Part shown: positions 1 through 64,000 of the stretch, piece after piece | How positions within the stretch are numbered: position 1 is the first letter of the stretch | Layout of the letters: each line of letters begins with the position of its first letter | Assembly (NCBI GenBank): GCA_036267755.1 | Contig: DATAVK010000077.1 | Location: forward strand, 7,855 to 71,854 | DNA length: 64,000 bases | From: Mycobacteriales bacterium | Lineage (GTDB): Bacteria > Actinomycetota > Actinomycetes > JAFAQI01 | Direction of reading: 5' to 3' | The notes under the pieces: model-generated | Told to the model about the DNA's origin: nothing | Seen by the model: the letters and a program-made list of their open reading frames with translations, nothing else | The model's database searches: none | Made by a program: the position numbers and the translations under genes

Positions 1-1
1 C

Positions 2-784
2 GGTGAGTGCTTCATCCCGATGTGGAACCGGATCCACAACAACAAGCAGGTCGCGCTGATGTACCCGAACGACGCGGATGGCAATGCCTTCCGCGATCCG
101 AAGACCGGGTTCCCGCCGATCATGCACAAGGCCGGCTACAAGACCGTGGACGGCGGCGCGTATCCCGACGGGACGACCGACTTCACCTCCATGATCTCGA
201 AGTTCAAGGCACACGACTGCGAGATCTTCCAGAACGCTCCGATCCCGCCGGACTTCAACGCGATGTGGAAGCAGTCGGCACAGCAGGGGTTCAAGCCAAA
301 GCTCGCGACCGTCGCCAAGGTGCTGCTGTTCCCGTCCGACGTCACGGCGCTCGGCAACCTCGCGCTCAACGTGGCCACCGACGCCTGGTGGACGCCGTTC
401 CACAAGCAGAACTCCTCGCTGGTGAGCAACCTGTCGGCCAAGCAGCTGGCGGACAACTTCCAGTCCTCGACCGGCAAGGAGTGGCTCCAGTCGCTCGGTA
501 CGACGTACTCGTTGTACGAGGTAGCGCACAACGCCTTCAGCAAGGTGAGCGACCCGCACGACCGCAAGGAGGTCGCGGCGCAGTTGCGGTCGATGAACTA
601 CACCGGGATGTCCGGCACGCTGGACTTCACCTCCGGCCCGGTCCCCGGCGTGGCGATCATCAAGCCGGTCGGGGTGCAGTGGAAGAAGGGCACCGGGCAG
701 TTCCCCTTCGAGCTGCAGGTCGTCGACAACTCTGCGAACAAGGCGGTCCCGGTCACCGCCGATCTCGAGCCCACCAACGCCTGA
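2..784 (+). CDS. HAAT-family (Liv-type) ABC transporter substrate-binding protein, 5'-truncated at window edge
   Basis: ORF enters from the window edge with no in-frame stop (GECFIPMWNRIHNNKQVALMYPNDADGNAF...). Translation resembles the C-terminal half of LivJ/LivK-type periplasmic binding proteins. Followed directly by livG/F/H/M-like genes. Confidence 0.75.
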   Translation, partial: GECFIPMWNRIHNNKQVALMYPNDADGNAFRDPKTGFPPIMHKAGYKTVDGGAYPDGTTDFTSMISKFKAHDCEIFQNAPIPPDFNAMWKQSAQQGFKPKLATVAKVLLFPSDVTALGNLALNVATDAWWTPFHKQNSSLVSNLSAKQLADNFQSSTGKEWLQSLGTTYSLYEVAHNAFSKVSDPHDRKEVAAQLRSMNYTGMSGTLDFTSGPVPGVAIIKPVGVQWKKGTGQFPFELQVVDNSANKAVPVTADLEPTNA

Positions 785-1590
785 TGGCGCAGCCGCTGCT
801 CCAGCTGGACAGCATCAGCAAGAGCTTCGGCCAGGTCATCGTCGCCGCCGACCTCTCGGTGCAGGTCGAGCCCGGATCGACGCTGGGCATCGTCGGGCCC
901 AACGGCGCCGGCAAGTCCAGCCTGTTCGCGATGGTGGCCGGCGACCTGCGGCCCGACTCAGGTGACGTCATCCTCAACGGCCAGCGGGTCACGGCGATGG
1001 GTTCCGCGGCGCGGTGCCGGCTCGGAATCGGTCGTACCTATCAGATCCCGCGCCCGTTCGAAGGCATGACCGTCTTCGAGAACGTCCTCGTGGCGAGCCA
1101 GCAGGGCGGCGGGATGCACGGCAAGCCAGCGCACGAGGCGACGCTCGCTGCGCTCCGTGAGACCGGGCTGCGCGGCCAGGCCAATCAGCCCGCCGGCCGG
1201 TTGGGACTGCTGGCTCGCAAGCGGCTGGAAGTCGCCCGCGCCATCGCCACCCGGCCGTCGCTGCTGCTGCTGGATGAGGTCGCGGGTGGGCTCACCGACC
1301 CCGAGGTCGCCGAGCTGGTCCAGATCGTTCGTGACGTGAACAGCCGTGGCGTCGCCGTGATCTGGATCGAGCACGTAGTCCGCGCCCTGCTCTCTACCGT
1401 CGACCGGATGCTCTGCCTCGCCGGGGGCTCGGTCATCGGTGACGGGAACCCGCGTGAGGTCCTCGCCCAACAACGGGTCAAGGAGATCTTCCTCGGCACC
1501 GAGGTGACGGCCGTCTCGGCGGCCCTCGCGGCCGACGGAGACGACACCGTGCACGCGGAGGACGGCTCCGCACCGGATACTGACGCATGA
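784..1590 (+). CDS. livG: branched-chain/neutral amino acid ABC transporter ATP-binding protein (LivG-like)
   Basis: Walker A GPNGAGKSS, ABC signature and LivG-like C-terminal extension. ATG at 784 overlaps the upstream stop (TGATG). The 7..1590 ORF in the track is a frame artefact of the upstream gene plus this one. Confidence 0.85.
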   Translation: MAQPLLQLDSISKSFGQVIVAADLSVQVEPGSTLGIVGPNGAGKSSLFAMVAGDLRPDSGDVILNGQRVTAMGSAARCRLGIGRTYQIPRPFEGMTVFENVLVASQQGGGMHGKPAHEATLAALRETGLRGQANQPAGRLGLLARKRLEVARAIATRPSLLLLDEVAGGLTDPEVAELVQIVRDVNSRGVAVIWIEHVVRALLSTVDRMLCLAGGSVIGDGNPREVLAQQRVKEIFLGTEVTAVSAALAADGDDTVHAEDGSAPDTDA

Positions 1591-2315
1591 CCTTGTTGGA
1601 GGTCTCGGACCTCGTGGTCCGACACGGTCAGCTCACGGCCGTCGAGGGGGTCCGGCTGTCGGTGGACGCCGGCGCGGCGGTTGCTGTCGTCGGTGCGAAC
1701 GGCGCCGGCAAATCGACCCTGCTGCGCACCATCTCGGGTCTGCACCACCCGGCGGCCGGACGGATCCGGTACGACGGCCAGGACGTGACCTCGGTGTCCA
1801 CCCACGAACGGGTACGTCGAGGCCTGGTCATGGTTCCCGAGGGCCGGCGGCTGTTCCCGTCGATGACCGTCGAGGAGAACCTGCTCGTGGGCGCCGCGGT
1901 CGGCCGCTCCGGCGACTGGTCGCTGGACCGGGTGTACGAGCTGTTCCCGTGGATGACCGAGCGTCGCGGTCAGGCGACCGGATTGCTATCGGGTGGCGAG
2001 CAGCAGGGCGTCGCGATCGGTCGGGCACTCATGACCAACCCGCGGGTGCTGCTGCTCGACGAGATCTCGCTCGGGCTGGCACCGGTGGCGGTGCAGCGGA
2101 TCTACAGCCAGCTGCCCGATCTGCTGGCCGCGGGGATGACGGCGCTCATCGTCGAGCAGGACGTGCGGCAGGCGCTGCGGTACGCCTCCCATGTGGTGTG
2201 CCTGCTGGAGGGTCGGATGACGCTGGAAGGCCCGCCCGCCGCGTTCACGCCGGAGCAGATCGAGGCGGCGTACTTCGGATTCATGGGGGCTGACGAGGCG
2301 GGTGCGACGGCGTGA
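1587..2315 (+). CDS. livF: branched-chain/neutral amino acid ABC transporter ATP-binding protein (LivF-like)
   Basis: Walker A GANGAGKST, LSGGEQQ signature. Start overlaps livG stop (ATGA). Confidence 0.85.
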   Translation: MTLLEVSDLVVRHGQLTAVEGVRLSVDAGAAVAVVGANGAGKSTLLRTISGLHHPAAGRIRYDGQDVTSVSTHERVRRGLVMVPEGRRLFPSMTVEENLLVGAAVGRSGDWSLDRVYELFPWMTERRGQATGLLSGGEQQGVAIGRALMTNPRVLLLDEISLGLAPVAVQRIYSQLPDLLAAGMTALIVEQDVRQALRYASHVVCLLEGRMTLEGPPAAFTPEQIEAAYFGFMGADEAGATA

Positions 2316-3181
2316 GCTGGGTCAATGCGGTGGCGCAAGGAATCCTGCTCGGTGGGCTGTTCGCGATGTTTGCCTGCGGGCTCTCGCTGTTGTTCGGCGT
2401 GATCGGTGTCATCAACCTTGCGCACGGTGACTTCGCCGTACTGGGCGCTTACCTCGTCATCGCCATCATTCCCAGCGTCGCCTTCAACGCGATGTGGGCG
2501 GTGCTGTTCGTCATCCCGATCTTTGCGGTGCTGGGATACGCCTTGCAGCGAACCGTGCTGCAACGAAGTATCGAGATCGACCCGCTCACCAGCCTGCTAG
2601 TGACCTTCGGGCTGTCCGTCGTCATCGAGAACGGCCTGCTCGAGAAGTACTCCAACGACAGCCAGTCGCTCGACGTCGGAGGACTGGTCCGCTCCGCGCT
2701 ACACGTGAACAGCCAGATCTCGTTGTCCTGGCTCAACATCGGCATCCTCGTCCTGGCCGTGATCGTGCTCTCCGCCGTGCAGCTGTTCCTCGGCCGGACC
2801 TCGATGGGGCGTCAGATCCGGGCGGTGGCCGACGACCGTGAGGCCGCGGAGATCGCGGGGGTGCGCACCAAGCACGTCGCCGGCATCGCGGCGGCCGTCG
2901 CGTTCGCGACCGTCGCCCTCGCCGGGCTGTGCTTCGGGTCGGTGCAGCAGTTCAGCCCGTACAGCGGCAGCTCGTTGCTGCTGTTCAGCTTCGAGGCCGT
3001 CATCATCGGCGGTCTCGGATCGCTGTGGGGAACCCTCGCCGGCGGGATCCTGCTCGGCGTCGCCCAGACGGTCGGCGCGCAGATCGACCCGAGCTCGGGC
3101 CAACTCGCTGGTCACCTGGTGTTCCTGGCGATCCTGGTGCTGCGGCCCAGCGGGCTGTTCCCGGCCCGGGCGACGGCATGA
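2312..3181 (+). CDS. livH: HAAT-family ABC transporter permease (LivH-like)
   Basis: Hydrophobic 289-aa protein (GVINLAHGDFAVLGAY...), typical LivH. Start overlaps livF stop. Confidence 0.85.
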   Translation: MSWVNAVAQGILLGGLFAMFACGLSLLFGVIGVINLAHGDFAVLGAYLVIAIIPSVAFNAMWAVLFVIPIFAVLGYALQRTVLQRSIEIDPLTSLLVTFGLSVVIENGLLEKYSNDSQSLDVGGLVRSALHVNSQISLSWLNIGILVLAVIVLSAVQLFLGRTSMGRQIRAVADDREAAEIAGVRTKHVAGIAAAVAFATVALAGLCFGSVQQFSPYSGSSLLLFSFEAVIIGGLGSLWGTLAGGILLGVAQTVGAQIDPSSGQLAGHLVFLAILVLRPSGLFPARATA

Positions 3182-4206
3182 CCGCAGCGGTGGATTCGAC
3201 GGCGTCACCGGCGACCCTCGACTCGGCGAGGATTCGCCGGGCCCAGCGCGGCGGCATCTGGATCCTGCCGATCTCGGTGCTCGTCGTCCTCGCGCTGGCC
3301 TACGCGCCGTATGCCGTGACAGAGGGCCACACGAACACGCTGGTGAACTTCTTCATCCTCCTGGTCGTGGGGGTCATGTGGAACGTGCTCGCCGGCTTCG
3401 CCGGGCTGGTCTCGGTCGGCCAGCAGGCCTACATCGGGCTCGGCGCGTACTCGGTGCTGGTGCTGGCACAGCACGGGCTGAATCCGTTCCTCGCGCTGCC
3501 GCTCGGCATCCTCATCTGCGCGGTCGCCGCGATCCCGGTGTCGTTCGTGGTCTTCCGGCTCCGCGGCGGATACTTCGCGATCGGGACCTGGGTGGTCGCC
3601 GAGGTGTTCTACCTGGTGACCATCAAGTTCGCCTCGCTGGGCGGTGGCACCGGCGCATCGCTACCGGGGCTGAACTACAGCGCGACGGTGCTCGCCGCCC
3701 TCACTTACTGGGCCGCGCTGGCCGTGGCCGTTCTCGCGCTGCTTTCGGCGTACCTGCTGCTGCGGAGCCGGATCGGGCTGGCGCTGACCGCGGTCCGTGA
3801 CAGTGAGGTCGCCGCCGCGAGCGTCGGCGTTCGGGTGTCGCGAGCCAAGCGCATCGTGTACGCGCTGGCGTCCGCTGGCGCGGGCGGCGCAGGAGGCCTG
3901 CTCATCATCAGCCAGCTCAACGTGCAGCCGAGTGACACCGTCGGCGTGTACGGCGTGAAGTGGTCGGCGTACATGCTGTTCGTGGTGCTGATCGGCGGGA
4001 TCGGGTCGCTGGAGGGGCCGATCCTCGGCACCATCGTCTTCTTCGTGCTGCAGCAGACCCTCGCCAACTACGGCGCCTGGTACCTCATCATCATCGGCGT
4101 GGTCGCCATCGCGATGGCGATGTTCCTGCGACGGGGGCTGTGGGGTCTGGTCGAGCGCAGCGGGCTACGGCTGTTCCCGGTCGGCTACTGGGTCCGAGAA
4201 CCCTAG
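3178..4206 (+). CDS. livM: HAAT-family ABC transporter permease (LivM-like)
   Basis: ATG at 3178 overlaps livH stop (ATGA). Hydrophobic LivM-like sequence (GQQAYIGLGAYSVLVL...). Confidence 0.8.
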   Translation: MTAAVDSTASPATLDSARIRRAQRGGIWILPISVLVVLALAYAPYAVTEGHTNTLVNFFILLVVGVMWNVLAGFAGLVSVGQQAYIGLGAYSVLVLAQHGLNPFLALPLGILICAVAAIPVSFVVFRLRGGYFAIGTWVVAEVFYLVTIKFASLGGGTGASLPGLNYSATVLAALTYWAALAVAVLALLSAYLLLRSRIGLALTAVRDSEVAAASVGVRVSRAKRIVYALASAGAGGAGGLLIISQLNVQPSDTVGVYGVKWSAYMLFVVLIGGIGSLEGPILGTIVFFVLQQTLANYGAWYLIIIGVVAIAMAMFLRRGLWGLVERSGLRLFPVGYWVREP

Positions 4207-4207
4207 G

Positions 4208-4253
4208 TTTGTGAACCGCTACTGCCCGCCGGCGGTAAGCGGCAGTTCACAAA
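4208..4253. terminator. imperfect hairpin between convergent livM and rhodanese genes (TTTGTGAACCGC...GCGGCAGTTCACAAA)
   Basis: Inverted repeat seen directly in the sequence, located between convergent gene ends. Likely a bidirectional terminator. Confidence 0.4.
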
Positions 4254-4630
4254 GCGATGGTCGGGAGGCCTTGAGCACGCCAGGCGCGGTAGCCGCCGTC
4301 GAGATCGGTCGCGCGATAGATCCCCAACTGCTGCAGCGACACGGCGGCCAGGCTGGACGCGTACCCCTCGTTGCACACGATGACGATCCAGGCGTCGTAC
4401 GACGCCATCGGAAGCCGCGCGTCGGAGGCCGGATCGAGCCGCCACTCCAACACGTTGCGGTCAATCACGAGGGCGCCGGGGATCTCGCCCTCGGTCACCC
4501 GGTTGGTCTCGGGCCGGATGTCGACGAGGATCGCGCCCGCTGCGACTGCGTCGAAGGCCTCGCGAGGCCGCAGCCGCCTGATCAGCTGGCGGGCGTCGCT
4601 AAGGACGTCCTCGATGGAGGGGGCAGTCAT
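4247..4630 (-). CDS. rhodanese-domain sulfurtransferase
   Basis: 127 aa with a rhodanese-like active-site region (IVIVCNEGYASS). Start overlaps the downstream cysteine dioxygenase gene stop. Confidence 0.8.
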   Translation of the reverse strand: MTAPSIEDVLSDARQLIRRLRPREAFDAVAAGAILVDIRPETNRVTEGEIPGALVIDRNVLEWRLDPASDARLPMASYDAWIVIVCNEGYASSLAAVSLQQLGIYRATDLDGGYRAWRAQGLPTIAL

Positions 4631-5148
4631 GCCGTCGGCTCCGGTTCGTTCGTCAGTGCGGTGTGACGCACTCGCAGCCCCGTGGGCGCGGTGTCGTAGA
4701 ACGTCATGGCTTGCAGTGGGGGCGAATAGGCGTGGATGCTCACCGCCGGGAGCGCGGAGGGGTTGCTGACGTCGTGGATGACGTCGGGGGCGACCTCGCG
4801 GGTGCCACCGGAGTGCAGAGTCGAGAAGGTCCTCGCGTCACGCTGCCGGGAGGCGCGGACCTCGCTGAGCGTTCCCTCCACGACCGTGAAGGCCGCAGCG
4901 GACCCGCCGTGATCGTGGAAGTCCGTGCCGGTGCCGGTCAGCCAGGTCAGCAGCCAGACCTCGACATCGTCGTCGGAGCGGAGCCGGGTCCACCACCGCT
5001 CGTTCGTCCCGAACTGGACCAGCGGCATCCACGAGGCGGTGTCGGCGGCGACCTCACGGACGATGGCGGCGAGCTCCGTCGTGGGGAGCGGCGGCCGCCT
5101 GACCCGGAGGGTTGCAGAAGACGTCATGACTAAAGCGTACCGAATCAC
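4627..5148 (-). CDS. cysteine dioxygenase type I-like cupin
   Basis: Cupin metal-site residues (FHDHGGSAAAF). Rhodanese-CDO pairing is common in actinobacteria. Exact start uncertain. Confidence 0.7.
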   Translation of the reverse strand: MIRYALVMTSSATLRVRRPPLPTTELAAIVREVAADTASWMPLVQFGTNERWWTRLRSDDDVEVWLLTWLTGTGTDFHDHGGSAAAFTVVEGTLSEVRASRQRDARTFSTLHSGGTREVAPDVIHDVSNPSALPAVSIHAYSPPLQAMTFYDTAPTGLRVRHTALTNEPEPTA

Positions 5149-5210
5149 TTAAGATGGTCAAGTATAAACGGCCAAAGTCACTGCACCGAGTTTCGGGGCA
5201 GGATGGAGGC

Positions 5211-5783
5211 ATGACGGTGGAGCCGGCGCGCGGGAGGTTGCTGGTCGCGTCTCCCACCCTGCGCGAGCCGACCTTTCACCGGACCGTCATCGCGATCCTC
5301 GAGCACACTGACGAAGGCGCATTGGGGGTCGTCGTCAACCGGCCGGGTGACGTGTCGCTCAGCGACGTCGTGCCATCGGTCGCGGACCTCGCCAGCGAGC
5401 CGGCGGTGCTGTTCGCGGGTGGCCCGGTCGAGCCGCAGGCTGCCATCGCCCTGGGCATGGTCCCGGCGGGCAGTGCCGCAACGGTCGGGCCAGCCGAGGG
5501 CTGGCGCCCGGTGGTCCCGCCGCTGGTGACCGTCGACCTGGACCACGACCCGCTCGTCCTGGCCGCCGCGATGCGCGAGCTGCGCGTCTTCGCCGGGTAC
5601 GCCGGATGGAGCGCGGGCCAGCTGGAGTCGGAGATCGCGGCGGGAGCCTGGTACGTCGTGGATTCGTTGCCGCTCGACCCGTTCTTCCCGGCACCCGAGC
5701 GGCTATGGTCCGCTGTCTTGCGCCGGCAGCCGTGGCCGCTGTCGGCGGTCGCCCACTTTCCGCTCGACCCGACGCAGAACTGA
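5211..5783 (+). CDS. YqgE/AlgH family protein (UPF0301)
   Basis: Typical YqgE/AlgH sequence (GRLLVASPTLREPTFHRTVIAILEH...GALGVVVNRP). Start chosen at an internal ATG of ORF 5154..5783. Confidence 0.75.
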   Translation: MTVEPARGRLLVASPTLREPTFHRTVIAILEHTDEGALGVVVNRPGDVSLSDVVPSVADLASEPAVLFAGGPVEPQAAIALGMVPAGSAATVGPAEGWRPVVPPLVTVDLDHDPLVLAAAMRELRVFAGYAGWSAGQLESEIAAGAWYVVDSLPLDPFFPAPERLWSAVLRRQPWPLSAVAHFPLDPTQN

Positions 5784-5792
5784 GGTCATCGC

Positions 5793-6716
5793 ATGAGCCA
5801 GCGCACGGCACCCAGCGGTCAGCAGTGGCCGATCCGGCACGGTGACCACCAGGCGGTCGTGGTCGAGGTAGGCGGTGGCCTGCGCAGCTACCAGGTCGGG
5901 GACCGGCAGGTGCTTGACGGGTACGACGTCACGGCGATGGCGGACGGCGCCCGCTGCCAGACGCTGGTGCCGTGGCCGAACCGGGTGCAGGACGGGGTCT
6001 GGCACCACGATGGCACCGCGATGCAGCTGACCTTGACCGAGCCGGAGCAGCGCAACGCCATCCATGGTCTGGTGCGATGGGCCGCGTGGACGGCGGTCGA
6101 GCGCTCCGACGCCGCGGTGACCGTGAGCTGCAGGTCGTACCCCCAGCCGGGTTACCCGTTCGCGATCGAGGTGAGCAACGCCTGGTCGCTGTCCGACACC
6201 GGCCTCGAGGTCGTCACCACGATCGTCAACCGCGGCGGTGCGCCGGCGCCGGTGGCGTGCGGGTTCCACCCTTACATCACTGCTGGTACTCCGACGGTTG
6301 ACACGGCGACGCTGCACCTGCCGGCCGCCAGCTATCTCCCCACCGGCGCCCAGCAGATCCCCACCGGTCGGGAGAGCGTGGCCGGCACGCCTTACGACTT
6401 CCGCGAGCCGCACCCGATCGGCGACCTCCAGATCGACCACACCCTCACCGACCTCGCCCGCGACGCGGACGGCCGGTTCCGGCTCCGGCTGACCGGCGAG
6501 CGCGAGGTGACGGTCTGGATGGACGAGGCCTATCCCTACGTGGAGGTCTTCAGCGGTGACGCGCTGCCAGATCCCGCACGGCGACGGCAGGGACTCGGCA
6601 TCGAGCCGATGAGCGCCCCGCCGAACGCGCTCGTGACCGGTGAGTCGGTGGTCTGGCTGGCGCCTGACCAGTCGTGGCGTGGCACCTGGGGTATCGAACC
6701 GATCGCTGCGGGGTAA
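5793..6716 (+). CDS. aldose 1-epimerase family protein
   Basis: 307 aa with galactose mutarotase-like motifs (NAIHG, GFHPY). Confidence 0.75.
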   Translation: MSQRTAPSGQQWPIRHGDHQAVVVEVGGGLRSYQVGDRQVLDGYDVTAMADGARCQTLVPWPNRVQDGVWHHDGTAMQLTLTEPEQRNAIHGLVRWAAWTAVERSDAAVTVSCRSYPQPGYPFAIEVSNAWSLSDTGLEVVTTIVNRGGAPAPVACGFHPYITAGTPTVDTATLHLPAASYLPTGAQQIPTGRESVAGTPYDFREPHPIGDLQIDHTLTDLARDADGRFRLRLTGEREVTVWMDEAYPYVEVFSGDALPDPARRRQGLGIEPMSAPPNALVTGESVVWLAPDQSWRGTWGIEPIAAG

Positions 6717-6758
6717 GAGACCGCTACATCCGCCTACGTCCCGCCCGGCTCGGGCTGG

Positions 6759-8438
6759 GTGGCGACGGCCCTACGATCGGGAGAGGACACCGTGGTGCTG
6801 CGCCGCGTCGCCGGACTGCTCAGCGAGACCGTGCACGGTGGCGTCGCGGCCGTTCGGGTCGGAGCCCGCAGCGGGCTGATCCGACCGGTGCGCCCGGACC
6901 GACTGATCGGCATGGCGGACGGTTACCGCCGGTGGGGGATGAGCCCGGCGGCGGCCTACGCGATCGGCGCCGCGCGTGATCCGGGTCGGCTCGCCGTGAT
7001 CGACGAGCGAGAGTCGGTCAGCTATGCCGAGATCCACCGCCGGAGCAGCATCGTCGCGGCCGAGCTCGCCGAACTCGGCGTCGGCTCGGGTGACGCCGTT
7101 GCACTGCTGGCCCGGAACTCCGCGGCGTTCGTCGTGGCGCAGGTCGCAATCTGCAAGCTCGGAGCCGACGTGCTCTACGTCAACACGGGCTTCGCGGGTC
7201 CCCAGCTCGGCGACGTGCTGGGCGACGAGAAGGCCGCCGCGCTGATCGCCGACGACGAGTTCGGCTCCATGATCGACGAGCTCGACGTCTCGATCCCGCG
7301 GCTGACCGCGTGGGTCGACGACGAGAGCGAACCGTCGGACAGCATCGCCGGCCTGGTCGCGGCTGCGCCGGGTGCGGCACCATCGCTGCCGTCGCCCGGC
7401 AGAGACAGCCGGCACGTCATCCTCACCAGCGGTACGACGGGGAAACCGAAGGGTGCGTCGCGCGCGGCTCCGGGTGCGCTCGCCGGGATGGTCGAGGGCA
7501 TCGCCGTACTGGATGCGATCCCGTACCGAGGTCGCGGCGTGACCGTGCTCGCTGCGCCGGCCTTCCACGCCTGGGGGCTTGCGAACCTCACGATTGCGAT
7601 GCTGCTGCAGTCCACTCTCGTGATGCGCCGACGCTTCGATCCCGAAGCGACGCTCGAGCTGATCGAGACCTACCACGCGGACACGCTGGCGGCGGTTCCC
7701 GTGATGTGCCAACGGATCCTCGAGGTGAAGGCCGAGCCCGACACGTCATCGCTGGCGATCGTGTCGCTGTCCGGATCGGCGCTTGCCCCAACGCTCGCCG
7801 AGGCCTTCATGGACCGCTTCGGTGACGTCTTGTACAGCCTGTACGGCTCCACCGAGGTCGCTTACGTCAGCGTCGCGCAGCCACGGGACCTGCGAGAGGC
7901 ACCCGGCACGGCGGGTCGCGTCGTACGCGGCGTCACGGTTCGCATCGTGGATGAGGACGACAACGACGTCGCGCCCGGGGAGACCGGTCGGATCTTCGCT
8001 GGCAGCGCGATGTCGTTCGAGGGCTACACCAGCGGCGAGGACAAGAGCCGGCTCGGCAAGTTGGCGTCCATCGGCGATGTCGGCCGGATCGGTGACGACG
8101 GCCGGCTCTACGTCGAGGGCCGCGACGACGACATGATCGTCTCCGGCGGCGAGAACGTGTTCCCGGCCGAGGTCGAGGAGACGCTGCACCAACACTCCGA
8201 CGTCGCCGATGTGGCCGTGGTGGGAGTCGACGACGAGAAGTTCGGCCAGGCTCTGGTGGCTCATGTGGTGTTGCGTGACGGCGGCTCGGCGAGCGACGAC
8301 GACCTGCGGGCTCACGTGAAGAAGCATCTGGCCGGTTACAAGGTGCCGCGCGAGGTTGTCTTCCACGACGAGCTGCCGCGCAACGAGACCGGCAAGGTGG
8401 TCAAGTCGGAGCTCGCCTCAGAGCCCGATTCCGAGTAG
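6759..8438 (+). CDS. AMP-dependent synthetase/ligase (acyl-CoA synthetase, FadD-like)
   Basis: AMP-binding signature ILTSGTTGKPKGA, C-terminal GKVVK. Start could be a few codons downstream. Confidence 0.85.
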   Translation: MATALRSGEDTVVLRRVAGLLSETVHGGVAAVRVGARSGLIRPVRPDRLIGMADGYRRWGMSPAAAYAIGAARDPGRLAVIDERESVSYAEIHRRSSIVAAELAELGVGSGDAVALLARNSAAFVVAQVAICKLGADVLYVNTGFAGPQLGDVLGDEKAAALIADDEFGSMIDELDVSIPRLTAWVDDESEPSDSIAGLVAAAPGAAPSLPSPGRDSRHVILTSGTTGKPKGASRAAPGALAGMVEGIAVLDAIPYRGRGVTVLAAPAFHAWGLANLTIAMLLQSTLVMRRRFDPEATLELIETYHADTLAAVPVMCQRILEVKAEPDTSSLAIVSLSGSALAPTLAEAFMDRFGDVLYSLYGSTEVAYVSVAQPRDLREAPGTAGRVVRGVTVRIVDEDDNDVAPGETGRIFAGSAMSFEGYTSGEDKSRLGKLASIGDVGRIGDDGRLYVEGRDDDMIVSGGENVFPAEVEETLHQHSDVADVAVVGVDDEKFGQALVAHVVLRDGGSASDDDLRAHVKKHLAGYKVPREVVFHDELPRNETGKVVKSELASEPDSE

Positions 8439-8536
8439 GGCCGACCACGACTCACAGCGAGTCGCAGTGTCGCGTTCATGTCGGGGTCGCGGCGTGGTCC
8501 GGGTGCGTTCACCTGCGACTCCTACGTTGCAGCCGC

Positions 8537-11500
8537 ATGAGGTCTTCGGTGCAGCGACTCGGTTCTCGGCGGCTCGGCGCCATCGTCGCCTGCGGGGTGA
8601 TCGGCGGCTCGGCTTTGGTCGCGGCCGGCGGCGTCGCCTCCGCGGCGACCGGCTTGGCGCCGGGCGACCTCGTGGTCTACCGCGTCGGTGACGGGACGAC
8701 AGCACTGTCAGGTACGGCGGCTCCTGTCTTCCTTGACGAGTACACCCCGGCAGGAACCCTGGTCACGTCGGTGCCGATGCCGACGGTGGCGAGCGGTGCC
8801 GGCCAACCGCTCGTTGCGAGCGGCTCGGCGAGCTCGGAGGGGCTGCTTTCGTTGTCCGGCGACGGCCGCTACCTGGTGGCGCCCGGGTACGACGCCGCCG
8901 TCGGTACGACGAAAATCGCGAGCAGCAGCTCGACCGCCGTACCCCGCACGGTCGCCCGGGTCGACGCCAGCGGCACGGTCGACACGTCGACGGCGCTGAC
9001 CGATTTCGCGACTGGGAACAATCCCCGGTCGGCGACCAGCTCCGACGGAACGTCGATCTGGGTGGGTGGCGCTGCTGGCGGACCGCGCTACACCACGCTC
9101 GGCGCCACGACATCGACGGAGCTGGACAGCGGGACCTTCAAGAACGTCCGGCAAGTCGCGGACTTCGACGGCCAGCTCTACGCCTCGGCCGACCCCACCA
9201 AAGCCGGGCTGACGATCGGCACCGTCGGCAGCGGGCTTCCGACCACGACCGGCCAGACCGTCAGCAACCTGCCGTTCGCCCCGCCTCCCGGCGACCCCTA
9301 CGGCTACTCGTTGCTCACGCTCGGCAACGGCACCGCTCCTGACACTTTGTACGAAGCTGACCTCACGGCAGGCGCGGTCGTGAAGTACGGCCTGGTCAGT
9401 GGTAGCTGGGTCGCCGAGGGTTCGGTCCAGGTATCGAGCCCAGAGGGCCTCACTGCGAACGACGACAACGGCACGGTCAGCATCTACGCGACCAGCAGCG
9501 GTGCGAACGGCACCAGCGGCACGGTGTACGCGATCTCCGACAGCAGCGGCGTCGGCGGGACCCTGACCGGCACCGCCACCCCGATCGCGACGCTGCCCGC
9601 CAACGAGGCGGCCCGCGGCATCGCGTTCGCGCCCGGCACGGTGATCGGCACCGGCGGCGGCATCAAGCCGCCGCCCGTCGTCCCGACCATCAGCACCCCA
9701 CGCAGCGCGCTCCCGGCCGCGCTCGGCGACCCCACCAACCCGACACTGCCCGTGACCGTCGGTGATCCGGACGTCGATGCCAGCCAGCTCACGGTCACGG
9801 TCACGTCGTCGGACGCCTCGATCGCTCCCGACGACGGCATCACGATCTCCGGGTCGGGCGCCGACCGGACTCTCACGGTGACGCCAGCCGCCGTCGGCAT
9901 CGCGACCATCACCCTCACCGTGACTGCACCGGATGAGTCGTCGGCCAGCGAGCAGATCCGGTACGGCGTGTCCGCGGACCTCACGGGTGATCTCGGGCCG
10001 CAGGGCTCCGGGCTGCGGTACTACTCCGGCGCGGGAAACGCCTCGGCCGCCGTCGACGTGGGTGGCGGATACGCGGTCGTCGCCGATGACGAGAACGACG
10101 TGCTGCGGCTCTACGACCTGAGCGAGTCCGGCCCGCCGGTGCAGACCTTCGACTTCACCGGGCAGCTGCCGTTCGGGACCAGCGAGGTCGACGTCGAAGC
10201 CGCGGCCCGAGTCGGCAACGTCATCTACTGGGAGGGGTCGATGAGCACCGGCTCGAGTGGCGACCTCGAACCCGCCAGGAGCACGGTCTTCGCGACCAGC
10301 GTGTCCGGCACGGGTGCCAACACGACGCTGACGTATCTCGGCAGCTACACCGGCCTGCTCGGCGACCTGATCGCCTGGGACCAAAGCAATGGCAACGCCC
10401 TCGGGCTGGCCGCCTCGGCTGCCGCCGGAGTCGGTGGTCACGAAGCCGACGCGCTCAACGTCGAGGGTCTCGAGTTCGCGGCCGGCAGCAGCTCGACGGC
10501 GTACCTCGCCTTCCGGGCGCCGCTGGAGCCGACCACCAACCGTCATCTCGCGATGCTCATCCCGGTGACCAACTTCGCCGACCTCGCGACGAACGGGAAC
10601 CCGGGAACCACCCACGCCACGTTCGGATCGCCGATCTTCTTCGACCTCGGCGGCCTCGGTATCCGCGACATCCGCGAGAACGCAGACGGGCAGTACCTCA
10701 TCGTCGCCGGCACCGCGGACGACTCCAACAGCGGATTCGTCCTCTACACCTGGGACGGCAACCCGGCGCACGCGCCGCGACAGACGCAGACCGTCCTTCC
10801 GCAGCTCCCTTCGGCGGACAACCTGGGGGCATGGGAAACCATCGTCAGCACGCCCGATCCGCTCGTGTCGGGTGCGCCGGTCCAGCTGCTCCAGGACGAC
10901 GGCGACGTCGACTGGTACGGCGACGGCCTGACCTCGAAGACCGGCACCGTGACCGACCTGCAGAAGGACCTCGGCGTGGTGTTCGACTACGCAGCGCCGA
11001 CGCCGCAGGCCACAGCGGTGACCGTCACATCGAGCGCCAACCCGACCGCGCCCGGCAAGGCCGTGACCCTCACAGCCACGGTGTCCGGCCTCGCCGACGA
11101 GGCCACGCCGACTGGCTCGGTGACCTTCTCGATCACCGGCGCCGACGGCTCCCACGTCAGCTGCTCCGGGTCCAACACCGTGACCCTCGGTGGCGGAGTA
11201 GCGACCTGCTCGCTCCCGGCCGGCGCGTTGCGGGCGAGCGGATCGGCCTACACGGTGACGGCGAGCTACGCCGGGACCGCCGACGACGCCGGCAGTGTCG
11301 GCACGCTCACCGAGACGGTCACCGGCGCGCCGACAGTGACCGCGGCGGCCGCCGTGACGTTGTTGCCGAAGGCCGGCCGGTCGGTCGCGGTGCTTGCGGC
11401 CGTCATCCCGACCAAGTCCGTCCCCGCGCTGCTCACCGGCTCGGTCATCTTCACGGTGACCGACAGCAGCGGTCACGTCACCGGCACCGGATCGGCAGCG

Positions 11501-11650
11501 CTCACGCCCTTCCTGCCGGTCGCCAGCTTCACCATCCCCGGCGCTGCGCTGCCGGCCGCTGGCACGTACTCGGTGCAGGTCCGGTACTCCGGGGACGAGT
11601 TCTACTCGCCGAGCACGACCAGCTTCAGTCTGCGGATCAGTCGCGCCTAG
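8537..11650 (+). CDS. large secreted multi-domain protein with C-terminal Ig-like (Big-type) repeats
   Basis: 1037 aa. N-terminal signal peptide (RRLGAIVACGVIGGSALVAAGGVASAAT). Thr/Ser/Gly-rich beta-rich regions. Several roughly 90-aa Ig-like repeats at the C-terminus (AVTVTSSANPTAPGKAVTLTATVSG..., VIFTVTDSSGHVTGTGSA...). Confidence 0.7.
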   Translation: MRSSVQRLGSRRLGAIVACGVIGGSALVAAGGVASAATGLAPGDLVVYRVGDGTTALSGTAAPVFLDEYTPAGTLVTSVPMPTVASGAGQPLVASGSASSEGLLSLSGDGRYLVAPGYDAAVGTTKIASSSSTAVPRTVARVDASGTVDTSTALTDFATGNNPRSATSSDGTSIWVGGAAGGPRYTTLGATTSTELDSGTFKNVRQVADFDGQLYASADPTKAGLTIGTVGSGLPTTTGQTVSNLPFAPPPGDPYGYSLLTLGNGTAPDTLYEADLTAGAVVKYGLVSGSWVAEGSVQVSSPEGLTANDDNGTVSIYATSSGANGTSGTVYAISDSSGVGGTLTGTATPIATLPANEAARGIAFAPGTVIGTGGGIKPPPVVPTISTPRSALPAALGDPTNPTLPVTVGDPDVDASQLTVTVTSSDASIAPDDGITISGSGADRTLTVTPAAVGIATITLTVTAPDESSASEQIRYGVSADLTGDLGPQGSGLRYYSGAGNASAAVDVGGGYAVVADDENDVLRLYDLSESGPPVQTFDFTGQLPFGTSEVDVEAAARVGNVIYWEGSMSTGSSGDLEPARSTVFATSVSGTGANTTLTYLGSYTGLLGDLIAWDQSNGNALGLAASAAAGVGGHEADALNVEGLEFAAGSSSTAYLAFRAPLEPTTNRHLAMLIPVTNFADLATNGNPGTTHATFGSPIFFDLGGLGIRDIRENADGQYLIVAGTADDSNSGFVLYTWDGNPAHAPRQTQTVLPQLPSADNLGAWETIVSTPDPLVSGAPVQLLQDDGDVDWYGDGLTSKTGTVTDLQKDLGVVFDYAAPTPQATAVTVTSSANPTAPGKAVTLTATVSGLADEATPTGSVTFSITGADGSHVSCSGSNTVTLGGGVATCSLPAGALRASGSAYTVTASYAGTADDAGSVGTLTETVTGAPTVTAAAAVTLLPKAGRSVAVLAAVIPTKSVPALLTGSVIFTVTDSSGHVTGTGSAALTPFLPVASFTIPGAALPAAGTYSVQVRYSGDEFYSPSTTSFSLRISRA

Positions 11651-12366
11651 CGACTGTCACCGACACCGAGGCTGAAGGCGGTGTCCGACACCGGTACGGC
11701 GTCCTTGGCGGGGAACGTCCGGAACGCGTGGTCGGCGACGTGCACGGTGACCCCGAACCAGTACTTCTCGTTGCGGAAATGGTGCAGCCGATGCGCCCGG
11801 TAGACGTAGCGGTAGTAGCGGCTGCGGGGCCGGTACGTCGAGTGGATGAGGAAGTGCGTCCACTCATACGTCAGGTACATCGCTGACGAGACGAGCATCG
11901 CCATGAACGCCAGCCTGACCGTCGGCGCGACGAGCAGGTAGAACGGCACCTGGGCAAGGCACGTCGCGATCAGGACCGGGCGCGGGACCAGGACCAGACC
12001 GAGGACCTTGGGGTCCCGGTGGTGTTGGCGATGCCGCCTGGCGCCCAGCGGGTCCACCGTGAGTCGCCCTATCGTGCGCGGCTTCCAGTGCAGCACGGTG
12101 ACGTGGATGACCCACTCGGTGAAGGGTTGTAGGCCGAGGATCGCCGCGAGCACCACGGCGTCCCAACGTGACCAGCCGCCGAGCGCGATCCGTACGCCGG
12201 CGAAGACCAGCACGAGCGGCGCGAGCACGCGGGCGCTGAACGTCCTGCTGAAGATCGCCGCCGCCCGGCGCAGACCCAGGCCGGGCCCGGTGTAGTCCTC
12301 AGGCTGGGCCTCGCGACCACTCGGCCGCATCTCGGTGACCGCCACCTGGTCAGTGTGACGCCGCAC
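11647..12366 (-). CDS. fatty acid hydroxylase / sterol desaturase superfamily membrane protein
   Basis: His-box motifs HRQHHRD and HRLHHF in a hydrophobic protein. Its stop overlaps the stop of the convergent large gene at a shared CTAG. Confidence 0.75.
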   Translation of the reverse strand: MRRHTDQVAVTEMRPSGREAQPEDYTGPGLGLRRAAAIFSRTFSARVLAPLVLVFAGVRIALGGWSRWDAVVLAAILGLQPFTEWVIHVTVLHWKPRTIGRLTVDPLGARRHRQHHRDPKVLGLVLVPRPVLIATCLAQVPFYLLVAPTVRLAFMAMLVSSAMYLTYEWTHFLIHSTYRPRSRYYRYVYRAHRLHHFRNEKYWFGVTVHVADHAFRTFPAKDAVPVSDTAFSLGVGDSR

Positions 12367-12461
12367 CGGTTCTCGCGCCAGACCGGTCTAGAGCGCCCGG
12401 ATGCCCGCAAAGGCCGCGTCCCGGGGCCGCCCCGGGTTACCGTGCCTAGGTGGATCCGCTC

Positions 12462-12980
12462 ATGGCACCGACCCTGGCGGCCGCTCTCCTGCTCGTCCTG
12501 GCCGGTGCACCGAAGCTGGTGAATCCGCACGACACCCGCCGTGCGCTGCGCTCGGTCGGGTTCCCGGTTCCAGCGATCGCGGTGCGGGCGGGCGGCCTGG
12601 TCGAGGTGGGCATCGGCACGCTGGCGGTGCTGCACGGCGGTCGGGTCGCCGACGGGCTGGTTGCTGCGTCGTACCTCGGGTTCACCGGCTTCGTCATCGT
12701 GGCGCTGCGCAGCGGGGGAGTCATCGCGTCGTGCGGCTGCGTCGGCCGCCCCGACACCCCGCCGACTCTCGCTCACGTGCTGGTCACGGCCGCGTTCACG
12801 GTTTTGACAGGTGTCGCAGCGGCGGTCGGCTCCACCGGCGTGCTGACATGGACCACGTCGTCCATGTCGACGGTCCACCAGGTGGCCGTCCTCGGGTTCG
12901 CCGTCCTGATCGCCTGGCTCGCGTGGCTCGCCCTGGCGGAGCTGCCGCGGCTGCGGGCCATCGAACGCTTCGTTGCCTAA
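12462..12980 (+). CDS. MauE-like (methylamine utilisation protein MauE / DoxX-like) membrane protein
   Basis: Polytopic membrane protein with a C-x-C in a transmembrane helix (IASCGCVGRP), characteristic of the MauE family. ATG at 12462 is preceded by AGGTGG. GTG at 12450 is an alternative start. Confidence 0.65.
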   Translation: MAPTLAAALLLVLAGAPKLVNPHDTRRALRSVGFPVPAIAVRAGGLVEVGIGTLAVLHGGRVADGLVAASYLGFTGFVIVALRSGGVIASCGCVGRPDTPPTLAHVLVTAAFTVLTGVAAAVGSTGVLTWTTSSMSTVHQVAVLGFAVLIAWLAWLALAELPRLRAIERFVA

Positions 12981-12993
12981 TAAGGGGTTCCAC

Positions 12994-13704
12994 GTGTTGG
13001 CACTGGTCATAGCGGAGGGGGTCGCGGTCGCCCTTCTTGGCCTGCTGGTCGCCGGGTTGCTGCGCAGCCACGCCGAGATCCTTCGCGCGCTGCACGACCT
13101 CGGCGCGGACCTCGATCCTGACGGCCGCGCACCCGTCATCCCGGCCACTCGAGTCGCGTCGCTGCGGGCCGAGGACATCGCGCACGACATCGCGGGGCAG
13201 CGGTTGGACGGCAGTGCCGCGGCGGTCGGCGTGGTCGGCGCGCCCCACGACTCGGTGCTGGCCTTCCTTTCCAGTGGCTGCGCGACGTGCCACCCGTTCT
13301 GGGACTCGTTGCGCGCCGGTGTCTCGCCGGTCGGTGATTCTCGCGTGGTCGTCGTCGTCCAGGACGAGGACAACCGCAGCCGGCTGCAGCAGCTCGCCGG
13401 AGCTGACCTCGACGTGGTCGCCTCGTCACGTGCGTGGGCTGACTACGGCGTCCCGGGTTCCCCGCACATCGTCCAGGTGCACGGCCCGACCGGCCGGGTC
13501 GTCGGTGAGGGCACCGGCCAGACCTGGGAGCAGGTGATGGACTTGCTCAGTCACGGTGATGACGCCCGCCGCGGGTCGAGACAGGAACCCGGGACCGACG
13601 ACCGGGACAACGCCACCCGGATCGACGCCGAGCTCGCTGCGGCGGGGATCGGGCCGGGCCATCCGAGCCTGCACGACGAGCGGCCGCCGCTGGAGACCGG
13701 GTGA
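12994..13704 (+). CDS. membrane-anchored thioredoxin-like thiol:disulfide oxidoreductase (TlpA/ResA/MauD-like)
   Basis: N-terminal TM anchor, then a CxxC thioredoxin motif (SSGCATCHPFW) and a redoxin-like fold. Acidic, disordered C-terminal tail. GTG start with AAGGGG RBS. The ORF track begins at TTG 12973. Confidence 0.7.
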   Translation: MLALVIAEGVAVALLGLLVAGLLRSHAEILRALHDLGADLDPDGRAPVIPATRVASLRAEDIAHDIAGQRLDGSAAAVGVVGAPHDSVLAFLSSGCATCHPFWDSLRAGVSPVGDSRVVVVVQDEDNRSRLQQLAGADLDVVASSRAWADYGVPGSPHIVQVHGPTGRVVGEGTGQTWEQVMDLLSHGDDARRGSRQEPGTDDRDNATRIDAELAAAGIGPGHPSLHDERPPLETG

Positions 13705-13790
13705 GCGGAGCTGCCATCACGCTGGTGCTGGGCGTCGCGGCGGCTGTGGTGGCCGGGCTCCGCGCGACCTGGTCACCTTGAGGTGAGTCG

Positions 13791-14384
13791 ATGCTGGCGA
13801 GCATCAGCCCGCTAGTTGAGCGGGCACCCGGAACCCGATGGTGGCGCCTGGCCGGTTCATACCTGGTCGGGTCGGTCGTCGGTGGCTCGGCCGTGGGCGC
13901 TGCCCTCGGCGCGGTGGGCGAGGCGGTGCGGCTCCGGCACTCGTGGGTCGCCCTCGCCGCGGTCACTGCGGCACTGGCCGTCCTTGCGGCACTTGCCGAC
14001 CTGGCCGGTCGGGTGCCGAGTCGGCGGCGACAGGTGGACGAGACCTGGTTGTCGACGTACCGCGACTGGGTGATCGGGACCGGGTTCGGCGTCCAGCTCG
14101 GCGTGGGGGCGGTCACGATCGTCACCTCCGCGTCGACGTACCTGACGTGGTGGTTCGAGGCGGCCTCGGGCTCCGCTGTCGCGGGAGCGGTGATCGGCGG
14201 CTGCTTCGGTCTGGCGCGCGGCCTGCCATTGCTCAGCATGGCCGGCGTCCGCGACGCGGGCGAGCTGCGTCGGCGCAATGCCGCGATCGTCACCGCTCTG
14301 CCCGTCGCTCGCCGGCTCGCCGTCGGTGCGCAGCTGTCGATCGCCGGCCTGGTCGGCGTCGCCGCCGTTGTGGCGGCTCGCTGA
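13791..14384 (+). CDS. integral membrane protein of unknown function (about 5-6 TM)
   Basis: ATG preceded by GAGGTGA. Hydrophobic throughout. Stop overlaps the next start by 1 nt. Confidence 0.55.
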   Translation: MLASISPLVERAPGTRWWRLAGSYLVGSVVGGSAVGAALGAVGEAVRLRHSWVALAAVTAALAVLAALADLAGRVPSRRRQVDETWLSTYRDWVIGTGFGVQLGVGAVTIVTSASTYLTWWFEAASGSAVAGAVIGGCFGLARGLPLLSMAGVRDAGELRRRNAAIVTALPVARRLAVGAQLSIAGLVGVAAVVAAR

Positions 14385-14830
14385 TGGCGCAGGTGCATGC
14401 CTACGGCCTCTCGCTCGAGGCCCCGACGGGGTGGGACGTTCACGTCTACCGGCGGCAGACCGACGACGGGAGTACGCCGTACCCGATCGTGCACGCCTCG
14501 AACTTCCCGTTGCCGCGACGCCGCGGCGACTTCGGGGTGGGCGCCGTCGAACGGATGTCGCGGGACCACGTGCTCGTGGTGCTCTTCGAGTACGAGCCCG
14601 CCGCGGCGCACACCCCGCTGTTTCGGGTGACCCGCCGGCCGCAGCCGCGGGCTCACGACTTCCACCCCCAGCAGCTGCAGCGCACCGTCCCCGGTCAGAG
14701 CGGGGCCCAGTGGTTCTTCACCGAGGGCAACCGCCCGTTCTGCCTTTACGTCGTCATGGGCGGTCACACCCGCCGCGCCCAGCTGCTGCCCCACGTCCAC
14801 CGGCTGCTCGACAGCCTGATCGTGCACTAG
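14384..14830 (+). CDS. hypothetical cytoplasmic protein (148 aa) in the MauE-like operon
   Basis: ATG at 14384 overlaps the upstream stop (TGATG). No signal peptide. High GC3 codon usage. Internal part of ORF 13838..14830. Confidence 0.5.
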   Translation: MAQVHAYGLSLEAPTGWDVHVYRRQTDDGSTPYPIVHASNFPLPRRRGDFGVGAVERMSRDHVLVVLFEYEPAAAHTPLFRVTRRPQPRAHDFHPQQLQRTVPGQSGAQWFFTEGNRPFCLYVVMGGHTRRAQLLPHVHRLLDSLIVH

Positions 14831-14840
14831 GAGGACGAAC

Positions 14841-16406
14841 GTGGTCACCGAACGCTTGGTCAACAAGGCGTCCGAGCTGCTGTCCCACCGGCTGGGACGG
14901 CGCGGCTTCCTGGTGCGCACCGCCGTCGTCGGCTCGGCCCTCGCGACGTCCGGTCTGGACTACGTGCTCAAGCCGCAGAGCGCCTATGCGTCGGTGTGCG
15001 GGAGCGGCTCGTCCTGCTCATCCGGGTGGACGGCGATGTGCTGCACCATCCACGAGGGCGTCAACCAGTGCCCGCCCGGGAGCTTCGCCGGCGGCTGGTG
15101 GAAGGCCGACGGCGCCAGCCTGTGTGGTGGCAAGGCCCGCTACTACATCGACTGCCAGGGTGAGTGCACCCACTGCGGCTGCGGCGGCGGAGCCTTCTGC
15201 GCCTCGCACTGCCTGAACTGCCGGAGTCACTGCGCCGACGGCTCCTGCGACAAACGGCACGTCTGCCACAACGTCTTCCGGTACGGCCAGTGCGACCGCA
15301 ACCGGCACTGCTCGGGCCCTGTGCTGTGTCGCGCGATCTCGTGCACGCCGCCGTGGAAGTGGGCCGACTGCAGTGATGCCAGCGCCACCGATAACGCGAC
15401 CCGGACCCACTCCGCGTCCTGCCTGTCCGGCTGGACCCACATCGCTAAGCGATACACCGCCCTCGGATCGCAGGGATCGGTCCTCGGCGCCTCCGTCAAC
15501 GGTGAGCACACCTCCGGGCACGCCAAGATCCAGCACTACGTCCATGGCCGGATGTACTGGTCGCAGGACACCGGTGCGCACTATCTCATCGGAAGGGTGG
15601 TCCACCGGTACGACGTGATCGGCCAGAACCATTCGCCGCTCGGCCTGCCGACCTCGGACGCCAAGCGACTCCCCGACCACGGTCTGGCGGCGCACTTCCA
15701 GCACGGCGCGATCTACGAGCGACCGAACGGCAATGCTCACGCGATATGGGGGACGGTCTATACGAAGTGGCATCAACTCGGTGACCAGACCGGCCCACTC
15801 GGATATCCGACGAGCGACGTGGTCGACATCGTGTCCGGCGGGGTGCGGGCGACGTTCGTGCACGGCGGCATCTACAACGGCCCCGACACCGCTGCCCACG
15901 CAGTCTGGGGACCGCTCTACACGACGTACGTCGGGCTAGACCAACAGGCGGGCCTGCTCGGCTTCCCCCGCAGCGACGTGACGGTGAACGCTGATGGGGT
16001 TGGCAGCCACGTCCGCTTCGTCGACGGGATCGTCGAGCGGGACCCGGCCGGCGAGGTGCACTCGCTGTGGGACGCAGTGGGCACCGCGTACATCGCGCTG
16101 GGGGCCGACGCGTCGCCGTTGGGGTATCCCACAACGGACGTCGAGACCGGCAGCGATTCGCCTGACGGGGAGACCTTCGCCAGGTTCGCGACTTTCGTCA
16201 ACGGCACACCAACCCTCAGCGGTTCCATCACGCTGGCCCCGGAAGCCACGACAGCGTTCGGTGTGTGGGGCCCGATCTACACGCAATGGCAAAAAGACGG
16301 CGGCGCCACTGGCGCCCTGGGCTATCCGATTTCGAACGTGACGACCAACTCCGACGGCACCCAGACGTGCACGTTCCAGCACGGGACTCTCACGTACAAC
16401 CCGTGA
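14841..16406 (+). CDS. Tat-exported protein with hyper-cysteine-rich domain and C-terminal LGFP repeats
   Basis: GTG at 14841 preceded by AGGAGGA. Twin-arginine signal (GRRGFLVRTAVVGSALATSG, AYA cleavage region). About 22 Cys between residues 51-195 (CPPG, CTHCGCGGG, SHCLNCRSHC). At least 5 LGFP-type repeats (SPLGLPTSD, GPLGYPTSD, GLLGFPRSD, SPLGYPTTD, GALGYPISN). Confidence 0.7.
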   Translation: MVTERLVNKASELLSHRLGRRGFLVRTAVVGSALATSGLDYVLKPQSAYASVCGSGSSCSSGWTAMCCTIHEGVNQCPPGSFAGGWWKADGASLCGGKARYYIDCQGECTHCGCGGGAFCASHCLNCRSHCADGSCDKRHVCHNVFRYGQCDRNRHCSGPVLCRAISCTPPWKWADCSDASATDNATRTHSASCLSGWTHIAKRYTALGSQGSVLGASVNGEHTSGHAKIQHYVHGRMYWSQDTGAHYLIGRVVHRYDVIGQNHSPLGLPTSDAKRLPDHGLAAHFQHGAIYERPNGNAHAIWGTVYTKWHQLGDQTGPLGYPTSDVVDIVSGGVRATFVHGGIYNGPDTAAHAVWGPLYTTYVGLDQQAGLLGFPRSDVTVNADGVGSHVRFVDGIVERDPAGEVHSLWDAVGTAYIALGADASPLGYPTTDVETGSDSPDGETFARFATFVNGTPTLSGSITLAPEATTAFGVWGPIYTQWQKDGGATGALGYPISNVTTNSDGTQTCTFQHGTLTYNP

Positions 16407-16422
16407 ACTGGACCGCCCGCGG

Positions 16423-17883
16423 TCAGCCGATGGTGGGGCGGTGCATCGCCGGAGCCTCGGGCGCGACGGCGGTCGGCTCGGGGCGCCGGGGACCGAGTCG
16501 CATCAGCGTCGCCGTGGAACCGGCGGGGACGAACTCCCGCATGCCTCGCTCCGCGGTCGACTTGGGCGTGTCCACCACGATCGGGTGCTCCTTGGCGTAC
16601 GCGTCCTGCCGGATTCCGGTGACCTGCCAGGACACCTCGAGGCCGGACGTGCCGCCGGCGATCTGGAACCGGTTGTTCTTGACCGTGCTGGCTACGTAGA
16701 CCGGGGCGTGCGCGCCAATCGTCGTCAGCTGGTAGCGGAAGTCGCGATTCAGCGCGCCGAAGTACTCGGGGAGCTCGACGGTGGCCTTGCCGTCGCCGTC
16801 CAGCACGACGTTGCCGTTGTAGACGTTCATCATGTCCGGCGACTCGACGAACGAATGCGACAGCCAGCGCTGCTCGGGATCCAGTGGATGGTCGATCTTG
16901 AACGACCCGGCGGTCTTCGAGAGCGTGCCGGCCACGTGGGCATTTCCCTGCGACCAGAGCCCGAACGATGCGGAGTTCGACGCCTGGCCGAACACGCCGT
17001 ACGTCTGGTTCGTGCCGGTGTCCGTGGCGAGACCGTACAGGGCGTACGTCGTGCCCTGGCCCCAGACGCCAACGTAACCGGAGTCGCCGCGGACCCCGGC
17101 GGTGCGACCGTTCGCACCCTGGACGCCATACTGCCCGCCGGTCCCACTCACCGCGGCGCCGTTGACGTTCGACGTCGTGCCGGCGACTCCGGTCGTCGAG
17201 CCCGAGCCGTAGACCCCCGTCGACCCGGCTCCGTACACCCCGTACGTACTTCCTGACCCGTAGCTGCCATACGTGCTGCCGGAGGCGTAAAGGCCATAGC
17301 CGCCCCCCGAGGCGTACATGCCGACGCTTCCGCTGCTGGTGGCGCTGAAGATCGCGCCGTAGGACCCGCCGGTGCCACGAACACCCGTGTATCCACCCGT
17401 CCCGGAAACGCCATAGGTGCTCGTCGAGGTGCCGCTGACACCGGTCCCGGTGCTCGAGGTGCCGCTGATCCCGGTCCCCGCTCCTGCAATGCCGCTGATA
17501 GCGCTCGAAGTGCTAGCCGTGCTGGTCGTCGTACCCCGGAGCGTGATGTCGCGCGTGCTCTTCACATCGAGCTGGGACGCCGGACTCTTCGTCCCGATGC
17601 CCACGAGGCCGGCGGCCGTTATCCGCATCCGCTCGGCCACAGACGTGTGCTTCGACGTCCGAGTCTTGAAGATCAGGGCTGCCGGATTGGTGGGCCCGAG
17701 GAAGTTCTTGCTCGTGACCTTCCGGTTGCCACCGAGCTTCCATGTGGTGGAGGCCGAGGCCGCGGACGCGTCGTCCGGCGACGCCACTTCCGTCAGCCCA
17801 ACCGCGGCTGCTGCGGCGGTCCCGGCAAGCAGGAACCGGCGCGGGAATCGTCGTTCGATGGCATCACTGTCGACAGCAGGCAT
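16423..17883 (-). CDS. Tat-exported Gly/Ser/Tyr/Thr short-repeat (fibre-like) protein with conserved C-terminal globular domain
   Basis: Tat motif (RRFPRRFLLAGTAAAAAVG). Long run of degenerate 6-9 aa repeats (GSTYG, SGTGGY, YGVSGT). Non-repetitive C-terminal roughly 190 aa. ATG at 17883 preceded by GGGGGGA. Alternative ATG at 17904. Confidence 0.65.
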   Translation of the reverse strand: MPAVDSDAIERRFPRRFLLAGTAAAAAVGLTEVASPDDASAASASTTWKLGGNRKVTSKNFLGPTNPAALIFKTRTSKHTSVAERMRITAAGLVGIGTKSPASQLDVKSTRDITLRGTTTSTASTSSAISGIAGAGTGISGTSSTGTGVSGTSTSTYGVSGTGGYTGVRGTGGSYGAIFSATSSGSVGMYASGGGYGLYASGSTYGSYGSGSTYGVYGAGSTGVYGSGSTTGVAGTTSNVNGAAVSGTGGQYGVQGANGRTAGVRGDSGYVGVWGQGTTYALYGLATDTGTNQTYGVFGQASNSASFGLWSQGNAHVAGTLSKTAGSFKIDHPLDPEQRWLSHSFVESPDMMNVYNGNVVLDGDGKATVELPEYFGALNRDFRYQLTTIGAHAPVYVASTVKNNRFQIAGGTSGLEVSWQVTGIRQDAYAKEHPIVVDTPKSTAERGMREFVPAGSTATLMRLGPRRPEPTAVAPEAPAMHRPTIG

Positions 17884-18043
17884 GGTGTCCCCCCAAGGCC
17901 ACATGCTCAGCGAATGGCGTCGCCGAGCGCCAATGGTGCGGCAGCATATGCCAGACGTGCCGACTCTGCGGACTGGCGCTAAGGTTCGCCCCGAACCCGG
18001 TTCTAGGGGCTGGGACCGCAGTCACGACCGCGGAGGTTCCTTC

Positions 18044-18835
18044 GTGCCAGCGCTGCTCGATGTCGACCGCATCAGCGTCCGGTTCGGTGGGCTGACCGCG
18101 CTCACCGAGGTCTCGGCGTCGGTTGCTGACGGTGAGGTGGTCGGGGTCATCGGACCCAACGGCGCCGGGAAGACGACGCTGTTCAACGTGGTCTGCGGCT
18201 TCGTCCGCCCGAGCGAAGGATCGCTGCGCTGGCGCGGCGCGACCCTGTCGCGGCACCGCCCGCACCAGCTCGCCGGACTTGGCATTGCGCGCACCCTGCA
18301 GAGCCTCGGGCTGTTCACCAACCTCTCCGTCCTCGACAACGTCGTCGTGGGCGCCGACCATCACGCTCGCTCCTGGTTCGGCTCAGGACTGTTCGCACTT
18401 CCGCGTGGCGATCGTGACGAGCGGGAGCTGCGCGAGCGCGCGTTGCGCACCCTCGAGGAGCTCGGCATCGCCGACACAGCGGCACGGATGCCCGACCAGC
18501 TGCCCTACGGCGTCCAGAAGCGGGTCGCGCTCGCCCGCGCGATCGTGGCGGACCCGGCCCTGCTGCTGCTCGACGAGCCGGCCTCCGGGCTCTCGAGTGC
18601 GGAGATGGACGACCTCGCGACGTTGATCCGCGAGCTGTCGGGGCGAATGGGTGTGCTGCTCGTCGAGCACCACATGGACCTCGTCATGTCGGTCTGCGAC
18701 CGGATCTGTGTCCTTGACTTCGGTCGGTGCATCGCGACCGGCACGCCGGAGGAGATCCGCGAGGACCCGAACGTCCTCGAGGCCTACCTCGGCGAAGCCG
18801 TCGACGCCTCTACCGAGGAGGTCCGTGATGCTTGA
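18044..18835 (+). CDS. livG: HAAT-family ABC transporter ATP-binding protein (LivG-like)
   Basis: GTG at 18044 with GGAGG 6 nt upstream. Walker A GPNGAGKTT. Confidence 0.8.
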   Translation: MPALLDVDRISVRFGGLTALTEVSASVADGEVVGVIGPNGAGKTTLFNVVCGFVRPSEGSLRWRGATLSRHRPHQLAGLGIARTLQSLGLFTNLSVLDNVVVGADHHARSWFGSGLFALPRGDRDERELRERALRTLEELGIADTAARMPDQLPYGVQKRVALARAIVADPALLLLDEPASGLSSAEMDDLATLIRELSGRMGVLLVEHHMDLVMSVCDRICVLDFGRCIATGTPEEIREDPNVLEAYLGEAVDASTEEVRDA

Positions 18836-19535
18836 GCTCACCGACGTCGTGACGACGTACGGCGCCGTGCACGCACTCGACGGCGTCTCGATCTCCGTGC
18901 CGGACGGGACGATCCTCGCGGTCCTCGGCGCCAACGGTGCGGGCAAGACGACGTTGTTGCGCAGCATCAACGGCCTGGTGCGAGCCCGCTCCGGCAGTAT
19001 TCGGTACGACGGCCGCGATCTGCTGCGCACCAAGGTGGAGGATGTCGTGAGCCTCGGGATCGCTCACGTCCCCGAGGGTCGGGGCGTCATCACGGAGCTG
19101 ACCGTCGAGGAGAACCTGCGGCTGGGCGCGCTGTGGCGCGGTGACCGCGACGAGTGTGCGACGAACCTGGCGGCGACCTATCAGATGTTCCCGCCGCTCG
19201 CGGAGCGCCGGAACAAGGCGGCGGACACGCTCTCCGGCGGCGAACGCCAGATGCTCGTCGTGGGGCGAGCCTTGATGAGCCGCCCGAAGCTGCTGCTGCT
19301 CGACGAGCCGTCCTTGGGGCTGGCGCCTCGCATCACCGCGCAGATCATGGCCACCCTCCGCCGGTTGCGCGACGAGCAGCAGCTGACCGTCGTCCTCGTC
19401 GAGCAGAACGCACGCAGCGCCCTGTCGGTGGCCGACAGCGCCGTCGTGCTCAACCTCGGCAAGGTGGTTGCGCAGGGCAGCGCCGCCGAGCTGGCCGCCG
19501 ATGACAAACTTCGACACGCCTATCTGGGGTTCTGA
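18828..19535 (+). CDS. livF: HAAT-family ABC transporter ATP-binding protein (LivF-like)
   Basis: ATG at 18828 overlaps the upstream gene end. Walker A GANGAGKTT, LSGGERQM. Confidence 0.85.
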   Translation: MLELTDVVTTYGAVHALDGVSISVPDGTILAVLGANGAGKTTLLRSINGLVRARSGSIRYDGRDLLRTKVEDVVSLGIAHVPEGRGVITELTVEENLRLGALWRGDRDECATNLAATYQMFPPLAERRNKAADTLSGGERQMLVVGRALMSRPKLLLLDEPSLGLAPRITAQIMATLRRLRDEQQLTVVLVEQNARSALSVADSAVVLNLGKVVAQGSAAELAADDKLRHAYLGF

Positions 19536-19537
19536 CC

Positions 19538-20422
19538 ATGACGCCCATCAACCTCATCCTCAACGGCATCGCGTTCGGCAGCATCTACGCGGCTGTGGCG
19601 CTGGCCCTGGTGCTGATCTGGCGCTCCACCCGCATCGTGAACTTCGCGCAGGGCGGGATGCTCATGGTGACGACGTTCATCGCCTACACGCTGGTGCAGG
19701 AGCACGGCCAGAACTACTGGGTCGGTCTCGTGGTGGCGTTGCTTGCCGGCTTGGTCATCGGTGCCGTCGTCGAGCGGGTGCTGGTCCGGCCGGTCGAGGG
19801 GGCGTCGCCGCTCAACGCCGTCATCCTGACCCTTGGCCTGCTGCTCCTCTTGCAGGGTGGCGCCGGGATGATCTGGGGGAACGGGGTTGCGTCGTACCCG
19901 CCCGCGTTCTCGACGATCTTCTACCGCGTCGGTCACCAGGAGCTGCTCTTCTCGCCGAACTACCTGTTCGTCGTGGTCTCCGTGGCTGTCGTCGTGGTGC
20001 TGCTGTATCTACTGTTCCAACGCACGTCGATCGGGCTACGGATGCGGGCGTCTGCGTTCAGCCCGGAGGTCGCCCGACTGCTCGGCGTACGGGTCGGACG
20101 CATGCTCACGCTCGGCTGGGCCCTGGCTGCGGCGGTAGGTGCGCTAGCTGGTGTGCTGATCGCCGGCACCGCCCCGAACTACATGAACCCGAACGGCTTC
20201 GACGCCCTGCTGATCTATGGCTTCACCGCGGCCGTGATCGGAGGTCTCGACTCTCCGATCGGCGCGGTCGTCGGGGGCCTGCTGATGGGAATCGCGTTTG
20301 CCTTTCTCAACAACTACGTCAGCGTCCAGATCGACACGTTCTATGCGCTGGTTCTGCTGACGGTCGTCCTGATGGTCCGCCCGTCCGGGTTGTTCAGCCG
20401 GACCGCCACGAGAAGGGTGTGA
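19538..20422 (+). CDS. livH: HAAT-family ABC transporter permease (LivH-like)
   Basis: Hydrophobic LivH-like sequence (IVNFAQGGMLMVTTFIAY...). Confidence 0.85.
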   Translation: MTPINLILNGIAFGSIYAAVALALVLIWRSTRIVNFAQGGMLMVTTFIAYTLVQEHGQNYWVGLVVALLAGLVIGAVVERVLVRPVEGASPLNAVILTLGLLLLLQGGAGMIWGNGVASYPPAFSTIFYRVGHQELLFSPNYLFVVVSVAVVVVLLYLLFQRTSIGLRMRASAFSPEVARLLGVRVGRMLTLGWALAAAVGALAGVLIAGTAPNYMNPNGFDALLIYGFTAAVIGGLDSPIGAVVGGLLMGIAFAFLNNYVSVQIDTFYALVLLTVVLMVRPSGLFSRTATRRV

Positions 20423-21462
20423 CCGTGCCGGGCGTCCTGGGTCGCTCCACGCTGCTGCGCCACGTGCTGTTCGCCGTCATCGGCGGCGCGGCACTGTTCC
20501 TGCTGACGCACGAGCTGGGGGAGTTCCGCAACTCCCAGCTGGCCAATATCGCCTACATCGCTTGCGCCACGGCGGGGCTCACCGTGCTCACCGGCCTGTC
20601 CGGCCAGGTGTCCATAGGCCACGGAGCATTCATGTTCATCGGTGCCTATACCGCGGCGCTGTTCCTCAAGCACGACCTGGCCGAGCGACTGTTGCAGCAC
20701 TCTGGCAATGCCAACTTCGGTCTGATCATCGTCCTGCTCGCAGCAGTTCTGGTCTGCGCTCTGGTGGGCGGCGTCGTCGGTGTCGCGGCAGCCAGGCTGC
20801 GCGGCCCCTACCTCGCGGGGATCACGCTTGCGCTGGCGATCGGCATCCCCGTCCTGCCGTTGTGGTCGAAGCTAGAAGGGCCGCTCGGCGGGCACGCCGG
20901 CCTCCCGGTCAATGCACCGGCACCGCCGACCAGCGTGGACTACGTGCGCTTCCAGGCCTGGATCTGTTGTCTGTCGGCGGTCATCGTGATTTTCCTGTTG
21001 GCGAACCTGAGCCGGAGCCGGGTCGGGCGGGCATTCCGCGCCGTCCGTGATGACGAGATCTCCGCTTCACTCGCCGGATTGTCTGTGGCCCGCGTGCAAG
21101 TGCTCGCTTTTGTGGTCAGCGCAGCGTGTGCAGGCTTGTCGGGCGGCCTGTTCGCCATCGTGGCTGGCAGCGTCGGACCGGCGTCGTTCCCGTTGTCGTT
21201 GTCGTTCTATTTGTTGGCTGCCATCGTCTTCGGCGGTCTCGGTTCGTTGGCCGGAGCGGTGTACGGCGCCGTGCTGATCACGTTGCTGCCGAACTGGTCG
21301 ACCGACATCGCGAACTCGCTGTCGTTGTCGATGCGGGTGCAGAACAACCTGCCATTGGTGATCCTCGGTGCTGCGCTTATCGTTGCCATGCTGGTGTTCC
21401 CAAGCGGGGTGCAGGGACTGCTTCGCCGCGGCTGGGGAACGGTCGCGCGGCGCGCTACGTAA
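20419..21462 (+). CDS. livM: HAAT-family ABC transporter permease (LivM-like)
   Basis: GTG at 20419 overlaps the livH stop. LivM-like (GQVSIGHGAFMFIGAYTAALF...). Confidence 0.8.
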   Translation: MTVPGVLGRSTLLRHVLFAVIGGAALFLLTHELGEFRNSQLANIAYIACATAGLTVLTGLSGQVSIGHGAFMFIGAYTAALFLKHDLAERLLQHSGNANFGLIIVLLAAVLVCALVGGVVGVAAARLRGPYLAGITLALAIGIPVLPLWSKLEGPLGGHAGLPVNAPAPPTSVDYVRFQAWICCLSAVIVIFLLANLSRSRVGRAFRAVRDDEISASLAGLSVARVQVLAFVVSAACAGLSGGLFAIVAGSVGPASFPLSLSFYLLAAIVFGGLGSLAGAVYGAVLITLLPNWSTDIANSLSLSMRVQNNLPLVILGAALIVAMLVFPSGVQGLLRRGWGTVARRAT

Positions 21463-21556
21463 CGCGACGGACACGATACTCACCGGTAACTCGTCACAGA
21501 ACGAGATTCGGTCTATGTTGCTCGCAGATCGCCCCGGTCTGACCCTCGGAGGAGCA

Positions 21557-22891
21557 ATGACCAGAACATCCATTCGCCTTTTCGCTGGCGGCGCGTTGCT
21601 CGCCGTCGCGGTCGCCGCATGTGGTGGAAGTAGCAGCGGTGGCAGTCCTTCGAGCGGCTCGTCCCCGAGCAGCGGCGGCGCCAACACTGCATCCGCGCCC
21701 GGCATTACCGCGACGACGGTCACGATCGGCAGCCATCAGCCACTGACCGGTGTCGCGGCGCCGGGGTACGACGAGATCGCGCCGGCGTCGAACGCCTACT
21801 TCCAGTGGGTCAACGCCCACGGCGGCATCAACGGTCGGAAGATCGTCTACAAGTATCTCGACGACGCCTACAACCCCGCACAGACGGTCACCGTCGTCCA
21901 CAAGCTGGTCCTACAGGACAAGGTGTTCGCGATCTTCAATGGTCTCGGCACCCCCACCCATCAGCAGGTCGTGGCGTACCTCAACTCGCAGAAGATCCCC
22001 GACCTGTTCGTGGCTTCCGGCTGCCTGTGCTGGAATATGCCGTCCACCCAGCCCGAGACGTTCGGTTGGCAGCCCGACTACACGATCGAGGGCAAGATCC
22101 TCGGCCAATACATCACCCAAAAGTTCAAGGGGCAGAAGGTCGCCGTCTTCGCGCAGGGCGACGACTTCGGCCACAACGGCGTCAAGGGACTGCAGGACGA
22201 GGTCCCATCGAGCCAGATCGCGACGATCCAGTACTACGACCCGACCAACACCAACGTCGCGCCGCAGGTGCAGAAGCTTGCCCAGTCCGGAGCGAAGATC
22301 GTCGTGTCGTTCACGGTGCCGGCGTTCACCGCGCTGCTCCAGCTCACCGCGTTGCAGCTGAAGTACCAGCCTCAGCTCGTGGTCAGCAACGTCGGGTCCG
22401 ATCCGAAGACGCTGGCGGGCTTGCTGACGTCGTTCTCGAAGGGCAAGGCGCCAGGTTCGAAGCTGATCCAGGGGATCATCACCGACGGCTACCTGTCCTC
22501 GCCGGCGGACACGAGCAACTCGTGGATCCAGCTGTTCCAGCAGGTCCATCAGCAGTACATCCCGAAGCTGCCGTTCGACGGCAACGTGGAGTACGGCATG
22601 GCGGCGGCGTACACCTTCGTCCAGGCCTTGAAGGCGGCTGGTCAGAACCCGACCCGGGCAAGCATCGTGTCGGCGATCCAGTCGAGTCACTTCACCGGTC
22701 CGGGCCTGGTGCCGTTCGGCTTCTCCAGCTCCTCGCATGCCGGCTACACCGGCGTCCAGATCGGAGTCATCAAGGGCAGCGCGATCCACTTGCTCGGGCA
22801 GCCGATGACGACCGATGACGGTAGCGGCGCGATCACGCCGTTCACCACCCAGCAGCCGGCTGCGCCGGCGAACGGGATCCCCTCCAACTGA
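21557..22891 (+). CDS. HAAT-family ABC transporter substrate-binding lipoprotein
   Basis: ATG at 21557 preceded by GGAGG. Lipobox (LLAVAVAACGGSSSG) then a Ser/Gly linker. LivJ-like fold motifs. Located at the 3' end of the operon, unlike the first operon. Confidence 0.8.
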   Translation: MTRTSIRLFAGGALLAVAVAACGGSSSGGSPSSGSSPSSGGANTASAPGITATTVTIGSHQPLTGVAAPGYDEIAPASNAYFQWVNAHGGINGRKIVYKYLDDAYNPAQTVTVVHKLVLQDKVFAIFNGLGTPTHQQVVAYLNSQKIPDLFVASGCLCWNMPSTQPETFGWQPDYTIEGKILGQYITQKFKGQKVAVFAQGDDFGHNGVKGLQDEVPSSQIATIQYYDPTNTNVAPQVQKLAQSGAKIVVSFTVPAFTALLQLTALQLKYQPQLVVSNVGSDPKTLAGLLTSFSKGKAPGSKLIQGIITDGYLSSPADTSNSWIQLFQQVHQQYIPKLPFDGNVEYGMAAAYTFVQALKAAGQNPTRASIVSAIQSSHFTGPGLVPFGFSSSSHAGYTGVQIGVIKGSAIHLLGQPMTTDDGSGAITPFTTQQPAAPANGIPSN

Positions 22892-22969
22892 TCGAGTGAC
22901 GGGGGTTGTTGGGCACGGCGGCGCGCGTTACGGTTCGTCTACCGCCGCCAGGCGAAGAGGAGCCGCGCC

Positions 22970-23578
22970 GTGCCCATCAACCCCCAGACCACAGCCGTAG
23001 TGCTCATCGAGTACCAGAACGACTTCACCTCTGACGGGGGTGTGCTGCACGGCGCCGTCGCCGGCGTGATGGACTCCACCGGGATGCTCGAGAACACCCG
23101 AGCGCTCGTCGATGCCGCACGTGACGCCGGCGCCACCATGATGCACGCACCGATCATGTTCGCCGAGGGCTACAACGAGATCAGCTCGCACCCCTACGGC
23201 ATCCTCAAGGGGGTCGTTGACGGCAAGGCGTTCGTCAAGGACTCGTGGGGCGCCGCGATCGTCGACGACCTTGCCCCCGCGGACGGTGACATCGTCATCG
23301 AAGGTAAGCGCGGGCTCGACACCTTCGCCAGCACGAACCTCGACTTCATCCTGCGCAGCAAGGGAATCACGACGATTGCGCTCGGTGGTTTCCTCACCAA
23401 CTGCTGTGTCGAGTCCACGATGCGCTCGGGGTACGAGAACGGCTACCAGGTGATCACCTTGAGCGACTGTCTCGCAGCAACGTCCGCGGAAGAGCACGAC
23501 AACGCACTGAAGTTCGACTTCCCGATGTTCTCCGAGCCGATGGCGTCGAAGGACTTCATCGCCGAGCTAGCCGGCTAG
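22970..23578 (+). CDS. isochorismatase-family cysteine hydrolase
   Basis: GTG start preceded by GAGGAG. 202 aa with isochorismatase-like core (TTIALGGFLTNCCVESTMRSGYENGY). Confidence 0.75.
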   Translation: MPINPQTTAVVLIEYQNDFTSDGGVLHGAVAGVMDSTGMLENTRALVDAARDAGATMMHAPIMFAEGYNEISSHPYGILKGVVDGKAFVKDSWGAAIVDDLAPADGDIVIEGKRGLDTFASTNLDFILRSKGITTIALGGFLTNCCVESTMRSGYENGYQVITLSDCLAATSAEEHDNALKFDFPMFSEPMASKDFIAELAG

Positions 23579-23616
23579 GGCACCCGGCTCCAGCCGGGCG
23601 CGCTAGGTTCCGGCTC

Positions 23617-24321
23617 ATGACAGAGACCATCGATGACGAGGCGGTCCGGTCGAGCCGGCTGCTCGATGCCCAGGCCAAGGCGGCCGAGCTGTTCGAGGCG
23701 GTGGAGGCGCGTCGGGTGATCGCGCCGGGCGTCCGCGAGTCCGAAGCCAGCACCGCGATCCGCACGCTCGCCGCCGACATGTTCGGCGTCAGCCGCTACT
23801 GGCACAAGCGGATCGTGCGGGCGGCCGCCAACACCCTGCACCCGTACGACGAGAACCCCCCGGACCTCACCATCGGTGAGGACGACATCGTGTTCGCTGA
23901 CTTCGGGCCGATCTTCGTCGAGTGGGAGGCGGACTTCGGTCGGACCTTCGTGCTCGGCGCCGATCCGGCAAAGCATCGGCTTCGCGACACCCTGCCGGTG
24001 CTCTTCGAGTCTGGGCGAGAGTTCTTCGAGACCCGGCCGGAAGTGACCGGCGAGCAGCTGTTCGAGCACGTGATGGAGCTGACCACGCAGGCCGGCTATG
24101 AGTACGGCGGCGCCATGGCTGGTCACCTGCTGGGCGAGTTCCCGCACGAGAAGCTCGCGGGCGACGAGATCATGTCCTACATCGCCCCGGGCAACGACCA
24201 GCCGATGCGCCGGCTGGACGACAAGGGCCGGCGATGTCACTGGATCCTCGAGATCCACCTGATCGACCGGGAGCGCCAGATCGGCGGGTTCTACGAGGAG
24301 CTGCTCGACATCCACTCCTGA
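23617..24321 (+). CDS. short M24-family (creatinase/prolidase-like) metallopeptidase-fold protein
   Basis: 234 aa resembling the pita-bread catalytic domain (DDIVFADFGPIFVEWEADFGRTFV...). Family assignment tentative. Confidence 0.5.
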   Translation: MTETIDDEAVRSSRLLDAQAKAAELFEAVEARRVIAPGVRESEASTAIRTLAADMFGVSRYWHKRIVRAAANTLHPYDENPPDLTIGEDDIVFADFGPIFVEWEADFGRTFVLGADPAKHRLRDTLPVLFESGREFFETRPEVTGEQLFEHVMELTTQAGYEYGGAMAGHLLGEFPHEKLAGDEIMSYIAPGNDQPMRRLDDKGRRCHWILEIHLIDRERQIGGFYEELLDIHS

Positions 24322-24401
24322 CGTCGCGACCGTTCGCTGAACCGAAGTTCCTCCGGCGACGTAGGTTGGGTCGGGGACCGAGCTTGGCGGAGGATCTAGG
24401 T

Positions 24402-26132
24402 ATGGCGGTCCTGCTGGCGATCGGGTTCGTCGCAGGACTTCTCACCATCGTCTCGCCGTGCGTCCTGCCCGTCCTTCCCGCAGTTATCGCCTCCGGTGTC
24501 ACCGCCGGTGGCCGGCGCCGCGCGTTCGCGATAGCGGTCGGCCTGGCGCTGGCCTTCGGTCTCTCGGCGCTGTTCAGCATCCGACTCCTGCAGGCACTGC
24601 ACCTACCGCTCGGGCTCCGTTACGACCTGGCGATCGTTGCGCTGTTCGTGGTCGCGGCCGGGCTGATCGTCCCCCGGTTCGGCGAGCTGCTGGAGCGGCC
24701 GTTTACCCGGCTCGGCGCCGGTCGGGCGCCGAACAAGGAGCGCGGCGGCCTCGTGCTCGGTGCGAGCCTCGGTCTGCTGTACCTCCCGTGCGGCGGCCCG
24801 ATCCTTGCCACGATCGCCGCGGTCGGGAGCCCGTCGGGATCCATCAGCGCACGCGCCGTGGCACTCACGGCGGCGTACTCGCTCGGCATCGCCCTGCCGA
24901 TCTTCGGTCTCGTCCTCGCCACGGATCAACTGACCGGAGCGACGACGTGGTTGCGAAGCCACGCCCTGGCGACGCGGCGGACTGGCGGCGTTCTGCTCGC
25001 CGTGAGCGCGTTGGCGATCACCTTCGGCGCGGCGACCTCGTTGCAGACCCACGTCCCGTCGTACACCAGCAAGATCGAGGACCACCTCACCGCCGGGCGC
25101 TCCGTGTCCTCCGATCTGGGACGGATCGGCAACGTGCACGAGTCCCAGGCTGCCAAGCGAGTGCAGCAGTCGGTGACCGAGCCCGCGGTGCCGAGCACGA
25201 ACGACCCGGTCGACAAGGTGCCGAGCATTGCCGCGGCGTCCCTGACGAGCTACGGCCCGGCGCCCAACTTCGCGAAGGTGACGCGATGGTTCAACACACC
25301 GGCCGGCCTGAACCTCGCCGCCCTGCACGGCAAGGTCGTCCTCATCGACTTCTGGACCTATTCCTGCATCAACTGCTTGCGCAGCCTCCCGCACGTCAAG
25401 GCGTGGTACACCCGCTACCACTCGGCCGGTCTCGACGTCATTGGCGTCCACACGCCGGAGTTCGACTTCGAGCACGACGCGTCCAACGTGCAGGCGGCGA
25501 TCAAACGGCTGGGCATCCCGTACCCGGTCGCGATGGACAACGACTACGGAACCTGGGACGCCTGGGGCAACAACTCCTGGCCTGCTGAGTACCTGATCGA
25601 CGCGCAGGGCAACGTGCGATTCGGATCGATCGGTGAGGGCGACTACGGGCAGATGGAAGCGGCCATCCGCGCGCTGTTGAAGTCCAACGGCGCCGCTCTC
25701 CCGCCGCCCACCTCGGTGCCGGACACGACGCCACAGGAGCCGTCTACCGCCGAGAGCTACCTCGGCTACCAGCGCCTTGCGCGCTACGAGGGAACGCCCA
25801 TCGTCAAGGACCGGAAGGCGACGTACGCCTTCGCGCCGAGCCTGAAGGCCAGCCAGCTCAGCTACTCCGGGCAGTGGACCGTCGGCCAGCAGCAGATCCT
25901 CGCGGGCGCCGGAGCGCAGCTACGGATCAACCTCTCGGCCAGCGACGTGTACCTCGTCCTGTCCGGCGCCGGCACCGTCACCGGCACCCTCGACGGCAAA
26001 GCCCTGCCCGCCCAACGGGTGTCCGGGGTGCCGACGCTCTACACGCTGCTGTCTGGTCAGAAAGTCCGCAGCGGCATCCTCGACCTGCGATTCACGCCGG
26101 GGCTCTCCGCCTATGACTTCACGTTCGGCTGA
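24402..26132 (+). CDS. DipZ-like protein: CcdA/DsbD transmembrane domain fused to thioredoxin-like domain and a C-terminal beta-rich domain
   Basis: ATG at 24402 preceded by GGAGGA. Motifs SPCVLPVLP and LYLPCGGP (CcdA) and WTYSCINCLRS (CxxC). C-terminal roughly 150 aa of unknown function. Architecture matches mycobacterial DipZ. Confidence 0.8.
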   Translation: MAVLLAIGFVAGLLTIVSPCVLPVLPAVIASGVTAGGRRRAFAIAVGLALAFGLSALFSIRLLQALHLPLGLRYDLAIVALFVVAAGLIVPRFGELLERPFTRLGAGRAPNKERGGLVLGASLGLLYLPCGGPILATIAAVGSPSGSISARAVALTAAYSLGIALPIFGLVLATDQLTGATTWLRSHALATRRTGGVLLAVSALAITFGAATSLQTHVPSYTSKIEDHLTAGRSVSSDLGRIGNVHESQAAKRVQQSVTEPAVPSTNDPVDKVPSIAAASLTSYGPAPNFAKVTRWFNTPAGLNLAALHGKVVLIDFWTYSCINCLRSLPHVKAWYTRYHSAGLDVIGVHTPEFDFEHDASNVQAAIKRLGIPYPVAMDNDYGTWDAWGNNSWPAEYLIDAQGNVRFGSIGEGDYGQMEAAIRALLKSNGAALPPPTSVPDTTPQEPSTAESYLGYQRLARYEGTPIVKDRKATYAFAPSLKASQLSYSGQWTVGQQQILAGAGAQLRINLSASDVYLVLSGAGTVTGTLDGKALPAQRVSGVPTLYTLLSGQKVRSGILDLRFTPGLSAYDFTFG

Positions 26133-26142
26133 TCGTGAAGTC
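26115..26142. terminator. hairpin (GACTTCACG...CGTGAAGTC) at convergent junction of dipZ-like and peptidase genes
   Basis: 9-bp perfect stem with 10-nt loop seen in sequence. Overlaps the dipZ-like stop codon. Confidence 0.35.
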
Positions 26143-26154
26143 GTAGGCGGGAAG

Positions 26155-27780
26155 TCAGCGCAGCAGCACGAAGGGCAGCCGGGCTGCCTGCGCGGGCCGC
26201 ACCGTGTTCGGTGTGGCCGCGCTCGAGGACGACGCCTTCGGGTTCGGGTCGGGCAGCGGCTTGCACTTCGTGTCCGCTCGGTTGCCCGAAACCCGCTTCG
26301 GGAGCGTCCCGGACTTCAGGTATGCCGCGACCTTGTTGTCCACGCACGCGTCACCGAACAGTGAGTCCGCGTGGGTCGCGCCGCCCGGCTCGCCGATCAG
26401 GCTGGAGTGCGGGTAGAGCTTGCGGACCTCGAGGCTTCCCTCGTACGGCGTCGCTGCGTCCTTGGTCTCGTCGATGAGCAGGGCGCTCGTCGTCTTCTTG
26501 CCGTTGATCTTCACCACGTGGTGGGTCTTGCTCTTCCAGTACTCGCAGGGCCCGTTGAACCACGTGTTGTCCCAGGTGAGGAACGGGTACTTCTTGGCGT
26601 ACTTCTTCGAGTCCTTGAGCACCTTGTGCAGCCCCGGGTACTTCAGGTCGCTGCACTCCACCGCGTTGTAGACGGCGAACTCATTGTCGTCGCCGGGGCC
26701 TTCGGCGCTGTCGTACTGCGCGAGCATGGGCGCGTAGTGACCCTTCGTGAACTTCACCCAGGCCGACGCGAGGTCCTCCCAGCCGAACCGGTAGTACGCC
26801 GCTCCGCTGAAGGCGTCGGTCCACTCGCTCGGACCGACCTTGCCCTTCGGGTGCTTGGCGAGCGCGTGCAGCGTCGCGTAGTACTTGGCGCTGACCTGCT
26901 TCTGGGTCTTCCCGAGGTGGTAGACGGAGTGGTACTTCGCGACCCACTTCAGGTAGATGTGCAGGTTGCGGTTGAAGGCGACGTCCTGGCTGAGGTTGGC
27001 CTTGTACCAAACGTGACGCGGGTCGATGTTGCTGTCCAGGACCATGTACTTCAGGTGGGTCGGGAACAGCGTCGAGTAGACCTGGCCCAGGTAGGTGCCG
27101 TAGGAGAACCCGTAGTAGCTGATCTGCGAGACGCCGATCGCGGCACGGATCGCGTCCATGTCCAGCGCGGAGTCCTTGGTGGTGATGTTGTTGAGGAGTG
27201 CGGGCTGCTTCTTCTCGCACGACGCGGCGTACTTCTTGGACCGCTTCTCCCAGTACTTGAGAATCGTCGACGTCGTCGGGGTGTAGTTCTTCCGCGGCGG
27301 GTTGAAGTAGTTGTTCTGGCAGTGCAGGGCCGGCTTGCTCGCACCGACTCCGCGGGGGTCCCAGCTCACCCAGTCGTAATCGTCACCGACATGGTGCGGG
27401 ACCGCGGGCTGCAGGAAGAAGCCGAGATCGAGACCGGCACCGCCGGGGCCGCCCGGGTTGCTCAGCATGGCGCCCTTGTAGTTGGCGTCCGAACTGGTGT
27501 GCTTGGTGAGCGACAGCTCCAGTGTGATCTTCGGCCCGGTCGGGTGGGCGTAGTTCAGCGGCACCTTCAGCGGCGCACACTGCACCGTCGTCCCCTCGAG
27601 GTCGGGGTATTGCTTCGTTGGGCAGGCGCCCCAGGGGAGCGCGGTCTCGACCGTGTCGGGAACCGCTGCCCGGGACGCGGGTGCCGACGGGTGAGCCGCC
27701 GCCGTCCCGATCGCAGGTCCGACAGTGAGCAGGCCGGCAGCGGTGGCGATGGACACGGCCACCATCAGGACTCGCTTCAC
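26155..27780 (-). CDS. secreted alpha/beta-hydrolase, tripeptidyl aminopeptidase (TAP/S33)-like
   Basis: Signal peptide. GxSxG nucleophile motif GFSYGTYLG. Lys-rich composition. Local GC about 57-60% versus about 70% in flanks. GTG start preceded by GAGAGGTG. Confidence 0.75.
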   Translation of the reverse strand: MKRVLMVAVSIATAAGLLTVGPAIGTAAAHPSAPASRAAVPDTVETALPWGACPTKQYPDLEGTTVQCAPLKVPLNYAHPTGPKITLELSLTKHTSSDANYKGAMLSNPGGPGGAGLDLGFFLQPAVPHHVGDDYDWVSWDPRGVGASKPALHCQNNYFNPPRKNYTPTTSTILKYWEKRSKKYAASCEKKQPALLNNITTKDSALDMDAIRAAIGVSQISYYGFSYGTYLGQVYSTLFPTHLKYMVLDSNIDPRHVWYKANLSQDVAFNRNLHIYLKWVAKYHSVYHLGKTQKQVSAKYYATLHALAKHPKGKVGPSEWTDAFSGAAYYRFGWEDLASAWVKFTKGHYAPMLAQYDSAEGPGDDNEFAVYNAVECSDLKYPGLHKVLKDSKKYAKKYPFLTWDNTWFNGPCEYWKSKTHHVVKINGKKTTSALLIDETKDAATPYEGSLEVRKLYPHSSLIGEPGGATHADSLFGDACVDNKVAAYLKSGTLPKRVSGNRADTKCKPLPDPNPKASSSSAATPNTVRPAQAARLPFVLLR

Positions 27781-27851
27781 GAAGCAACACCTCTCGATCG
27801 ATGCGGACGACCCGCGGAGTCTGCCGCACCGGCGACAAATCGGTCAAACGC

Positions 27852-28097
27852 TCAGCAGGCGTGTGAGCTGCCGAGGCCGGGCTCCTCCGCCAACGAGCGC
27901 AGGGCGTCGGCCAGCAGCCCGATCAGTCCGGCAACGCCTGACGCCGCCATCTGGTGCGTGGCGACGCAGCCGTCCTCGCGCCACAGGCTGAGCGTGACCA
28001 TGCCGAGGTCGGGATGAGCGGCCACGCGCAGCGCGCGGCCCTCCTGGCGGCTGTCCCACTGGACACCGCCGCGTTCCGGTAGCGGCGACACGCTCAT
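27852..28097 (-). CDS. small hypothetical protein (81 aa)
   Basis: High GC3 ORF in an otherwise empty interval. The opposite-strand ORF is Arg-rich and antisense-like. No recognisable domain. Confidence 0.4.
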   Translation of the reverse strand: MSVSPLPERGGVQWDSRQEGRALRVAAHPDLGMVTLSLWREDGCVATHQMAASGVAGLIGLLADALRSLAEEPGLGSSHAC

Positions 28098-28175
28098 GGT
28101 CGGATCATGAACCTCGGGACGAGGCCGCGTCTAGCGAATGACCGAACGCGCTTGGCGGCTCGCCGCAGCGTCCGC

Positions 28176-28538
28176 TCAGGTACCGATGTCCGGGTAGGGC
28201 AGTGCCATGTGGGTCAGCTTGGCCGCATAGTCGAGCTGCATCGCGAGCGGCTCGGTGTGGTCGCGCTCGAACATCCCGATCCACAGCGTCAACGTGAGGA
28301 ACGGGTGCGCTCCCATCTCGAACAGCGCGACATGGTCGTGCCTCACAAGCGCCGACCGCTCGGCCTCGGTGAACTCCAGCCAGGTCGAACGTTCCGCACT
28401 GGGCAAGTTGAGGACCTCGTTGGCTCGCTCGGCCTCCCACCAGGTCACCGTCCCGGCGGGGTCCTCGCGGTAGCGCTCGACCAGCGCGGGATCGCGATCG
28501 ACGGTGTACAGGAACTTGTTCAGGAGGTACTTGCTCAT
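28176..28538 (-). CDS. LigA-like small subunit of LigAB-type extradiol aromatic ring-opening dioxygenase
   Basis: 120 aa. Start overlaps the upstream LigB-like gene stop (ATGA). Size and position fit the LigAB alpha subunit. Confidence 0.6.
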   Translation of the reverse strand: MSKYLLNKFLYTVDRDPALVERYREDPAGTVTWWEAERANEVLNLPSAERSTWLEFTEAERSALVRHDHVALFEMGAHPFLTLTLWIGMFERDHTEPLAMQLDYAAKLTHMALPYPDIGT

Positions 28539-29395
28539 GCGTCCACCCCGCCCGGATACCAGGTGAAGTACGCCTCCATCGTGTGGAACAGATCGAGGTT
28601 GTCGGCGTAGTCGGCCTTGGCGTAGCCCGCGACCCCCATCATGAGCATGAAGTCCATGAACCCATGCGTCGCATTACCGGGCGCGTGCAGGCTGTCGAGG
28701 GTCACGTTCGCGAGGCAGCCGTCGATGTCGCCGTTCGCGATCCATTCCACTGCTTTGGCGTCGAACTCCGGGTCCGGCCCGTGCGCACCGAACTGGCGTG
28801 GCCCGCCGAGTTCGAGCGAGAGGTGACCGGTTCCCACGACCGCCACCCGCAGGTCGCTCGGCCAGGCGTCGATCAGCTCGCGAATCGTGCGACCCAGCGC
28901 CACGAACCTTTCCGGGCGGGGCAACGGCGGCGCGAAGATGTTGGTGTAGATCGGCACCACGGGCAGGTCGTTTTGCGGACGCACTGTGAGGATCGGGCAC
29001 GTGATGCTGTGGTCGACCCGGAGCTCGTTGCTGAACGCCAGGTCGAACCCTCGGTCGATGCCCTCTCGGAGCAGGTACGCCGAGAGCTCCTCGTGACCGG
29101 TCAGCCGCATCCGGGGTAGCCCGAACTCGCGTTCCTCGTTGTAGTAGTTCGCGTCGTAGAACGGCGCCTTACCAACGAGGAACTGCGGCATGTTGCCGAG
29201 CCAGAGCTGATGAAAGTGATCGGAGCCGACCATGACCAGCAGATTCGGCTGGGCGCGGGTCAGCGTCTCCCGATACGCCTCGACCTTGCGCCGCCACTCG
29301 GCCGCGAACGGCGGCGCCGTCTCGGGAGGCAGCAGCGACGTGGCGTAGTAGAAGGGGTGATGGGTGGTCGCGAGCACGGCGACGAGCTTGGCCAA
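28535..29395 (-). CDS. class III extradiol ring-cleavage dioxygenase catalytic subunit (LigB family)
   Basis: 286 aa with LigB-type motifs (VGSDHF, His ligand region). Precedes the LigA-like gene. Confidence 0.75.
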   Translation of the reverse strand: MAKLVAVLATTHHPFYYATSLLPPETAPPFAAEWRRKVEAYRETLTRAQPNLLVMVGSDHFHQLWLGNMPQFLVGKAPFYDANYYNEEREFGLPRMRLTGHEELSAYLLREGIDRGFDLAFSNELRVDHSITCPILTVRPQNDLPVVPIYTNIFAPPLPRPERFVALGRTIRELIDAWPSDLRVAVVGTGHLSLELGGPRQFGAHGPDPEFDAKAVEWIANGDIDGCLANVTLDSLHAPGNATHGFMDFMLMMGVAGYAKADYADNLDLFHTMEAYFTWYPGGVDA

Positions 29396-29436
29396 CGACC
29401 CGCGTCCTTTCCCTTAACAGTCTCGTCGAGCTGCTG

Positions 29437-29450
29437 CGGACAGCTGTCCG
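29437..29450. promoter_or_regulatory. perfect 14-bp palindrome CGGACAGCTGTCCG in divergent ligB/iclR intergenic region; candidate IclR operator
   Basis: Perfect palindrome seen in sequence. A related GGACAGTTGTCC box lies upstream of the next operon. Confidence 0.45.
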
Positions 29451-29523
29451 CGTGACGGCAGGTATGACGATCCGCCGCTGCGGTCACGGTGTCAAGACCG
29501 GCTCGCTGTGCGACCATCGCGGC

Positions 29524-30357
29524 ATGACGAAACGGGGTTCCGGCCCGGACTTCGTGGAGGCGTTGGCCCGCGGACTCGATGTCCTGACGAGTCTGGGCAC
29601 GACCACCCAACCGCTGTCACTGCGGGAGGTGGCTGATCAGGCAGGGCTCGCCCGACCGACCGCGAGGCGGTTGTTGCTCACGCTCATCGAGCTCGGGTAT
29701 GTCCGGGTCGACCAAGGAGCTTTTGCGCTCACCCCTCGCGCTCTCGACCTCGGCATGGCCTACGTCAGCTCGCTGGGGGTATGGGAGCTCGCCCGGCCTC
29801 ACCTGGAGTCACTGGTCGGGCAGACCGGCGAGTCCTCGTCAATGGCTCAGCTCGACGGTGGCGACATCGTGTATGTCGCGCGAGTCGCCGTACCGAAGAT
29901 CATCACGTTACGCGTCGAGATCGGCACGAGGTTCCCGGCTTTGGTGACATCGCAGGGAAAGGTGCTGCTTGCGTCGCTGAATGCTGATGCGCTCGCGGCC
30001 GCACTTTCAGAGCCCAGCCGCTCGGGCCTTCCCCCGTTGCTGCCCCGGGATCCGGCTGCGGTCAGGGTCGAGCTCGACACGGTCCGGGCCCGTGGTTGGG
30101 CCTTGGCGGATGAGGAGCTTGCTCCGGGTATCCGGTCTGTTGCGGTACCGGTTCGAGACGGTGCCGGCGCGGTCCGTGCCGCGATGAACGTCACGGTGCA
30201 CGCCGCGGAAACGACGGTCGAGACACTGGTAGAGGAGTACCTCCCGAGGCTGATCGTGGCCGCCAGCAACGTCAGTGCGGACTGGGTGCGCCGTGATGCC
30301 TGCCCGCATGTCGAGGTCGCACCGTTCGGCGCTGAGGCGTGGCCGGGCACGGCTTGA
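29524..30357 (+). CDS. IclR-family transcriptional regulator (PcaR/PobR-like)
   Basis: HTH region (LSLREVADQAGLARPTARRLLLTLIELGYV) and IclR effector domain. Alternative upstream starts at 29452 and 29464. Confidence 0.8.
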   Translation: MTKRGSGPDFVEALARGLDVLTSLGTTTQPLSLREVADQAGLARPTARRLLLTLIELGYVRVDQGAFALTPRALDLGMAYVSSLGVWELARPHLESLVGQTGESSSMAQLDGGDIVYVARVAVPKIITLRVEIGTRFPALVTSQGKVLLASLNADALAAALSEPSRSGLPPLLPRDPAAVRVELDTVRARGWALADEELAPGIRSVAVPVRDGAGAVRAAMNVTVHAAETTVETLVEEYLPRLIVAASNVSADWVRRDACPHVEVAPFGAEAWPGTA

Positions 30358-30392
30358 CACCTCGGCTGCGGCATCGGAGAGTTCGGATTGAC

Positions 30393-30404
30393 GGACAGTT
30401 GTCC
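30393..30404. promoter_or_regulatory. GGACAGTTGTCC near-palindrome upstream of CoA-transferase operon; second copy of putative IclR box
   Basis: Seen in sequence about 20 nt upstream of the GTG start at 30425. Confidence 0.4.
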
Positions 30405-30424
30405 GGCAGACGGTCGGAGGTCAG

Positions 30425-31588
30425 GTGAGCGAGCCGGCCGCGACGTCACGAGGGCCGTTGGACGGTCTCGTTGTCGCGGACTTCTCGCGGGTTCTCGCGG
30501 GCCCCTACTGCACGATGCTGCTGGGCGATCTCGGTGCCGAGGTCATCAAGGTCGAAGGGCCGTCAGGCGACGACACCCGGCACTGGACCCCGCCGAAGCG
30601 TGGCGACGTCGGCACGTACTACCTGGCTATCAATCGCAACAAGCGCTCGATCGTCTTGGACTTCTCCGACGCCGCGGACCTCGAGCTGGCGCATCGGTTG
30701 GCGGCTCGCGCTGACGTCGTCATCCAGAACTTCAAGCCAGGCGGTCTCACGCGGTTCCGGCTCGATTACGACAGTGTTCGTGCGCTGAACCCGCGCAGCG
30801 TGTACTGCTCGATCAGCGGCTTCGGCGCCGGGCAGGGTGCCTCGTTGCCCGGCTACGACCTGCTGGTGCAGGCGGTGTCAGGGCTGATGAGCCTCACCGG
30901 CAGCCCGGATGGGCCGGCCTATCGGGCGGGGATCTCGGTCTTCGATGTCATGACCGGCTTGCACTCCGCGATCGGGATCCTCGCGGCTCTGCGGCACCGT
31001 GACGCTACCGGTGAAGGGCAGCATGTCGAGACGAACCTGTTGTCCTCGGCAATGTCGTCGCTGGTGAACCAGACATCGGCGTACCTCGCCGGCGGCGTGG
31101 TGCCGGAGCGGATGGGTAACGCTCACCTCAGCCTGTTCCCCTACGAACCGATGCCCACGAGCGACGGCGAGATCATCGTCATTGCCGGCAACGACAGGCA
31201 GTTCGGCACGCTCTGCGCCGCGCTTGGCCGACCCGAGCTCGCCGACGACGACCGGTTCGCGACGGTCGCCGGCCGCAATGAGAATCGTGAGCTGCTGCGC
31301 CCCGAGCTCGAGGAACTGCTGTCCCATCGAACGGCAACCGAGTGGTTCGACGTACTCACCGAGGCAGGAGTGGCGTGTGGACCGATCAACACCATCGAGG
31401 GCGGCGTGAAGCTGGCAACGCAGCTTGGGCTCGAACCCGAGGTCGACATCGATGGCGTGCCGACGGTCCGCAACCCGATCCGGCTGTCCGCATCGCCCGT
31501 CACCTACCGCCACGCCCCCCCGGCGCTCGACGCTGACCGCGCCGGCATCCGGGCCTGGCTCGACGATGAGCGGGCGCAGGCCCGATGA
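30425..31588 (+). CDS. family III CoA-transferase (CaiB/BaiF family)
   Basis: GTG with GGAGG upstream. Family III CoA-transferase N-terminal motif (LDGLVVADFSRVLAGPYCTMLLGDLGAEVIKVE). Confidence 0.8.
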   Translation: MSEPAATSRGPLDGLVVADFSRVLAGPYCTMLLGDLGAEVIKVEGPSGDDTRHWTPPKRGDVGTYYLAINRNKRSIVLDFSDAADLELAHRLAARADVVIQNFKPGGLTRFRLDYDSVRALNPRSVYCSISGFGAGQGASLPGYDLLVQAVSGLMSLTGSPDGPAYRAGISVFDVMTGLHSAIGILAALRHRDATGEGQHVETNLLSSAMSSLVNQTSAYLAGGVVPERMGNAHLSLFPYEPMPTSDGEIIVIAGNDRQFGTLCAALGRPELADDDRFATVAGRNENRELLRPELEELLSHRTATEWFDVLTEAGVACGPINTIEGGVKLATQLGLEPEVDIDGVPTVRNPIRLSASPVTYRHAPPALDADRAGIRAWLDDERAQAR

Positions 31589-32370
31589 GCGAGACACCGT
31601 CGTTCCCGACATCACTCGGTACGTCGACCGAGGACACCATCTCGCTGCTCGGTCAGGACCTGTCGACTGACCTGATCGGCCACGTCGGGTTCGGCGAGCT
31701 CGCGTACTGGCTGATGACGCTGCAGCGGCCGACTCCCGGGCAAACCCGGATGTTCGAAGCCGTGCTGGTCGCGCTCGCCGATCACGGTTTCACGCCGACA
31801 GCCATCGCGGCCCGGGTCACGTTGCTGAGCGCGCCGGACTCGCTGCAGGGCGCCCTCGCCGCCGGGCTGCTCGGCGGCGGTTCCCGCTATCTGGGCGTCA
31901 CAGAGGACACCGGTGTTTTTCTCGCGTCGGCGTTGGCCGGGGCAGATCTCCCGGCGGACGAAGCGGCGTGGGATGCCCTTGCCCGCGAGGTCGTCGAGGC
32001 GCGCCGGTCGGCCGGGAAGTTCGTCCCCGGTCTCGGGCATCCGGTGCACAAGCACGGTGATCCGCGAACGCCGGTGATCATTGCTATTGCTCACGATTCC
32101 GGCGTCTACGGGCCCCACCTGGCCCTGTTCGAGGCGATCGGTCGCACCCATGCCGGCATCCTCGGCAAGCAACTGCCGCTCAACGGCGCCGGAGTGTGTG
32201 GCGCCGCCCTCGCCGACCTGGGCCTGTCGCCGGAGCTGCTCCGCGGCGTGGCTCTGCTGGCGCGCTGCGCCGGGCTGCTCGGCCAGCTGGCCGAGGAGAT
32301 GCGCCGTCCCATCGCCGATGCGATCTACCGCACGGTCGACCGCAACGCCGAATACATCGACCCACAGTGA
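31585..32370 (+). CDS. citrate synthase-family short protein, citryl-CoA lyase-like
   Basis: 261 aa with citrate-synthase catalytic signature (GLGHPVHKHGDPRT). Start overlaps the upstream stop. Confidence 0.6.
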   Translation: MSETPSFPTSLGTSTEDTISLLGQDLSTDLIGHVGFGELAYWLMTLQRPTPGQTRMFEAVLVALADHGFTPTAIAARVTLLSAPDSLQGALAAGLLGGGSRYLGVTEDTGVFLASALAGADLPADEAAWDALAREVVEARRSAGKFVPGLGHPVHKHGDPRTPVIIAIAHDSGVYGPHLALFEAIGRTHAGILGKQLPLNGAGVCGAALADLGLSPELLRGVALLARCAGLLGQLAEEMRRPIADAIYRTVDRNAEYIDPQ

Positions 32371-32395
32371 TCCGCCGTCACAGAAGGACAGCAGC

Positions 32396-34168
32396 ATGAG
32401 CACACCAGTTTGGGCAGTGGAGACCGACGTCCTCGTGGTCGGGTCGGGGCCGGCCGGCGCATCAGCGGCGCTGTTCCTGGCCAGCTACGGCACCAAGACG
32501 TTGGTCGTCACCAAGTACGGCAACCTCTCCGACACGCCTCGCGCGCACATCACCAACCAGCGGACGATGGAGACGCTGCGCGACATGGGCCTCGAGGAGC
32601 GGCTGATGCGCGAGGCCACGCCGTGGCCGCTGATGAGCAACACGACGTACTGCACCAGCCTCGCCGGCGATGAGCTCGGCCGAGTGCCGTCGTGGGGGAC
32701 CGACACCCGACGGCACGCCGACTACGAGCTGCAAAGCCCCTGCACCATGCTCGACGCGCCGCAGACCATCACGGAGCCGGTGATCATGCAGGCCGCTCAG
32801 GCGCGGGGCGCCAAGGTGCGCTTCGACACCGAGTACCTCTCGCACACCCAGGATGACTCCGGCGTCACGACGACGGTGCGGGACCGGCTCACCGGGACGG
32901 AGTACACGATCCGCTCGAAGTACCTGGTCGGTGGTGACGGCGCCCGCAGCAAGGTCGCGGCCGACCTCGACCTCCCGTTCGAGGGACCGGGGGCGGTCGG
33001 CGGGGCGCTGGGCATCATCTTCGAGGCCGACCTCTCACGCTTCGTGGCGCACCGGCCTTCGGTCCTCTACTGGATGGTGCAGCCGGGCGCGGAGAAGGAA
33101 GGCGTCGGCCTCGGCGTCCTGCGGATGATCAAGCCCTGGCACGAGTGGATGCTGATGTGGGGCTACGAGGCGGCGGCCGGCCCACCGGAGTTCACCGAGG
33201 AGTTCGTCCGCGAGCTCGCCGTGAAGCTGGTCGGCACCGAGGACTTCGAGATGCACGTGACGGCGACGTCGCCGTGGACCGTGAACCATCACTTCGCGAC
33301 CACCATCGCGAAGGGCCGCGTCTTCTGCGTCGGCGACGCGGTGCACCGACACCCACCGACGAACGGGCTCGGCTCCAACACCTCGATACAGGACTCGTAC
33401 AACCTGGCGTGGAAGCTGCACCATGTCCTCCAGGGCCTGGCGGCTGCGCCGCTGCTCGACAGCTACGACGCGGAACGCGCTCCGGTCGCTCGGCAGATCG
33501 TGGAGCGGGCCAACCTGAGCATCGCCGACACCGGCCGGATCCTGGCCGCCCTCGACGTCGCCGACACCACGGAGGCAGGGACCCTCGAGCGGCAGCTGGC
33601 GCTTCGGACCGCGCCCGGCCCCGAGGGGGAGAAGATCCGGGATGCGCTGCGCGAGGCGATCGCTTACAAGTCCTATGAGTTCAACGCCCACGGCGTCGAG
33701 CACAACCATCGGTATGCCTCCACGGCAGTGGTCCCGGACGGTACGGCGATGCCGCCCTACCAGCGCGATCCCGAGCTGTATGCCCAGCCGACCACCTGGC
33801 CGGGCGCGAAGCTGCCCCATACCTGGGTGACTCGCGACGGGCATCGGGTCTCGACGCTCGACCTCGCCGGGCATGGCGCGTTCAGCATCTGGACCGGCAT
33901 CGGCGGAGAGGCCTGGCTCGCCGCCGCCGAGGCGCTGACGGCCGAGAATGGACTCCCGATCACGCCGGTGAAGGTCGGACCGAAGCAGGCCTACGAGGAT
34001 CCCTACGGCACCTGGGCCGAGCTGCGGGAGATCGAGGACGGCGGCGTGCTCCTGGTCCGCCCCGACCTCTACGTGGCGGCCCGTCAGCTCGCTGCTCCGG
34101 ACTCCGACGAGGCAGCGACCCAGTGGCTGCGGTCGGCTGTGACGTCCGTTCTCGGTACGTCGGAGTGA
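32396..34168 (+). CDS. FAD-dependent aromatic ring hydroxylase (phenol 2-monooxygenase / PheA-TfdB type)
   Basis: FAD fingerprint DVLVVGSGPAGASAAL and GDAVHRHPPTNGLG. Thioredoxin-like C-terminal dimerisation region typical of phenol hydroxylases. ATG at 32396. Confidence 0.8.
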   Translation: MSTPVWAVETDVLVVGSGPAGASAALFLASYGTKTLVVTKYGNLSDTPRAHITNQRTMETLRDMGLEERLMREATPWPLMSNTTYCTSLAGDELGRVPSWGTDTRRHADYELQSPCTMLDAPQTITEPVIMQAAQARGAKVRFDTEYLSHTQDDSGVTTTVRDRLTGTEYTIRSKYLVGGDGARSKVAADLDLPFEGPGAVGGALGIIFEADLSRFVAHRPSVLYWMVQPGAEKEGVGLGVLRMIKPWHEWMLMWGYEAAAGPPEFTEEFVRELAVKLVGTEDFEMHVTATSPWTVNHHFATTIAKGRVFCVGDAVHRHPPTNGLGSNTSIQDSYNLAWKLHHVLQGLAAAPLLDSYDAERAPVARQIVERANLSIADTGRILAALDVADTTEAGTLERQLALRTAPGPEGEKIRDALREAIAYKSYEFNAHGVEHNHRYASTAVVPDGTAMPPYQRDPELYAQPTTWPGAKLPHTWVTRDGHRVSTLDLAGHGAFSIWTGIGGEAWLAAAEALTAENGLPITPVKVGPKQAYEDPYGTWAELREIEDGGVLLVRPDLYVAARQLAAPDSDEAATQWLRSAVTSVLGTSE

Positions 34169-35037
34169 GCGCCGAGCGCTTCAGCGAGGAGCGTTCAGCG
34201 GACGTCGTCGCCGCCAGCTTCTCCGGTACACCGGACGAGCGGCTCCGCGAGGTGATGACGTCGCTGGTTCACCATCTGCACGCGTTCGTCAAGGACGTCG
34301 AGCTGACCGAAAGCGAGTGGGCGGCCGGCATCGACTTCATCACTCGGACCGGCCAGATGAGCGACGAGACCCGGCAGGAGACCATCATGCTGTCGGACGT
34401 GCTGGGCGTCTCGATGCTCATCGAGACCATCAACCACCGCACCGGCGGGACGTCCACGGAGTCGACGGTTCTCGGCCCGTTCCACGTGGTGGCGTCGCCA
34501 CGGCGCGAGCTCGGCGACGACATCGCGCTCGACGGCAAGGGCGAGCGGTGCCTGGTCACCGGCCGCGTCCTCGGCCCTGACCACACGCCGTTGCCCGGCG
34601 CGATCGTCGACGTCTGGCAGGCGAACGACGAGGGCTTCTATGACGTCCAGCAGCCCGGGGTCCAACCCGAGCTGAACCTACGTGGCCTGTTCACCGCTGA
34701 CGGCAACGGCGAGTTCTGGTTCCGGTCGGTCGTGCCGCGCTACTACCCGATCCCCACCGACGGGCCGGTCGGCGAGCTGCTGAGCTCGACCGGTCGCCAC
34801 CCGTTCCGGCCGGCGCACCTGCATTTCATCGTGTCCGCGCCCGGCCATCGTCCGGTAACCACGCACCTGTTCGTCGACGACAGCCGGTACCTGGACTCCG
34901 ACGCCGTGTTCGGCGTCAAGGACAGCCTGGTCCGCGAGTTTCCTGAGATCGACGACCCGACCCGAGCTGTGGAGTTGGGACTGCCGAACCCGTTCCGGGC
35001 GGTGGACTTCGAGGTGACCCTGCAGCGGGCGCCCTAG
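34165..35037 (+). CDS. intradiol ring-cleavage dioxygenase (hydroxyquinol/catechol 1,2-dioxygenase)
   Basis: Intradiol dioxygenase core (GAIVDVWQANDEGFYD...RPAHLHFIV). GTG overlaps the upstream stop. Confidence 0.8.
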   Translation: MSAERFSEERSADVVAASFSGTPDERLREVMTSLVHHLHAFVKDVELTESEWAAGIDFITRTGQMSDETRQETIMLSDVLGVSMLIETINHRTGGTSTESTVLGPFHVVASPRRELGDDIALDGKGERCLVTGRVLGPDHTPLPGAIVDVWQANDEGFYDVQQPGVQPELNLRGLFTADGNGEFWFRSVVPRYYPIPTDGPVGELLSSTGRHPFRPAHLHFIVSAPGHRPVTTHLFVDDSRYLDSDAVFGVKDSLVREFPEIDDPTRAVELGLPNPFRAVDFEVTLQRAP

Positions 35038-36116
35038 TGAGCACGGCCGCCGAGTTCGTCTACGAGGCGCTGCCGATGCGGGTCGTCGTCGGCCCCGGCA
35101 CCGTGAGACGAGTGCGAGGCGAGCTCGACCGGCTGGGTGTCACACGTGCTCTCGTGCTGTGTACACCCGGGCAGCGGCCGGTCGGTCAGGCCGTCGCGGA
35201 CCTGCTCGGCGAGGTCTCCGCGGGGCTGCTGGCCGAGGCTCGGATGCACGTGCCGGTCGCGGTGGCCGAGCGAGCTCGAGACGTGGCGCGGGAGGTCGGG
35301 GCAACCGGCTGCGTCGCTGTCGGTGGTGGCTCGGCGATTGGGTTGGGAAAGGCCGTGGCCCTCGACCTCGGGCTGCCCGTGGTCGCCATCCCGACGACGT
35401 ACGCCGGCTCGGAGATGACTCCGGTCTGGGGCCTGACCGACGACACCGGAAAGCACACCGGCCGCGACCAGCGGGTGTTGCCAAGCAGCGTCATCTACGA
35501 CCCGGAGCTCACCCTGTCCTTGCCAGCGGCCACGTCGGTGACGAGTGGCTTCAACGCCGTCGCCCACGCGGTCGAGGCGCTATACGCGCCGGACGTCACG
35601 CCGATCATCTCCTTGATGGCCGGGGAAGGGACGCGGGCGGTCGTCGCGGCGTTGCCCGACATCGCGGCCGACCCGACGGATCTCGACGCCAGATCGGCAG
35701 CGCAGTACGGCGCCTGGCTGTGCGGCGCGTGTCTCGCAGCCACCACGATGTCGTTGCACCACAAGCTCTGTCACGCCCTTGGCGGCACCCTCGACCTGCC
35801 GCATGCGCCGACCCACACCGTCGTACTCCCGCATGTCCTGGCCTACAACCAGGCCAGCGCGCCGGCCGCGCGGCGTGCGCTCGGCACCGCCCTGGACACC
35901 GACGATCCCGCGCTGACGCTCTGGCAGCTGGCCGGTGACCTCGGCGCTCCCCGCTCACTTCACGAACTGGGGATGGCGGCCTCCGACATCGACGTGATCG
36001 CTGCCCAGGCGACCGACAATCCGTATGCGAACCCGCGTCCTGTCACGCGTGAGGACGTCGCTGCGCTGCTGCGTGACGCGTGGTCCGGTGCCCGGCCGGG
36101 CTCGTCGATTGCGTGA
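35037..36116 (+). CDS. maleylacetate reductase (iron-containing alcohol dehydrogenase family)
   Basis: Fe-ADH fold motifs (GGGSAIGLGKAVA). Position after the intradiol dioxygenase fits the hydroxyquinol pathway. Confidence 0.8.
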   Translation: MSTAAEFVYEALPMRVVVGPGTVRRVRGELDRLGVTRALVLCTPGQRPVGQAVADLLGEVSAGLLAEARMHVPVAVAERARDVAREVGATGCVAVGGGSAIGLGKAVALDLGLPVVAIPTTYAGSEMTPVWGLTDDTGKHTGRDQRVLPSSVIYDPELTLSLPAATSVTSGFNAVAHAVEALYAPDVTPIISLMAGEGTRAVVAALPDIAADPTDLDARSAAQYGAWLCGACLAATTMSLHHKLCHALGGTLDLPHAPTHTVVLPHVLAYNQASAPAARRALGTALDTDDPALTLWQLAGDLGAPRSLHELGMAASDIDVIAAQATDNPYANPRPVTREDVAALLRDAWSGARPGSSIA

Positions 36117-36131
36117 GGCCGGGCGAGGTGG

Positions 36132-36698
36132 CTAGGCCTTGCGCGCGATCCGGGTTTCCCGCGCGAGGACGGTGCCCTTCCTGGTGCTCAGGGTGAGCGT
36201 CTTGGCCGTGCAGTGGAACACCTCGTGGGTGACGCCACTCTGCGGCAGCGTGCCCGCATGGTGCTTACCGCGGTAGTGGTAGCTGTTCGTGCTGCTCTTC
36301 GTCCAGCCCTTCTCGGTGCTGCGTAGCCGATGGTGGCTGGTCACCTTGAACAGCAGCCGTTGGTAGCCGTGGATCACTTGCTTGAGCCGGTGGCCGCGGA
36401 AGTGACCGATCAGCGGCTTGGCATGGATCCAGGTGTTGTGGTCGATGCCGCTGGCGGAGATGTGGTCGATATCCCCACCGCCATACCGCATGTGGACCTT
36501 GTGCCCCTCGAAGTACGTCGACGTCTTGATCGCGTTGTCGTGCCAGGTGCCGATCAGGCAGTGGGCGCCGATCTTCGGCTTGTGGTGCACGGCGCTCGGG
36601 TGGCTGTCGGTAACGCCGTCGGCCGCCGGAAGGCCGGCCAGGGCGAGGCCACCCACCGTGGCGGCGACAACCACAAATCGTGACAGAGCAGTCGGCAT
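36132..36698 (-). CDS. secreted His-rich small protein of unknown function
   Basis: Signal peptide (MPTALSRFVVVAATVGGLALAGLPAADG), then about 160 aa with about 15% His plus many Lys. No recognisable catalytic motif. Confidence 0.55.
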   Translation of the reverse strand: MPTALSRFVVVAATVGGLALAGLPAADGVTDSHPSAVHHKPKIGAHCLIGTWHDNAIKTSTYFEGHKVHMRYGGGDIDHISASGIDHNTWIHAKPLIGHFRGHRLKQVIHGYQRLLFKVTSHHRLRSTEKGWTKSSTNSYHYRGKHHAGTLPQSGVTHEVFHCTAKTLTLSTRKGTVLARETRIARKA

Positions 36699-36757
36699 CC
36701 CGTGACGATAACCCCGACCGCCCGCCACACCCACCCGCCGAGCCGCACCAATGGGCC

Positions 36758-37642
36758 ATGCATGTGGCGGTGATGCAGCATGGAGAGGTGACATACGCGC
36801 TCGAGGATCGGGTCACGGGGCTCGACCTGGTGGCCGACCTCGTCGCGGACGGCGACGTCGTGATCCTCTCCGGGGCCGGGCTGTCCACCGAATCCGGGAT
36901 TCCTGATTACCGCGGTCCGAGCGGGCGAGCTCGGCGAGCCGATCCCATGACCTACCAGGTCTTCGTGGGCGACGCGGCCGACCGGCAGCGCTACTGGGCA
37001 CGCAGCCACCTCGGCTGGCGACAGGTCGCCCACGCCCGACCGAACGCAGGCCATGCCGCCGTCGCCGAGCTCGAGCGACGCAACCTGCTGGCCGGCATCA
37101 TCACGCAGAACGTGGACGGGTTGCACCAGGCCGCCGGCGCCCAGCGGGTGCTCGATCTGCACGGTCGCCTCGACCGCGTCGTGTGTCTCGGCTGCGGCGT
37201 GCGCAGCCGGCGTGATCGGTTGGACGTGAGACTCCGCGAGGCGAACGCCGAGTGGGAGGCGACGGCCGAGCTCTTCCAGCCGGACGGCGACGCGATCGTC
37301 GCGGCCACCGAGGTGGCTCGCTTCCAGGTCGTGGACTGCGAGTCGTGCGGCGGTCTGCTCAAGCCCGACGTGGTGTTCTTCGGCGAGAACGTGCCGCGCC
37401 CCCAGGTCGAGCACTCGTACGCGATGGTGGAGAGCGCGGGCGCGTTGCTGGTGCTCGGGTCGTCCCTGACGGTGGCGTCCGGCTACCGCTTCGTCCGGCA
37501 CGCGGCGAAGCTTGGCGTGCCGGTCGCGATCATCAACCAAGGACCGACCCGCGGTGACGGGCTCGCTGTCGGTCGCATCGACGCACCGCTGGGTACGACG
37601 CTCAGCACTCTAGTCGTGCAGCTTGCGGACCCAGCTGCCTGA
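36758..37642 (+). CDS. Sir2-family NAD-dependent protein deacylase
   Basis: Sirtuin motifs (GAGLSTESGIPDYRG, QNVDGLH) and a Zn ribbon (CLGCG...CESCGG). Confidence 0.85.
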   Translation: MHVAVMQHGEVTYALEDRVTGLDLVADLVADGDVVILSGAGLSTESGIPDYRGPSGRARRADPMTYQVFVGDAADRQRYWARSHLGWRQVAHARPNAGHAAVAELERRNLLAGIITQNVDGLHQAAGAQRVLDLHGRLDRVVCLGCGVRSRRDRLDVRLREANAEWEATAELFQPDGDAIVAATEVARFQVVDCESCGGLLKPDVVFFGENVPRPQVEHSYAMVESAGALLVLGSSLTVASGYRFVRHAAKLGVPVAIINQGPTRGDGLAVGRIDAPLGTTLSTLVVQLADPAA

Positions 37643-38326
37643 TCACCCGGATGCCGGGCGCGACGACCCATGGCGGAACGGCGCATCGAGGATCAGCAGC
37701 AACACGATCGCCAACGCCGCGGCGCTGACGACGTACCAAGGCCACGGTCCGAGGACCGACAGCAGCGAAGCGTGTTGCGGCACCGCCGCGAGGAACATGT
37801 AGTTCGAGCCGGTCAGCCAGTCGAACCCGCCAACGAAGACGGTGTAGCCCGCCGTGATCGCGAACACCCGCGGCACCGACCCGCGACGCGGCCGCCGGCG
37901 CAGGCCCACCACCAAAAACACTGCCGCCAGAACGATTCCGACGTGCCCGATGACGTACTCGAAGAACTCGAGGTGGGGGAAGCCGACCGACAGGTCGGGA
38001 GTCGCCACCGCCTGCAGCGTGCCGGCGAGGCCCCAGAAATACGTCAGCTCGACAGCGAGTTGCAGCTGCGGTCGCCAGCAGGCAACGGCCGCAACGATCA
38101 GAGCGACGTCACACAACGCCAGTGGCAACGACGACTGCACGCTCCAGCGGCCGTTCACCCACGGGGCGGTCACGAACACCAGTGCGTCCGCTGCCAGGAC
38201 GAGGGAGATGGCGCGACCGGGGTATCCCACCCACCGGCCAGGTCGATGCCTGGCACCGAGGCACAGTGCGACCCCGGCCGCGACGCCGAGTGAGACGGCG
38301 ACCCAGTAGGCGACCGGCGAGGTCAC
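37643..38326 (-). CDS. integral membrane protein (possibly TIGR02206/YwaF-like family)
   Basis: Hydrophobic protein. GTG at 38326 preceded by GGAGGG. The ORF's N-terminal Pro/Ser-rich extension is rejected. Family call tentative. Confidence 0.5.
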   Translation of the reverse strand: MTSPVAYWVAVSLGVAAGVALCLGARHRPGRWVGYPGRAISLVLAADALVFVTAPWVNGRWSVQSSLPLALCDVALIVAAVACWRPQLQLAVELTYFWGLAGTLQAVATPDLSVGFPHLEFFEYVIGHVGIVLAAVFLVVGLRRRPRRGSVPRVFAITAGYTVFVGGFDWLTGSNYMFLAAVPQHASLLSVLGPWPWYVVSAAALAIVLLLILDAPFRHGSSRPASG

Positions 38327-38388
38327 CGGTTCATCATCCCTCCGCCGAACCGAGCTGAGGGCAACGAATCTGTGGAACCCTCGGCCGG

Positions 38389-39705
38389 GTGGGCGACCGG
38401 CAGGAGATCTCGGCCTGGTCGATGTACTCGTGGGCCAACCACGGCTGGGAGACCACGGTGTCGACGGTCTTGATCGGGCCGTGGCTGCTGGCACTCGCGA
38501 CGAAGCATCGCGCCGGGTCGTCGACGCTGTTCAGCGTCATCGGGCTGCACCTCAAAGCGGAGTCGTTCCCGTCCTTCGTTGTCACGCTGGCCGCCCTGGC
38601 GCAGCTCGTCGTGCTGCCGTCGCTCGGGGCGGCGTCCGACCGGCTGGCCGACCGGCGCCGCTGGCTGTCCGGCGCCTGCGTGGCAGGCTCGGCCGTAGCT
38701 GTCCTACTCGCAGCGACTTCGGGCGGACAGTACGTCGTCGCCGGCGGGCTGTTCATCATCGGGAGCCTGGCCTACGGCGGGTCGAACGTGCTGTACAACG
38801 CCTATCTCCCGGAGATCGCGTCGCCGAAAGAGCGCGACTCAGTCTCGAGCCGAGGCTTCGCCTACGGGTACGTCGGTGGCGGGCTGCTACTGGCCGCGAA
38901 CCTTGCGCTGCTGCTGGCGCATCACGACATCGGCCTCAGCAAGTCGACCGCCGTACGGATCTGCTTCGTCTCGGCAGGCGCGTGGTGGTCGGTATTCGGG
39001 CTGTTGTCGTTGCGGCGGTTGCGAGGCCAGCGCCGTCCGGCCGATTCGTCGGCGCCGGCCGCCTCCCGTCGATGGTCGACGCGGGATACGTTCCGGCTGG
39101 TCTGGCGGATGCCGCAGACCCGGCGGTACCTGTTGGCGTACCTGCTGTTCTCCGATGCCATCTCGGCCGTGATCGGCCTGTCGTCAACGTTCATCACCCA
39201 TGAGCTGTTCGGCAACAGCGCCTCGCGCGCGGCCACGTTCCTCTTCGCGTTGATCTTGCTCATCCAGTTCGTCGCCATGGCCGGCGCCATGGCGTTCGCT
39301 CGTCTCGCCGCGCGGTTCGGCACCAAGCGGGTGCTGTTGGGCAGCCTGGTCATCTGGTGCCTCGTCATCCTCTACACCTACGCGGCGTTGCGGTCCAAGG
39401 CCCAGGCGGTGGTGGTCGGGATCGTGATCGGCATCGTGCTCGGTGGATCACAAGCGCTGGCACGGTCGTTGTGGTCGCAGCTCATCCCGCCGAGTCGGGA
39501 GGCGGCGTTCTTCGGGATCTTCGAGGTGGCAAACGAAGGAACCGCCTGGATCGCGCCGCTGCTGTTCACCGTTGTCGTGAACGCCACCGGCTCCTACCAC
39601 CAGGCGATCCTGTCGTTGCTCATCCTGTTCGTGACCGGCGGTGGCGTCCTCGCACTGACGGACCTGGACGCGGCGCGCACCGAGCAGCAAGGACTCGCCA
39701 CGTAG
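38389..39705 (+). CDS. MFS transporter, UMF1 (Atg22-like) family
   Basis: N-terminal motif EISAWSMYSWANHGWETTV, characteristic of UMF1. 12 predicted TM segments. Confidence 0.75.
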   Translation: MGDRQEISAWSMYSWANHGWETTVSTVLIGPWLLALATKHRAGSSTLFSVIGLHLKAESFPSFVVTLAALAQLVVLPSLGAASDRLADRRRWLSGACVAGSAVAVLLAATSGGQYVVAGGLFIIGSLAYGGSNVLYNAYLPEIASPKERDSVSSRGFAYGYVGGGLLLAANLALLLAHHDIGLSKSTAVRICFVSAGAWWSVFGLLSLRRLRGQRRPADSSAPAASRRWSTRDTFRLVWRMPQTRRYLLAYLLFSDAISAVIGLSSTFITHELFGNSASRAATFLFALILLIQFVAMAGAMAFARLAARFGTKRVLLGSLVIWCLVILYTYAALRSKAQAVVVGIVIGIVLGGSQALARSLWSQLIPPSREAAFFGIFEVANEGTAWIAPLLFTVVVNATGSYHQAILSLLILFVTGGGVLALTDLDAARTEQQGLAT

Positions 39706-39811
39706 CCGGATGCACCGAATGCGCGAAAAAGTGACGCCGGTTGGCCCAATCGAGTGACGCGATATCGGGGGGTTCGCGCCGTACTCTCGTTATATGGCCG
39801 GACCAGGTGGT

Positions 39812-40654
39812 ATGACGCTGCCGTCGCGCGCGTCCGGCGTTATCGATCGGTCGCTCGGTGACGAGACGATCCTTTACGACACCCGCAGCGACCAGGTTCA
39901 CCTGCTGGACCCGCTCGCCGCGGCGGTGTGGAACAGCTGCGACGGGGCATCACACAGCGCCGGTCAGCTGGTTGCCGCCGTTCGTGCGATCGACCCCGCT
40001 GCCGACAGCCGCACCGTGGACGCCGCCCTGAGCCGGCTCGACGAGATCGGGGTGCTCGCGCAGGGCATGTCCCGACGCACGATGCTGATGCGCGCTGCCG
40101 CCGTCGGTACCGGAGTCATCGTGATCCCGACCGTGACCAGCCTGGTCGGGCCGGTCGTCGCCGCGCATGCCAGCACGATGCACACGATCGTGCTGCAGAG
40201 CACCGCGCAGACCGCCGGGAAGCGGGACCCCGCCATCCAGGCCTGCGACACCGCAACGGGCACCTACATCGCGGCTTACGCCTTCACCAACTCGACGTAC
40301 TCCACGGTGGCCGGCACTGGGTGGGTCAGCTTCAACAACGGCGGCAGCGGCGCCAACCAGCACTACTACTACCGGATCCCGTTCACCCTGCCGACCGGCT
40401 TCAACCACGCGTCGATCACCCTCACCGGCTATACCGATGACTCCGCGGTCGTGTGGCTGAACGCGCCAACCACGGCATCGGGCGGCACCCAGATCGGCAC
40501 GGTCGGAGCCTGGAACGGCACCGCGACCACGTTCACCTACAACGCCACCGCGGGCTGGACTGCCGGCACTCACTACCTCTACTTCGTCGAGTTCAACTCC
40601 GGCGGTGGCGCGGAGGGCATCGACTTCTCCGCGACCATCACCTACAGCGCCTGA
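39812..40654 (+). CDS. protein with N-terminal PqqD-like (RRE-like) domain, internal Tat-like/TM segment and Thr/Gly-rich extracellular beta-rich domain
   Basis: ATG at 39812 preceded by AGGTGG (alternative ATG at 39794). Residues about 10-85 match the PqqD pattern (GDETILYDTRSDQVHLLDPLAAAVWNSCDG...VDAALSRLDEIGVL). Then SRRTMLMRAAAVGTGVIVIPTVTSLVGPVVAAHA, then a Thr/Gly/Tyr-rich domain. Confidence 0.6.
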   Translation: MTLPSRASGVIDRSLGDETILYDTRSDQVHLLDPLAAAVWNSCDGASHSAGQLVAAVRAIDPAADSRTVDAALSRLDEIGVLAQGMSRRTMLMRAAAVGTGVIVIPTVTSLVGPVVAAHASTMHTIVLQSTAQTAGKRDPAIQACDTATGTYIAAYAFTNSTYSTVAGTGWVSFNNGGSGANQHYYYRIPFTLPTGFNHASITLTGYTDDSAVVWLNAPTTASGGTQIGTVGAWNGTATTFTYNATAGWTAGTHYLYFVEFNSGGGAEGIDFSATITYSA

Positions 40655-41697
40655 CCTCGCGCGTCGGCGAGCTCGCGCGCCAGCCGGGTCACCAGTTCCG
40701 CTGCCGGCTCCTCGGTGACGTCACGCCAGCGAGCCCCGGCCCATAAGTGAAGGTTGTCGGCGTCGCCAGCCGCCGCCGCAGCGACCCGGATCGGCCGGGT
40801 CACATGATGCACCTCGGGATAGCTCGCCGGTGCCTGGTCGTTGCGGCGCCGGACGAAGCCGTTGACCAGCGCCCGAGCCGGCCGGCCGGTGAAGGCGCGG
40901 GTGAAGGTGGTCTCGGGGTACGGCGCATCGAGCAGGGCCTGTCGGTACGTCGCAGCCGCACCTGACTCCGGGCAACACACAAACGCGGTTCCCAACGCGG
41001 CAGCCACCGCTCCGCGGTCCAGCGCCGCCGCGATGTCGGCTCCGCTGGCTATGCCGCCTGCCGCGATCATCGGCACGGTCGTGACCGCGGCAACCTCCGC
41101 GAGCAGATCGAGGACACCGACCGTCGGGCCGCCCGCAACAAGCGACGTGTCGTCCCGGAACACGCCGCGATGGCCGCCAGCCTCGGCGCCCTGCACCGCG
41201 AGCAGGTCGACACCGTCCTCGACGGCCAGCGCAGCCTCCGACGTGGACGTGACGGTGGCGGCCACCAGCGCGCCGGTGTCGCGACGCAACCGCTCGCAGA
41301 GCTCCACCCCTGGCCGGTCGAAAGTGACACTCACGACCGCGGGTCGGTGCCGAACAAGCACGTCGAGCTTGTCTGGCAGTGCGTCGTCATCCCACCGCGG
41401 TGCGCCTGGCGCCGTCCCCAGTTGCTCGGCGAGCGGCACGAGGCTTGCCCGGTAGGCCTCGACGGCCGTGAGGTCGGAGGTCCGGGGTGAGGGCAAGAAG
41501 AGGTTGACGCCGTACGGCTGGTCAGTAAGCGCCTCGATCGAGGTGAGCTGGCCATCGAACGCCTCGGGAGTCAAGTAGCCGGCGGCGAGGAACCCCATGC
41601 CACCGGCCTCACTCACCGCCGCCGCGAGTGCCGGCGTCGACGGCCCGCCCGCCATCGGCGCGGCGATGATCGGCAACCGGTTCGGCAACAGTGGCAT
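40642..41697 (-). CDS. nitronate monooxygenase (NMO, 2-nitropropane dioxygenase-like FMN enzyme)
   Basis: NMO motifs (PIIAAPMAGG, GAEAGGHRG). Confidence 0.8.
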   Translation of the reverse strand: MPLLPNRLPIIAAPMAGGPSTPALAAAVSEAGGMGFLAAGYLTPEAFDGQLTSIEALTDQPYGVNLFLPSPRTSDLTAVEAYRASLVPLAEQLGTAPGAPRWDDDALPDKLDVLVRHRPAVVSVTFDRPGVELCERLRRDTGALVAATVTSTSEAALAVEDGVDLLAVQGAEAGGHRGVFRDDTSLVAGGPTVGVLDLLAEVAAVTTVPMIAAGGIASGADIAAALDRGAVAAALGTAFVCCPESGAAATYRQALLDAPYPETTFTRAFTGRPARALVNGFVRRRNDQAPASYPEVHHVTRPIRVAAAAAGDADNLHLWAGARWRDVTEEPAAELVTRLARELADARGQAL

Positions 41698-41786
41698 CGG
41701 CAGTCAACCTAGCCGCCGGTCGAGTCGCACCGGGGTGCGAGGATCGCACCGGGACGGTGGGGCGGGCCGCCCGCGAGGGAGGCAAC

Positions 41787-42833
41787 GTGCGTGCACTGAC
41801 CGTCAAGCCCACTGTGAAGGACTCGCTGCAGCTCAGCGACCTTCCCGATCCTGACGCCGCCGAGGGGTCCGTACTCGTCGCCGGGCTCGAGGTGGGCCTG
41901 TGCGGCACCGACGTCGAGATCGTCTCCGGTGCCTACGGCGCCGCGCCGCCGGGCCACGAGCTGCTGGTGCTCGGACACGAGAACCTCGGCCGAGTCCGAG
42001 AGGCACCGGCGGGTGGGGAACTTCATGAGGGCGATCTCGTCGTCGGCATTGTGCGGCGACCTGACCCGGTTCCCTGCGGCGCGTGTGCTGCCGGCGAGTG
42101 GGACATGTGCCGCAACGGCAAGTACACCGAGCACGGAATCATGGGTCTCGACGGATTCGCGCGGGAGCTGTGGCGCGCCGAGCCGGACGCCATGGTGCGG
42201 CTGGACCCGGGACTGTCCGAGGTCGGCGTGTTGCTCGAGCCGACCACGATCGTCGCCAAGGCCTGGGAGCAGATCGACCGGATCGGCACCCGCGCGTTCT
42301 ACGACCCGCACGTTGCGGTCGTTACCGGTGCCGGCCCGGTCGGGCTGCTGGCGGCGCTGCTCGGCGTGCAGCGCGGCCTTGAGGTGCATGTGTTCGATCA
42401 GGTCACGTCCGGGCCCAAGCCGGCACTGGTCGCGGACCTCGGAGCGACCTACCACTCCGACACGCTGACCGATTCTGGGATCCAGGGTGACGTGCTCGTT
42501 GAGTGCACTGGCGTGGCGTCGGTCATCGTGGAAGCCCTCAGTGGCGGCGCCATCGACGCCATCACGTGCCTGACCGGCGTGTCGACTCCGGGAAAGCAGG
42601 AGGACCTGGACATCGGGGCGCTGAACCGGAGCTGGGTGCTGCGCAACGACGTCGTCTTCGGCAGCGTCAACGCCAACCGACGGCACTACGACGCGGCTGC
42701 GAAGGCACTCGCTGCTGCCGACCCCGCGTGGCTGGGGCGGCTGATCACGCGCCGGGTGCCGCTGGCGCGCTACGCCGACGCGTTCGCGCGAGGCGAAGAC
42801 GACGTGAAGGTCGTCTTGGACCTGGGAGCATGA
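41787..42833 (+). CDS. zinc-dependent medium-chain dehydrogenase/reductase, glucose 1-dehydrogenase-like
   Basis: GTG at 41787 preceded by GAGGGAGG. Zn-binding GHE motif and Cys cluster (CGAC...C). NAD(P) site GAGPVGLLAA. Confidence 0.75.
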   Translation: MRALTVKPTVKDSLQLSDLPDPDAAEGSVLVAGLEVGLCGTDVEIVSGAYGAAPPGHELLVLGHENLGRVREAPAGGELHEGDLVVGIVRRPDPVPCGACAAGEWDMCRNGKYTEHGIMGLDGFARELWRAEPDAMVRLDPGLSEVGVLLEPTTIVAKAWEQIDRIGTRAFYDPHVAVVTGAGPVGLLAALLGVQRGLEVHVFDQVTSGPKPALVADLGATYHSDTLTDSGIQGDVLVECTGVASVIVEALSGGAIDAITCLTGVSTPGKQEDLDIGALNRSWVLRNDVVFGSVNANRRHYDAAAKALAAADPAWLGRLITRRVPLARYADAFARGEDDVKVVLDLGA

Positions 42834-43826
42834 TCATGGTGCGCTCAACCGGGTGCTAGCAGCGCGCGCGACCGCGAGCGCAACCACCATGCTGACGACC
42901 AGAAGTACGTCGAGCGAACCCGCGCGGAAGATGTCGTTTGAGCCGGCCGGGGACGTGACCACCCACCAGGCGGCTGACCCGAGGATGCCGAGCATGCCGA
43001 TGGCGGCTGCCCGGGCCAGCCGCGCTTCGACGGTCAAGGCCGTCGGGGACCAGCTGACCCGGCGCACCAGCCGCACCGCACCGAGCCCAGTCACCGCAAG
43101 AGTGATGGGACTGACCACGGTCCAGACCAGCTGGCCGAGCGGCAACGCCAGCAGGTCGTGCGGATGCGCCCAATACGCCGTCAATCCCACGGTCTCGGCC
43201 CAACCGAAGCCGGCGAGGTGCTCGGGAAGCACCGGTAGGTGGCCCGGAAAGAACAGTGGAGACCGACCCGGTTCGCCAGCTGCACCGGGCCATCCGCCCT
43301 GCACGTGAAGTCCGCCGATGACGAGGATGCCGACACCTGCAGCGACCACCGCGATCGGGCCGATGATCGATCGTCCGTTGCCGTGCCGGAGATCGCTCAG
43401 CACGGCGAACCCGACCGGCATCGCGGCAAGCAGCGCCAGCAGGACGAGATAGGCGATGCCGACAGACATCACCACGACACCGGTCGTCACCGCCGGGCTG
43501 TCGGGTGGCGCCAGGCGAGATCCGACGACGAGCTGGGACCACAACGACGTACCGCACACCACGAAGGCCATGACGGCGACCCCCGTCGTCGCCAGCGCGC
43601 CTTGCGGATGGGTGGCGGTGCGATGACCGAGACCGGCCACCGATAGTCGGGCCGCCACGCCGTTGACGACCACGTCGCCGGTACGCCGCAACGACCGTGG
43701 CCGCTCGGCGAGATCAGCGACCAGCAACTCGGTGAACTCCTCGCCGTACCGGTCTCGCCAGCTTCGTGGGTACCACCGCAGCAGTCGTTCGGCCTGCCTG
43801 GTCGCGCCGCCGGTCCCGGTCGTCAT
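42834..43826 (-). CDS. integral membrane protein of unknown function (PadR-associated)
   Basis: Hydrophobic 330-aa ORF. Start overlaps the stop of the upstream PadR gene. Confidence 0.55.
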   Translation of the reverse strand: MTTGTGGATRQAERLLRWYPRSWRDRYGEEFTELLVADLAERPRSLRRTGDVVVNGVAARLSVAGLGHRTATHPQGALATTGVAVMAFVVCGTSLWSQLVVGSRLAPPDSPAVTTGVVVMSVGIAYLVLLALLAAMPVGFAVLSDLRHGNGRSIIGPIAVVAAGVGILVIGGLHVQGGWPGAAGEPGRSPLFFPGHLPVLPEHLAGFGWAETVGLTAYWAHPHDLLALPLGQLVWTVVSPITLAVTGLGAVRLVRRVSWSPTALTVEARLARAAAIGMLGILGSAAWWVVTSPAGSNDIFRAGSLDVLLVVSMVVALAVARAASTRLSAP

Positions 43827-44200
43827 GCCGATTTCCAGCTGCTGCGTAACCGGCGCAAGCCGACGTCGGCCACCCGGCGCTGGTCGGCGAGGTGCTCGCG
43901 CAGTGCCGTCGCACCGGCAGCGGTCAGCTGATAGGGACGCCGGCGGTCGTCGCTCGCCAGTGCCTCGATCAGCCCCTGCCCCTCGAGTCGAGTGAGGGCC
44001 TCATACAACGTCCCCGGGGCGAGCCGGACGCTGGCGAAGTCTTCGATGTCCTTCGTGAGCGCATATCCATGCTTGGGACCCTCGGCGAGGCTCGAGAGGA
44101 TGAGCGTCGCCGGCCCGGCGTACCGGCCGAACCCACCCAGCGACTCCGGGGATGCGGCGTCGGCCGGTCGAGCGGTGCCGCGCTTCGCCATGGCGGTCAC
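43823..44200 (-). CDS. PadR-family transcriptional regulator
   Basis: Winged-helix PadR motif (GPKHGYALTKDIE...GTLYEALTRLEGQGLIE). Start may be the ATG 9 nt downstream. Confidence 0.8.
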   Translation of the reverse strand: MTAMAKRGTARPADAASPESLGGFGRYAGPATLILSSLAEGPKHGYALTKDIEDFASVRLAPGTLYEALTRLEGQGLIEALASDDRRRPYQLTAAGATALREHLADQRRVADVGLRRLRSSWKSA

Positions 44201-45288
44201 CTTACTCCGGCAGGCGATGCATCGGGGACCGAAACTGGCGGCGGGTGCAAGAGAGAGGGCAGCCGAGCGGACAGGAAGCTGCGTGGGAACCGATCACGAA
44301 GCCGCCAGATCCCGGCATCGACGACGAAGTGCGCCATGACCACACCGAGATACCCGCCGTAGATCAGGTGAGCGACCGAGCCGCCGGTGTGGAGATGGGA
44401 GGCACGATTCAATCCGAGGCCACCGAGCACCGCCGCGGCGAGCAGCGCGATCCTCTGCGCGACGGGTCGTCGCCCGGCGCGGGGCCCGACGGTCACCATC
44501 CCGACCAGCACGAGGTACTGCAGCCCGTGCGCGATCGTCATCCCACCGACGGCGGCGTACGGCGAGGCGAACACGAAGATCGGCAACGGGAAGCCGACCG
44601 CGAGCAGATAGGCGGCGCAGTAGCCGGCGGGTCGGTCGCGGGCCGGTCGCTGTAGCAACGCGACCAGGCCGACCGCGGCACTTGCCACGAAACCCACGGT
44701 CACGACGTGGAACGGGACGGCCGGGTACCAGCCACGGCGCGGATGCAGTGACAACTGCAGGGTTCCGGGGTGCAGCATCAGCGCCGCGATCCCAGCCCAA
44801 CCGGTGGCCAGAATCGACCAGCGCTCGAGTCGAGTGAGTGGCCCAAGCCCGAGGGCCGTTGCCGCCAGCGCCGTAATGCCGAGGTTCTGCTTCTGGAAGT
44901 GGAAGAACTGCCAGCCGAAATAGCCGAGCAGAACGATCGCGAGGTCACGCGGTGACAGCAGCGTGGCCATCACGCCGGACACCGCGACCAGAGCCAGCGG
45001 AACGATCACGTACCGAGCCGATCTCTCCGGGGCGTGCGCCCGGACCTCACGGAACGAAAACAGCCATCCGGTCCCGGCGATGTGCACCGACGACCCGACG
45101 AACAACAACCATCCCAACCCGTACGCCGGCGCGGCCCCGGCGGCCGGCGATGTCGCGATGGCCAGCCCGAACGCTCCGACGGTGAGTGCGACGGTCGTCC
45201 ACAACCACGCCTGCGAGGTGCCGCTTCGGGCTGGCCGACCCGGGATGGCGATCGGCTTGGCGGCGAAGGTCGGCGTCTCAGCCACCAC
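44197..45288 (-). CDS. integral membrane protein of unknown function
   Basis: 363-aa hydrophobic ORF. Stop overlaps the PadR start. Confidence 0.5.
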   Translation of the reverse strand: MVAETPTFAAKPIAIPGRPARSGTSQAWLWTTVALTVGAFGLAIATSPAAGAAPAYGLGWLLFVGSSVHIAGTGWLFSFREVRAHAPERSARYVIVPLALVAVSGVMATLLSPRDLAIVLLGYFGWQFFHFQKQNLGITALAATALGLGPLTRLERWSILATGWAGIAALMLHPGTLQLSLHPRRGWYPAVPFHVVTVGFVASAAVGLVALLQRPARDRPAGYCAAYLLAVGFPLPIFVFASPYAAVGGMTIAHGLQYLVLVGMVTVGPRAGRRPVAQRIALLAAAVLGGLGLNRASHLHTGGSVAHLIYGGYLGVVMAHFVVDAGIWRLRDRFPRSFLSARLPSLLHPPPVSVPDASPAGVR

Positions 45289-45532
45289 CGCAACCTCCGG
45301 CGGCTCCCGCCGTACCGGTCAGCAGGTAGCCCACCGCAATCAGGACGCCGGCCAGGATCGCAACCGTCAGCGCCAGAGCAGCGACTGCCCGCACGGCGCC
45401 CGCGGCGACGTGCCATCGCGGCCGCCCGTCATCACTCTGGAGAGCCACGCGATGGCGTGCGCTGTACATGGCGAGGGTCAACTCGGAAGGCATCATGCCG
45501 GCACCGTAGTTCGTCGTACGGTATATCGTCAA
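45278..45532 (-). CDS. small hypothetical protein with C-terminal TM helix (84 aa)
   Basis: High GC3. Its stop overlaps the downstream membrane-protein start, suggesting translational coupling. No domain recognised. Confidence 0.35.
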   Translation of the reverse strand: MTIYRTTNYGAGMMPSELTLAMYSARHRVALQSDDGRPRWHVAAGAVRAVAALALTVAILAGVLIAVGYLLTGTAGAAGGCGGG

Positions 45533-45552
45533 CCGAACTATCGTGATCCGAA

Positions 45553-46806
45553 CTACTTCAGGCAGCCTTCCTTGGAGGCAGTCTTCGCGTGGATCGGCTT
45601 GTGACTAGCTCCACCGGAAGTCGCGGTCGCGGGGATCGGCCGGTCGTGGAGGATCGCCTGCCACAGCTGCGGCGCCTTCGTTGGGTCCCACTGCACGTCC
45701 GCGCTGGGTACGCCGGACGACGGCGAGGGGTTGAGCGGAACGGTAAGCAGCTGGACACCGCCGGACCCCACGTTGTGCAGCGCCGATGCCAGCTGCTGCA
45801 TCGTCGAGAAGCCGAACCCATCCGTCGTCAGCGAGTGAGCGACGGCGGAGAGCACCTTGGTGAGCTTGACCGGGTTGAGCAGCAGGCTGCCGCTGGTGAC
45901 CTTCCGGATCATCGCGCCGATGAACTGCTGCTGCCGCTTGATCCGGGAGATGTCGCTGCCGTTACCGATGCCGTACCGGGCGCGCATCAGGTCCAGCGCC
46001 TGGCCACCGTTGATCTCGACGTCCTTGCCTGCCGGCAGCTTGAGACCGCTCCCGATCGGCGTGCCGGTGGCAGGATCGATGCGCTTCGGGTCGCTCAGCG
46101 GCTGGGCGACGCACATCCGGACACCACCCAGCGCCTCGACGATGTGCTCGAACCCGACGAAGTTGACGACGGCGTAGTGGTCGATCCGGATGTCGGTGAG
46201 GTGCTGGATCGCCGTGATGGTGCAGCTGGCGCCGCCCTCGGAGAAGGCCGCGTTGAACTTCGACATGAACGGCTTCGAATGCTTGCCGTGCGGCAGGTTG
46301 CAGGCGGGGATCTGCACGTAAGAGTCACGGGGGATGCTGACCAAGGTCGCGTGCTTGCCGCCGGCCGAGATGTGCAGGATCAGCGTCGTGTCCGAGCGTT
46401 GACCGGGGACGTCGGACCCACCCGTGCCCTTTCCGTTGGATCCAGACCGGCTGTCCGAGCCGATCAGCAGGAAGTTCTCAGCGTTCGCGACCGGCTTTGG
46501 CGGTGGCGGCCCGGCCGGGACGGGCCGCGCGACGGTGATGCCGCCCTCGATGTGTCGAGCCACGAAGAAGACAGTCCCGCCGGCCAGTACGACGACGACG
46601 GCGAGACCCAGCGCCGTCCAGCGCAGCACACCGACCCAGCGCGGTCTCGGACCTTGGGCCGCCCTACGGGCTCGCCGGCCCTCGCGCCACGACGAGAATC
46701 GCCCGCGCAGTGAAGGCGGCGTCGGTCCACTCGAGGTCGTCACAGTCCTGGTGTCATACCCGGTCGGGGTGGGTGGTTTAACCGCCCCTCGTCGGGGGCA
46801 CAACAC
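45553..46806 (-). CDS. LytR-CpsA-Psr (LCP) family cell-wall polymer transferase
   Basis: LCP core (TLILHISAGGKHATLVSIPRDSYVQIP, QALDLMRARY). N-terminal cytoplasmic tail plus TM. Exact start uncertain. Confidence 0.8.
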   Translation of the reverse strand: MLCPRRGAVKPPTPTGYDTRTVTTSSGPTPPSLRGRFSSWREGRRARRAAQGPRPRWVGVLRWTALGLAVVVVLAGGTVFFVARHIEGGITVARPVPAGPPPPKPVANAENFLLIGSDSRSGSNGKGTGGSDVPGQRSDTTLILHISAGGKHATLVSIPRDSYVQIPACNLPHGKHSKPFMSKFNAAFSEGGASCTITAIQHLTDIRIDHYAVVNFVGFEHIVEALGGVRMCVAQPLSDPKRIDPATGTPIGSGLKLPAGKDVEINGGQALDLMRARYGIGNGSDISRIKRQQQFIGAMIRKVTSGSLLLNPVKLTKVLSAVAHSLTTDGFGFSTMQQLASALHNVGSGGVQLLTVPLNPSPSSGVPSADVQWDPTKAPQLWQAILHDRPIPATATSGGASHKPIHAKTASKEGCLK

Positions 46807-46940
46807 AAGGCCGCCCTCCGGAGACGCCTAAAAACCGTTGATAGTCAAGGGCCGTCACCCGAACGGGCGGTTTCCGGTCAAACGCCTCGGGGATCAACAG
46901 GGAGACAGTTATTTTCATTCGCTGATGGGGGGAAGACGCC

Positions 46941-48536
46941 ATGCCCACGGTGTCCAAGGCCTTTCAGCGGATCGGCGGCGCAGCCGTGGCCGCTGGGTTG
47001 CTCGTGCCTGTGATGGCGGTTGCCGCGAACGCCGGGCCGCATTCGAGCGCTGCCCACGCCAGCTCGTGCTCCAGCAAGGCGGCGACTAGCACCTCGGTCG
47101 CCCGGCTCGGCGCCGGTGTCAGCCTCACGACCGGCCAGGCGGGCAACCTCTACCCGGCCGGTTCGTCGACGCACCTGCTGGTCACCGACCCGTCCAGCGG
47201 ACCCGCCACTCAGCAGGTCCGGCTGCAGGTGAGCAACCAGACCCAGTCCTTGGGCACAGTTCAGGCGTCCGTGAGCCGTCCCGCCGCGAAGGCCGCTGCA
47301 ACCAGCGCGCGGAAGTCCGTGAAGGTGCCGAACCGTCCGGGCTGGTACCAGATCCGCGCCGAGCGGGTCAGCGGCAGCCAGGTCCTCGGCGTCAGCTGCC
47401 TCTGGTACGGCGTCGCGATGCCGAACGCCGCACTCAACCTCGACACCCTGCCCGCTGGCAAGGACTGGGGCGGTCCCGGCCCGCTGCGCGACGTGGCGCT
47501 CAGCGCCCAGCTCGGGCTCAACGTCGTACGGATCCAGCTCAACGTCGACAGCTTCCTCGCGAACCCCGGCTACGCCGACCCCGAGCTCACGCAGGCCGCC
47601 CACCGGGCCGCCAAGCTGGGCCTGCGGTTCGTGGTTCAGATCGGTCAGGGCGCTCCCGACGAGACCGCCGCCGTCAAGAACGGCAGCTGGGGTCACCTGG
47701 TCCGCCGGATCGTCACGCAGTACCCCGCGGTGCGCTACTGGTCGCCCTGGAACGAGCCCAACGCCGGCGAGTTCTTCTACGGCAGCGTGAAGACCTACAT
47801 CGACCGAGTCCTCGTGCCAGCCGACAAGGCAGTCCACGCGGTCAGCCCCGAGGCGAAGGTCGTCGGCGGATCCGCCATCGGTGACGACGCCCCGTGGTGG
47901 AACAAGTTCGCGGCCCTCGGCGGCTTCCACGACTGCGACGCGATCTCCGTGAACCCCTACACCTCCTACCTCGGCGCTCCCGAGACAGCAGGCCTGCTCG
48001 GCGACCTGCGGCTGGTCCGCAGCCTCGCGAAGAGCCACGGCGCGTCGCACAAGCCGATCCTCGACACCGAGTCGGCCTACCCCTCGACCTACCAGGGCGT
48101 GCACGCCAATCTCAGCACCCAGGCCGACTACGTCTCCCGTAAGTACGTGCTCGAGCGGGCGCTGGGTGTCGACTCCGGCGAGTACCTGATCGAGGGCGGC
48201 TACCAGAACTGGGACATCATCGACTACAACCACGGTGTGAAGCCCGCCGCCATGGCGCTGTCCGCGGCATCCACCCTGCTGGCCCACCGCCACTTCGTCG
48301 GATGGGTCCACACCGGCAAGGCCGACGTCTACGCCGCTCGCTTCTCGGCGGCGCACGGGAGCAGCCACCAGCTCATCGTCACCTGGTCGTCGAAGGGCTC
48401 GCACAGGGTTGGTCTGCACGGCACTCACGCCGGCTACAGCGTCTTCGGCGCACCGGCCCGGTTCAGCGGCCACGTGATGGCAACCGGAGCCCTCAGCTTC
48501 CTGAGCGTGTCGGCCGGTTCCAACCCGCTCGTCTGA
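46941..48536 (+). CDS. secreted clan GH-A (TIM-barrel) glycoside hydrolase
   Basis: Signal peptide. NEP catalytic-acid motif (WSPWNEPN) typical of GH5/GH39-like enzymes. Confidence 0.65.
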   Translation: MPTVSKAFQRIGGAAVAAGLLVPVMAVAANAGPHSSAAHASSCSSKAATSTSVARLGAGVSLTTGQAGNLYPAGSSTHLLVTDPSSGPATQQVRLQVSNQTQSLGTVQASVSRPAAKAAATSARKSVKVPNRPGWYQIRAERVSGSQVLGVSCLWYGVAMPNAALNLDTLPAGKDWGGPGPLRDVALSAQLGLNVVRIQLNVDSFLANPGYADPELTQAAHRAAKLGLRFVVQIGQGAPDETAAVKNGSWGHLVRRIVTQYPAVRYWSPWNEPNAGEFFYGSVKTYIDRVLVPADKAVHAVSPEAKVVGGSAIGDDAPWWNKFAALGGFHDCDAISVNPYTSYLGAPETAGLLGDLRLVRSLAKSHGASHKPILDTESAYPSTYQGVHANLSTQADYVSRKYVLERALGVDSGEYLIEGGYQNWDIIDYNHGVKPAAMALSAASTLLAHRHFVGWVHTGKADVYAARFSAAHGSSHQLIVTWSSKGSHRVGLHGTHAGYSVFGAPARFSGHVMATGALSFLSVSAGSNPLV

Positions 48537-48546
48537 TTCACCCGCC

Positions 48547-49875
48547 TCAGCGCAGCCGGTACAGCACTTCGCCGGCATCCGGTACGACGAGGGTGTCCGG
48601 GTCGGCCTCGTAACCGGGGATGTCAATGCTGGCGGGATCCAGATAGCCCAAGTTGACCGACCGCACCACAGCCTCGGGAATGCCGGTCGCCAGGGTGACC
48701 CTCACCCGGTCGTGCTCGCCGTTGGTCGCATCCCAGGTGCCGGCGCCGCGCAGGTGGGTCGAATGCGCTAGCACGGACCAGTGGATGTCCTGGAAGTCGT
48801 CCCACTGCTTCAGGAAGTAGTCGCGGCAGTGGTAGCCGATCCGGTTGATCTCCGGATGCATGGGGGCGATCTCGGTGATGTGCGGCGCATAGATCACGAC
48901 CTCGCCGCCGTCGGCGATCACCGGCTCGACCTTGTAGAAGCCCTTTGCCGCCGTCCAGATGTCGTCGTAGCGGCGCGGCATCAGCGAGAGAACACGGTGC
49001 ACGGGCTCGTGGAGGTAGCGGACATGGGTCAGCGCCGAGATGTCTGCGGCAGCCGCCCAGGCTCGCTCGGGCGTCCCGAACGCCGCGGCGTGCAACGCGA
49101 CGCTGCCGGTCTGGACGACCACGCACAGCGCCAGCCGCTGGGCGGGGATCAGCGCCGCCGCCTCGTCGATCAGTGCCCGCACTGGCGTCGTGCCGCGGGT
49201 GCCGATGATGGTGGCACTCGTGATCAGCGCGCCCAGCCAGTGCGACAGGTCGATGATCTCCTGGCCGGCGACACCGGGGAAGAAGTACTTGTTGCCGCCC
49301 GAGAAGCCGACGACCTCGTGCGGGAACACCGGTCCGACGACCAGTGCGATGTCGTGCTCCGCCACGGCACGGTTCAGCGTCACGTCTACCGCGCTCGACA
49401 TCCGACCGTCGGAGAGCTCGGCCACCCGGTTGGCTGGGATGGTGCCGAGATCGACGAACGTCCGCGGGTCGTGCCACTCGTGATTGAGCACCGTCAGCCC
49501 GGGATACCTGTCGTCGAGCCGGCCGACCGGGTAACCCAGCCACTCGGCGAGCTCGGGCTCGGACATCGGCGCGTGGGTCCCGAGTGCCACCAGCGCGGTC
49601 ATCCTCGACACCCGACCGTGCAGGCAGCGATGGATGGCGTCCAACAGCAGCGGCATCGGGCAGCTGCGAGTGCCATCCGGCACCACGATGCAGACGCTGC
49701 GACCGTCGAGATCGAGTGGTTGCAACGATTCCTCGACGAACTCGATGACCTGGTCGTCGGTGAGTGCGGTGTGGGCAGCGCCGATGACGGCGTCGAACTC
49801 CGCGTCGCCGGCATCACGGTCCAGCGGGTTCGTGACATAGCCGCTCGGCATCCGGCTCGCCTTCCGTTTAGGCAC
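48547..49875 (-). CDS. LarA-like (lactate racemase N-terminal domain / DUF2088) nickel-pincer-type hydroxyacid racemase/epimerase family protein
   Basis: LarA-family motifs (LGTHAPM, GGNKYFFPG, HSTHLRG). Start may be the internal ATG at 49851. Confidence 0.65.
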   Translation of the reverse strand: MPKRKASRMPSGYVTNPLDRDAGDAEFDAVIGAAHTALTDDQVIEFVEESLQPLDLDGRSVCIVVPDGTRSCPMPLLLDAIHRCLHGRVSRMTALVALGTHAPMSEPELAEWLGYPVGRLDDRYPGLTVLNHEWHDPRTFVDLGTIPANRVAELSDGRMSSAVDVTLNRAVAEHDIALVVGPVFPHEVVGFSGGNKYFFPGVAGQEIIDLSHWLGALITSATIIGTRGTTPVRALIDEAAALIPAQRLALCVVVQTGSVALHAAAFGTPERAWAAAADISALTHVRYLHEPVHRVLSLMPRRYDDIWTAAKGFYKVEPVIADGGEVVIYAPHITEIAPMHPEINRIGYHCRDYFLKQWDDFQDIHWSVLAHSTHLRGAGTWDATNGEHDRVRVTLATGIPEAVVRSVNLGYLDPASIDIPGYEADPDTLVVPDAGEVLYRLR

Positions 49876-49892
49876 CAGGCCACGCTAGTGAC

Positions 49893-51311
49893 ATGACGCC
49901 CTCCTCAGCCAGCCCGCCCGACCCGGACCGGTTGCTCCCAGCCGACCCCGGAGTGCGTGGCCTGGCCCGGCGGATCCACGACCACGTCGCCGATCTGCCG
50001 ATCGTGTCGCCGCATGGGCACGTCGACCCGCGCGTGCTGCTCGACGACGTGGCATTCAGCGATCCGACGACACTGCTGGTCTCGCCGGACCATTACGTGT
50101 TCCGGTTGTTGCACGCGTCCGGCGTACCGCTCGAGAGTCTCGGCGTCGGCCGCGACACCCTCACCGAGGACCAGGCGCGGGCGGCGTGGCGATTGCTCTG
50201 CGCCCACTGGCAGGTCTTCCGCGGTACGCCGGTCCGCTACTGGCTCGAGACGGAGTTGGCCGAGATCTTCGGGGTGACAGAGCGGCTGAGTGCCGACACG
50301 GCCGACGCGGTGTACGACGATGTCGCGGCTTGCCTGGGCCGGCCGGAGTTTCGCCCGAGGGCATTGTTCGAGCGGTTCGGCATCGAGGTGCTCGCGACGA
50401 CCGACGACCCTACTGACGACCTGGCTGCTCACGCGGCGCTGCGCGCCGACCCCACATGGCATGGTCGGGTGATCCCGACCTTCCGCCCCGACGGGTTGCT
50501 GGAACCGGATTCGCCGGGCTGGGTCGAGGCGATCGCGGCGCTGGGACGCGTCAGTGGTATCGACACCGGCAGCTACGCCGGATTCGTCGCAGCGTTGGAG
50601 AACCGGCGTCGCTACTTCATCGAGCACGGTGCAGTGTCGAGCGACCACGCGCATCTCGATGTCCGGACCGACCCATTGGATGCGCCCGAGGCCGATCGGA
50701 TCTACCGGTCGGCGGTGCGCGGCATGGCCACGACTGAGGAGACGACCGCGTTCCGTCGCCACATGCTCGGGGAGATGGCGCGGATGTCGTGCGACGACGG
50801 TCTGGTGATGACGCTGCACCCCGGTGTCTGCCGCAACCATCACCCTGCGACCTTCGAGCGGTTCGGCCCCGACACCGGACACGACATCCCAGTGTCGGCC
50901 GAGTTCACCCGCGCCCTGCGGCCGATGCTCGAGCGCTACGGCACGCACCCGAACCTGCACGTCGTCCTGTTCACGGTCGACGAGACCACGTTCTCCCGCG
51001 AGATCGCGCCGCTGGCCGGCTTCTACCCCTCGGTGTACGTCGGCGCGCCCTGGTGGTTCCTCGACGCGCCTGACGCAATCCGTCGCTTCCGGGCGGCGGT
51101 CACCGAGACGGTGGGGTTCAGCCGTACCAGCGGTTTCGTCGACGACACGCGCGCGTTCTGCTCCATCCCGGCCCGCCATGACATGTCGCGCCGGGTCGAC
51201 GCCGGTTACCTTGCCGGGCTGGTTGCTGAGCATCGGCTCGACGAGGACGAGGCGCTCGACACCGCCCGCGCACTTGTGGTCGACAACCCCAGAAGGGTCT
51301 TCAAGCTGTGA
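49893..51311 (+). CDS. uxaC: glucuronate (uronate) isomerase
   Basis: UxaC motifs (IVSPHGHVDPR, HPGVCRNHH). Confidence 0.85.
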   Translation: MTPSSASPPDPDRLLPADPGVRGLARRIHDHVADLPIVSPHGHVDPRVLLDDVAFSDPTTLLVSPDHYVFRLLHASGVPLESLGVGRDTLTEDQARAAWRLLCAHWQVFRGTPVRYWLETELAEIFGVTERLSADTADAVYDDVAACLGRPEFRPRALFERFGIEVLATTDDPTDDLAAHAALRADPTWHGRVIPTFRPDGLLEPDSPGWVEAIAALGRVSGIDTGSYAGFVAALENRRRYFIEHGAVSSDHAHLDVRTDPLDAPEADRIYRSAVRGMATTEETTAFRRHMLGEMARMSCDDGLVMTLHPGVCRNHHPATFERFGPDTGHDIPVSAEFTRALRPMLERYGTHPNLHVVLFTVDETTFSREIAPLAGFYPSVYVGAPWWFLDAPDAIRRFRAAVTETVGFSRTSGFVDDTRAFCSIPARHDMSRRVDAGYLAGLVAEHRLDEDEALDTARALVVDNPRRVFKL

Positions 51312-52630
51312 GCGGGGCGGCTCGGACGCCGTCGCCGCTGTCGCGCCGCGCTGGCGACGGCCGCGAGAGCGCGCCGGTCCGGCAGGTGCATCTCGGACTC
51401 GGCGGCTTCTTCCGCGCCCACCAAGCCTGGTACACCGAGCACTGTCCCGATCGCGACGAGTGGGGGATCGCGGCGTTCACCGGACGAAGTCGCGACCTAG
51501 CCGACACCTTGACGGGCCAGGACAGCCTCTACACGCTGGTGACCCGCTCCCCGTCGGAGGACCGGTTCGAGGTCGTGAGCAGCCTGTCCGCCTGCTACCG
51601 CGGCAGTGACCAGGAGACCTTCCGGGCCCGCCTCGCTTCGGCACAGGTGCGGCTGCTGACGCTGACCATCACGGAAGCCGGCTACCGGCGCGAGGCGACC
51701 GGCCTCGCCAGCGTCCCTGATCGGCTGGTTGCCGCCCTCGCCGCTCGTCGGGCGGCCGACGCCGGACCGATCACGCTCGTGCCCTGCGACAACCTTCCGG
51801 GCAACGGCGGGGTGCTGGCCCGCGTCATCGCAGAGCTCGCCGGTGAGATTGACCCGGCACTGGCCGACTGGATCGAGGAGTCGGTCAGCTTCGTCGACAC
51901 CGTTGTCGACCGGATCACGCCGCGGCTCGACCCGGCTGACCTCGCTCTGGTGGCCGCCGCGACCGGTCGGGCGGATCGAGCACCCGTCGTCACCGAGCCC
52001 TTCAGTGAGTGGGTGCTGCGCGGCTCCTTCCCTGCCGGACGTCCCGCCTGGGACCACGCCGGCGCCCGGTTCACGGACAGCATCGAGCCGTTCGAGCAGC
52101 GCAAGCTGTGGCTGCTGAACGGCGGTCACTCGCTGCTCGCCTACGCCGGCAGCCTGCGCGGGCACCGGACGGTTGCGGACGCGGTCGCCGATGAGACCTG
52201 CCTCGGCTGGCTCGACGAATGGTGGCAGGAAGCCGCGGCGCACCTGGAGCTACCGGACACTGAGATCGCCGACTATCGGGCGGCACTGCTCGATCGGTTC
52301 GGCAACCACCGGATTCGTCACCAGCTGGCACAGATCGCCGCGGACGGATCGCAGAAGCTCCCGGTCCGCGTGGTGCCCGTGGTCCTGGCAGAGCGAGCTC
52401 TCGGGCGCTCCTCGGTAGGTGGTCTCCGGGTCATCGCCGGCTGGCTGTGCCACCTGCGTGGTGCCGGCGTACCGATCAGTGACCCGCGCGCCGCAGAGCT
52501 GACCGAGCTGGTGCGGGGCCCGCTCGGCAGTGCAGCCAGTCGTCTGCTGCGCTGGCTTGACCCGGCGCTCGGCGACGACGCCGTCGTCGTCTCGACGGTC
52601 ACGGAGCTGGCCGCCGGTCTCAGCACCTAG
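51308..52630 (+). CDS. mannitol dehydrogenase-family oxidoreductase (fructuronate/tagaturonate reductase-like)
   Basis: Long-chain mannitol dehydrogenase family (VHLGLGGFFRAHQAWY). GTG overlaps the uxaC stop. Confidence 0.75.
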   Translation: MSGAARTPSPLSRRAGDGRESAPVRQVHLGLGGFFRAHQAWYTEHCPDRDEWGIAAFTGRSRDLADTLTGQDSLYTLVTRSPSEDRFEVVSSLSACYRGSDQETFRARLASAQVRLLTLTITEAGYRREATGLASVPDRLVAALAARRAADAGPITLVPCDNLPGNGGVLARVIAELAGEIDPALADWIEESVSFVDTVVDRITPRLDPADLALVAAATGRADRAPVVTEPFSEWVLRGSFPAGRPAWDHAGARFTDSIEPFEQRKLWLLNGGHSLLAYAGSLRGHRTVADAVADETCLGWLDEWWQEAAAHLELPDTEIADYRAALLDRFGNHRIRHQLAQIAADGSQKLPVRVVPVVLAERALGRSSVGGLRVIAGWLCHLRGAGVPISDPRAAELTELVRGPLGSAASRLLRWLDPALGDDAVVVSTVTELAAGLST

Positions 52631-52742
52631 GGGAAGTCGCCGAGATTCTCGACCAGCCTGACCAACATGCTCTACTAACTTGGCCAACTCGCCCGAGTAA
52701 TGTAAGCCACAACCGGACCGACCATCTTGCCGAGGAGTAGCC

Positions 52743-54038
52743 GTGACCGACACCAACAGCTGGAGCTTCGAGACCCGCCAGATCCATGCCGGGCAGGTGC
52801 CCGACCCCACGACGGGTGCCCGCGCGCTACCGATCTACGCGACGACGTCGTACGTCTTCCGTGACACCGAGCACGCGGCCAACCTGTTCAGCCTCGCGGA
52901 GCCCGGCAACATCTACACCCGGATCATGAACCCGACACAGGACGTCGTGGAGCAACGCCTCGCCTCGCTCGAGGGCGGCGTCGGTGCGCTGCTCGTCAGC
53001 TCGGGTCAGGCGGCGACCACGCTCGCGCTGCTCAACGTGGCCGAGACCGGCGACCACGTTCTCTCCTCGGCCAGCCTGTACGGCGGCACCTACAACTTGT
53101 TCCACTACACGCTGCCGAAGCTCGGCGTCGAGGTGGAGTTCGTCGAGGACCAGGACGATCTCGACGAGTGGCGCTCGAAGTCCCGCGACAACACCAAGGC
53201 GTTCTACGCCGAGACCATCGGCAACCCGGCCGGCAACGTTCTCGACATCGAGGGCGTCGCGGGTGTCGCGCACGAGATCGGCGTACCGCTCGTCGTCGAC
53301 AACACGATCGCGACGCCGTACCTGATCCGCCCGTTCGAGCATGGCGCGGACGTTGTCGTGCACTCGGCCACGAAGTTCATCGGCGGGCACGGCACGGTGA
53401 TCGCGGGTGCCATCGTCGACGGCGGCACGTTCGACTACTCCAACGGCCGGTTCCCCGGATTCACCGAGCCGGACCCGAGCTACAACGGCATCGCGTTCTG
53501 GCCGGCACTCGGCGCCGGCAGCTACATCGCCAAGACCCGGGTGCAGGGGCTGCGCGACGTTGGGGCCGCGCTCTCGCCGTTCAACGCGTTCCTGCTCGCC
53601 CAGGGCCTCGAGACGCTGAGCCTGCGGATGGAACGTCACGTTGCCAATGCGGTCCGCACCGCCGAGTGGCTCGAGGGACGCGACGAGGTCGAGCGGGTCC
53701 AGTACGCCGGACTTGCGTCATCGAAGTGGAACGCCGCCGCCAAGAAGTACGCACCCAAGGGCGCCGGCTCGGTGCTGGCGTTCGAGATCAAGGGCGGCGT
53801 CGAGGCCGGCAAGAAGTTCGTCGAGTCGCTGGAGCTGTTCAGCCACGTGGCCAACATCGGCGACGTCCGGTCGCTCGTGATCCACCCGGCATCGACGACC
53901 CACTCGCAGCTCAACCCGGCCGAGCAGATCAGCACCGGTGTGACGCCGGGCCTGGTGCGGCTATCCCTGGGGCTGGAAGGGATCGAGGACATCCTCGCCG
54001 ACCTGGACGCGGGTTTCCGTGCGGCGAAGGGCGCCTGA
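52743..54038 (+). CDS. metY: O-acetylhomoserine aminocarboxypropyltransferase (O-acetylhomoserine sulfhydrylase)
   Basis: PLP-dependent Cys/Met metabolism family, N-terminal ETRQIHAGQ and HSATKFIGGHG lysine region. Confidence 0.9.
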   Translation: MTDTNSWSFETRQIHAGQVPDPTTGARALPIYATTSYVFRDTEHAANLFSLAEPGNIYTRIMNPTQDVVEQRLASLEGGVGALLVSSGQAATTLALLNVAETGDHVLSSASLYGGTYNLFHYTLPKLGVEVEFVEDQDDLDEWRSKSRDNTKAFYAETIGNPAGNVLDIEGVAGVAHEIGVPLVVDNTIATPYLIRPFEHGADVVVHSATKFIGGHGTVIAGAIVDGGTFDYSNGRFPGFTEPDPSYNGIAFWPALGAGSYIAKTRVQGLRDVGAALSPFNAFLLAQGLETLSLRMERHVANAVRTAEWLEGRDEVERVQYAGLASSKWNAAAKKYAPKGAGSVLAFEIKGGVEAGKKFVESLELFSHVANIGDVRSLVIHPASTTHSQLNPAEQISTGVTPGLVRLSLGLEGIEDILADLDAGFRAAKGA

Positions 54039-54044
54039 CCTCAG

Positions 54045-55238
54045 GTGCCCGAACCCTTGCCGCCGGTCCCGGCCACCGGGGCCTGGCGGGACGGCGATCC
54101 GCCGGGTGACCGGCGGTTCGTCGACCTTCCCGGTCGCCTCTTGCTCGAGGCCGGCGGAGAGCTCCCGAGTGTCCGGGTCGCGTACGAGACCTGGGGGACG
54201 CTCTCCCCGCGTCGCGACAACGCCGTCCTGGTGCTGCATGCTTTGACCGGCGACAGCCACCTCACCGGCCCGGTCGGGCCGGCGCATCGGGCCCCCGGAT
54301 GGTGGGCCGCCATGGTGGGGCCCGGCCGCCCGCTCGACCCTGACCGCTGGTTCCTGGTCTGTCCCAACGTGCTCGGTGGCTGCCAGGGCACGACCGGCCC
54401 GTCATCGCCAGCGCCGGACGGGAAGCCGTGGGGGTCGCGGTTCCCCGAGATCACCGTCCGCGACCAGGTGGCCGTCGAGCGGTCGTTCATGGACGTGTTG
54501 GGGATCCCGCGCTGGGCGTCCGTCGTGGGTGGCTCGATGGGTGGGATGCGGGCGCTCGAATGGCTGATCGGCCACCGGGACCGAGTCGACTCCGGGCTGG
54601 TGCTGGCCGTCGGCGCCTACAGCACGGCCGACCAGATCGGGCTGCAGACGACGCAGCAACAAGCGATCCTGACCGATCCGGGGTACGCCGGCGGCGACTA
54701 CCACGACGCCCCCGACGGCGAGGGGCCGCATCGTGGGATGGGGGTGGCCCGCCGGATCGCGCACCTGTCCTACCGCAGCGAGTTCGAGCTGGGGGAGCGC
54801 TTCGGGCGCTCGCCGCAGGACAACGAGGACGTGCTCCGCGGTGGTCGCTACGCCGTACAGTCCTATCTCGACCATCACGCCGACAAGCTCGCGCGCCGCT
54901 TCGATGCGGGCAGCTACATGGTGTTGACGCAAGCGATGAACACCCACGACGTCGGACGCGATCGCGGCGGCGTGGCCGCGGCACTCGGCCAGATCGAGGC
55001 ACCTGTCGTCGTCGCCGGGATCGACAGCGACCGGCTGTACCCGATCCACCTGCAGCAGGAGATCGCCTTGCTCACCCCGACCTCGGACGGGTTGCGGACG
55101 GTCCGGTCGCCGTACGGTCATGACGGCTTCCTGGTCGAGACCGAGGCGGTCGGAGACCTGCTGCGGGAAACCCTCGATCTGGCGCCGGCCGCGCGCTCAG
55201 CCCAACGCGACCTGAGGGCCGCGACCGAGCCTCGCTGA
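54045..55238 (+). CDS. metX: homoserine O-acetyltransferase
   Basis: Alpha/beta-hydrolase MetX motifs ([23 protein letters not shown]). GTG start. Confidence 0.9.
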
Positions 55239-55246
55239 GGAGGAGC

Positions 55247-55645
55247 ATGCCCGCCATCCATAAGGTCAACGTCCCAGGACTCGAGCGACTCCCTGCCTTC
55301 AGCCACGCGACCGTTGTCGGTGACCAGGTCTTCGTGTCCGGAACCCTCGGATTCCCGCCAGGGTCAGATCATCTGATCGACGGCGGGACGGCGGCCGAGA
55401 CCACGCAGACGTTGCGCAACATCGAGACAGTGCTAGCGAGCTGCGGGTGCTCGCTGGCCGACGTGGCCAAGGTCAACGTGTACCTCACCGACATGAGCAC
55501 GTTCCCCGCCATGAACGAGGCCTACATCGCGGCCTTTGGGGACGACCCGCCGGCACGGATCACCATCGGGTGCAACGGGCTCGCGCTCGGCGCCGCCGTC
55601 GAGATCGACTGCATCGCCTTCGTCCCGGCCGGCGACGGGTCCTGA
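55247..55645 (+). CDS. RidA/YjgF family reactive-intermediate deaminase
   Basis: 132 aa with RidA motifs (GDQVFVSGTLG, AKVNVYLTD). Confidence 0.85.
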   Translation: MPAIHKVNVPGLERLPAFSHATVVGDQVFVSGTLGFPPGSDHLIDGGTAAETTQTLRNIETVLASCGCSLADVAKVNVYLTDMSTFPAMNEAYIAAFGDDPPARITIGCNGLALGAAVEIDCIAFVPAGDGS

Positions 55646-55661
55646 GCCGGGACGTTGGTCG

Positions 55662-56225
55662 TCAGGCCGGCGTGCCGACCAGTTGCACACCGGCCTCGCG
55701 GAGCTCGTCGACCGTGGTCGCGGCGGTGGTCGGCGAGACCGCCGCCGTGAGGTCGAGCAGCACCGTCGTCTCGAAGCCTTCTCGGGCCGCATCCAGCGCG
55801 GTCGCCCGCACGCAGTAGTCGGTCGCAATGCCGACCACGTCGACGTGATCGACGCTGTGTTCACGTAGCCAGTCGGCGAGCAGGGTGCCCTGCGGGTCGC
55901 GCCCCTCGAAGCCGCTGTACGCCGCGGCGTGTCGACCCTTGTCGAACACCGCGTCGACGCGCTGGGTGTCGAACGCCGGGTGCAGCTCGGAGCCCGCCGT
56001 ACCGACCCGGCAGTGCGGCGGCCAGCTGTCTACGAAATCGGGGTGGTCGGAGAAGTGGCTCCCCGGGTCGAGGTGCATGTCGCGGGTGGCGGCGACCGCG
56101 TCGTAACTGGTGGCGGCCAGCATCGCGCTGATCCCGGCCGCGACTGCCGCTCCACCGTCGACCGCGAGCGATCCGCCCTCGCAGAAATCGTTTTGTACGT
56201 CGACGACGATCAGCGCGCGGGTCAT
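55662..56225 (-). CDS. pncA: nicotinamidase/pyrazinamidase
   Basis: Near-collinear with M. tuberculosis PncA (ALIVVDVQNDFCEGGSLAV, SWPPHC, VVGIATDYCV). Confidence 0.9.
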   Translation of the reverse strand: MTRALIVVDVQNDFCEGGSLAVDGGAAVAAGISAMLAATSYDAVAATRDMHLDPGSHFSDHPDFVDSWPPHCRVGTAGSELHPAFDTQRVDAVFDKGRHAAAYSGFEGRDPQGTLLADWLREHSVDHVDVVGIATDYCVRATALDAAREGFETTVLLDLTAAVSPTTAATTVDELREAGVQLVGTPA

Positions 56226-57544
56226 GGTGGAGCCTCCTCGTGGACGGTCGGGATCGCGGGATCACCCTGCGAGAGCTTCAACGCCTCGGGCGGAAGTGCG
56301 TCCCGCGAGGCGCGGCAGTGCTTCCGGGCGTCGGCGAGCGCCGCGATCTCGAGCGGCTCGCCGTCGCGCATCACGGGGATCTGCAGGGCTCGCTCGTCGT
56401 CGCGGGTGGCCGTCGTCGGGCCGGTTCGCACCACCTCGAGCAGCGCCATACCCGAGTCGTCGTGGCGTCGCGTCGCATGCTTTCGGCCGCCGTGGGAGAT
56501 CTTGCCCGGCGAGCGCTTCTCGACCGCTTCCATCGTGCCGTCGCTGCGTTCCCGCGCGACCAGCTTGTAGACGAAGCCGGCGGTGGGAGCACCACTGCCC
56601 GTGACGATCGACGTACCGACGCCGTAGGCATCCACGGGTGCCGAGGCGAGCCCTGCGATCGCGAACTCGTCGAGGTCGCCGGTCACGACGATGCGCGTGT
56701 CCCGTGCGCCGAGCTCGTCGAGCAGCCGGCGTACCTGGTGGGCCTCCAACGCGAGGTCGCCGGAGTCCAGCCGCACCGCACCGAGCGACCGGCCGGCGGC
56801 CTCGACCGCCCGGCGGATGCCTTGCGTCACGTCGAAGGTGTCGACCAGCAGGGTCGTCCCCGCGCCCAACGACGCGACCTGGGCCCGGAACGCACTGAGC
56901 TCGTCGTCGTGCACCAGCGTGAACGCGTGGGCGGCGGTGCCGGCGGTCGGCACCCCCCACTCCCGCCCGGCCTGCAGGTTGGACGTGGTCGCGAAACCAG
57001 CGAGGTAGGCGGCGCGGGCGGCCGCGACCGCTGATGCTTCGTGGGTGCGCCGCGAGCCCATCTCGATGCACGGCCGGTCGTCCGCAGCGACGATCATGCG
57101 TGCCGCAGCGCTGGCGACCGCGCTGTCGTGGTTGAGGACCGACAGCACCAGCGTCTCGAGAACGACGCACTCGGCGAAGCCGCCCTCGACGGTGAGCACG
57201 GGCGAGTCCGGCAGGTAGACCTCACCCTCGGCGTAGGCATCGACCGAGCCGGAGAACCGGTACGACTTGAGCCATTGCCTCGTCTCTGCGTCGACGATGT
57301 CGTGCGCGTCGAGAAAGTCCAGCGTGTCGTCGTCGAAACGGAACTCTGGGAGCAGCTGCACCAGCCGGCCGAGGCCGGCCACCACGCCGTACCGGCGTCG
57401 GCGGGGCAGCGATCGGGCGAAGACCTCGAAGACGCAGCGCCGATCGGCCGCTCCGCTGCCCAGCGCGGCCTGGACCATGGTCAGCTCATACTGATCGGTG
57501 AGCAACGCGGTCGAGCCCGCCCGATCCGGAGGGGATGCGCCCAC
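56222..57544 (-). CDS. pncB: nicotinate phosphoribosyltransferase
   Basis: PncB N-terminal motif ALLTDQYELTM. Stop overlaps the pncA start. Confidence 0.9.
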   Translation of the reverse strand: MGASPPDRAGSTALLTDQYELTMVQAALGSGAADRRCVFEVFARSLPRRRRYGVVAGLGRLVQLLPEFRFDDDTLDFLDAHDIVDAETRQWLKSYRFSGSVDAYAEGEVYLPDSPVLTVEGGFAECVVLETLVLSVLNHDSAVASAAARMIVAADDRPCIEMGSRRTHEASAVAAARAAYLAGFATTSNLQAGREWGVPTAGTAAHAFTLVHDDELSAFRAQVASLGAGTTLLVDTFDVTQGIRRAVEAAGRSLGAVRLDSGDLALEAHQVRRLLDELGARDTRIVVTGDLDEFAIAGLASAPVDAYGVGTSIVTGSGAPTAGFVYKLVARERSDGTMEAVEKRSPGKISHGGRKHATRRHDDSGMALLEVVRTGPTTATRDDERALQIPVMRDGEPLEIAALADARKHCRASRDALPPEALKLSQGDPAIPTVHEEAPP

Positions 57545-57596
57545 ACATCGACCCTAGTCGGCGCCACCCGCGCCTCGAAGATGAGACGATGGCGTC

Positions 57597-57887
57597 ATGT
57601 CGGCGCCGACCGTCGAACGCACCGAGCGACCTGACACCCATGACGTCGTCGAACCCGATCGTCCGTGGGTCACGATCGTCTGGAACGACCCCGTCAACCT
57701 GATGAGCTACGTGACGTGGGTCTTCCAGAAGCTCTTCGGCTACAGCAAGGAGAAGGCGACCAGCTTGATGCTCGACGTCCACCACAAGGGCCGGGCAACG
57801 GTCTCGTCCGGTACCCGCGAGCAGATGGAGCGCGATGTCACGCGGCTGCACACCGCGGGACTGTGGGCGACGTTGCAGCAGGACTGA
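57597..57887 (+). CDS. clpS: ATP-dependent Clp protease adaptor ClpS
   Basis: 96 aa with ClpS core ([26 protein letters not shown]). Confidence 0.9.
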
Positions 57888-57888
57888 G

Positions 57889-58452
57889 ATGGCGTCGGTA
57901 CGGCGGAAGGGCGACGCCATTCGCGTCGAGCTCAAGCCGGAGGAGGCCGCCCTGCTCCGGGTTCTGGTCGGCGAGGTGCTCCGGTTGCTCGATCCCGGCC
58001 CGGCCGAGACCGGCGCCGACCCGCTTGAGGAGCTGACCGGCATGTCGTCACAGCCGGTCGAGTCCCCGACCGATCCGGCGCTACAGCGGCTGCTTCCCGA
58101 CGCCTACGCCGAGGACGACGTCGCCGCCCGAGAGTTCCGTCGGCTGACCGACTCGGACCTGCGGGGCGCAAAACGTGAGGCCCTGCAGCACATCGTCGAC
58201 TCACTCGCGACCGGCCAGCCGACCCGCTCGGGTGCTTCCCGCTTCGTGCTTGACCAGGCGAGCGCGGCCGCGTGGTTGCCGGCGCTCACCGACGTACGCC
58301 TCGTGGTCGCCTCGCGGCTCGGGATCGAGGAGGACATCGACCTGGAACGGATGGCGGTCGACCCCGATACGGCCCGGTTCGACGAGATCGCGCTCTACGA
58401 CTGGCTGTCCTATCTGCAGGAGGCGCTGGTCCACGCCGTCGCCGGCGACTGA
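57889..58452 (+). CDS. DUF2017-family protein (conserved clpS neighbour in actinobacteria)
   Basis: ATG at 57889 immediately after the clpS stop. Acidic, helical protein. Synteny with clpS. Confidence 0.6.
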   Translation: MASVRRKGDAIRVELKPEEAALLRVLVGEVLRLLDPGPAETGADPLEELTGMSSQPVESPTDPALQRLLPDAYAEDDVAAREFRRLTDSDLRGAKREALQHIVDSLATGQPTRSGASRFVLDQASAAAWLPALTDVRLVVASRLGIEEDIDLERMAVDPDTARFDEIALYDWLSYLQEALVHAVAGD

Positions 58453-58464
58453 CCCACCCCCCTG

Positions 58465-58541
58465 GCGATGATCATGACGCTCTCGTCGCGAAACACCGAC
58501 GGCTCGCCTGCGCGTTCCGACGAAAGCGTCATGATCATCGC
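58465..58541. terminator. long inverted repeat (24-bp arms, 1 mismatch; core ATGATCATGACGCT) between convergent genes
   Basis: GCGATGATCATGACGCTCTCGTCG ... CGACGAAAGCGTCATGATCATCGC with a 29-nt loop, seen directly in sequence. Overlaps the 3' end of the phosphatase gene. Confidence 0.5.
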
Positions 58542-59068
58542 GAGAGGCGGTACTCCCAGCCCGGCTGCCAAGTGAATGGCGACGCGAGCGACTCCGCCAG
58601 CGCCACGTTGTCCACCACCTCATCGAGTGCCCACTTGGTAACCGAGTGACCGATCACGAGGATGCGCTGCCCGTCGTAGCGGATCCGGACGTCGTCGAGC
58701 CAGGACATGACCCGGTCCGCGGCTTGCCGCCAGCTCTCGCCATCCGGATACGGGTCGTGCAGGTGCTCGGGGACGTTCAGGTCGCCGACGGCCGCACCGT
58801 TGAGCCGGCCGTAGTTGCACTCGCGCAGTCGCGGGTCCACGAGTACGGGCGCGCTGGCGCCGGCGAAAGCGATCTCGCTGGTCTCGACCGCGCGCCTCAG
58901 GTCTGAGCTGCACACCGCGTCGATGTCGTCTTCCCGCCGCCGCAGGCCCAGCTGGCGAGCCTGCTCGCGGCCGGCCGCCGACAGCTCGCCCGGCAACCAG
59001 CCGGTCGCGCGGCCGGTCTCGTTGTCGACGGTGGTCGCGTGGGTCTCGAAAACCACGCTCAGCGCCAC
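58535..59068 (-). CDS. histidine phosphatase family (phosphoglycerate mutase-like) protein
   Basis: Motifs LSVVFETHATT...GR and SSDLRRAVETS. GTG start chosen at 59068. The ORF's N-terminal extension to 59176 would overlap mec. Confidence 0.7.
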   Translation of the reverse strand: MALSVVFETHATTVDNETGRATGWLPGELSAAGREQARQLGLRRREDDIDAVCSSDLRRAVETSEIAFAGASAPVLVDPRLRECNYGRLNGAAVGDLNVPEHLHDPYPDGESWRQAADRVMSWLDDVRIRYDGQRILVIGHSVTKWALDEVVDNVALAESLASPFTWQPGWEYRLSR

Positions 59069-59116
59069 GCGGTCACGGTAGCCAGCGCGGGCTGCGGTCG
59101 TCGTACTCTCGCAGCC

Positions 59117-59524
59117 GTGCTGACCCTGACGCAGGAGTTGTACGACGCGATCGTCGCGCACGCGCGACGCGACCATCCGGATGAGGCGTGCGGGATCATC
59201 GCCGGGCCGGTCGGGTCGGATCGGGCGGAGCGCATCGTCCCGATGCTCAACGCCGAGCGGTCACCGACCTTCTACCGCTTCGACTCGATGGAGCAGCTGC
59301 GGGTCTGGCGGGAGATGGACGAGCGCGACGAGGAGCCGGTCGTCGTCTACCACTCGCACACGGCGACCGAGGCCTATCCCTCGCGCACGGACGTCGGGCT
59401 CGCCCAGGAGCCGGGCGCCCACTACGTCCTGGTCTCGACGCGTGAGCCGGACCAGACGGAGTTTCGCAGCTTCCGGATCCTGGACGGTGAGGTCAGCGAG
59501 GAGCCGATCGAGATCAGCGGTTGA
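59117..59524 (+). CDS. mec: JAMM/MPN+ metalloprotease Mec (CysO-thiocarboxylate/cysteine adduct hydrolase)
   Basis: JAMM motif (HSHTATEAYPSRTD) and EACG. Conserved position upstream of cysO-cysM. GTG at 59117. Alternative GTG at 59039. Confidence 0.8.
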   Translation: MLTLTQELYDAIVAHARRDHPDEACGIIAGPVGSDRAERIVPMLNAERSPTFYRFDSMEQLRVWREMDERDEEPVVVYHSHTATEAYPSRTDVGLAQEPGAHYVLVSTREPDQTEFRSFRILDGEVSEEPIEISG

Positions 59525-60805
<1,281 letters not shown>

Positions 60806-60810
60806 ACCCT

Positions 60811-60862
60811 CGGTTTGTGCAGGCTGCGCCGTCACCCGTTGCCGCAAAGTCTGCACAAACCG
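60811..60862. repeat. about 52-bp repeat copy 1 containing a perfect 12-bp stem hairpin (CGGTTTGTGCAG...CTGCACAAACCG), immediately after the cysM stop
   Basis: About 85% identical to the copy at 61878..61930. Stem-loop seen directly in sequence. Confidence 0.7.
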
Positions 60863-60933
60863 TCAAGACGCCGCTGTCCACAGATCTGTCGGAGGCGTTG
60901 AGAGCAACAGCGCCGTGACATGACGCTGGGTTG

Positions 60934-61935
60934 ATGCTCAATCCGCGGCGCGATGTCGGCCTCTTGCACCTCGGCCAGGACACCGGCGGAGCTGTGCATC
61001 TGGACGAGTGTCGGGCCGCCACTGTCGGCGACGACCGCACCGGATACCTCGTCGAATCCGGCCGTTGGCAGTCGCCGTACCCGCGCGTGTTCGTCACGTT
61101 CAGCGGCCCCATCCCTGCATTGACCAGGCAATATGCCGCTTTGCTGTACGCCGGCGAAGGTGCCGTCCTGAGCCACGAGACCGCGGGCGCAGGCTTCGCG
61201 CTGTGCCGAGAGCCCGAGCTGATTCACGTCACCGTGCCCTATACGCGGGAGGTGGAGGACCAATCGGGACTCAAGATCCACCGGTCCCGCACGCTGTGTC
61301 GCGACGACTGCCATCCCGCACTGTCGCCCGCGCGGACGACCGTTGAGCGGACGATCCTCGATCTGCTGCGTCATCGACGTACGGCGGATGCCGCCCTCGG
61401 ACTGGTCGCCGATGCACTTCGGTGCCGATTGACGACACCAGACCGGCTCCGCGCCGCTTTGGAGCAACGGCCGCGCACACGTTGGCGACGGGTGGTAGCC
61501 GCGGCATTGCCCGATCTGCAACGTGGGGCGCAATCCCCTCTTGAGATCCGCGACGCACGGATTAGGCGAGCCCACGGACTGCCGCCGGGGCGTCGACAGG
61601 TACGACGCTTGCGGGATGGCACGGAGTATCTCGACGTTGTGATCGAAGAATGGGGCCTGCATGTCGAACTGGACGGCCGGCTCGGCCACGACCGAGCTCG
61701 TGAAATCTGGAGGGACATGCGGCGGGACAACGCAAGCGAGGTTCGTGGCATGGCCCATCTGCGCTACGGCTGGGCCGACCTGGTCGATCGACCGTGCGAG
61801 GTAGCGAGGGAGCAGGCTCGAGTGTTGCGCCGCCGGGGCTGGTCGGGGCGATTTCGCCGCTGTCCGGCGTGCCCACTCGGATTTGTGAAGGGTGTGCCGT
61901 CACCGGTGGCCGCTAAGTCTGCACAAACCGAATAG
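60934..61935 (+). CDS. DUF559 (Vsr/restriction-endonuclease-like fold) protein with N-terminal AbiEi-like domain
   Basis: C-terminal DUF559 pattern (YLDVVIEEWGLHVELDGRLGHDRAREIWRDMRRDNASEVRGMAHLRYGW). The last 11 codons are encoded by repeat copy 2. TTG at 60931 is an alternative start. Confidence 0.65.
   Translation: MLNPRRDVGLLHLGQDTGGAVHLDECRAATVGDDRTGYLVESGRWQSPYPRVFVTFSGPIPALTRQYAALLYAGEGAVLSHETAGAGFALCREPELIHVTVPYTREVEDQSGLKIHRSRTLCRDDCHPALSPARTTVERTILDLLRHRRTADAALGLVADALRCRLTTPDRLRAALEQRPRTRWRRVVAAALPDLQRGAQSPLEIRDARIRRAHGLPPGRRQVRRLRDGTEYLDVVIEEWGLHVELDGRLGHDRAREIWRDMRRDNASEVRGMAHLRYGWADLVDRPCEVAREQARVLRRRGWSGRFRRCPACPLGFVKGVPSPVAAKSAQTE
61878..61930. repeat. about 53-bp repeat copy 2 (CGGATTTGTGAAG...GCCGCTAAGTCTGCACAAACCG), degenerate hairpin
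   Basis: Direct repeat of 60811..60862. Forms the 3' end of the DUF559 ORF, just upstream of murI. Confidence 0.7.
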
Positions 61936-61944
61936 ATTGGGGGG

Positions 61945-62778
61945 GTGGATGCACCGCTCGGCATCTTCGACAGCGGGGTCGGAGGCCTGACCGTCGCCCG
62001 CGCCGTGTTGGACCAACTCCCGGCGGAACGCATCGTCTACGTCGGCGACACTGCCCACCAGCCGTACGGGCCGCGCCGGATCGCGGACGTCCGCCGGCTC
62101 GCCCTCGAGGTGATGGATGCGCTCGTCTCCGAGCACGGTGTGAAGCTGCTCGTCATCGCCTGCAACTCCGCCAGCGCCGCCTGCCTGCGCGACGCCCGCG
62201 AGCGCTACGACATCGGTGTCGTCGAGGTGATCCAACCCGCGGTACGCCGGGCTGTGGCAGCGACCCGCAACGGCAAGATCGGCGTGCTCGGCACCCGCGC
62301 CACGATCGACAGCCAAGCGTACGACGATGCCTTCGCCGCGGCGCCGCACATCGAGCTCACGACAGTCGCCTGCCCGCGCTTCGTGGAGTTCGTCGAGCGC
62401 GGCGACACCAACAGCGCGGAGCTGTTGCAGGTCGCGCAGCAGTATCTGGCGCCGATCGTCCACGCCGGCTGCGACACCCTCGTCCTCGGCTGCACCCACT
62501 ACCCGCTGCTCACCGGCGTCATCTCCTATGTGGTGGGCGACGCGGTGACGCTGGTGTCCAGCGCGGAGGAGACCGCCAAGGACGTCTATCGCGAGCTCGC
62601 CCGCACCCAGGGCTTCCGCGATGAGGACCTGCCGCGTCCGGTTCACGAGTTCTTGTCGACGGGCGACCCGGAGCCGTTCGAGCGGCTGGGCCGGCGGTTT
62701 CTCGGGCCGGAGGTGGCCGCCGTCGCTCATGCCAGCCGCACCGAGGCCGGCCCCGGCCGCGCGGATCTCAGCGCGTGA
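61945..62778 (+). CDS. murI: glutamate racemase
   Basis: MurI motifs ([29 protein letters not shown]). GTG start after a G-rich stretch. Confidence 0.9.
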
Positions 62779-63524
62779 GGTTGACCGTTGTCGGGTCGGC
62801 CGGCACCTTCCCGGGCCCGACCTCGGCCTGCTCGTCGTACCTCGTCGAGCACGAGGGATTCCGGCTGCTGCTCGATGTCGGGAACGGCTCGATCGGCGCG
62901 CTGCAGACCGCCTGCGGCCTGCTCGGCCCTGATGCGGTCATCGTCAGCCACCTCCACGGTGACCACTACCTCGACCTGGTGACCTGGACCTACGCCCGTC
63001 GTTACCACCCCGACGGAGCGGCGCCCGTGCTCCCGGTCTACGGCCCGCGCGACATCAAGCGCTCGGTCGCGGCCGCCTTCGGGCGAGACGTGACGTCCAT
63101 GCTCGACGAGGTGTACGACTTCCGCGGGCTGGATCACGACCAGCGGATCGAGGTCGGGCCGTTCACCGTGGACCTCGCCGAGGTGAACCACCCGGTAGAG
63201 ACCTATGCGATGCGGGTCAGCGCCGGCGGCCGGTCCCTCACCTACAGCGCCGACTCCGGAGTCTGCGACGCCCTCATCAACCTGGCCAGCGAAACCGACA
63301 TGTTCCTCTGCGAGGCGTCGTACCTCGACGGTGAGGACAACCCGCCCGACATCCACCTCACCGGCCGGCAGGCTGCGGAGCACGCCACCAAAGCCGGGGT
63401 CGACCGGCTGCTGCTCACCCATCTGGTGCCCTGGGGTGACGAGGCCCGTACCCTCACTGAGGCTCACGGCGGCTTCGACAGCGAGATCGCCGTGGCACGG
63501 CCACTGGCCGTTTACGAGCTCTGA
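62775..63524 (+). CDS. MBL-fold metallo-hydrolase
   Basis: Metallo-beta-lactamase motif [10 protein letters not shown]. Conserved neighbour of murI/rph. GTG overlaps the murI stop. Confidence 0.8.
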
Positions 63525-63558
63525 CGAGCCCCGACGAAACTGCGACGAGAGGTACGAC

Positions 63559-64000
63559 GTGAGCGACTCAGCCGGGACCGGACGACCCGGAGGCCGCGCC
63601 GACGACGCGTTGCGCCCGGTCACCATCACGCGTCGCTGGCTCGACCACGCGGAGGGTTCGGTGCTCGTGGAGTTCGGGCGCACCCGGGTGCTGTGCGCGG
63701 CGTCGGTCACCGAAGGCGTGCCCAGATGGCGAAAGGGCAGCGGCCTGGGCTGGGTGACCGCCGAGTACGCGATGTTGCCGCGAGCTACCCACACCCGCAG
63801 CGACCGTGAGTCGGTCAAGGGCCGAATCGGCGGCCGCACCCACGAGATCTCCCGGCTGGTCGGCCGCTCGCTGCGCGCCGCCGTCGACTACAAGGCGCTC
63901 GGCGAGAACACGATCGTCATCGACTGCGATGTCCTGCAGGCCGATGGCGGGACCCGGACCGCCGCGATCACCGGCGCCTACGTCGCCCTGGCCGACGCCG
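63559..64000 (+). CDS. rph: ribonuclease PH, 3'-truncated at window edge
   Basis: Not in the ORF track because it has no stop. GTG at 63559 preceded by GAGAGG. Translation is near-collinear with RNase PH (LRPVTITR...[11 protein letters not shown]...[24 protein letters not shown]...[18 protein letters not shown]). Confidence 0.85.

Follow-up and report, generated by a model that had tools for sequence, protein, structure and literature searches.

The five genes (g1 to g5) at positions 12462-16406 of the window, i.e. the whole 64,000-nucleotide stretch of DNA that was analysed, are predicted from their layout to form one self-contained operon. This operon probably matures a single secreted protein by means of an extracytoplasmic thiol-redox system that includes a selenoprotein MauF. 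An in-frame UGA in g3 is best read as selenocysteine, and g3 is most likely a previously unrecognised selenocysteine-containing membrane protein.

The ORF list and the junctions read from the sequence gave five tightly coupled ORFs on the + strand. g1 starts at ATG 12462 and ends with TAA 12978-12980; g2 starts at GTG 12994, with AAGGGG just before it, and ends with TGA 13702-13704. The g2 stop overlaps the g3 start GTG 13701 (GTGA), and the g3 stop TGA 14382-14384 overlaps the g4 start ATG 14384 (TGATG). The g4 stop TAG 14828-14830 is followed by GGAGGA and by g5, which starts at GTG 14841 and ends at 16406. These junctions agreed with the sequence-only reading of the same DNA, which had described five co-directional genes with two stop overlaps and two very short gaps. 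The upstream neighbour, a fatty-acid-hydroxylase-family gene, is divergent (start 12366, - strand) and the downstream neighbour is convergent (ends at 16423); thus, the unit is bounded at both sides. The presumed promoter region (12367..12461, +) lies between the hydroxylase-family gene and g1 and carries the g1 ribosome-binding site AGGTGGA just before the start codon. No sigma-70 consensus was found in it, an uninformative test for a high-GC actinobacterium.

In 49 of the 51 related loci that had enough flank, all four partners lay at most 4 kb away from the Cys-rich gene g5, in four gene orders. The cassette was also kept in the distant members Jatrophihabitans and Egibacteraceae. Cys-rich homologues without MauE/TlpA-like neighbours had been named beforehand as evidence against the pairing; such neighbours were nearly always present. 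Judged from the sequences, the operon is conserved across hundreds of actinobacterial species.

g1 (12462..12980, +) encodes a MauE-family membrane protein. It matched Pfam MauE (PF07291) with E=2.8e-13 (50.7 bits; cut-off 27), and the family profile matched MauE of Paracoccus denitrificans with 22.9 bits (hhalign, 88.8%). The active-site motif CGC lies in SCGCVG (family consensus SSCGCFG..DTPP), and K18 in TM1 and E48 in TM2 are conserved in the family. MauE substitutes for DsbB in E. coli; its active site is CXC, and Lys and Glu are conserved (bioRxiv 10.64898/2026.03.05.709764). The same 2026 preprint assigned a DsbB-like oxidase role to MauE and placed its CxC in an extracytoplasmic loop. 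g1 has a CGC, and K18 and E48 of its family occupy roughly matching helix positions, an equivalence that is assumed, not aligned. The earlier assignment of g1 to the MauE family is upheld by PF07291 and SCGCVG; the loop position reported in the preprint contradicts its placement of C-x-C within a transmembrane helix.

g2 (12994..13704, +) encodes an N-terminally membrane-anchored MauD-like thioredoxin-fold protein that carries CATC, has VPGSP as its cis-Pro loop and ends in a conserved tail. The CxxC was invariant across alignment A3. The family profile matched P. denitrificans MauD with 37.1 bits (hhalign, 95.8%) and TlpA-like PDB chains weakly (2lrn, E=0.063; YkuV; StoA); no Pfam or NCBIfam redoxin model matched. 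The anchored MauD-like thioredoxin with CATC that was proposed earlier is upheld by the family profile. Basic residues are more numerous after the TM helix than before it, which speaks against an extracytoplasmic CxxC domain; that side is assigned by analogy to MauD.

g3 (13701..14384, +) encodes a polytopic membrane protein of the DsbD/LysE superfamily, with 227 aa when the UGA is read as Sec. Its polytopic character had been noticed before; the family profile further identified it as a MauF homologue (93.3 bits against P. denitrificans MauF, full-length; hhalign, 98.9%). All three maturation factors of the methylamine dehydrogenase (MADH) small subunit, MauF, MauE and MauD, are therefore represented in the cassette. 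The g3 family has a conserved Cys/Sec at one position only, which excludes a two-cysteine DsbD- or CcdA-type working. We know of no mechanism for MauF, and a redox role of g3 is our conjecture. The DsbD/LysE superfamily consists mostly of ion transporters, and g3 homologues bear transporter-type names in databases (TauE/SafE, UreH-like). Instead of relaying electrons, g3 might carry a soft metal or a chalcogen species (Cu, Hg-like, selenide or sulfide) across the membrane and supply the cargo with a ligand. The database names and the single conserved Cys/Sec would fit such a role, as would export of the cargo by Tat, which is typical for cofactor-loaded proteins. Loss of MauF, however, abolishes the disulfide-rich MADH small subunit, which is a metal-free protein. 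Moreover, g3 was always accompanied by MauE- and MauD-type thiol-redox partners, and the cassette showed neither a metal-binding motif nor a gene for a metallochaperone. We consider transport unlikely, even with the precedents of a MerT-like transporter and the SO_0444 Cu/Zn efflux family among known membrane selenoproteins (PMC13188914).

The product of g5 has three parts. Residues 1-50 (14841..14990, +) form a twin-arginine signal peptide (RRGFLV ... AYA|S) that scored 15.9 bits against TIGR01409, just below the cut-off of 16.7. R20, R21 and L24 never vary among family members, F23 is conserved in at least 90%, and homologues carry Tat-signal names at NCBI. Residues 51-195 (14991..15425, +) contain 22 Cys and the motifs CPPG, GWWKAD, RYYIDC and FRYGQC. 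Twelve Cys, scattered over the domain, and two adjacent Trp are invariant in the family alignment. CxxC, CxC and CxxxC are densely spaced in residues 105-142; many members lack this CxxC-rich middle segment. Residues 205-521 (15453..16406, +) form a module for cell-wall association, made up of five LGFP repeats (PF08310, E=3.1e-46, 5 stretches), that matched the C. glutamicum PS1 structures 6swz and 6sx4 with E=3e-25. This architecture confirms the twin-arginine signal, Cys count and LGFP repeats of the sequence-only reading. The modules seen at the C-terminus of family members mostly bind the wall or sugars (LGFP, CW_binding_2, B_lectin, PLL beta-propeller); DUF4214, of unknown function, occurs as well. 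The Cys-rich family has 622 representatives at E<=1e-3. A match to a well-known family had been considered; none was obtained in Pfam or NCBIfam, among PDB sequences or by fold search, and on this evidence the Cys-rich domain belongs to a family that is as yet undescribed.

Could this domain be a very divergent MauA-type domain, with a protein-derived cofactor or cross-links at GWW and FRYGQC, in a wall-bound redox enzyme that has no heavy chain? Seen as a system, the cassette matches the mau case exactly, with the MauF/E/D trio beside a small Cys-dense domain that carries a Tat signal. The two invariant Trp and the local pattern CPPGT-x(4-7)-W...C...[YR]xDC point the same way, but hhalign covered only the 11-column CPPGT core of this pattern and the rest was matched by eye. 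hhalign gave 0.85% (alignment A1), a second comparison gave 9.8% for the signal peptide only, and the profile search against MauA scored -10 bits. PF02975 matched none of 32 family members, and the low-confidence structure model (pLDDT 55) had no structural match. MauG, MauB and flavoprotein maturase genes were not found in or near the cassettes. These findings make a MauA-type domain improbable.

The TGA at 13779-13781 (+; motif ATWSP-U-GESML), which the first reading did not report, interrupts the g3 frame opened at 13701, so that the mechanical ORF begins only at ATG 13791. Its column aligns with the Cys of MauF STWSPCGYS, and six actinobacterial homologues have TGC at this position (TWSP-C/U-G). 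The in-frame stop was TGA in all 64 TGA-form sequences and TAA or TAG in none. The surrounding motif is near-invariant on either side, and the Ser codon before the UGA region (TCN or AGC) varies only synonymously. The two codons between UGA and the next AUG (GGC/GGT/GGG/GGA and GAG/GAA) likewise show synonymous variation only, which would not be expected unless they are translated. Two hairpins follow. Hairpin 1 (13790..13805, +; GAUGCU-loop-AGCAUC) was 100% paired in columns 18-33 of alignment A2, is invariant including synonymous sites, is present in the MFE fold and shows zero covariation; it sequesters the downstream AUG. Hairpin 2 (13807..13825, +), the SECIS candidate, has a 7-bp stem and a G-rich 5-nt loop that begins 35 nt from the U of UGA. 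Three of its pairs covary: 35-53 (CG<->GC, in 14-16 sequences), 36-52 (CG>UG>UA) and 40-48 (CG>UA). In hairpin 2, 96% of cells were paired, and 97.9% over the two hairpins, vs. 34-57% when the partner was slid; single-sequence folding z-scores were modest (-1 to -2.2). The two-hairpin fold was absent from the Cys form L082 on folding, and by eye from the Cys forms of the g3 survey. In genome L016, selD-selC-selA-selB (selC being tRNA-Sec) directly adjoin the cassette, and in L009 tRNA-Sec is ~7 kb away.

High-GC actinobacteria use TGA more often than any other stop codon. As an ordinary stop, the TGA in g3 would close a micro-ORF of 26 codons, consisting of one TM helix that ends in TWSP, and a 197-aa ORF would re-initiate at the AUG nine bases downstream, with the conserved GAGG overlapping UGA as its Shine-Dalgarno sequence. 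With its 7-nt spacing, the conserved U-GAGG-NGAG-UCG-AUG indeed looks like a ribosome-binding site, and gene callers and RefSeq start g3 at this Met. However, the break hits the sole conserved Cys of the family exactly, in both the MauF and Cys forms, and the covarying hairpin 2 and sequestered AUG fit a SECIS, not an initiation region. Together with the missing TAA/TAG, the near-invariant motif across the break, the synonymous codons and the adjoining sel genes, this makes an ordinary stop very improbable. The selenocysteine reading implies that a MauF-like selenoprotein is mis-annotated in databases as a truncated gene.

g4 (14384..14830, +) agrees with its earlier description as a cytoplasmic unknown of 148 aa; it has no signal peptide and matched no family. 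Its confident structure model has a Mog1/PsbP-like alpha-beta sandwich fold common to T6SS immunity proteins, and the fold search matched PA0094 and SciW, which we take to be Eag-type chaperones. g4 is a candidate cytoplasmic binding or chaperone protein. The dense CxxC spacing and invariant Tat signal of g5, and a g4 that might serve as a Tat proofreading chaperone, could suggest that the g5 Cys ligate Fe-S or other metal centres built in the cytoplasm, with the Mau-like proteins protecting or repairing thiols outside the cell and building no disulfides, but the frequent loss of the CxxC-rich segment, the scatter of the invariant Cys, the lack of a ferredoxin-like or other cluster-binding Pfam match and the experimentally shown oxidase activity of MauE (bioRxiv 10.64898/2026.03.05.709764) leave this idea highly doubtful.

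In the disulfide-maturation model that we favour, g4 might bind to the g5 precursor, or to its signal peptide, until it is exported. g5 would then leave by the twin-arginine route, carrying its disulfide-dense domain fused to the LGFP repeats, and the mature domain would act at the wall. g1 would be a quinone-linked, DsbB-like generator of disulfides through CGC, and the tethered thioredoxin fold of g2 would pass or shuffle disulfides to the cargo at the outer membrane face. Sec, the single conserved redox residue of g3, would be inserted with help of the stem-loop just downstream. As exchange partner of the selenol we propose the MauD-like CxxC, or else MauE or the cargo; such exchange may add to the system a branch for reduction or isomerisation that is efficient under oxidising conditions.

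MauE and MauD genes beside Cys-rich precursors in Streptomyces were noted in 2020 (PMC7794033), which qualifies the earlier suggestion that no such composition had been described. Neighbourhood and cargo together support the proposed dedicated MauE/MauD-type membrane machinery with a Tat-exported, Cys-dense, wall-anchored cargo other than MADH. MauE, MauD and MauF are poorly understood accessory proteins that methylotrophs need for the Cys-dense MADH small subunit. The cassette yielded no homologue of MauB, MauG or MauJ, in line with the reported lack of a MADH heavy chain and MauG; with MauF included, the mau parallel is closer than was proposed. The cassette thus shares relatives of MauE, MauD and MauF with the P. 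denitrificans mau cluster, whereas its cargo has no detectable similarity to MauA. Tat normally carries folded proteins, and oxidative folding of g5 after Tat export is an awkward fit. The MADH small subunit presents the same paradox of Tat transport and post-export oxidation.

The five genes g1 to g5 were consecutive ORFs on the + strand at 12462-16406 of the window, which has a G+C content of ~69%. g1 extends from ATG 12462, preceded by AGGTGGA, to TAA 12978-12980, and g2 from GTG 12994, preceded by AAGGGG, to TGA 13702-13704. The stop of g2 overlaps the start of g3 (GTG 13701), whose own stop (TGA 14382-14384) overlaps the start of g4 (ATG 14384). g4 ends at TAG 14828-14830, and GGAGGA lies between this stop and the GTG start of g5 (14841). 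Each junction was read from the sequence, and the coordinates and junctions of the unit proved to be correct as described in the sequence-only reading. The divergent upstream neighbor (11647-12366, - strand, start at 12366) encodes a membrane protein of the fatty-acid-hydroxylase family (PF04116, E=5e-16); a gene of this family adjoins the conserved g1-g5 set (the cassette) elsewhere only in the near-identical locus L001. The convergent downstream neighbor (16423-17904, - strand) encodes a 493-aa protein whose Tat-like signal (RRFPRRFLLAG) precedes a long repetitive stretch rich in Gly, Ser and Thr and a globular C-terminal part. This protein had no family match and was not kept beside the cassette in other loci. 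The gene at 8537-11650 (+ strand) lies outside the conserved cassette; it encodes a secreted protein of 1037 aa in which two Big_3_5 Ig-like domains were recognized and DUF3616 was matched weakly.

The five proteins of the window served as tblastn queries for partner genes in 80 loci; these loci were the best-scoring of >588, and the sample is therefore biased towards close relatives. All four partners were found within 4 kb of the Cys-rich gene in 49 of the 51 loci that had at least 2.7 kb of sequence on each side. Gene order was g1>g2>g3>g4>g5 in 36 loci, g1>g5>g2>g3>g4 in 8, g3(-)>g1>g2>g4>g5 in 4 and g1>g2>g4>g5>g3 in 1. The same partners accompanied distant members of the family, namely a B_lectin fusion in Jatrophihabitans endophyticus and the stand-alone form in Egibacteraceae (two, fetched independently). 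Because the partners were kept both in these 49 loci and in the distant members, homologues of the Cys-rich protein do not generally occur without MauE and thioredoxin neighbors. The genes flanking the cassette in the window were not conserved among the 80 loci. A tRNA-Ser(GGA) gene was located directly upstream of the MauE gene in L037, L045, L047, L052, L056, L058 and L076 (at ~7180-7360 in each of these related loci), and it was found in all loci examined with the order g1>g5>g2>g3>g4.

The putative cargo of the system is g5. Its N-terminus carries a twin-arginine signal (GRRGFLV...AYAS) in which RR and L are invariant in the family and F is present in at least 90% of members; Tat export is accordingly a prediction from the signal. 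The RRGFLV motif scored 15.9 bits with TIGR01409, slightly below the cut-off of 16.7. The signal is followed by 22 Cys within residues 51-195 and then by five LGFP repeats (PF08310, E=3.1e-46; PS1 structures match at E=3e-25), in agreement with the architecture read from the sequence. The N-terminal 205 residues retrieved 571 database proteins. A profile search gave >588 loci in species-representative genomes, and an exhaustive HMM search gave 622 cluster representatives, 288 of them with E<=1e-30. The hosts were Actinomycetota: Frankiaceae, Frankiales MAGs, Mycobacteriales MAGs, Kineococcus isolates, Angustibacter, Oryzihumus, Jatrophihabitans, Acidimicrobiia and Egibacteraceae. One 1.5-kb contig binned as Chitinophagaceae (L030) had g4-g5 genes of typical actinobacterial kind (54% identity); this probably reflects mis-binning and not an occurrence in Bacteroidota.

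The Cys-rich domain occurs either as a stand-alone protein (~205 aa) or with a C-terminal module, which may be LGFP, CW_binding_2, B_lectin, a PLL-type beta-propeller or DUF4214. All these modules except DUF4214 are wall- or carbohydrate-binding. Since the C-terminal partners are mainly sugar- or wall-binding, we argue that the mature domain acts at the cell surface. The domain had been regarded as uncharacterized, and it indeed fell outside known families, with no match in Pfam, NCBIfam, PDB sequences or fold searches. Against PDB sequences and profiles the sole hit was a pollen defensin at E=5.4, which is a chance match, and a structure model of low confidence (pLDDT 55) had no structural match.

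The mau cluster of Paracoccus denitrificans PD1222 was used as reference, together with a light-chain sequence of methylamine dehydrogenase (MADH) that is identical to PDB 2bbk_L. Family profiles were derived from the actinobacterial loci and run against the individual Mau proteins by hmmsearch and hhalign. g1 belongs to the MauE family (PF07291, 50.7 bits vs a cut-off of 27, E=2.8e-13), and its profile matched MauE at 22.9 bits in hmmsearch and 88.8% in hhalign. The CXC motif noticed earlier (SCGCVG in the window) corresponds to the family consensus SSCGCFG, and the family also has a conserved Lys (K18, in TM1) and a conserved Glu (E48, in TM2). g2 has a TM helix at its N-terminus, together with an invariant CxxC and a VPGSP loop. 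Its profile matched MauD at 37.1 bits and 95.8%, with similarity across the thioredoxin domain and alignment of the CxxC and the cis-Pro loop, and gave weak matches to TlpA-like structures. However, g2 matched no model in Pfam or NCBIfam, curated redoxin models included, whereas authentic MauD matches the AhpC-TSA, Thioredoxin_2 and Redoxin models. g2 is thus MauD-like and not a demonstrated orthologue. Of the MauE/MauD-like pair proposed beside the cargo, the MauE half is confirmed by Pfam; the MauD-like half stands by profile but fails the curated redoxin models. The g2 family has in addition a conserved C-terminal tail, R-I-D-x-E-L-x-A-A-G-I-x-P-G-H-P-S-L-Y (13560-13700 in the window; family alignment A3). 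A variable charged linker separates the tail from the thioredoxin domain, and the tail has no counterpart in MauD.

The 148-aa product of g4 matched no family in Pfam or NCBIfam and no PDB sequence or profile. The g4 profile matched no Mau protein, MauJ included, in either hmmsearch or hhalign, and assignment of g4 as MauJ was rejected for lack of similarity. The MADH heavy chain and MauG were absent, as had been claimed: no MauB or MauG homologue was found in the cassette or among the called neighbors of two related loci (L082 and L084).

g3 is similar to authentic MauF over its full length, TWSPCG motif included (93 bits; 98.9% in hhalign). Judged by the profile matches of g1, g2 and g3 to MauE, MauD and MauF, the three membrane-associated accessory proteins that act in maturation of the MADH small subunit all have homologues in the cassette. 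Assignment of g3 to CcdA/DsbD was rejected, since the family has one conserved Cys/Sec only; g3 scored 18.5 bits with PF02683 and 19.5 bits with PF13386, vs cut-offs of 24.9 and 27.1. Having no second Cys, g3 cannot act as a two-cysteine relay of the DsbD type. It seems unlikely to us that g3 is instead a transporter of a soft metal or chalcogen species.

As a MauF homologue, g3 has an unusual reading frame. From GTG 13701 the frame reads ...GLRATWSP, then TGA (13779-13781), then GES-M-LASISPL..., and the mechanical ORF begins only at Met 13791. When the stop was replaced by Cys, the Pfam DsbD_TM match ran across the junction. At this column 64 of 70 homologous genes had an in-frame stop, which was TGA every time, and the other 6 had TGC. 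The MauF residue at the column is Cys (STWSPCGYS), and no other Cys/Sec column is conserved in the family. The Ser codon two before the UGA was drawn from both TCN and AGC, and the two codons from the UGA to the next AUG showed synonymous variation only (GGC 31, GGT 18, GGG 6, GGA 4; GAG 52, GAA 6). Because no start codon lies ahead of those two codons and selection there acts at the amino-acid level, we infer that ribosomes read through the UGA. The Pro codon directly before it (13776-13778; columns 4-6 of A2, the g3 nucleotide alignment) was CCU in 52 of 59 distinct sequences, in genomes of ~70% G+C. CCU may be a context requirement for selenocysteine (Sec) decoding.

Two conserved stems were found 3′ of the UGA on the + strand. 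Hairpin 1 (13790-13805) is invariant, synonymous sites included. In hairpin 2 (13807-13825), a SECIS-like stem-loop, a 7-bp stem closes a G-rich loop of 5 nt that lies 35 nt from the UGA, and three pairs covary (CG<->GC in 14-16 sequences, CG>UG>UA, and CG>UA). Pairing was kept in 97.9% of cells overall, vs 34-57% when the 3′ partner was slid. The two-hairpin fold was the MFE structure in the window, in a Kineococcus locus (L060) and in L084; in L016, an Actinomycetales MAG contig, only hairpin 2 was recovered. The fold was not seen in one folded Cys form, and the Cys forms lack both stems. An Rfam scan of the operon gave chance matches only and no model for the region 3′ of the UGA. In L016, genes of Sec synthesis and insertion directly follow the cassette (4789-7664): a selD-like gene with AIRS domains on the - strand, tRNA-SeC (5855-5949), selA (PF03841, E=3e-90) and the N-terminus of selB. 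A Frankiales MAG (L009) likewise has a tRNA-SeC gene with anticodon TCA (16375-16470), ~7 kb downstream of its cassette. Within the 64-kb window, the part of its genome covered here, there was no tRNA gene and no SelB-like motif. The closest relative, L001 (97% identity in the N-terminal part of g5), shares this TGA and the hairpins.

The Cys (TGC) forms of g3 (in L002, L004, L005, L054, L010, L018 and L082) are longer, at 246-272 aa, and occupy another position, which is upstream on the opposite strand in some loci and behind the cargo gene in others; the Sec (TGA) forms always lie between g2 and g4. This suggests that the two forms of the MauF-like gene are two sub-lineages. A true stop at the UGA with re-initiation at the AUG downstream, for which the resemblance of U-GAGG-NGAG-UCG-AUG to a ribosome-binding site could speak, is most improbable: the split would excise precisely the sole conserved Cys while both flanks remain invariant, a stop gives no reason why TAA and TAG never occur or why variation between stop and AUG is codon-periodic, and a stable hairpin enclosing the AUG itself is the opposite of the pattern of an initiation site. 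On these comparative grounds we regard g3 as a candidate selenoprotein.

Database homologues of g3 are called as 192-197-aa ORFs from the downstream Met. The RefSeq proteins of four Kineococcus species (L060, L067, L044 and L059) are exactly those truncated ORFs (WP_380174717.1, WP_166605838.1, WP_166615530.1 and WP_380139403.1), and are named as hypothetical, "sulfite exporter TauE/SafE" or "UreH domain" proteins. In RefSeq and UniProt the MauF-like gene would thus be systematically mis-annotated, as a truncated ORF of "TauE/SafE" or "UreH-like" type. g3 had no match in NCBIfam, the TsoB and SO_0444 models included, and our literature search found no paper in which MauF and selenocysteine appear together. 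The 2026 inventory of 119 prokaryotic selenoprotein families contains none that is MauF-like, SPUGES or DsbD_2-like with a single Sec (PMC13188914); if the Sec reading is true, the g3 family would be an additional membrane-embedded selenoprotein family. This proposed family would extend over Frankiales, Kineococcus, Mycobacteriales MAGs, Acidimicrobiia and Egibacteraceae.

In the mechanism that we propose, MauE (g1) would oxidize its own CGC with quinone and hand disulfides to the tethered MauD-like g2; once the cargo has been exported by Tat, g2 would oxidize or isomerize the many cysteines in it. g3 would supply one membrane-embedded selenol, which more plausibly enters into short-lived selenylsulfides with g2, g1 or the cargo than into a two-cysteine relay. 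As the cargo has 11 potential disulfides, such selenylsulfide exchange could serve it for reduction or proofreading. In the cytoplasm, g4 may act as a chaperone of the precursor.

The cargo and MauA, the MADH light chain, have a local pattern in common: CPPGT, a Trp few residues on, and then ...[YR]xDC. hhalign of the cargo with MauA gave 0.85% probability over 11 columns that comprise the N-CPPGT motif only. The g5 profile scored -10 bits against MauA in hmmsearch, and the signal peptides alone aligned in its hhalign comparison. None of 32 family members matched PF02975, and the pLDDT 55 model gave no fold match. Since every test of MauA homology failed or was inconclusive, membership of g5 in the MauA family was rejected. 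It is conceivable, at long odds, that Cys-dense secreted proteins are matured by a widespread system with MauF at its catalytic center. The one chalcogen that MauF has in the membrane (Cys in methylotrophs, Sec here) would then directly introduce a post-translational change into the cargo, for example a cross-link or protein-derived cofactor near the invariant GWW / FRYGQC, and the Cys-rich domain would be related to the MADH light chain, displayed on the wall without a heavy chain and active as a redox enzyme.

As far as our tools can show, the fixed five-gene cassette with a MauF homologue and a Mog1/PsbP-fold protein is new, as are the large undescribed family of Cys-rich domains with wall-binding partners and the putative selenocysteine form of MauF. 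To our knowledge, MauF has been without an assigned mechanism since the sequencing of mau clusters in the 1990s. If Sec takes the place of its sole conserved Cys, this would mark the residue as the functional, probably redox-active, center and give a testable lead on MauF. The MauF/E/D trio appears to be a portable module, tied here to a wall-displayed, disulfide-dense domain family (622 cluster representatives). Because cultivable Kineococcus species (e.g. Kineococcus sp. DHX-1, K. siccus and K. vitellinus) carry the cassette, experiments are feasible.

The nearest known system is the mau accessory set of Paracoccus denitrificans and Methylobacterium extorquens. As in that set, homologues of MauF, MauE and MauD stand beside a Cys-dense small domain with a Tat signal, and the TWSPCG motif of MauF and the CxxC of MauD are conserved. 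Unlike mau clusters, the cassette lacks MauB, MauG, MauJ, MauM/N and amicyanin, its cargo has no detectable kinship with MauA and is fused to wall-binding modules, it has an additional conserved Mog1/PsbP-fold gene (g4), the Cys of MauF is replaced by a UGA-encoded residue, and the hosts are Actinomycetota with no methylamine context. g3 resembles the DsbD/CcdA relays (CcdA-ResA, DsbD-DsbC) in its weak DsbD_2 and DsbD_TM matches below Pfam cut-offs, in the SP-C/U motif in the first helix and in having a thioredoxin-fold partner; however, it has one conserved redox residue vs two.

TsoB and SO_0444, judged by their names, presumably have a DsbD-related fold. Both TsoB (NF045694, a rhodanese/DsbD fusion) and the SO_0444 Cu/Zn efflux transporter (NF033936) have Sec in a polytopic membrane protein, and Cys homologues exist (PMC13188914); unlike g3, their motifs are UxxxxU and UxC, and they occur in other taxa. 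Candidate RiPP clusters of Streptomyces (decRiPPter, 2020) likewise have actinobacterial mauE and mauD beside a Cys-rich product outside methylamine metabolism; however, the products there are predicted precursor peptides, short and with 8 Cys or more, and the clusters were described without MauF, Sec, a Tat-signal domain, g4 or wall-binding modules (PMC7794033). MauE can replace DsbB in E. coli, with the CXC and a conserved Lys/Glu pair as functional features (bioRxiv 10.64898/2026.03.05.709764). g1 has the CXC, the Lys and the Glu, and a thioredoxin-fold partner adjoins it, as predicted in that work. That study of MauE as a generalist oxidase makes no mention of MauF, selenocysteine, Actinomycetota or the present cargo, whereas MauE here would belong to a five-gene cassette of fixed content that serves a single substrate.

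Follow-up and report, generated by a model that had tools for sequence, protein, structure and literature searches.

The open reading frame at positions 14841 to 16406 (plus strand) of the window, i.e., the whole 64-kb stretch of DNA analyzed here, encodes a 521-aa protein that is probably exported through the Tat pathway, folded outside the cell into a disulfide knot as the client of a cassette of the MauE/MauD/MauF type, related to the methylamine dehydrogenase (MADH) light chain MauA, and held on the cell wall. The gene belongs to a five-gene actinobacterial cassette, which also encodes homologs of MauE, MauD, and MauF and an orphan protein, P150 (Table 1).

Table 1. Features of the Cys-rich protein gene and its cassette (window positions)
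Feature	Positions	Strand	Basis or remark
mauE-like gene, 176 aa	12450..12980	+	Pfam PF07291, E 2.8e-13
mauD-like gene, 243 aa	12973..13704	+	Orthologue profile matches MauD, E 2.4e-8
mauF-like gene, 197 aa	13791..14384	+	Orthologue profiles match Paracoccus MauF
Orphan gene P150, 148 aa	14384..14830	+	Found in every cassette locus
Long twin-arginine leader, residues 1 to 50	14841..14990	+	Conserved RR, TAT_signal score, hhalign against MauA leader
Cys-rich domain, residues 51 to 200, 22 Cys	14991..15440	+	Alignments, AF2 model, Cys pair covariation
LGFP repeat region and stop codon	15441..16406	+	Pfam PF08310, E 3.1e-46; presumed cell-wall-binding stalk

Domain architecture of the Cys-rich protein

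The reading frame begins with a GTG codon, 7 nt downstream of a strong AGGAGG ribosome-binding site. Its leader consists of a pre-RR helix (residues 3 to 18), the RRGFLV segment (residues 20 to 25), a hydrophobic region, and, at residues 48 to 52, an AYA-SV cleavage-type site (AYA at 48 to 50). The resulting motif, GRRGFLVRTAVVGSALA...AYA, fits the S/T-R-R-x-F-L-K type with its downstream hydrophobic stretch and AxA site. In the family alignment, Arg20, Arg21, and Leu24 are invariant and Phe23 is found in at least 90% of the homologs; the NCBIfam TAT_signal model (TIGR01409) gives the leader 15.9 bits, just below its cut-off of 16.7. By these motif criteria, the protein is predicted to be a Tat substrate.

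The segment singled out in the preliminary description (positions 14991 to 15426) corresponds to residues 51 to 195, and translation of the gene places the motifs quoted there, including MCC (residues 66 to 68), QCPPGSFAGGWW (residues 76 to 87), and CQGEC...VCHN (residues 105 to 144), where they had been reported. This segment packs 22 Cys residues into ∼145 positions, with one further Cys located in the C-terminal repeats. A beta-hairpin bears the motifs GGWWKAD (residues 84 to 90) and RYYIDC (residues 100 to 105) and is followed by a variable Cys-rich insert (residues 109 to 131) and by the motifs FRYGQC (residues 146 to 151), CRAISCTPP (residues 163 to 171), and DNATRTH..SCL (residues 184 to 195). 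The AF2 model of the mature domain, built from 118 sequences, has a pLDDT of 90.6 and a pTM of 0.86 (an input of 30 sequences gave a pLDDT of 45).

The C-terminal region scores 156 bits with PF08310 (cut-off, 22) and comprises five repeats, whose LG[LYF]P motifs lie at residues 267, 320, 373, 427, and 493. LGFP repeats are present in 46 of the 105 family representatives; CW_binding_2, SLH, and lectin modules occur in others. An LGFP array is shared with the mycoloyltransferases MytA/cMytA of Corynebacteriales, and the LGFP domain of cMytA has been proposed to mediate non-covalent association with the envelope (bioRxiv 10.1101/2024.05.19.594877). In MytA/cMytA, however, the N-terminal module is an esterase, whereas here it is the Cys-rich domain, preceded by a Tat-type leader.

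A large family of Cys-rich proteins

Homologs of the Cys-rich domain number 571 at 90% clustering, and the family as a whole comprises 635 clusters at 50% identity from at least 556 species genomes. The best 150 matches of the representative search were all clear family members, and all 80 loci that were fetched came from Actinomycetota or unclassified metagenome-assembled genomes. This large family is nameless: the domain had no match in Pfam (at E ≤ 0.1) or NCBIfam, and sequence searches of PDB with phmmer and with the family profile returned nothing at E ≤ 10. Present annotations of its members read "hypothetical protein" or "protein with LGFP repeats."

Across the 118 aligned sequences, 11 Cys residues are invariant and 2 more are found in 117; these 13 include Cys53, Cys67, Cys77, Cys95, Cys105, Cys136, Cys151, Cys163, Cys168, and Cys177. 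The Cys-rich domain behind the Tat-type leader is thus a genuine conserved entity, and the preliminary concern that its Cys pattern might dissolve into low-complexity drift among homologs is dispelled by these near-invariant positions. The GGWWKAD, RYYIDC, and FRYGQC motifs are invariant or nearly so across the family, and at least 15 polar or aromatic residues other than Cys are invariant. This suggests the presence of a specific site, so that "scaffold" may be too modest a description of the domain.

The accessory genes of the cassette

All four accessory genes were found in 49 of the 53 loci whose flanks extend at least 3.5 kb on both sides; the same-strand gene order seen in the window was read from the locus listing, without a tally. 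The comparison with MauA made in the preliminary description was a good lead, and the four upstream genes, with their homologs of MauE, MauD, and MauF, give it a stronger context than was apparent there.

The mauE-like product, named "MauE/DoxX family redox-associated membrane protein" by NCBI, is predicted to act as a MauE-family thiol oxidase in the membrane. The profile of its 74 orthologs matches Paracoccus MauE at an E value of 2.7e-9. The active site of MauE has been described as a CXC motif plus conserved Lys and Glu residues, and MauE complements DsbB through its CXC site (bioRxiv 10.64898/2026.03.05.709764). The mauE-like product carries a CGC motif (residues 95 to 97, positions 12732 to 12740), Lys22 in GAPKL (first transmembrane segment), and Glu52 in LVEVG (second transmembrane segment). 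Together with the CATC motif of its thioredoxin-fold partner, these residues predict an oxidative folding activity of the MauE type.

The mauD-like open reading frame overlaps the stop codon of its mauE-like neighbor by 8 nt. Its product has an N-terminal membrane anchor (residues 8 to 30) and a thioredoxin-like domain with a VPGSP loop and the sequence FLSSGCATC, whose CxxC motif (CATC) occupies residues 103 to 106 (positions 13279 to 13290); the conserved consensus is TLlAFLSSGC.TC..FW. No Pfam or NCBIfam family was assigned to this protein. Across the Paracoccus mau locus, the profile of its 75 orthologs matched the MauD open reading frame only (hhalign probability, 93%).

The mauF-like product, labeled "sulfite exporter TauE/SafE" in IMG, is a polytopic membrane protein without conserved Cys residues. 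Orthologue profiles match Paracoccus MauF, and no other open reading frame of that mau locus, at E values of 3e-19 and 4.6e-23 (hhalign probability, 98.4%), and there is a weak Pfam match to DsbD_2 (E = 0.002). The match spans MauF residues 85 to 272, so the first MauF helix, with its WSPCG motif, is missing.

The start codon of the P150 gene overlaps the mauF-like stop codon. P150 lacks a signal peptide and displays the conserved motifs RGDFGSG, LQR..PGQSG.Q.FF, and GRAFCLYVVLGS. Searches of Pfam, NCBIfam, and PDB yielded no match, with the P150 profile reaching only chance-level scores against PDB. It shows no similarity to MauJ and was rejected as a homolog of that protein.

Two other MauE-linked systems bear comparison. 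The recently described MauE-centered pathway (bioRxiv 10.64898/2026.03.05.709764) likewise combines a CXC-containing MauE with a CxxC partner in species lacking MauA, but there MauE serves as a generalist substitute for DsbB, whereas here a dedicated MauE/D/F operon accompanies one Tat client. Streptomyces clusters flagged by decRiPPter as candidate RiPPs (PMC7794033) also place mauE, with or without mauD, beside a Cys-rich product, in genomes that lack a mau cluster. Those products, however, are peptides ∼60 aa long that contain 8 or more Cys residues and no RR motif; having no FRYGQC, GGWWK, or CPPGT motif, they were rejected as members of the same family.

Probable relationship to the MADH light chain

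We regard the Cys-rich domain as most likely a distant relative of the MADH light chain that lacks TTQ, although the link is weak and homology of the mature domain is something we infer. MauA (PF02975; PDB entries 2BBK and 3SWS, chains L and C) is likewise a small, secreted, very Cys-rich, disulfide-stapled protein. It shares with the family a twin-arginine leader of unusual length, in which the pre-RR helix is conserved, and its maturation genes mauE, mauD, and mauF also adjoin the client gene, with mauE and mauD located upstream. The mauE-D-A order is common to the cassette and to the mauFBEDACJGMN cluster (PMC4543880). The differences are also substantial. MauA has 12 Cys residues, compared with 16 to 28 in the family, which has an additional variable Cys-rich insert and is usually fused to cell-wall-binding repeats. 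The cassette lacks the MauB, MauG, amicyanin, MauJ, MauM, and MauN of the mau cluster and has an extra gene, that for P150. Finally, the family is found in Actinomycetota, whereas the MauA comparison set came from Proteobacteria-type methylotrophs (Paracoccus, Methylobacterium, and Hyphomicrobium).

In profile comparisons, the full-length hhalign match to MauA had a probability of 95.8% (E = 7.6e-9), and the leader-to-leader match one of 96% (E = 4.6e-9 over 27 columns). The similarity to MauA thus resides mainly in the leader, and the generic SRRxFL Tat motif accounts for much of the leader score; the pre-RR part of the leader alone matched MauA with a P value of 3e-4. For the mature domain, hhalign probabilities were 5 to 12% (P values of 0.0025 to 0.009), not significant with any of the inputs used (30, 118, and 265 sequences and short-form members only), and the match at P = 0.0025 was confined to DG..CC..G.N.CPPGT. 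In the control, the reversed profile scored 11.5 and the forward one 24.3. The domain had no PF02975 match in Pfam at E ≤ 0.1, the PDB sequence searches returned no solved MauA or AADH light chain at E ≤ 10, and hmmsearch with the family profile gave Paracoccus MauA an E value of 0.15.

Foldseek comparison of the AF2 model with 350,542 PDB chains gave no significant fold match, and a fold search of BFVD gave nothing. Four PDB matches were obtained at E ≤ 10, with the MADH light chain 3sws_C at the top (E = 9.4, TM score of 0.30 to 0.36, rmsd of 8.9); it was the only one to span most of the model (145 columns). For the mature domain, the resemblance to MauA proposed in the preliminary description fails to reach significance in either profile or structure comparisons. 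The accompanying remark that the motif order differs needs correction, as both families show the same N-terminal succession of motifs: C-x5-C-x6-C-x-C-x7-CPPGT...W...C...Y-x-I-x-x-x-DC in MauA and C-x5-C-x7-CC-x8-CPPG[ST]...WW...C...RYYIDC in the Cys-rich family.

These results could also be read as describing an independent disulfide-rich fold (e.g., an inhibitor, adhesin, or toxin-like module) that is unrelated to MauA and borrows folding of the MauE/D/F type, the leader and CPPGT resemblances being convergent or generic. The non-significant profile scores of the mature domain and the poor Foldseek statistics agree with such an origin, as do the proposed role of MauE as a generalist oxidase in many MauA-less species (bioRxiv 10.64898/2026.03.05.709764) and the existence of other MauE-linked Cys-rich peptides in Streptomyces (PMC7794033). 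It nevertheless appears unlikely, given that MauE, MauD, and MauF, and not MauE alone, are all tightly linked to the client, that the conserved pre-RR helix is common to both leaders, that five N-terminal Cys residues, CPPGT, Trp, Cys, and DC follow each other in the same order and spacing in both families, and that no other PDB hit at E ≤ 10 spans most of the model.

The cofactor question

Both Trp86 and Trp87 are invariant, and a low-stringency alignment places them at MauA Trp57, the quinone-bearing residue, which together with Trp108 forms TTQ in P. denitrificans. In the same, statistically non-significant, register, Asp104-Cys105 fall at MauA Asp76-Cys77. The column matching MauA Trp108, however, is variable in the family and is occupied by His in the target. 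Searches by tblastn with Paracoccus MauB, MauG, MauC, and MauJ found none of them either in the 64-kb window or among 85 related loci. The variability of the second Trp position and the absence of MauG and MauB from the flanks leave a TTQ cofactor of the MauA kind, hinted at in the preliminary description, without support. The gamma subunit of QHNDH, which carries CTQ plus thioether cross-links, was rejected as a class on gene context, the cassette having no QhpD, QhpG, peptidase, or heme subunit; the Pfam lists for the neighbors of four loci contained no radical-SAM, flavoprotein, peptidase, or heme gene. A gene for a PD40 beta-propeller is found with all 8 stand-alone copies of the domain; these propellers have no similarity to MauB and were rejected as its homologs.

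A related possibility is that the protein is a quinoprotein-type subunit, with a quinone on Trp86 or Trp87, perhaps cross-linked to Cys or Tyr as in CTQ/TTQ, displayed on the wall as a redox catalyst; Tat export and P150 would then reflect modification in the cytoplasm. In a variant of this reading, the domain would be a descendant of MauA that retains the position of the quinone-bearing Trp and the catalytic Asp-Cys, but in which TTQ has given way to another, MauG-independent modification, such as a quinone on one Trp or a cross-link between Trp and Cys or Tyr. P150 and MauE/D/F would aid its formation, the product would be displayed on actinobacterial cell walls, and the split form would dock to the PD40 propeller, much as MADH light chains do to their propeller heavy chain. 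The MauA-type leader and N-terminal motif are in line with these proposals, as are the positions of Trp86/Trp87 and of the near-invariant Asp104-Cys105 in the low-stringency hhalign register, the many invariant polar residues around those sites, the conservation of the uncharacterized P150 in every cassette, and the PD40 propeller, which loosely recalls the propeller heavy chain of MADH. Still, the residue equivalences come from a non-significant alignment, the second TTQ Trp position varies, the PD40 proteins are unlike MauB, amicyanin joins MauG, MauB, and MauJ among the proteins missing from the window and the 85 loci, and neither a radical-SAM enzyme nor a flavoprotein nor a heme protein is encoded in the cassette. 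Both the quinoprotein subunit and its variant are accordingly quite improbable.

Probable disulfides rather than metal ligands

Homologs contain between 16 and 28 Cys residues, and 114 of the 118 sequences have an even number. Presence and absence are correlated for the pairs 112-124, 129-143, 127-142, 59-131, 96-198, and 68-194 (phi of 0.92 to 0.96), and both partners of 129/143 and of 96/198 are missing from the target. Two of the covarying pairs, 59-131 and 68-194, have no simple counterpart, under the weak alignment, among the known disulfides of MauA. The Cys-adjacent His residues (His111, His123, His130, His140, His143, and His156) are retained in only 2 to 31% of the homologs, His190 being the only conserved His (92%). 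The insert at residues 109 to 131 is shortened or missing in approximately one-third of family members, 98 of the 265 domains having at most 140 residues.

Even counts, paired loss, and unconserved His residues fit a disulfide knot and not a metal cluster; the Cys residues behave as disulfide partners, which would form 11 bonds in the target. Thus, of the paired Cys and His pattern originally described, the Cys part represents a family trait with 13 near-invariant positions, whereas the adjacent His residues are peculiar to the target sequence; among the natures proposed for the domain, the knotted module gains from the even, paired Cys residues, and the metal cluster is disfavored by the unconserved His residues and the varying Cys number. 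The metallothionein/metal-cluster class was rejected, as a fixed conserved set of Cys/His ligands is absent. A metallothionein-like or Fe-S/Zn cluster module, loaded with metal in the cytoplasm, would account for the use of Tat and for the very dense Cys residues with CxxC and CxC spacings and neighboring His in the target, but it is highly improbable in view of the paired gain and loss of Cys, the often shortened or missing CxxC-rich insert, the unconserved His residues, the co-encoded thiol-oxidizing system of the MauE/MauD type, and the lack of any metalloprotein family match in Pfam, NCBIfam, or PDB.

Predicted maturation pathway and implications

The preferred reading, a MauA-related disulfide knot formed outside the cell, implies the following sequence of events. 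The pre-protein with its long MauA-type leader would leave the cytoplasm through Tat while still reduced, possibly after being held there by P150. At the outer face of the membrane, the anchored CxxC-containing MauD homolog would oxidize the 22 Cys residues to 11 disulfides and would in turn be re-oxidized by the quinone-linked MauE homolog through its CGC motif, with the Cys-less MauF homolog as a putative membrane partner. The folded knot, predicted to contain a central three-stranded sheet with the invariant WW and Asp-Cys motifs, would then be retained at the cell wall through its LGFP repeats, where it would probably serve as a displayed module for binding or catalysis and not as a metal-cluster protein.

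That the MADH light chain requires MauF, MauE, and MauD has been known from genetics since the 1990s, and a DsbB-like oxidase action of MauE was first demonstrated in a 2026 preprint (bioRxiv 10.64898/2026.03.05.709764). Here, the MauE/D/F trio accompanies a different, very Cys-rich client in more than 550 actinobacterial species, without adjoining MADH genes. Its occurrence as a compact operon with another client argues that the trio constitutes a self-contained oxidative-folding module for a Tat-exported disulfide knot. Because several hosts have been cultured (Kineococcus, Janibacter, Phycicoccus, Knoellia, Pedococcus, and Jatrophihabitans), these cassettes offer simpler test systems. Should the WW/Asp-Cys site prove to be modified, the family would represent a new branch of tryptophylquinone enzymes.

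Cys-Rich Domain Family

The 521-aa target protein (HEX3907756.1, annotated as a "hypothetical protein" of a Mycobacteriales MAG) is encoded by an open reading frame with a GTG start codon and an upstream AGGAGG, and consists of a twin-arginine leader (residues 19 to 50, GRRGFLVRTAVVGSALA...AYA), a domain with 22 Cys residues (residues 51 to 200), and a C-terminal part of 320 residues with five LGFP repeats (Pfam PF08310, E value 3.1e-46). In the translation, the Cys motifs quoted in the preliminary description are found at exactly the positions given there. Neither Pfam nor NCBIfam contains a model that matches the Cys-rich domain, and with either the single sequence or the family profile as a query, no sequence of a solved structure matched it.

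This domain is real and defines a large family. A word-indexed search with target residues 1 to 205 matched 571 clusters at 90% identity, none of them named and many consisting of stand-alone proteins of ∼205 aa, and HMMER, run in full over 1.84 billion representatives, yielded 635 clusters at 50% identity (E value of ≤1e-3), including 305 at ≤1e-30. When a single genome was scanned for each species, at least 556 loci matched the family. The 80 loci examined all come from Actinomycetota or unclassified MAGs; their hosts include Frankiaceae and Mycobacteriales MAGs, Kineococcus, Janibacter, Knoellia, Pedococcus, Phycicoccus, Oryzobacter, and Jatrophihabitans, as well as Acidimicrobiales, Microthrixaceae, and Euzebyaceae. 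Conservation of Cys residues among homologs, the check proposed at the outset, is borne out by an alignment of 118 sequences, in which 11 Cys residues are invariant and 2 more are found in 117. Also conserved in at least 90% of these sequences are G62, G73, N75, CPPG, GWWKAD, RY.IDC, D137, R139, N144, FRYGQC, R164, PP, D184, T187, and H190.

The AlphaFold2 model of residues 44 to 200, built from the 118 sequences, is confident (pLDDT, 90.6; pTM, 0.86) and largely irregular, with three strands of at least 3 residues: GGWWKAD and RYYIDC, which pair in a long beta-hairpin, and VLCRAIS. The WW hairpin is surrounded by at least 15 invariant polar or aromatic residues, which point to a putative specific binding or catalytic site.

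Among 105 family representatives scanned, 46 carry LGFP repeats; other partner modules are CW_binding_2 (7 cases), FG-GAP (4), DUF4214 (3), and SLH, ricin-B, and B-lectin (one each). Homologs from the search with residues 1 to 205 also include B_lectin and PLL-type lectin propeller proteins. For envelope enzymes of corynebacteria, noncovalent tethering by LGFP domains has been proposed (bioRxiv 10.1101/2024.05.19.594877), and what the partner modules seem to have in common is that they would display the protein on the wall of the cell that makes it.

Conserved mau-Like Gene Cassette

The four genes upstream of the target gene are all on its strand, with successive junctions of -8, +87, -1, and +10 nt, three of which are overlaps or fall within 10 nt. 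Profiles of the actinobacterial cassette orthologs were searched against the Paracoccus mau cluster, whose order is mauR-F-B-E-D-A-C-J-G-M-N (see also PMC4543880). The MauE-like profile matched MauE (2.7e-9), that of the CxxC protein matched MauD (2.4e-8; hhalign, 93%), and the MauF-like profile matched MauF (4.6e-23; hhalign, 98.4%); no match to the remaining mau-locus ORFs was better than an E value of 0.08. The MauF-like proteins of the window and of most orthologs begin downstream of the WSPCG helix and contain no conserved Cys.

Features of the window and of related loci (L001, L003, L004, L005)
Feature	Coordinates	Strand	Description
Secreted protein, 1037 aa	8537-11650	+	Two Big_3_5 Ig-like domains, weak DUF3616 match (Pfam)
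Fatty-acid-hydroxylase family membrane protein	11647-12366	-	PF04116, 4.7e-16; divergent from mauE-like gene
MauE family protein	12450-12980	+	Pfam 2.8e-13; CGC motif, Lys/Glu of active-site signature
Membrane-anchored thioredoxin-like protein	12973-13704	+	FLSSGCATC; ortholog profile matches Paracoccus MauD
Polytopic membrane protein	13791-14384	+	Ortholog profile matches Paracoccus MauF
P150, orphan protein, 148 aa	14384-14830	+	No signal peptide, no known relatives
Target, 521 aa	14841-16406	+	Leader, Cys-rich domain, LGFP repeats
Protein of 493 aa, convergent with target	16423-17904	-	Tat-like RRFLLAGTAAAAAVGL leader, long Gly/Ser/Thr-rich repeats, conserved ∼150-aa C-terminal domain; no Pfam family above threshold
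ABC-transporter genes	∼17900-22900	+	Two ATPases, two permeases, periplasmic binding protein (ORF translations, by eye only); resemble a Liv-type system for uptake of branched-chain amino acids
L001 secreted PD40/Tricorn-type propeller	12617-14206
L003 secreted PD40/Tricorn-type propeller	12703-13986
L005 secreted PD40/Tricorn-type propeller	12541-14439
L004 (Jatrophihabitans endophyticus) MauF-like	10960-11760		Extra N-terminal helix with WSPCG, cf. WSPCGYSS of Paracoccus MauF

Flanks of at least 3.5 kb on each side are available for 53 related loci, and 49 of these encode all four accessory proteins; in the other 4, the MauF-like gene is the only one not detected, except that one of them also lacks MauE. 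The window order, mauE-mauD-mauF-P150-client (the client being the Cys-rich protein), with a long client ORF, is found in 45 loci. The remaining 8 have the order mauE-client(short)-mauD-mauF-P150, followed by a gene for a PD40/Tricorn-type beta-propeller, which is present in all 8 of these loci (L024, L026, L027, L034, and L064 in addition to L001, L003, and L005) versus none of the 45. Because the propeller occurs only beside a stand-alone client, the two could form a complex that replaces the fused wall anchor, as the gene layout suggests. These PD40 proteins bear SLH or PLL-lectin-type C-terminal modules and show no similarity to the heavy chain of methylamine dehydrogenase (MADH). By tblastn, neither the window nor any of 85 related loci gave a match to MauB (that heavy chain), MauG, amicyanin, or MauJ.

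Rare predicted fusions with an internal Tat leader, MauE-client (P0323, P0378, and P0379) and P150-client (P0249 and P0307), may reflect gene calls that ran through closely spaced neighbors and not genuine fusions. The gene for the 1037-aa protein lies outside the conserved cassette of other loci, and the fatty-acid-hydroxylase gene is not conserved beside the cassette in L001, L003, L004, or L005.

Probable Relationship to the MADH Light Chain

Full-length profile-profile comparison of the family with MauA, the TTQ-bearing MADH light chain, gave a 95.8% probability (E value, 7.6e-9; 81 columns). The leader alone matched the MauA leader at 96%; after exclusion of the generic SRRxFL motif, the remaining pre-RR helix matched at a P value of 3e-4. 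The motif order had been described as different from that of MauA; in the first ∼55 mature residues, however, order and spacing are alike, C-x5-C-x6-C-x-C-x7-CPPGT-x6-W-x3-C...YLIAYRDC in MauA and C-x5-C-x7-CC-x8-CPPG[ST]-x4-WW-x7-C...RYYIDC in the client family. A Foldseek search of 350,542 PDB chains returned four matches at E values of ≤10, of which only the MADH light chain 3sws_C covers most of the model (145 columns; E value, 9.4; TM, 0.30/0.36). Homologs of the three known light-chain maturation genes (mauE, mauD, and mauF) are constant neighbors of the client gene. Chistoserdov et al. reportedly found in 1994 that the small subunit was missing in mauF, mauE, and mauD mutants.

Without the leader, hhalign against MauA aligned only 12 to 22 columns around DG..CC..G.N.CPPGT (P value, 0.0025 to 0.009; probability, 5 to 12%), whatever the alignment depth or subfamily, and HMM-to-sequence searches with the family profile gave no significant match to PDB sequences or Paracoccus MauA. 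In the hhalign register, the covarying Cys pairs 59-131 and 68-194 (see below) do not map simply onto the reported disulfides of MauA. A fold with no kinship to MauA, simply using a borrowed MauE/D/F system, would agree with all the nonsignificant mature-domain tests, but we consider it unlikely given the leader, the N-terminal motif order, and the neighboring genes. The MauA resemblance noted in the preliminary description is strengthened by these three features and not by profile comparison of the mature domains, so a distant relative of MauA that has lost TTQ is considered likely rather than demonstrated, and the domain is not assigned to PF02975. The alignment column of the second TTQ tryptophan varies within the family; an enzyme with a tryptophan-derived cofactor, made without MauG, is quite improbable, as the cassette has no oxidizing or maturation enzyme and the second Trp is missing.

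Cysteine Pairing

The domain contains 16 to 28 Cys residues, an even number in 114 of the 118 homologs, and the noninvariant Cys columns are gained or lost jointly in specific pairs (target numbering): 112-124 and 129-143 (phi, 0.96 each), 127-142 (0.95), 59-131 (0.94), 96-198 (0.93), and 68-194 (0.92). The target lacks both members of pairs 129/143 (Ser and His there) and 96/198. The CxxC-rich residues 109 to 131 are shorter or missing in approximately one-third of the family, and the Cys-adjacent His residues of the target are kept in just 2 to 31% of homologs. The even counts, paired gain and loss, variable CxxC stretch, and nonconserved His are signatures of structural disulfides, probably 11 in the target, and argue against a fixed metal site. 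A metal-cluster domain, one of the options initially proposed, is very hard to reconcile with variable, mostly even, paired Cys numbers and poorly kept His neighbors.

Proposed Maturation Pathway

MauE substitutes for DsbB via a CXC motif, with quinone use predicted, and is commonly fused to thioredoxin-fold proteins (bioRxiv 10.64898/2026.03.05.709764); PMC7794033 cites van der Palen 1997 for MauE and MauD being essential to methylamine metabolism in P. denitrificans. From the observed gene cassette with its mau homologs, the Cys residues that behave as pairs, the Tat-type leader, and the fusions to wall-binding modules, one can envisage that Tat would export the reduced client preprotein, the anchored MauD-like protein would introduce its disulfides, and the MauE-like oxidase would recycle the MauD-like protein. 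The Cys-less MauF-like protein might assist as a scaffold and the cytoplasmic P150 as a holdase or proofreading factor; the LGFP repeats would then fix the folded client to the wall.

Streptomyces MauE-linked "RiPP candidates" were rejected as members of this family, being Cys-rich ∼60-aa peptides of a different one. Their N termini (MSRALESLSSRLLG... and MVKSLSALAGRAFARV...; PMC7794033, table S2) bear a loose resemblance to the pre-RR helix in the leaders of MauA and the client, which hints at a possible common recognition element. Apart from the general preprint on MauE and the peptide clusters of Streptomyces, the literature searched contained no description of the client family or of a mauE/D/F cassette serving a client other than MADH. 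We class this system as a MADH light-chain maturation system reused for a TTQ-less, wall-anchored disulfide-knot domain.

Follow-up and report, generated by a model that had tools for sequence, protein, structure and literature searches.

In this work, we have analysed a 286-residue open reading frame (ORF) from a Mycobacteriales bacterium, located in a 64-kb stretch of DNA (the window, meaning the whole 64,000 nucleotides analysed), whose product joins a PqqD-type RiPP-recognition-element (RRE) domain, a Tat-type signal and a beta-jelly-roll domain that resembles carbohydrate-binding modules (CBMs). We propose, with a probability of about 0.5, that this protein is exported by the Tat pathway, that its RRE, located in the cytoplasm, acts in cis ahead of export, and that it is a member with a large cargo, and without a modification cassette, of a very large family that is apparently undescribed and unnamed. 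The features are as follows, in the coordinates of the window:

39782..39787, + strand: TACTCT hexamer, at -12..-7 relative to ATG 39794, read from the sequence
39794..40654, + strand: whole ORF, 286 aa, with the stop codon at 40652-40654
39839..40054, + strand: PqqD/RRE domain, ORF residues ~16-87, cytoplasmic by prediction
40070..40093, + strand: twin-arginine motif S93-R-R-T-M-L-M-R100, n-region of a Tat-type signal, from the family consensus
40094..40171, + strand: h-region A101-A123 and c-region ending A124-H-A126, with a predicted signal-peptidase I site A126/S127
40172..40651, + strand: cargo, a 160-aa beta-jelly-roll of the CBM / galactose-binding-domain-like class, without a Pfam family and extracytoplasmic by prediction

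The ORF lies exactly where a previous sequence-only reading of this DNA had placed it, and the database annotation (P0001) starts at ATG 39812, giving 280 aa. Its GC3 is 0.89, in a window of 68.7% GC. That reading had also named the neighbours correctly, with no RiPP gene adjoining: an ATG22/MFS transporter is encoded upstream and a convergent nitronate monooxygenase downstream. No RiPP enzymes are encoded in the 64-kb window, and searches that covered the window and 12 related loci detected neither a RiPP enzyme nor a small precursor. Scans for sigma-70 consensus promoters and terminators around the ORF gave no match, nor did Rfam and tRNA scans of the window. The TACTCT hexamer may, at low confidence, be the -10 element of a leaderless transcript, a suggestion that leans on the general picture of leaderless actinobacterial mRNAs.

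The assignment of the N-terminal part to the PqqD family, made in the same reading, holds at HMM significance, since PF05402 scores 27.2 bits against the whole protein (residues 24-87, profile positions 1-66 of 67) and 30.3 bits against the N-terminal 92 aa, with a gathering cut-off of 23.4 bits. The top NCBIfam match is TIGR04353, the equivalog model of the HPr-rel-A system PqqD chaperone, which gives 29.9 bits with the whole protein and 33.1 bits with the N-terminal part, under its curated cut-off of 35. In the AF2 model three strands (residues 10-15, 18-23 and 28-32) are followed by three helices (34-42, 50-58 and 66-78), with pLDDT 91-95; this predicted fold fits the RRE winged helix, and the order matches that of PqqD of the PQQ pathway and of lasso B1 proteins such as TbiB1, which belong to the same domain family. 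The solved structures closest to the family profile are TbiB1 (5v1u, E 2.7e-4) and PqqD (3g2b, E 7e-3); a single-sequence PDB search with the N-domain returned spurious TPR and cytochrome matches only, so the link to solved structures needs the family profile. The window protein keeps the strand-3 motif (V/A)H(L/C)L(D/N), and the conserved RRE residues Y22, H30, L32 and L76 are common to its clade and to the clade found in the kinase/transferase cassettes described below. It is only in those cassettes of the wider family, and not at the window locus, that the RRE is encoded in the usual company of precursor peptide and modifying enzymes.

Comparison with homologs confirms that the fusion of PqqD domain, signal and C-domain is real and not a product of chance. 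The conservation that the earlier reading proposed to survey was found both in 12 close homologs (63-100% identity) and in at least five distant fusions (P0013, P0020, P0106, P0198 and P0203), whose C-domains are 26-35% identical. Purifying selection acts on each of the three parts, with dN/dS values of 0.13-0.53 (PqqD part), 0.08-0.38 (signal) and 0.09-0.38 (C-domain). The reading had considered that translation might start only at the internal ATG 40067, so that the locus would give an ordinary Tat substrate, with the PqqD part either a separate small protein or untranslated. This ATG does stand one codon ahead of SRR, and the downstream part by itself resembles a normal Tat pre-protein. However, the aligned codon in homologs is ATC, CCT, CTG, TTG, TAC or GTG, the linker between the PqqD part and the signal is conserved in frame, and no stop separates the parts in any of the 249 members analysed, out of a family that comprises thousands of clusters at 50% identity; moreover, the PqqD part has a GC3 of 0.86 in addition to its low dN/dS. 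We rejected the internal start as largely refuted, given that its codon varies among homologs and that purifying selection acts on the sequence upstream of it, and two separate products are very improbable. Since the layout is kept in close and distant homologs, the PqqD part is constrained and the internal Met is not conserved, the fusion is most likely functional.

The RR/hydrophobic segment had been read either as an internal Tat signal or as a TM anchor. It is present, with G91-M-S-R-R-T-M-L-M-R, a 23-residue hydrophobic stretch and A124-H-A126/S-T all in frame, and its S/T-R-R motif, uncharged and moderately hydrophobic h-region and AxA c-region favour the former option over a plain anchor. 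Judged by its residues, the segment bears every hallmark of a cleavable Tat signal, although its position is not N-terminal, the motif beginning at residue 93, behind a folded domain. The profile alignment of 249 family members has the first Arg in 100% and the second in 98%, mostly with S/T ahead, and a motif search found RR in 96% of them; the family signal consensus is S-R-R-x-hydrophobic-L-R/K-R/K, with a median distance of 29 aa from RR to AxA. P112 and P120 occupy positions that are Pro in 88% and 98% of the family, AHAST is invariant within the window's clade, and peak 15-residue hydropathy is ~2 across family members. The signal segment is conserved at 2.0-2.3 bits per column, compared with 2.15 for the RRE. 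The family profile of this segment gave a weak match (E 0.034) to the NosZ Tat signal (5i5i residues 13-51), and the window also contains an ordinary Tat signal that is N-terminal and similar in sequence (14841-16406). In the AF2 model the segment has a pLDDT of 50-68, with a short strand predicted at VTSLV, and would thus lie outside any folded domain. The N-in/C-out topology suggested by the earlier reading is supported by our analysis and likely.

The beta-rich C-terminal domain described in that reading was borne out by a confident all-beta AF2 prediction over 160 aa (pLDDT 86-96). The whole-protein model, in which two confident domains flank the low-confidence signal segment, was obtained with a 49-row composite alignment (mean pLDDT 88); a 10-row alignment gave only 56.7. 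The C-domain has no match in Pfam, NCBIfam or the CAZy families. In Foldseek its model matched CBM29 (1gwk), CBM15 (1gny), CBM6 (2cdp), CBM35 (4qb2) and CBM36, with E 1e-4 to 1e-3 and TM ~0.5-0.56, and also the Eph ligand-binding domain (E ~1e-4, TM ~0.55). The best match of the C-domain profile was the sialate O-acetylesterase 7kmm (E 2e-6), and 9j6n, a galactofuranosidase, lectins and GH2 N-terminal sugar-binding domains were matched as well (E 2e-6 to 5e-3). The model therefore suggests a jelly-roll resembling carbohydrate-binding modules, with carbohydrate binding as its putative activity. In the PqqD-less proteins P0120, P0122, P0139 and P0141 the C-domain lies directly behind ordinary signal peptides, and some C-domain homologs end in PEP-CTERM, so the cargo of the window protein is probably located outside the cell.

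The PqqD domain and RR signal together form a module with a wide distribution. An exhaustive module profile search retrieved, across many phyla, 4,179 clusters (50% identity) with E <= 1e-3, of which 353 reach E <= 1e-10, and ~140 of the best 150 matches cover only positions ~5-123. The tails behind the module range from 5 to ~450 aa, are frequently rich in Cys and include 5-aa tails, Cys-rich knots and assorted beta-domains. The module may be regarded as a conserved leader-like unit ahead of hypervariable secreted cargo, but the members with only 4-7 residues past the AxA site sit poorly with a simple 'leader + cargo' idea. Among tails with at least four Cys the count is even in 128 of 139 (p = 2e-26), and Cys makes up 8.1% of the tails and 1.4% of the module, which again argues for a cargo outside the cell. 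Disulfide-rich cargo is more usual for Sec than for Tat substrates, and this counts against the Tat reading. Many members have a Cys soon after AxA; a lipoprotein reading was rejected for the window protein, which has none there. A metagenome scan for the AAHAST clade yielded two short loci only. We found no published description of the PqqD-Tat fusion, of the kinase/module/transferase cassette, or of TIGR04352, TIGR04353 or PF14907 in such a context, in a literature search outside subscription journals.

What accompanies the module elsewhere? We counted neighbours at 56 loci from 57 genomes, collected by a genome scan with a 12-sequence alignment. An HprK-like kinase lies by the module gene at 47 of the 56 loci and an NTP_transf_5 nucleotidyltransferase at 37, and the co-directional order kinase, module gene, transferase is found at 26. 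In most phyla the module gene has the kinase on one side and the transferase on the other. Module genes in the cassettes occur in one to three tandem copies with differing tails. The small ORFs upstream of the paralogs at one locus (L002) were considered as precursor candidates and rejected, as they are not conserved. PADLOC defence models gave nothing meaningful with the kinase, the transferase or the module protein.

The cassette recalls two known systems. [quoted passage not shown] In contrast, the module cassettes found have no conserved lasso cyclase, B2 protease or ABC exporter, the tails do not consistently end in Ser, and export would be by Tat. The second system is HPr-rel-A (TIGR04352 kinase A, TIGR04353 PqqD_rel_X and TIGR04355 kinase B), which, like SynChlorMet (ScmC/ScmD) and the module cassette, combines a PqqD domain and a P-loop protein of the HprK-like kind; a ScmC-like gene is present at one of our loci (L012). 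The TIGR04353 model spans the 74-aa PqqD domain only, whereas the RR signal with its cargo and the NTP_transf_5 partner set the module cassette apart as a different one. Since the cassette kinase scores 58-70 bits with TIGR04352 (curated cut-off 200), and the window protein also stays under the TIGR04353 cut-off, these proteins are relatives, and not members, of HPr-rel-A.

The module of the window protein is clearly homologous in sequence to that of the cassette members, whose A3 profile matches it with 123 bits (E 1.7e-37). Yet neither kinase nor transferase was detected by tblastn and HMM searches, in which the positive controls worked, at any of the 13 loci of the window's actinobacterial clade (the 64-kb window and +/-8-10 kb around 12 others), so that a modification-coupled model is not transferable to this protein unless the enzymes lie elsewhere or the role has changed. 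The protein could be an orphan substrate: its RRE would recruit in trans a kinase of the HprK-like kind and an NTP_transf_5 enzyme, both encoded at other sites of the genome, and the pre-protein would be phosphorylated and either nucleotidylated or glycosylated ahead of its export by Tat, the gene being unlinked like scattered RiPP precursors. The homology just described, the RRE residues shared by both clades, the purifying selection on the PqqD part and the existence of at least one actinomycetotal member (L068, from Solirubrobacteraceae) with a kinase next door are consistent with this possibility. We consider it rather unlikely: the enzymes are absent from all these clade neighbourhoods, and the cargo, a folded domain of 160 aa, works elsewhere without any RRE.

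The earlier reading had seen in the N-in/C-out layout a resemblance to anti-sigma factors or transmembrane signalling. Here the signal would be an uncleaved anchor and the protein an anti-sigma-like or ToxR-like device, in which the cytoplasmic PqqD/winged-helix domain binds a peptide, a protein or DNA when the CBM-like domain binds an extracellular ligand. The likely topology suits such a device, a CBM-like domain at the cell surface could serve as a sensor, and RRE folds resemble winged-helix DNA-binding domains, a likeness also pointed out in the RRE-Finder paper (PMC7470986) and reflected in the weak PaaX and PadR matches to the N-domain or the family profile. One distant fusion (L072) is even flanked by two ECF-sigma-like genes, the only locus with sigma-like genes. 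Nevertheless, zf-HC2, RskA and Trans_reg_C have no match in the window protein, no sigma gene is found among the window neighbours, and in 8 independent contexts no sigma factor, anti-sigma domain or regulator, nor indeed a neighbour of any kind, is conserved beside the gene. The AxA site is invariant, which speaks against an anchor; the extracytoplasmic part is hypervariable across the family, from 5-aa tails to Cys knots and unrelated domains, as expected for a cargo and not for a sensor; the nearest sequence relatives of the N-domain are peptide-binding RREs and not DNA binders; and the partners in the wider family are a kinase and a nucleotidyltransferase, not transcription factors. The signalling reading thus found no backing, and we regard it as improbable.

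We propose instead that the N-terminal peptide-binding domain of the Tat-exported protein remains in the cytoplasm, while the Tat-type signal, displaced ~90 residues from the N-terminus, would enter the membrane N-in/C-out. The folded CBM-like jelly-roll would then cross the membrane, and signal peptidase would most likely free it at AHA/ST. The ligand of the RRE may be a stretch of the same chain, with the signal h/c-region LPxVTSxVxPxxAxA as the most plausible candidate, or the RRE may dock partner enzymes, and the pre-protein would be held until the cargo is folded and, in the members that have kinase and transferase, until it is modified. In the window's clade, with no dedicated enzymes nearby, the hold-back or escort role may be the function retained. 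This action would be akin to that of the Tat proofreading chaperones TorD, DmsD and NapD, which bind the signal before export, but it would be built into the substrate. The likeness lies in the proposed action only, since the putative chaperone is covalently attached and its fold is unrelated; TorD-like and NapD families have no Pfam match in the window protein. The signal has the S-R-R-x-hydrophobic-L-K/R motif, mild h-region and AxA c-region of ordinary Tat signals, and differs from them by its location at residue 93 and by an h/c-region conserved like a folded domain. A precedent for a Tat motif away from the N-terminus is the actinobacterial Rieske protein QcrA, whose model matches the window protein faintly (residues 77-160, E 0.061), although the preceding part consists in QcrA of Sec/YidC-inserted TM helices and in the window protein of a soluble folded domain, cytoplasmic by prediction.

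Genome mining makes use of RREs, which are taken to be the shared handle of RiPP biosynthesis, and, to our knowledge, an RRE has always been seen as belonging to an enzyme or as the partner of one. PqqD and TbiB1 are stand-alone soluble proteins of 90-100 aa, encoded beside radical-SAM, protease or cyclase genes, that bind the leader of a separate precursor, whereas the RRE studied here belongs to the presumed substrate itself, in which it precedes an export signal and a cargo, and no RiPP enzymes are nearby. A partial parallel is offered by the DUF2282 precursors, in which a Sec signal peptide takes the place of the RiPP leader, the secreted cargo contains Cys and the RRE is DUF2063 (PMC12710340); there, however, RRE and precursor are separate proteins, the signal is of the Sec type and the modifying enzymes belong to another family.

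Tentatively, and with the odds somewhat against it, we extend the proposal to the whole family: RRE plus Tat signal might define a phylum-spanning class of self-recognising secretion substrates, in which an RRE in cis couples kinase/transferase modification or folding control to Tat export, with a cargo that would include hundreds of disulfide-rich knottin-like peptides, and from which the window protein would be derived by keeping the escort and losing the enzymes. The annotation of the locus would be improved by naming the product a CBM-like protein, exported by Tat, secreted or at the surface, that carries an RRE pro-domain, and not a PQQ or RiPP 'modification chaperone'. For Tat biology, it would provide a naturally occurring protein in which a folded domain precedes the signal and may be a proofreading chaperone built into the substrate. 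If the proposal is true, recognition, modification and export would be wired in a new way, by an RRE fused to the substrate ahead of a Tat signal, and a single system would account for thousands of secreted peptides and proteins that are unannotated and so far known only as 'PqqD family protein'.

Two statements on the following ORF are well supported by our analyses: its protein joins a cytoplasmic RRE to a Tat-type signal and, behind that, a CBM-like domain that is exported; and the protein is one member of a large family, so far without a name, whose common basis is the module formed by the RRE and the signal up to its AxA site.

39794-40654, + strand: window ORF, 286 aa

The database entry, 'PqqD family peptide modification chaperone [Mycobacteriales bacterium]', is annotated from ATG 39812 and is 280 aa long. 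The hexamer TACTCT at 39782-39787 lies at -12..-7 of ATG 39794, where actinobacterial transcripts without a leader would have their -10 box, and as such a box it would favour the 286-aa start rather than the annotated 280-aa start. The neighbours named in the sequence-only reading were found as claimed, an ATG22/MFS transporter gene upstream and a convergent nitronate monooxygenase gene downstream, with Sir2, TMEM164 and glucose dehydrogenase genes farther away. The 3΄ ends of the ORF and the convergent gene overlap by 13 nt (40642-40654), and no terminator-like structure was found. Another pair of genes lies nearby:

42834-44200, - strand: PadR-family regulator (43823-44200), then a 330-aa multi-pass membrane protein

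This PadR and membrane-protein (HAAS) pairing also occurs near the paralogous module genes of the homologous locus L002, which is probably a coincidence.

The fusion is conserved. All three parts are present in 12 close homologs (63-100% identity), and the PqqD domain, RR signal and C-domain also occur together in proteins P0013, P0020, P0106, P0198 and P0203, where C-domain identity is just 26-35%. Against five homologous loci, dN/dS was 0.13-0.53 for the PqqD part, 0.08-0.38 for the signal part and 0.09-0.38 for the C-domain, and GC3 was 0.85-0.93 across all parts of the ORF. The internal Met92 might be taken as a second start yielding two products; the codon at this position is ATC, CCT, CTG, TTG, TAC or GTG in other loci, therefore the internal start is no conserved feature, and the two-product reading is essentially excluded. 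In one 28.6-kb ENA contig a close homolog (P0010 and P0206) is seemingly split or frameshifted inside the C-domain, through decay to a pseudogene or through faulty assembly.

The PqqD assignment of the sequence-only reading is borne out by PF05402, which matches residues 24-87 with 27.2 bits (gathering cut-off 23.4) and is covered over nearly its full length. The nearest NCBIfam model, TIGR04353 ('HPr-rel-A system PqqD family peptide chaperone'), reaches 29.9 of the 35 bits required, and these profile scores place the protein within Pfam PqqD and outside the TIGR04353 equivalog. Among solved structures the family profile comes closest to TbiB1, a lasso-peptide RRE (E 2.7e-4), followed by PqqD (E 7e-3). 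AF2, run on a 49-row composite alignment that combined fusions in full length with trimmed N-modules and C-domains (mean pLDDT 88.3; an alignment of 10 sequences gave a poor model), predicts three strands followed by three helices for the N-domain (pLDDT 91-95), the layout of an RRE. For the last 160 residues neither Pfam nor NCBIfam has a matching family, and AF2 models them as a confident beta-sandwich (pLDDT 86-96). Foldseek relates it to CBM29, CBM15, CBM6, CBM35, CBM36 and Eph ligand-binding domains (E ~1e-4, TM ~0.55); independently, its sequence profile matches the accessory beta-domain of sialate O-acetylesterase (E 2e-6), and further galactofuranosidase, lectins and GH2 sugar-binding domains. 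Model and profile thus point to a jelly-roll of the CBM/galactose-binding-domain-like class. The same domain stands directly behind ordinary N-terminal signal peptides in the PqqD-less proteins P0120, P0122, P0139 and P0141, in tandem in P0016, and elsewhere joined to PEP-CTERM or RTX ends; the ordinary signal peptides and these ends indicate that it is an extracytoplasmic domain.

In frame behind the PqqD domain follow G-M-S93-R-R-T-M-L-M-R, a 23-residue uncharged stretch and A124-H-A126/S-T. Among 249 distinct members aligned to the module profile, the first Arg of the pair is conserved in 100% and the second in 98%, the preceding residue is Ser or Thr in most, two Pro in the h/c-region are conserved in 88% and 98%, and the median RR-to-AxA spacing is 29 residues. 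With a mean information of 2.0-2.3 bits per column, against 2.15 bits for the PqqD domain, the signal segment is conserved to the same degree as the folded domain, which is unusual among signal peptides. In the PDB the profile segment matches nitrous-oxide reductase at its Tat signal (E 0.034), and it also matches the Tat signal of a protein within the window, with which the displaced signal can usefully be compared inside one genome:

14841-16406, + strand: LGFP-repeat protein with 5 PF08310 repeats, an ordinary N-terminal Tat signal (GRRGFLVRTAVVGSALA...AYA/SVC) and a Cys-rich start

In the AF2 model confidence is low solely in the RR/hydrophobic segment (pLDDT 50-68), which is what a signal peptide should show. 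From the RR and Pro conservation, the AxA spacing, the variable Cys-rich tails behind it and the Tat-signal matches, we read the segment as a signal peptide of Tat type that a folded domain shifts ~90 residues from the N-terminus, so that it is not itself N-terminal. Actinobacterial Rieske proteins carry internal Tat motifs and are a precedent for this position. The sequence-only reading had raised a signalling role for a membrane anchor, which would then stay uncleaved; we consider this improbable.

An exhaustive profile search across 1.84 billion representatives found the module in 4,179 clusters with E <= 1e-3, of which 353 have E <= 1e-10. Among the 150 best matches, about 140 are restricted to profile positions ~5-123, that is, PqqD plus the RR segment to AxA, in proteins of 125 to 584 aa. 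The tails behind AxA are hypervariable (5 to ~450 residues), being Gly-rich, Pro-rich, collagen-like, assorted beta-domains or, most commonly, short and Cys-rich, many with a C-C-CC-C-C pattern. Cys counts are even in 128 of the 139 tails with at least 4 Cys (p = 2e-26), and Cys makes up 8.1% of tails versus 1.4% of the module, a signature of disulfide-bonded, exported cargo. Tails of 27-60 aa with the C-C-CC-C-C spacing (P0132, P0138, P0142, P0108, P0159, P0160 and many others) are reminiscent of inhibitor-cystine-knot peptides. P0136 and P0146 have collagen-like GPQ repeats, and other tails are Gly/Asn-rich. The cyanobacterial members P0189, P0186, P0105 and P0194 have merely 4-7 residues past AxA (e.g. 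...HAQSGGPTAG).

A scan of species-representative genomes gave 57 loci, from Acidobacteriota, Gemmatimonadota, Chloroflexota, Armatimonadota, Planctomycetota and Myxococcota/Deltaproteobacteria, and also Rokubacteria, Binatia, Eremiobacterota and Solirubrobacteraceae. When every ORF was clustered across loci, two recurrent neighbours emerged (counts out of 56):

K: HprK-like kinase gene, ~283 aa, P-loop, 47/56 loci, a relative of HprK-related kinase A (58-70 bits with TIGR04352, whose cut-off is 200)
N: nucleotidyltransferase gene, ~380 aa, PF14907 NTP_transf_5, 37/56 loci

In 26 loci K, module gene and N follow one another co-directionally in exactly this order, and the same partners occur in 3 of 4 metagenomic loci looked at separately. 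L020, L027 and L059 have two or three module genes in tandem, with differing tails, and L031 has two complete cassettes. The co-directional cassette of K, 1-3 tandem module genes and the PF14907 gene spans at least 9 phyla (L014-L070), for example:

L043:7047-9620, cassette
L015:7047-9573, cassette
L020:7077-12264, cassette
L031:7043-14125, cassette

In the cyanobacterial members with very short tails, for example at L010:5656-10226 (P0189, Trichormus MAG), the order is N, module gene, TPR protein and K, with a radical SAM/SPASM gene close by. An HPr-kinase homolog and a nucleotidyltransferase tailor the precursor in lasso-peptide clusters (PMC8498205), and kinase, transferase and RRE are therefore a trio already known from peptide tailoring. 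The novelty lies in the fusion of the RRE to its presumed substrate and in the Tat signal serving as 'leader'.

Members of the AAHAST type, the clade of the window protein, carry larger folded cargo, often behind a poly-Gly linker. With tblastn and HMM searches of six-frame translations, whose positive controls exceeded 200 bits, no K or N genes were found in the 64-kb window, in nine close-homolog loci, in the P0020 and P0106 loci or in two more metagenomic loci, and the window protein is not in a RiPP cluster. Conserved neighbours (Sir2, TMEM164, ATG22, the window gene, NMO) are limited to close relatives, and elsewhere the genes are unrelated. Paralogous module genes cluster 1.4-1.6 kb apart in two loci: those of L002 (10001-10843 and 12451-13284, 1.6 kb apart) share the same cargo domain, and those of L072 (5771-6682 and 8091-8975) differ in cargo and have two ECF-sigma-like genes on their flanks. 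As a rival reading, K and N enzymes whose genes lie elsewhere in the genome might act on the window protein, which seems to us rather unlikely.

We propose that the signal is Tat-dependent and would be cut at AHA/ST, and that the RRE may act in cis ahead of export, either binding the co-conserved h/c-region of the signal or docking enzymes. We give this overall model a probability of about 0.5; its architecture and topology are considerably more secure, and the cis-escort mechanism is a tentative suggestion. Caveats are the low AF2 confidence in the signal segment and the members with almost nothing past AxA. The RRE may work like the Tat proofreading chaperones TorD, DmsD and NapD, to which it is not homologous. 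A precedent for a signal peptide in place of a RiPP leader are the DUF2282 precursors paired with DUF2063 RREs (PMC12710340). In the searchable full-text literature, including two RRE surveys and a lasso-peptide review, neither a PqqD-Tat fusion nor the kinase/module/transferase cassette was found to be described. The locus is an 'orphan' member with ordinary-looking cargo, yet it reveals a large, coherent and apparently unstudied architecture.
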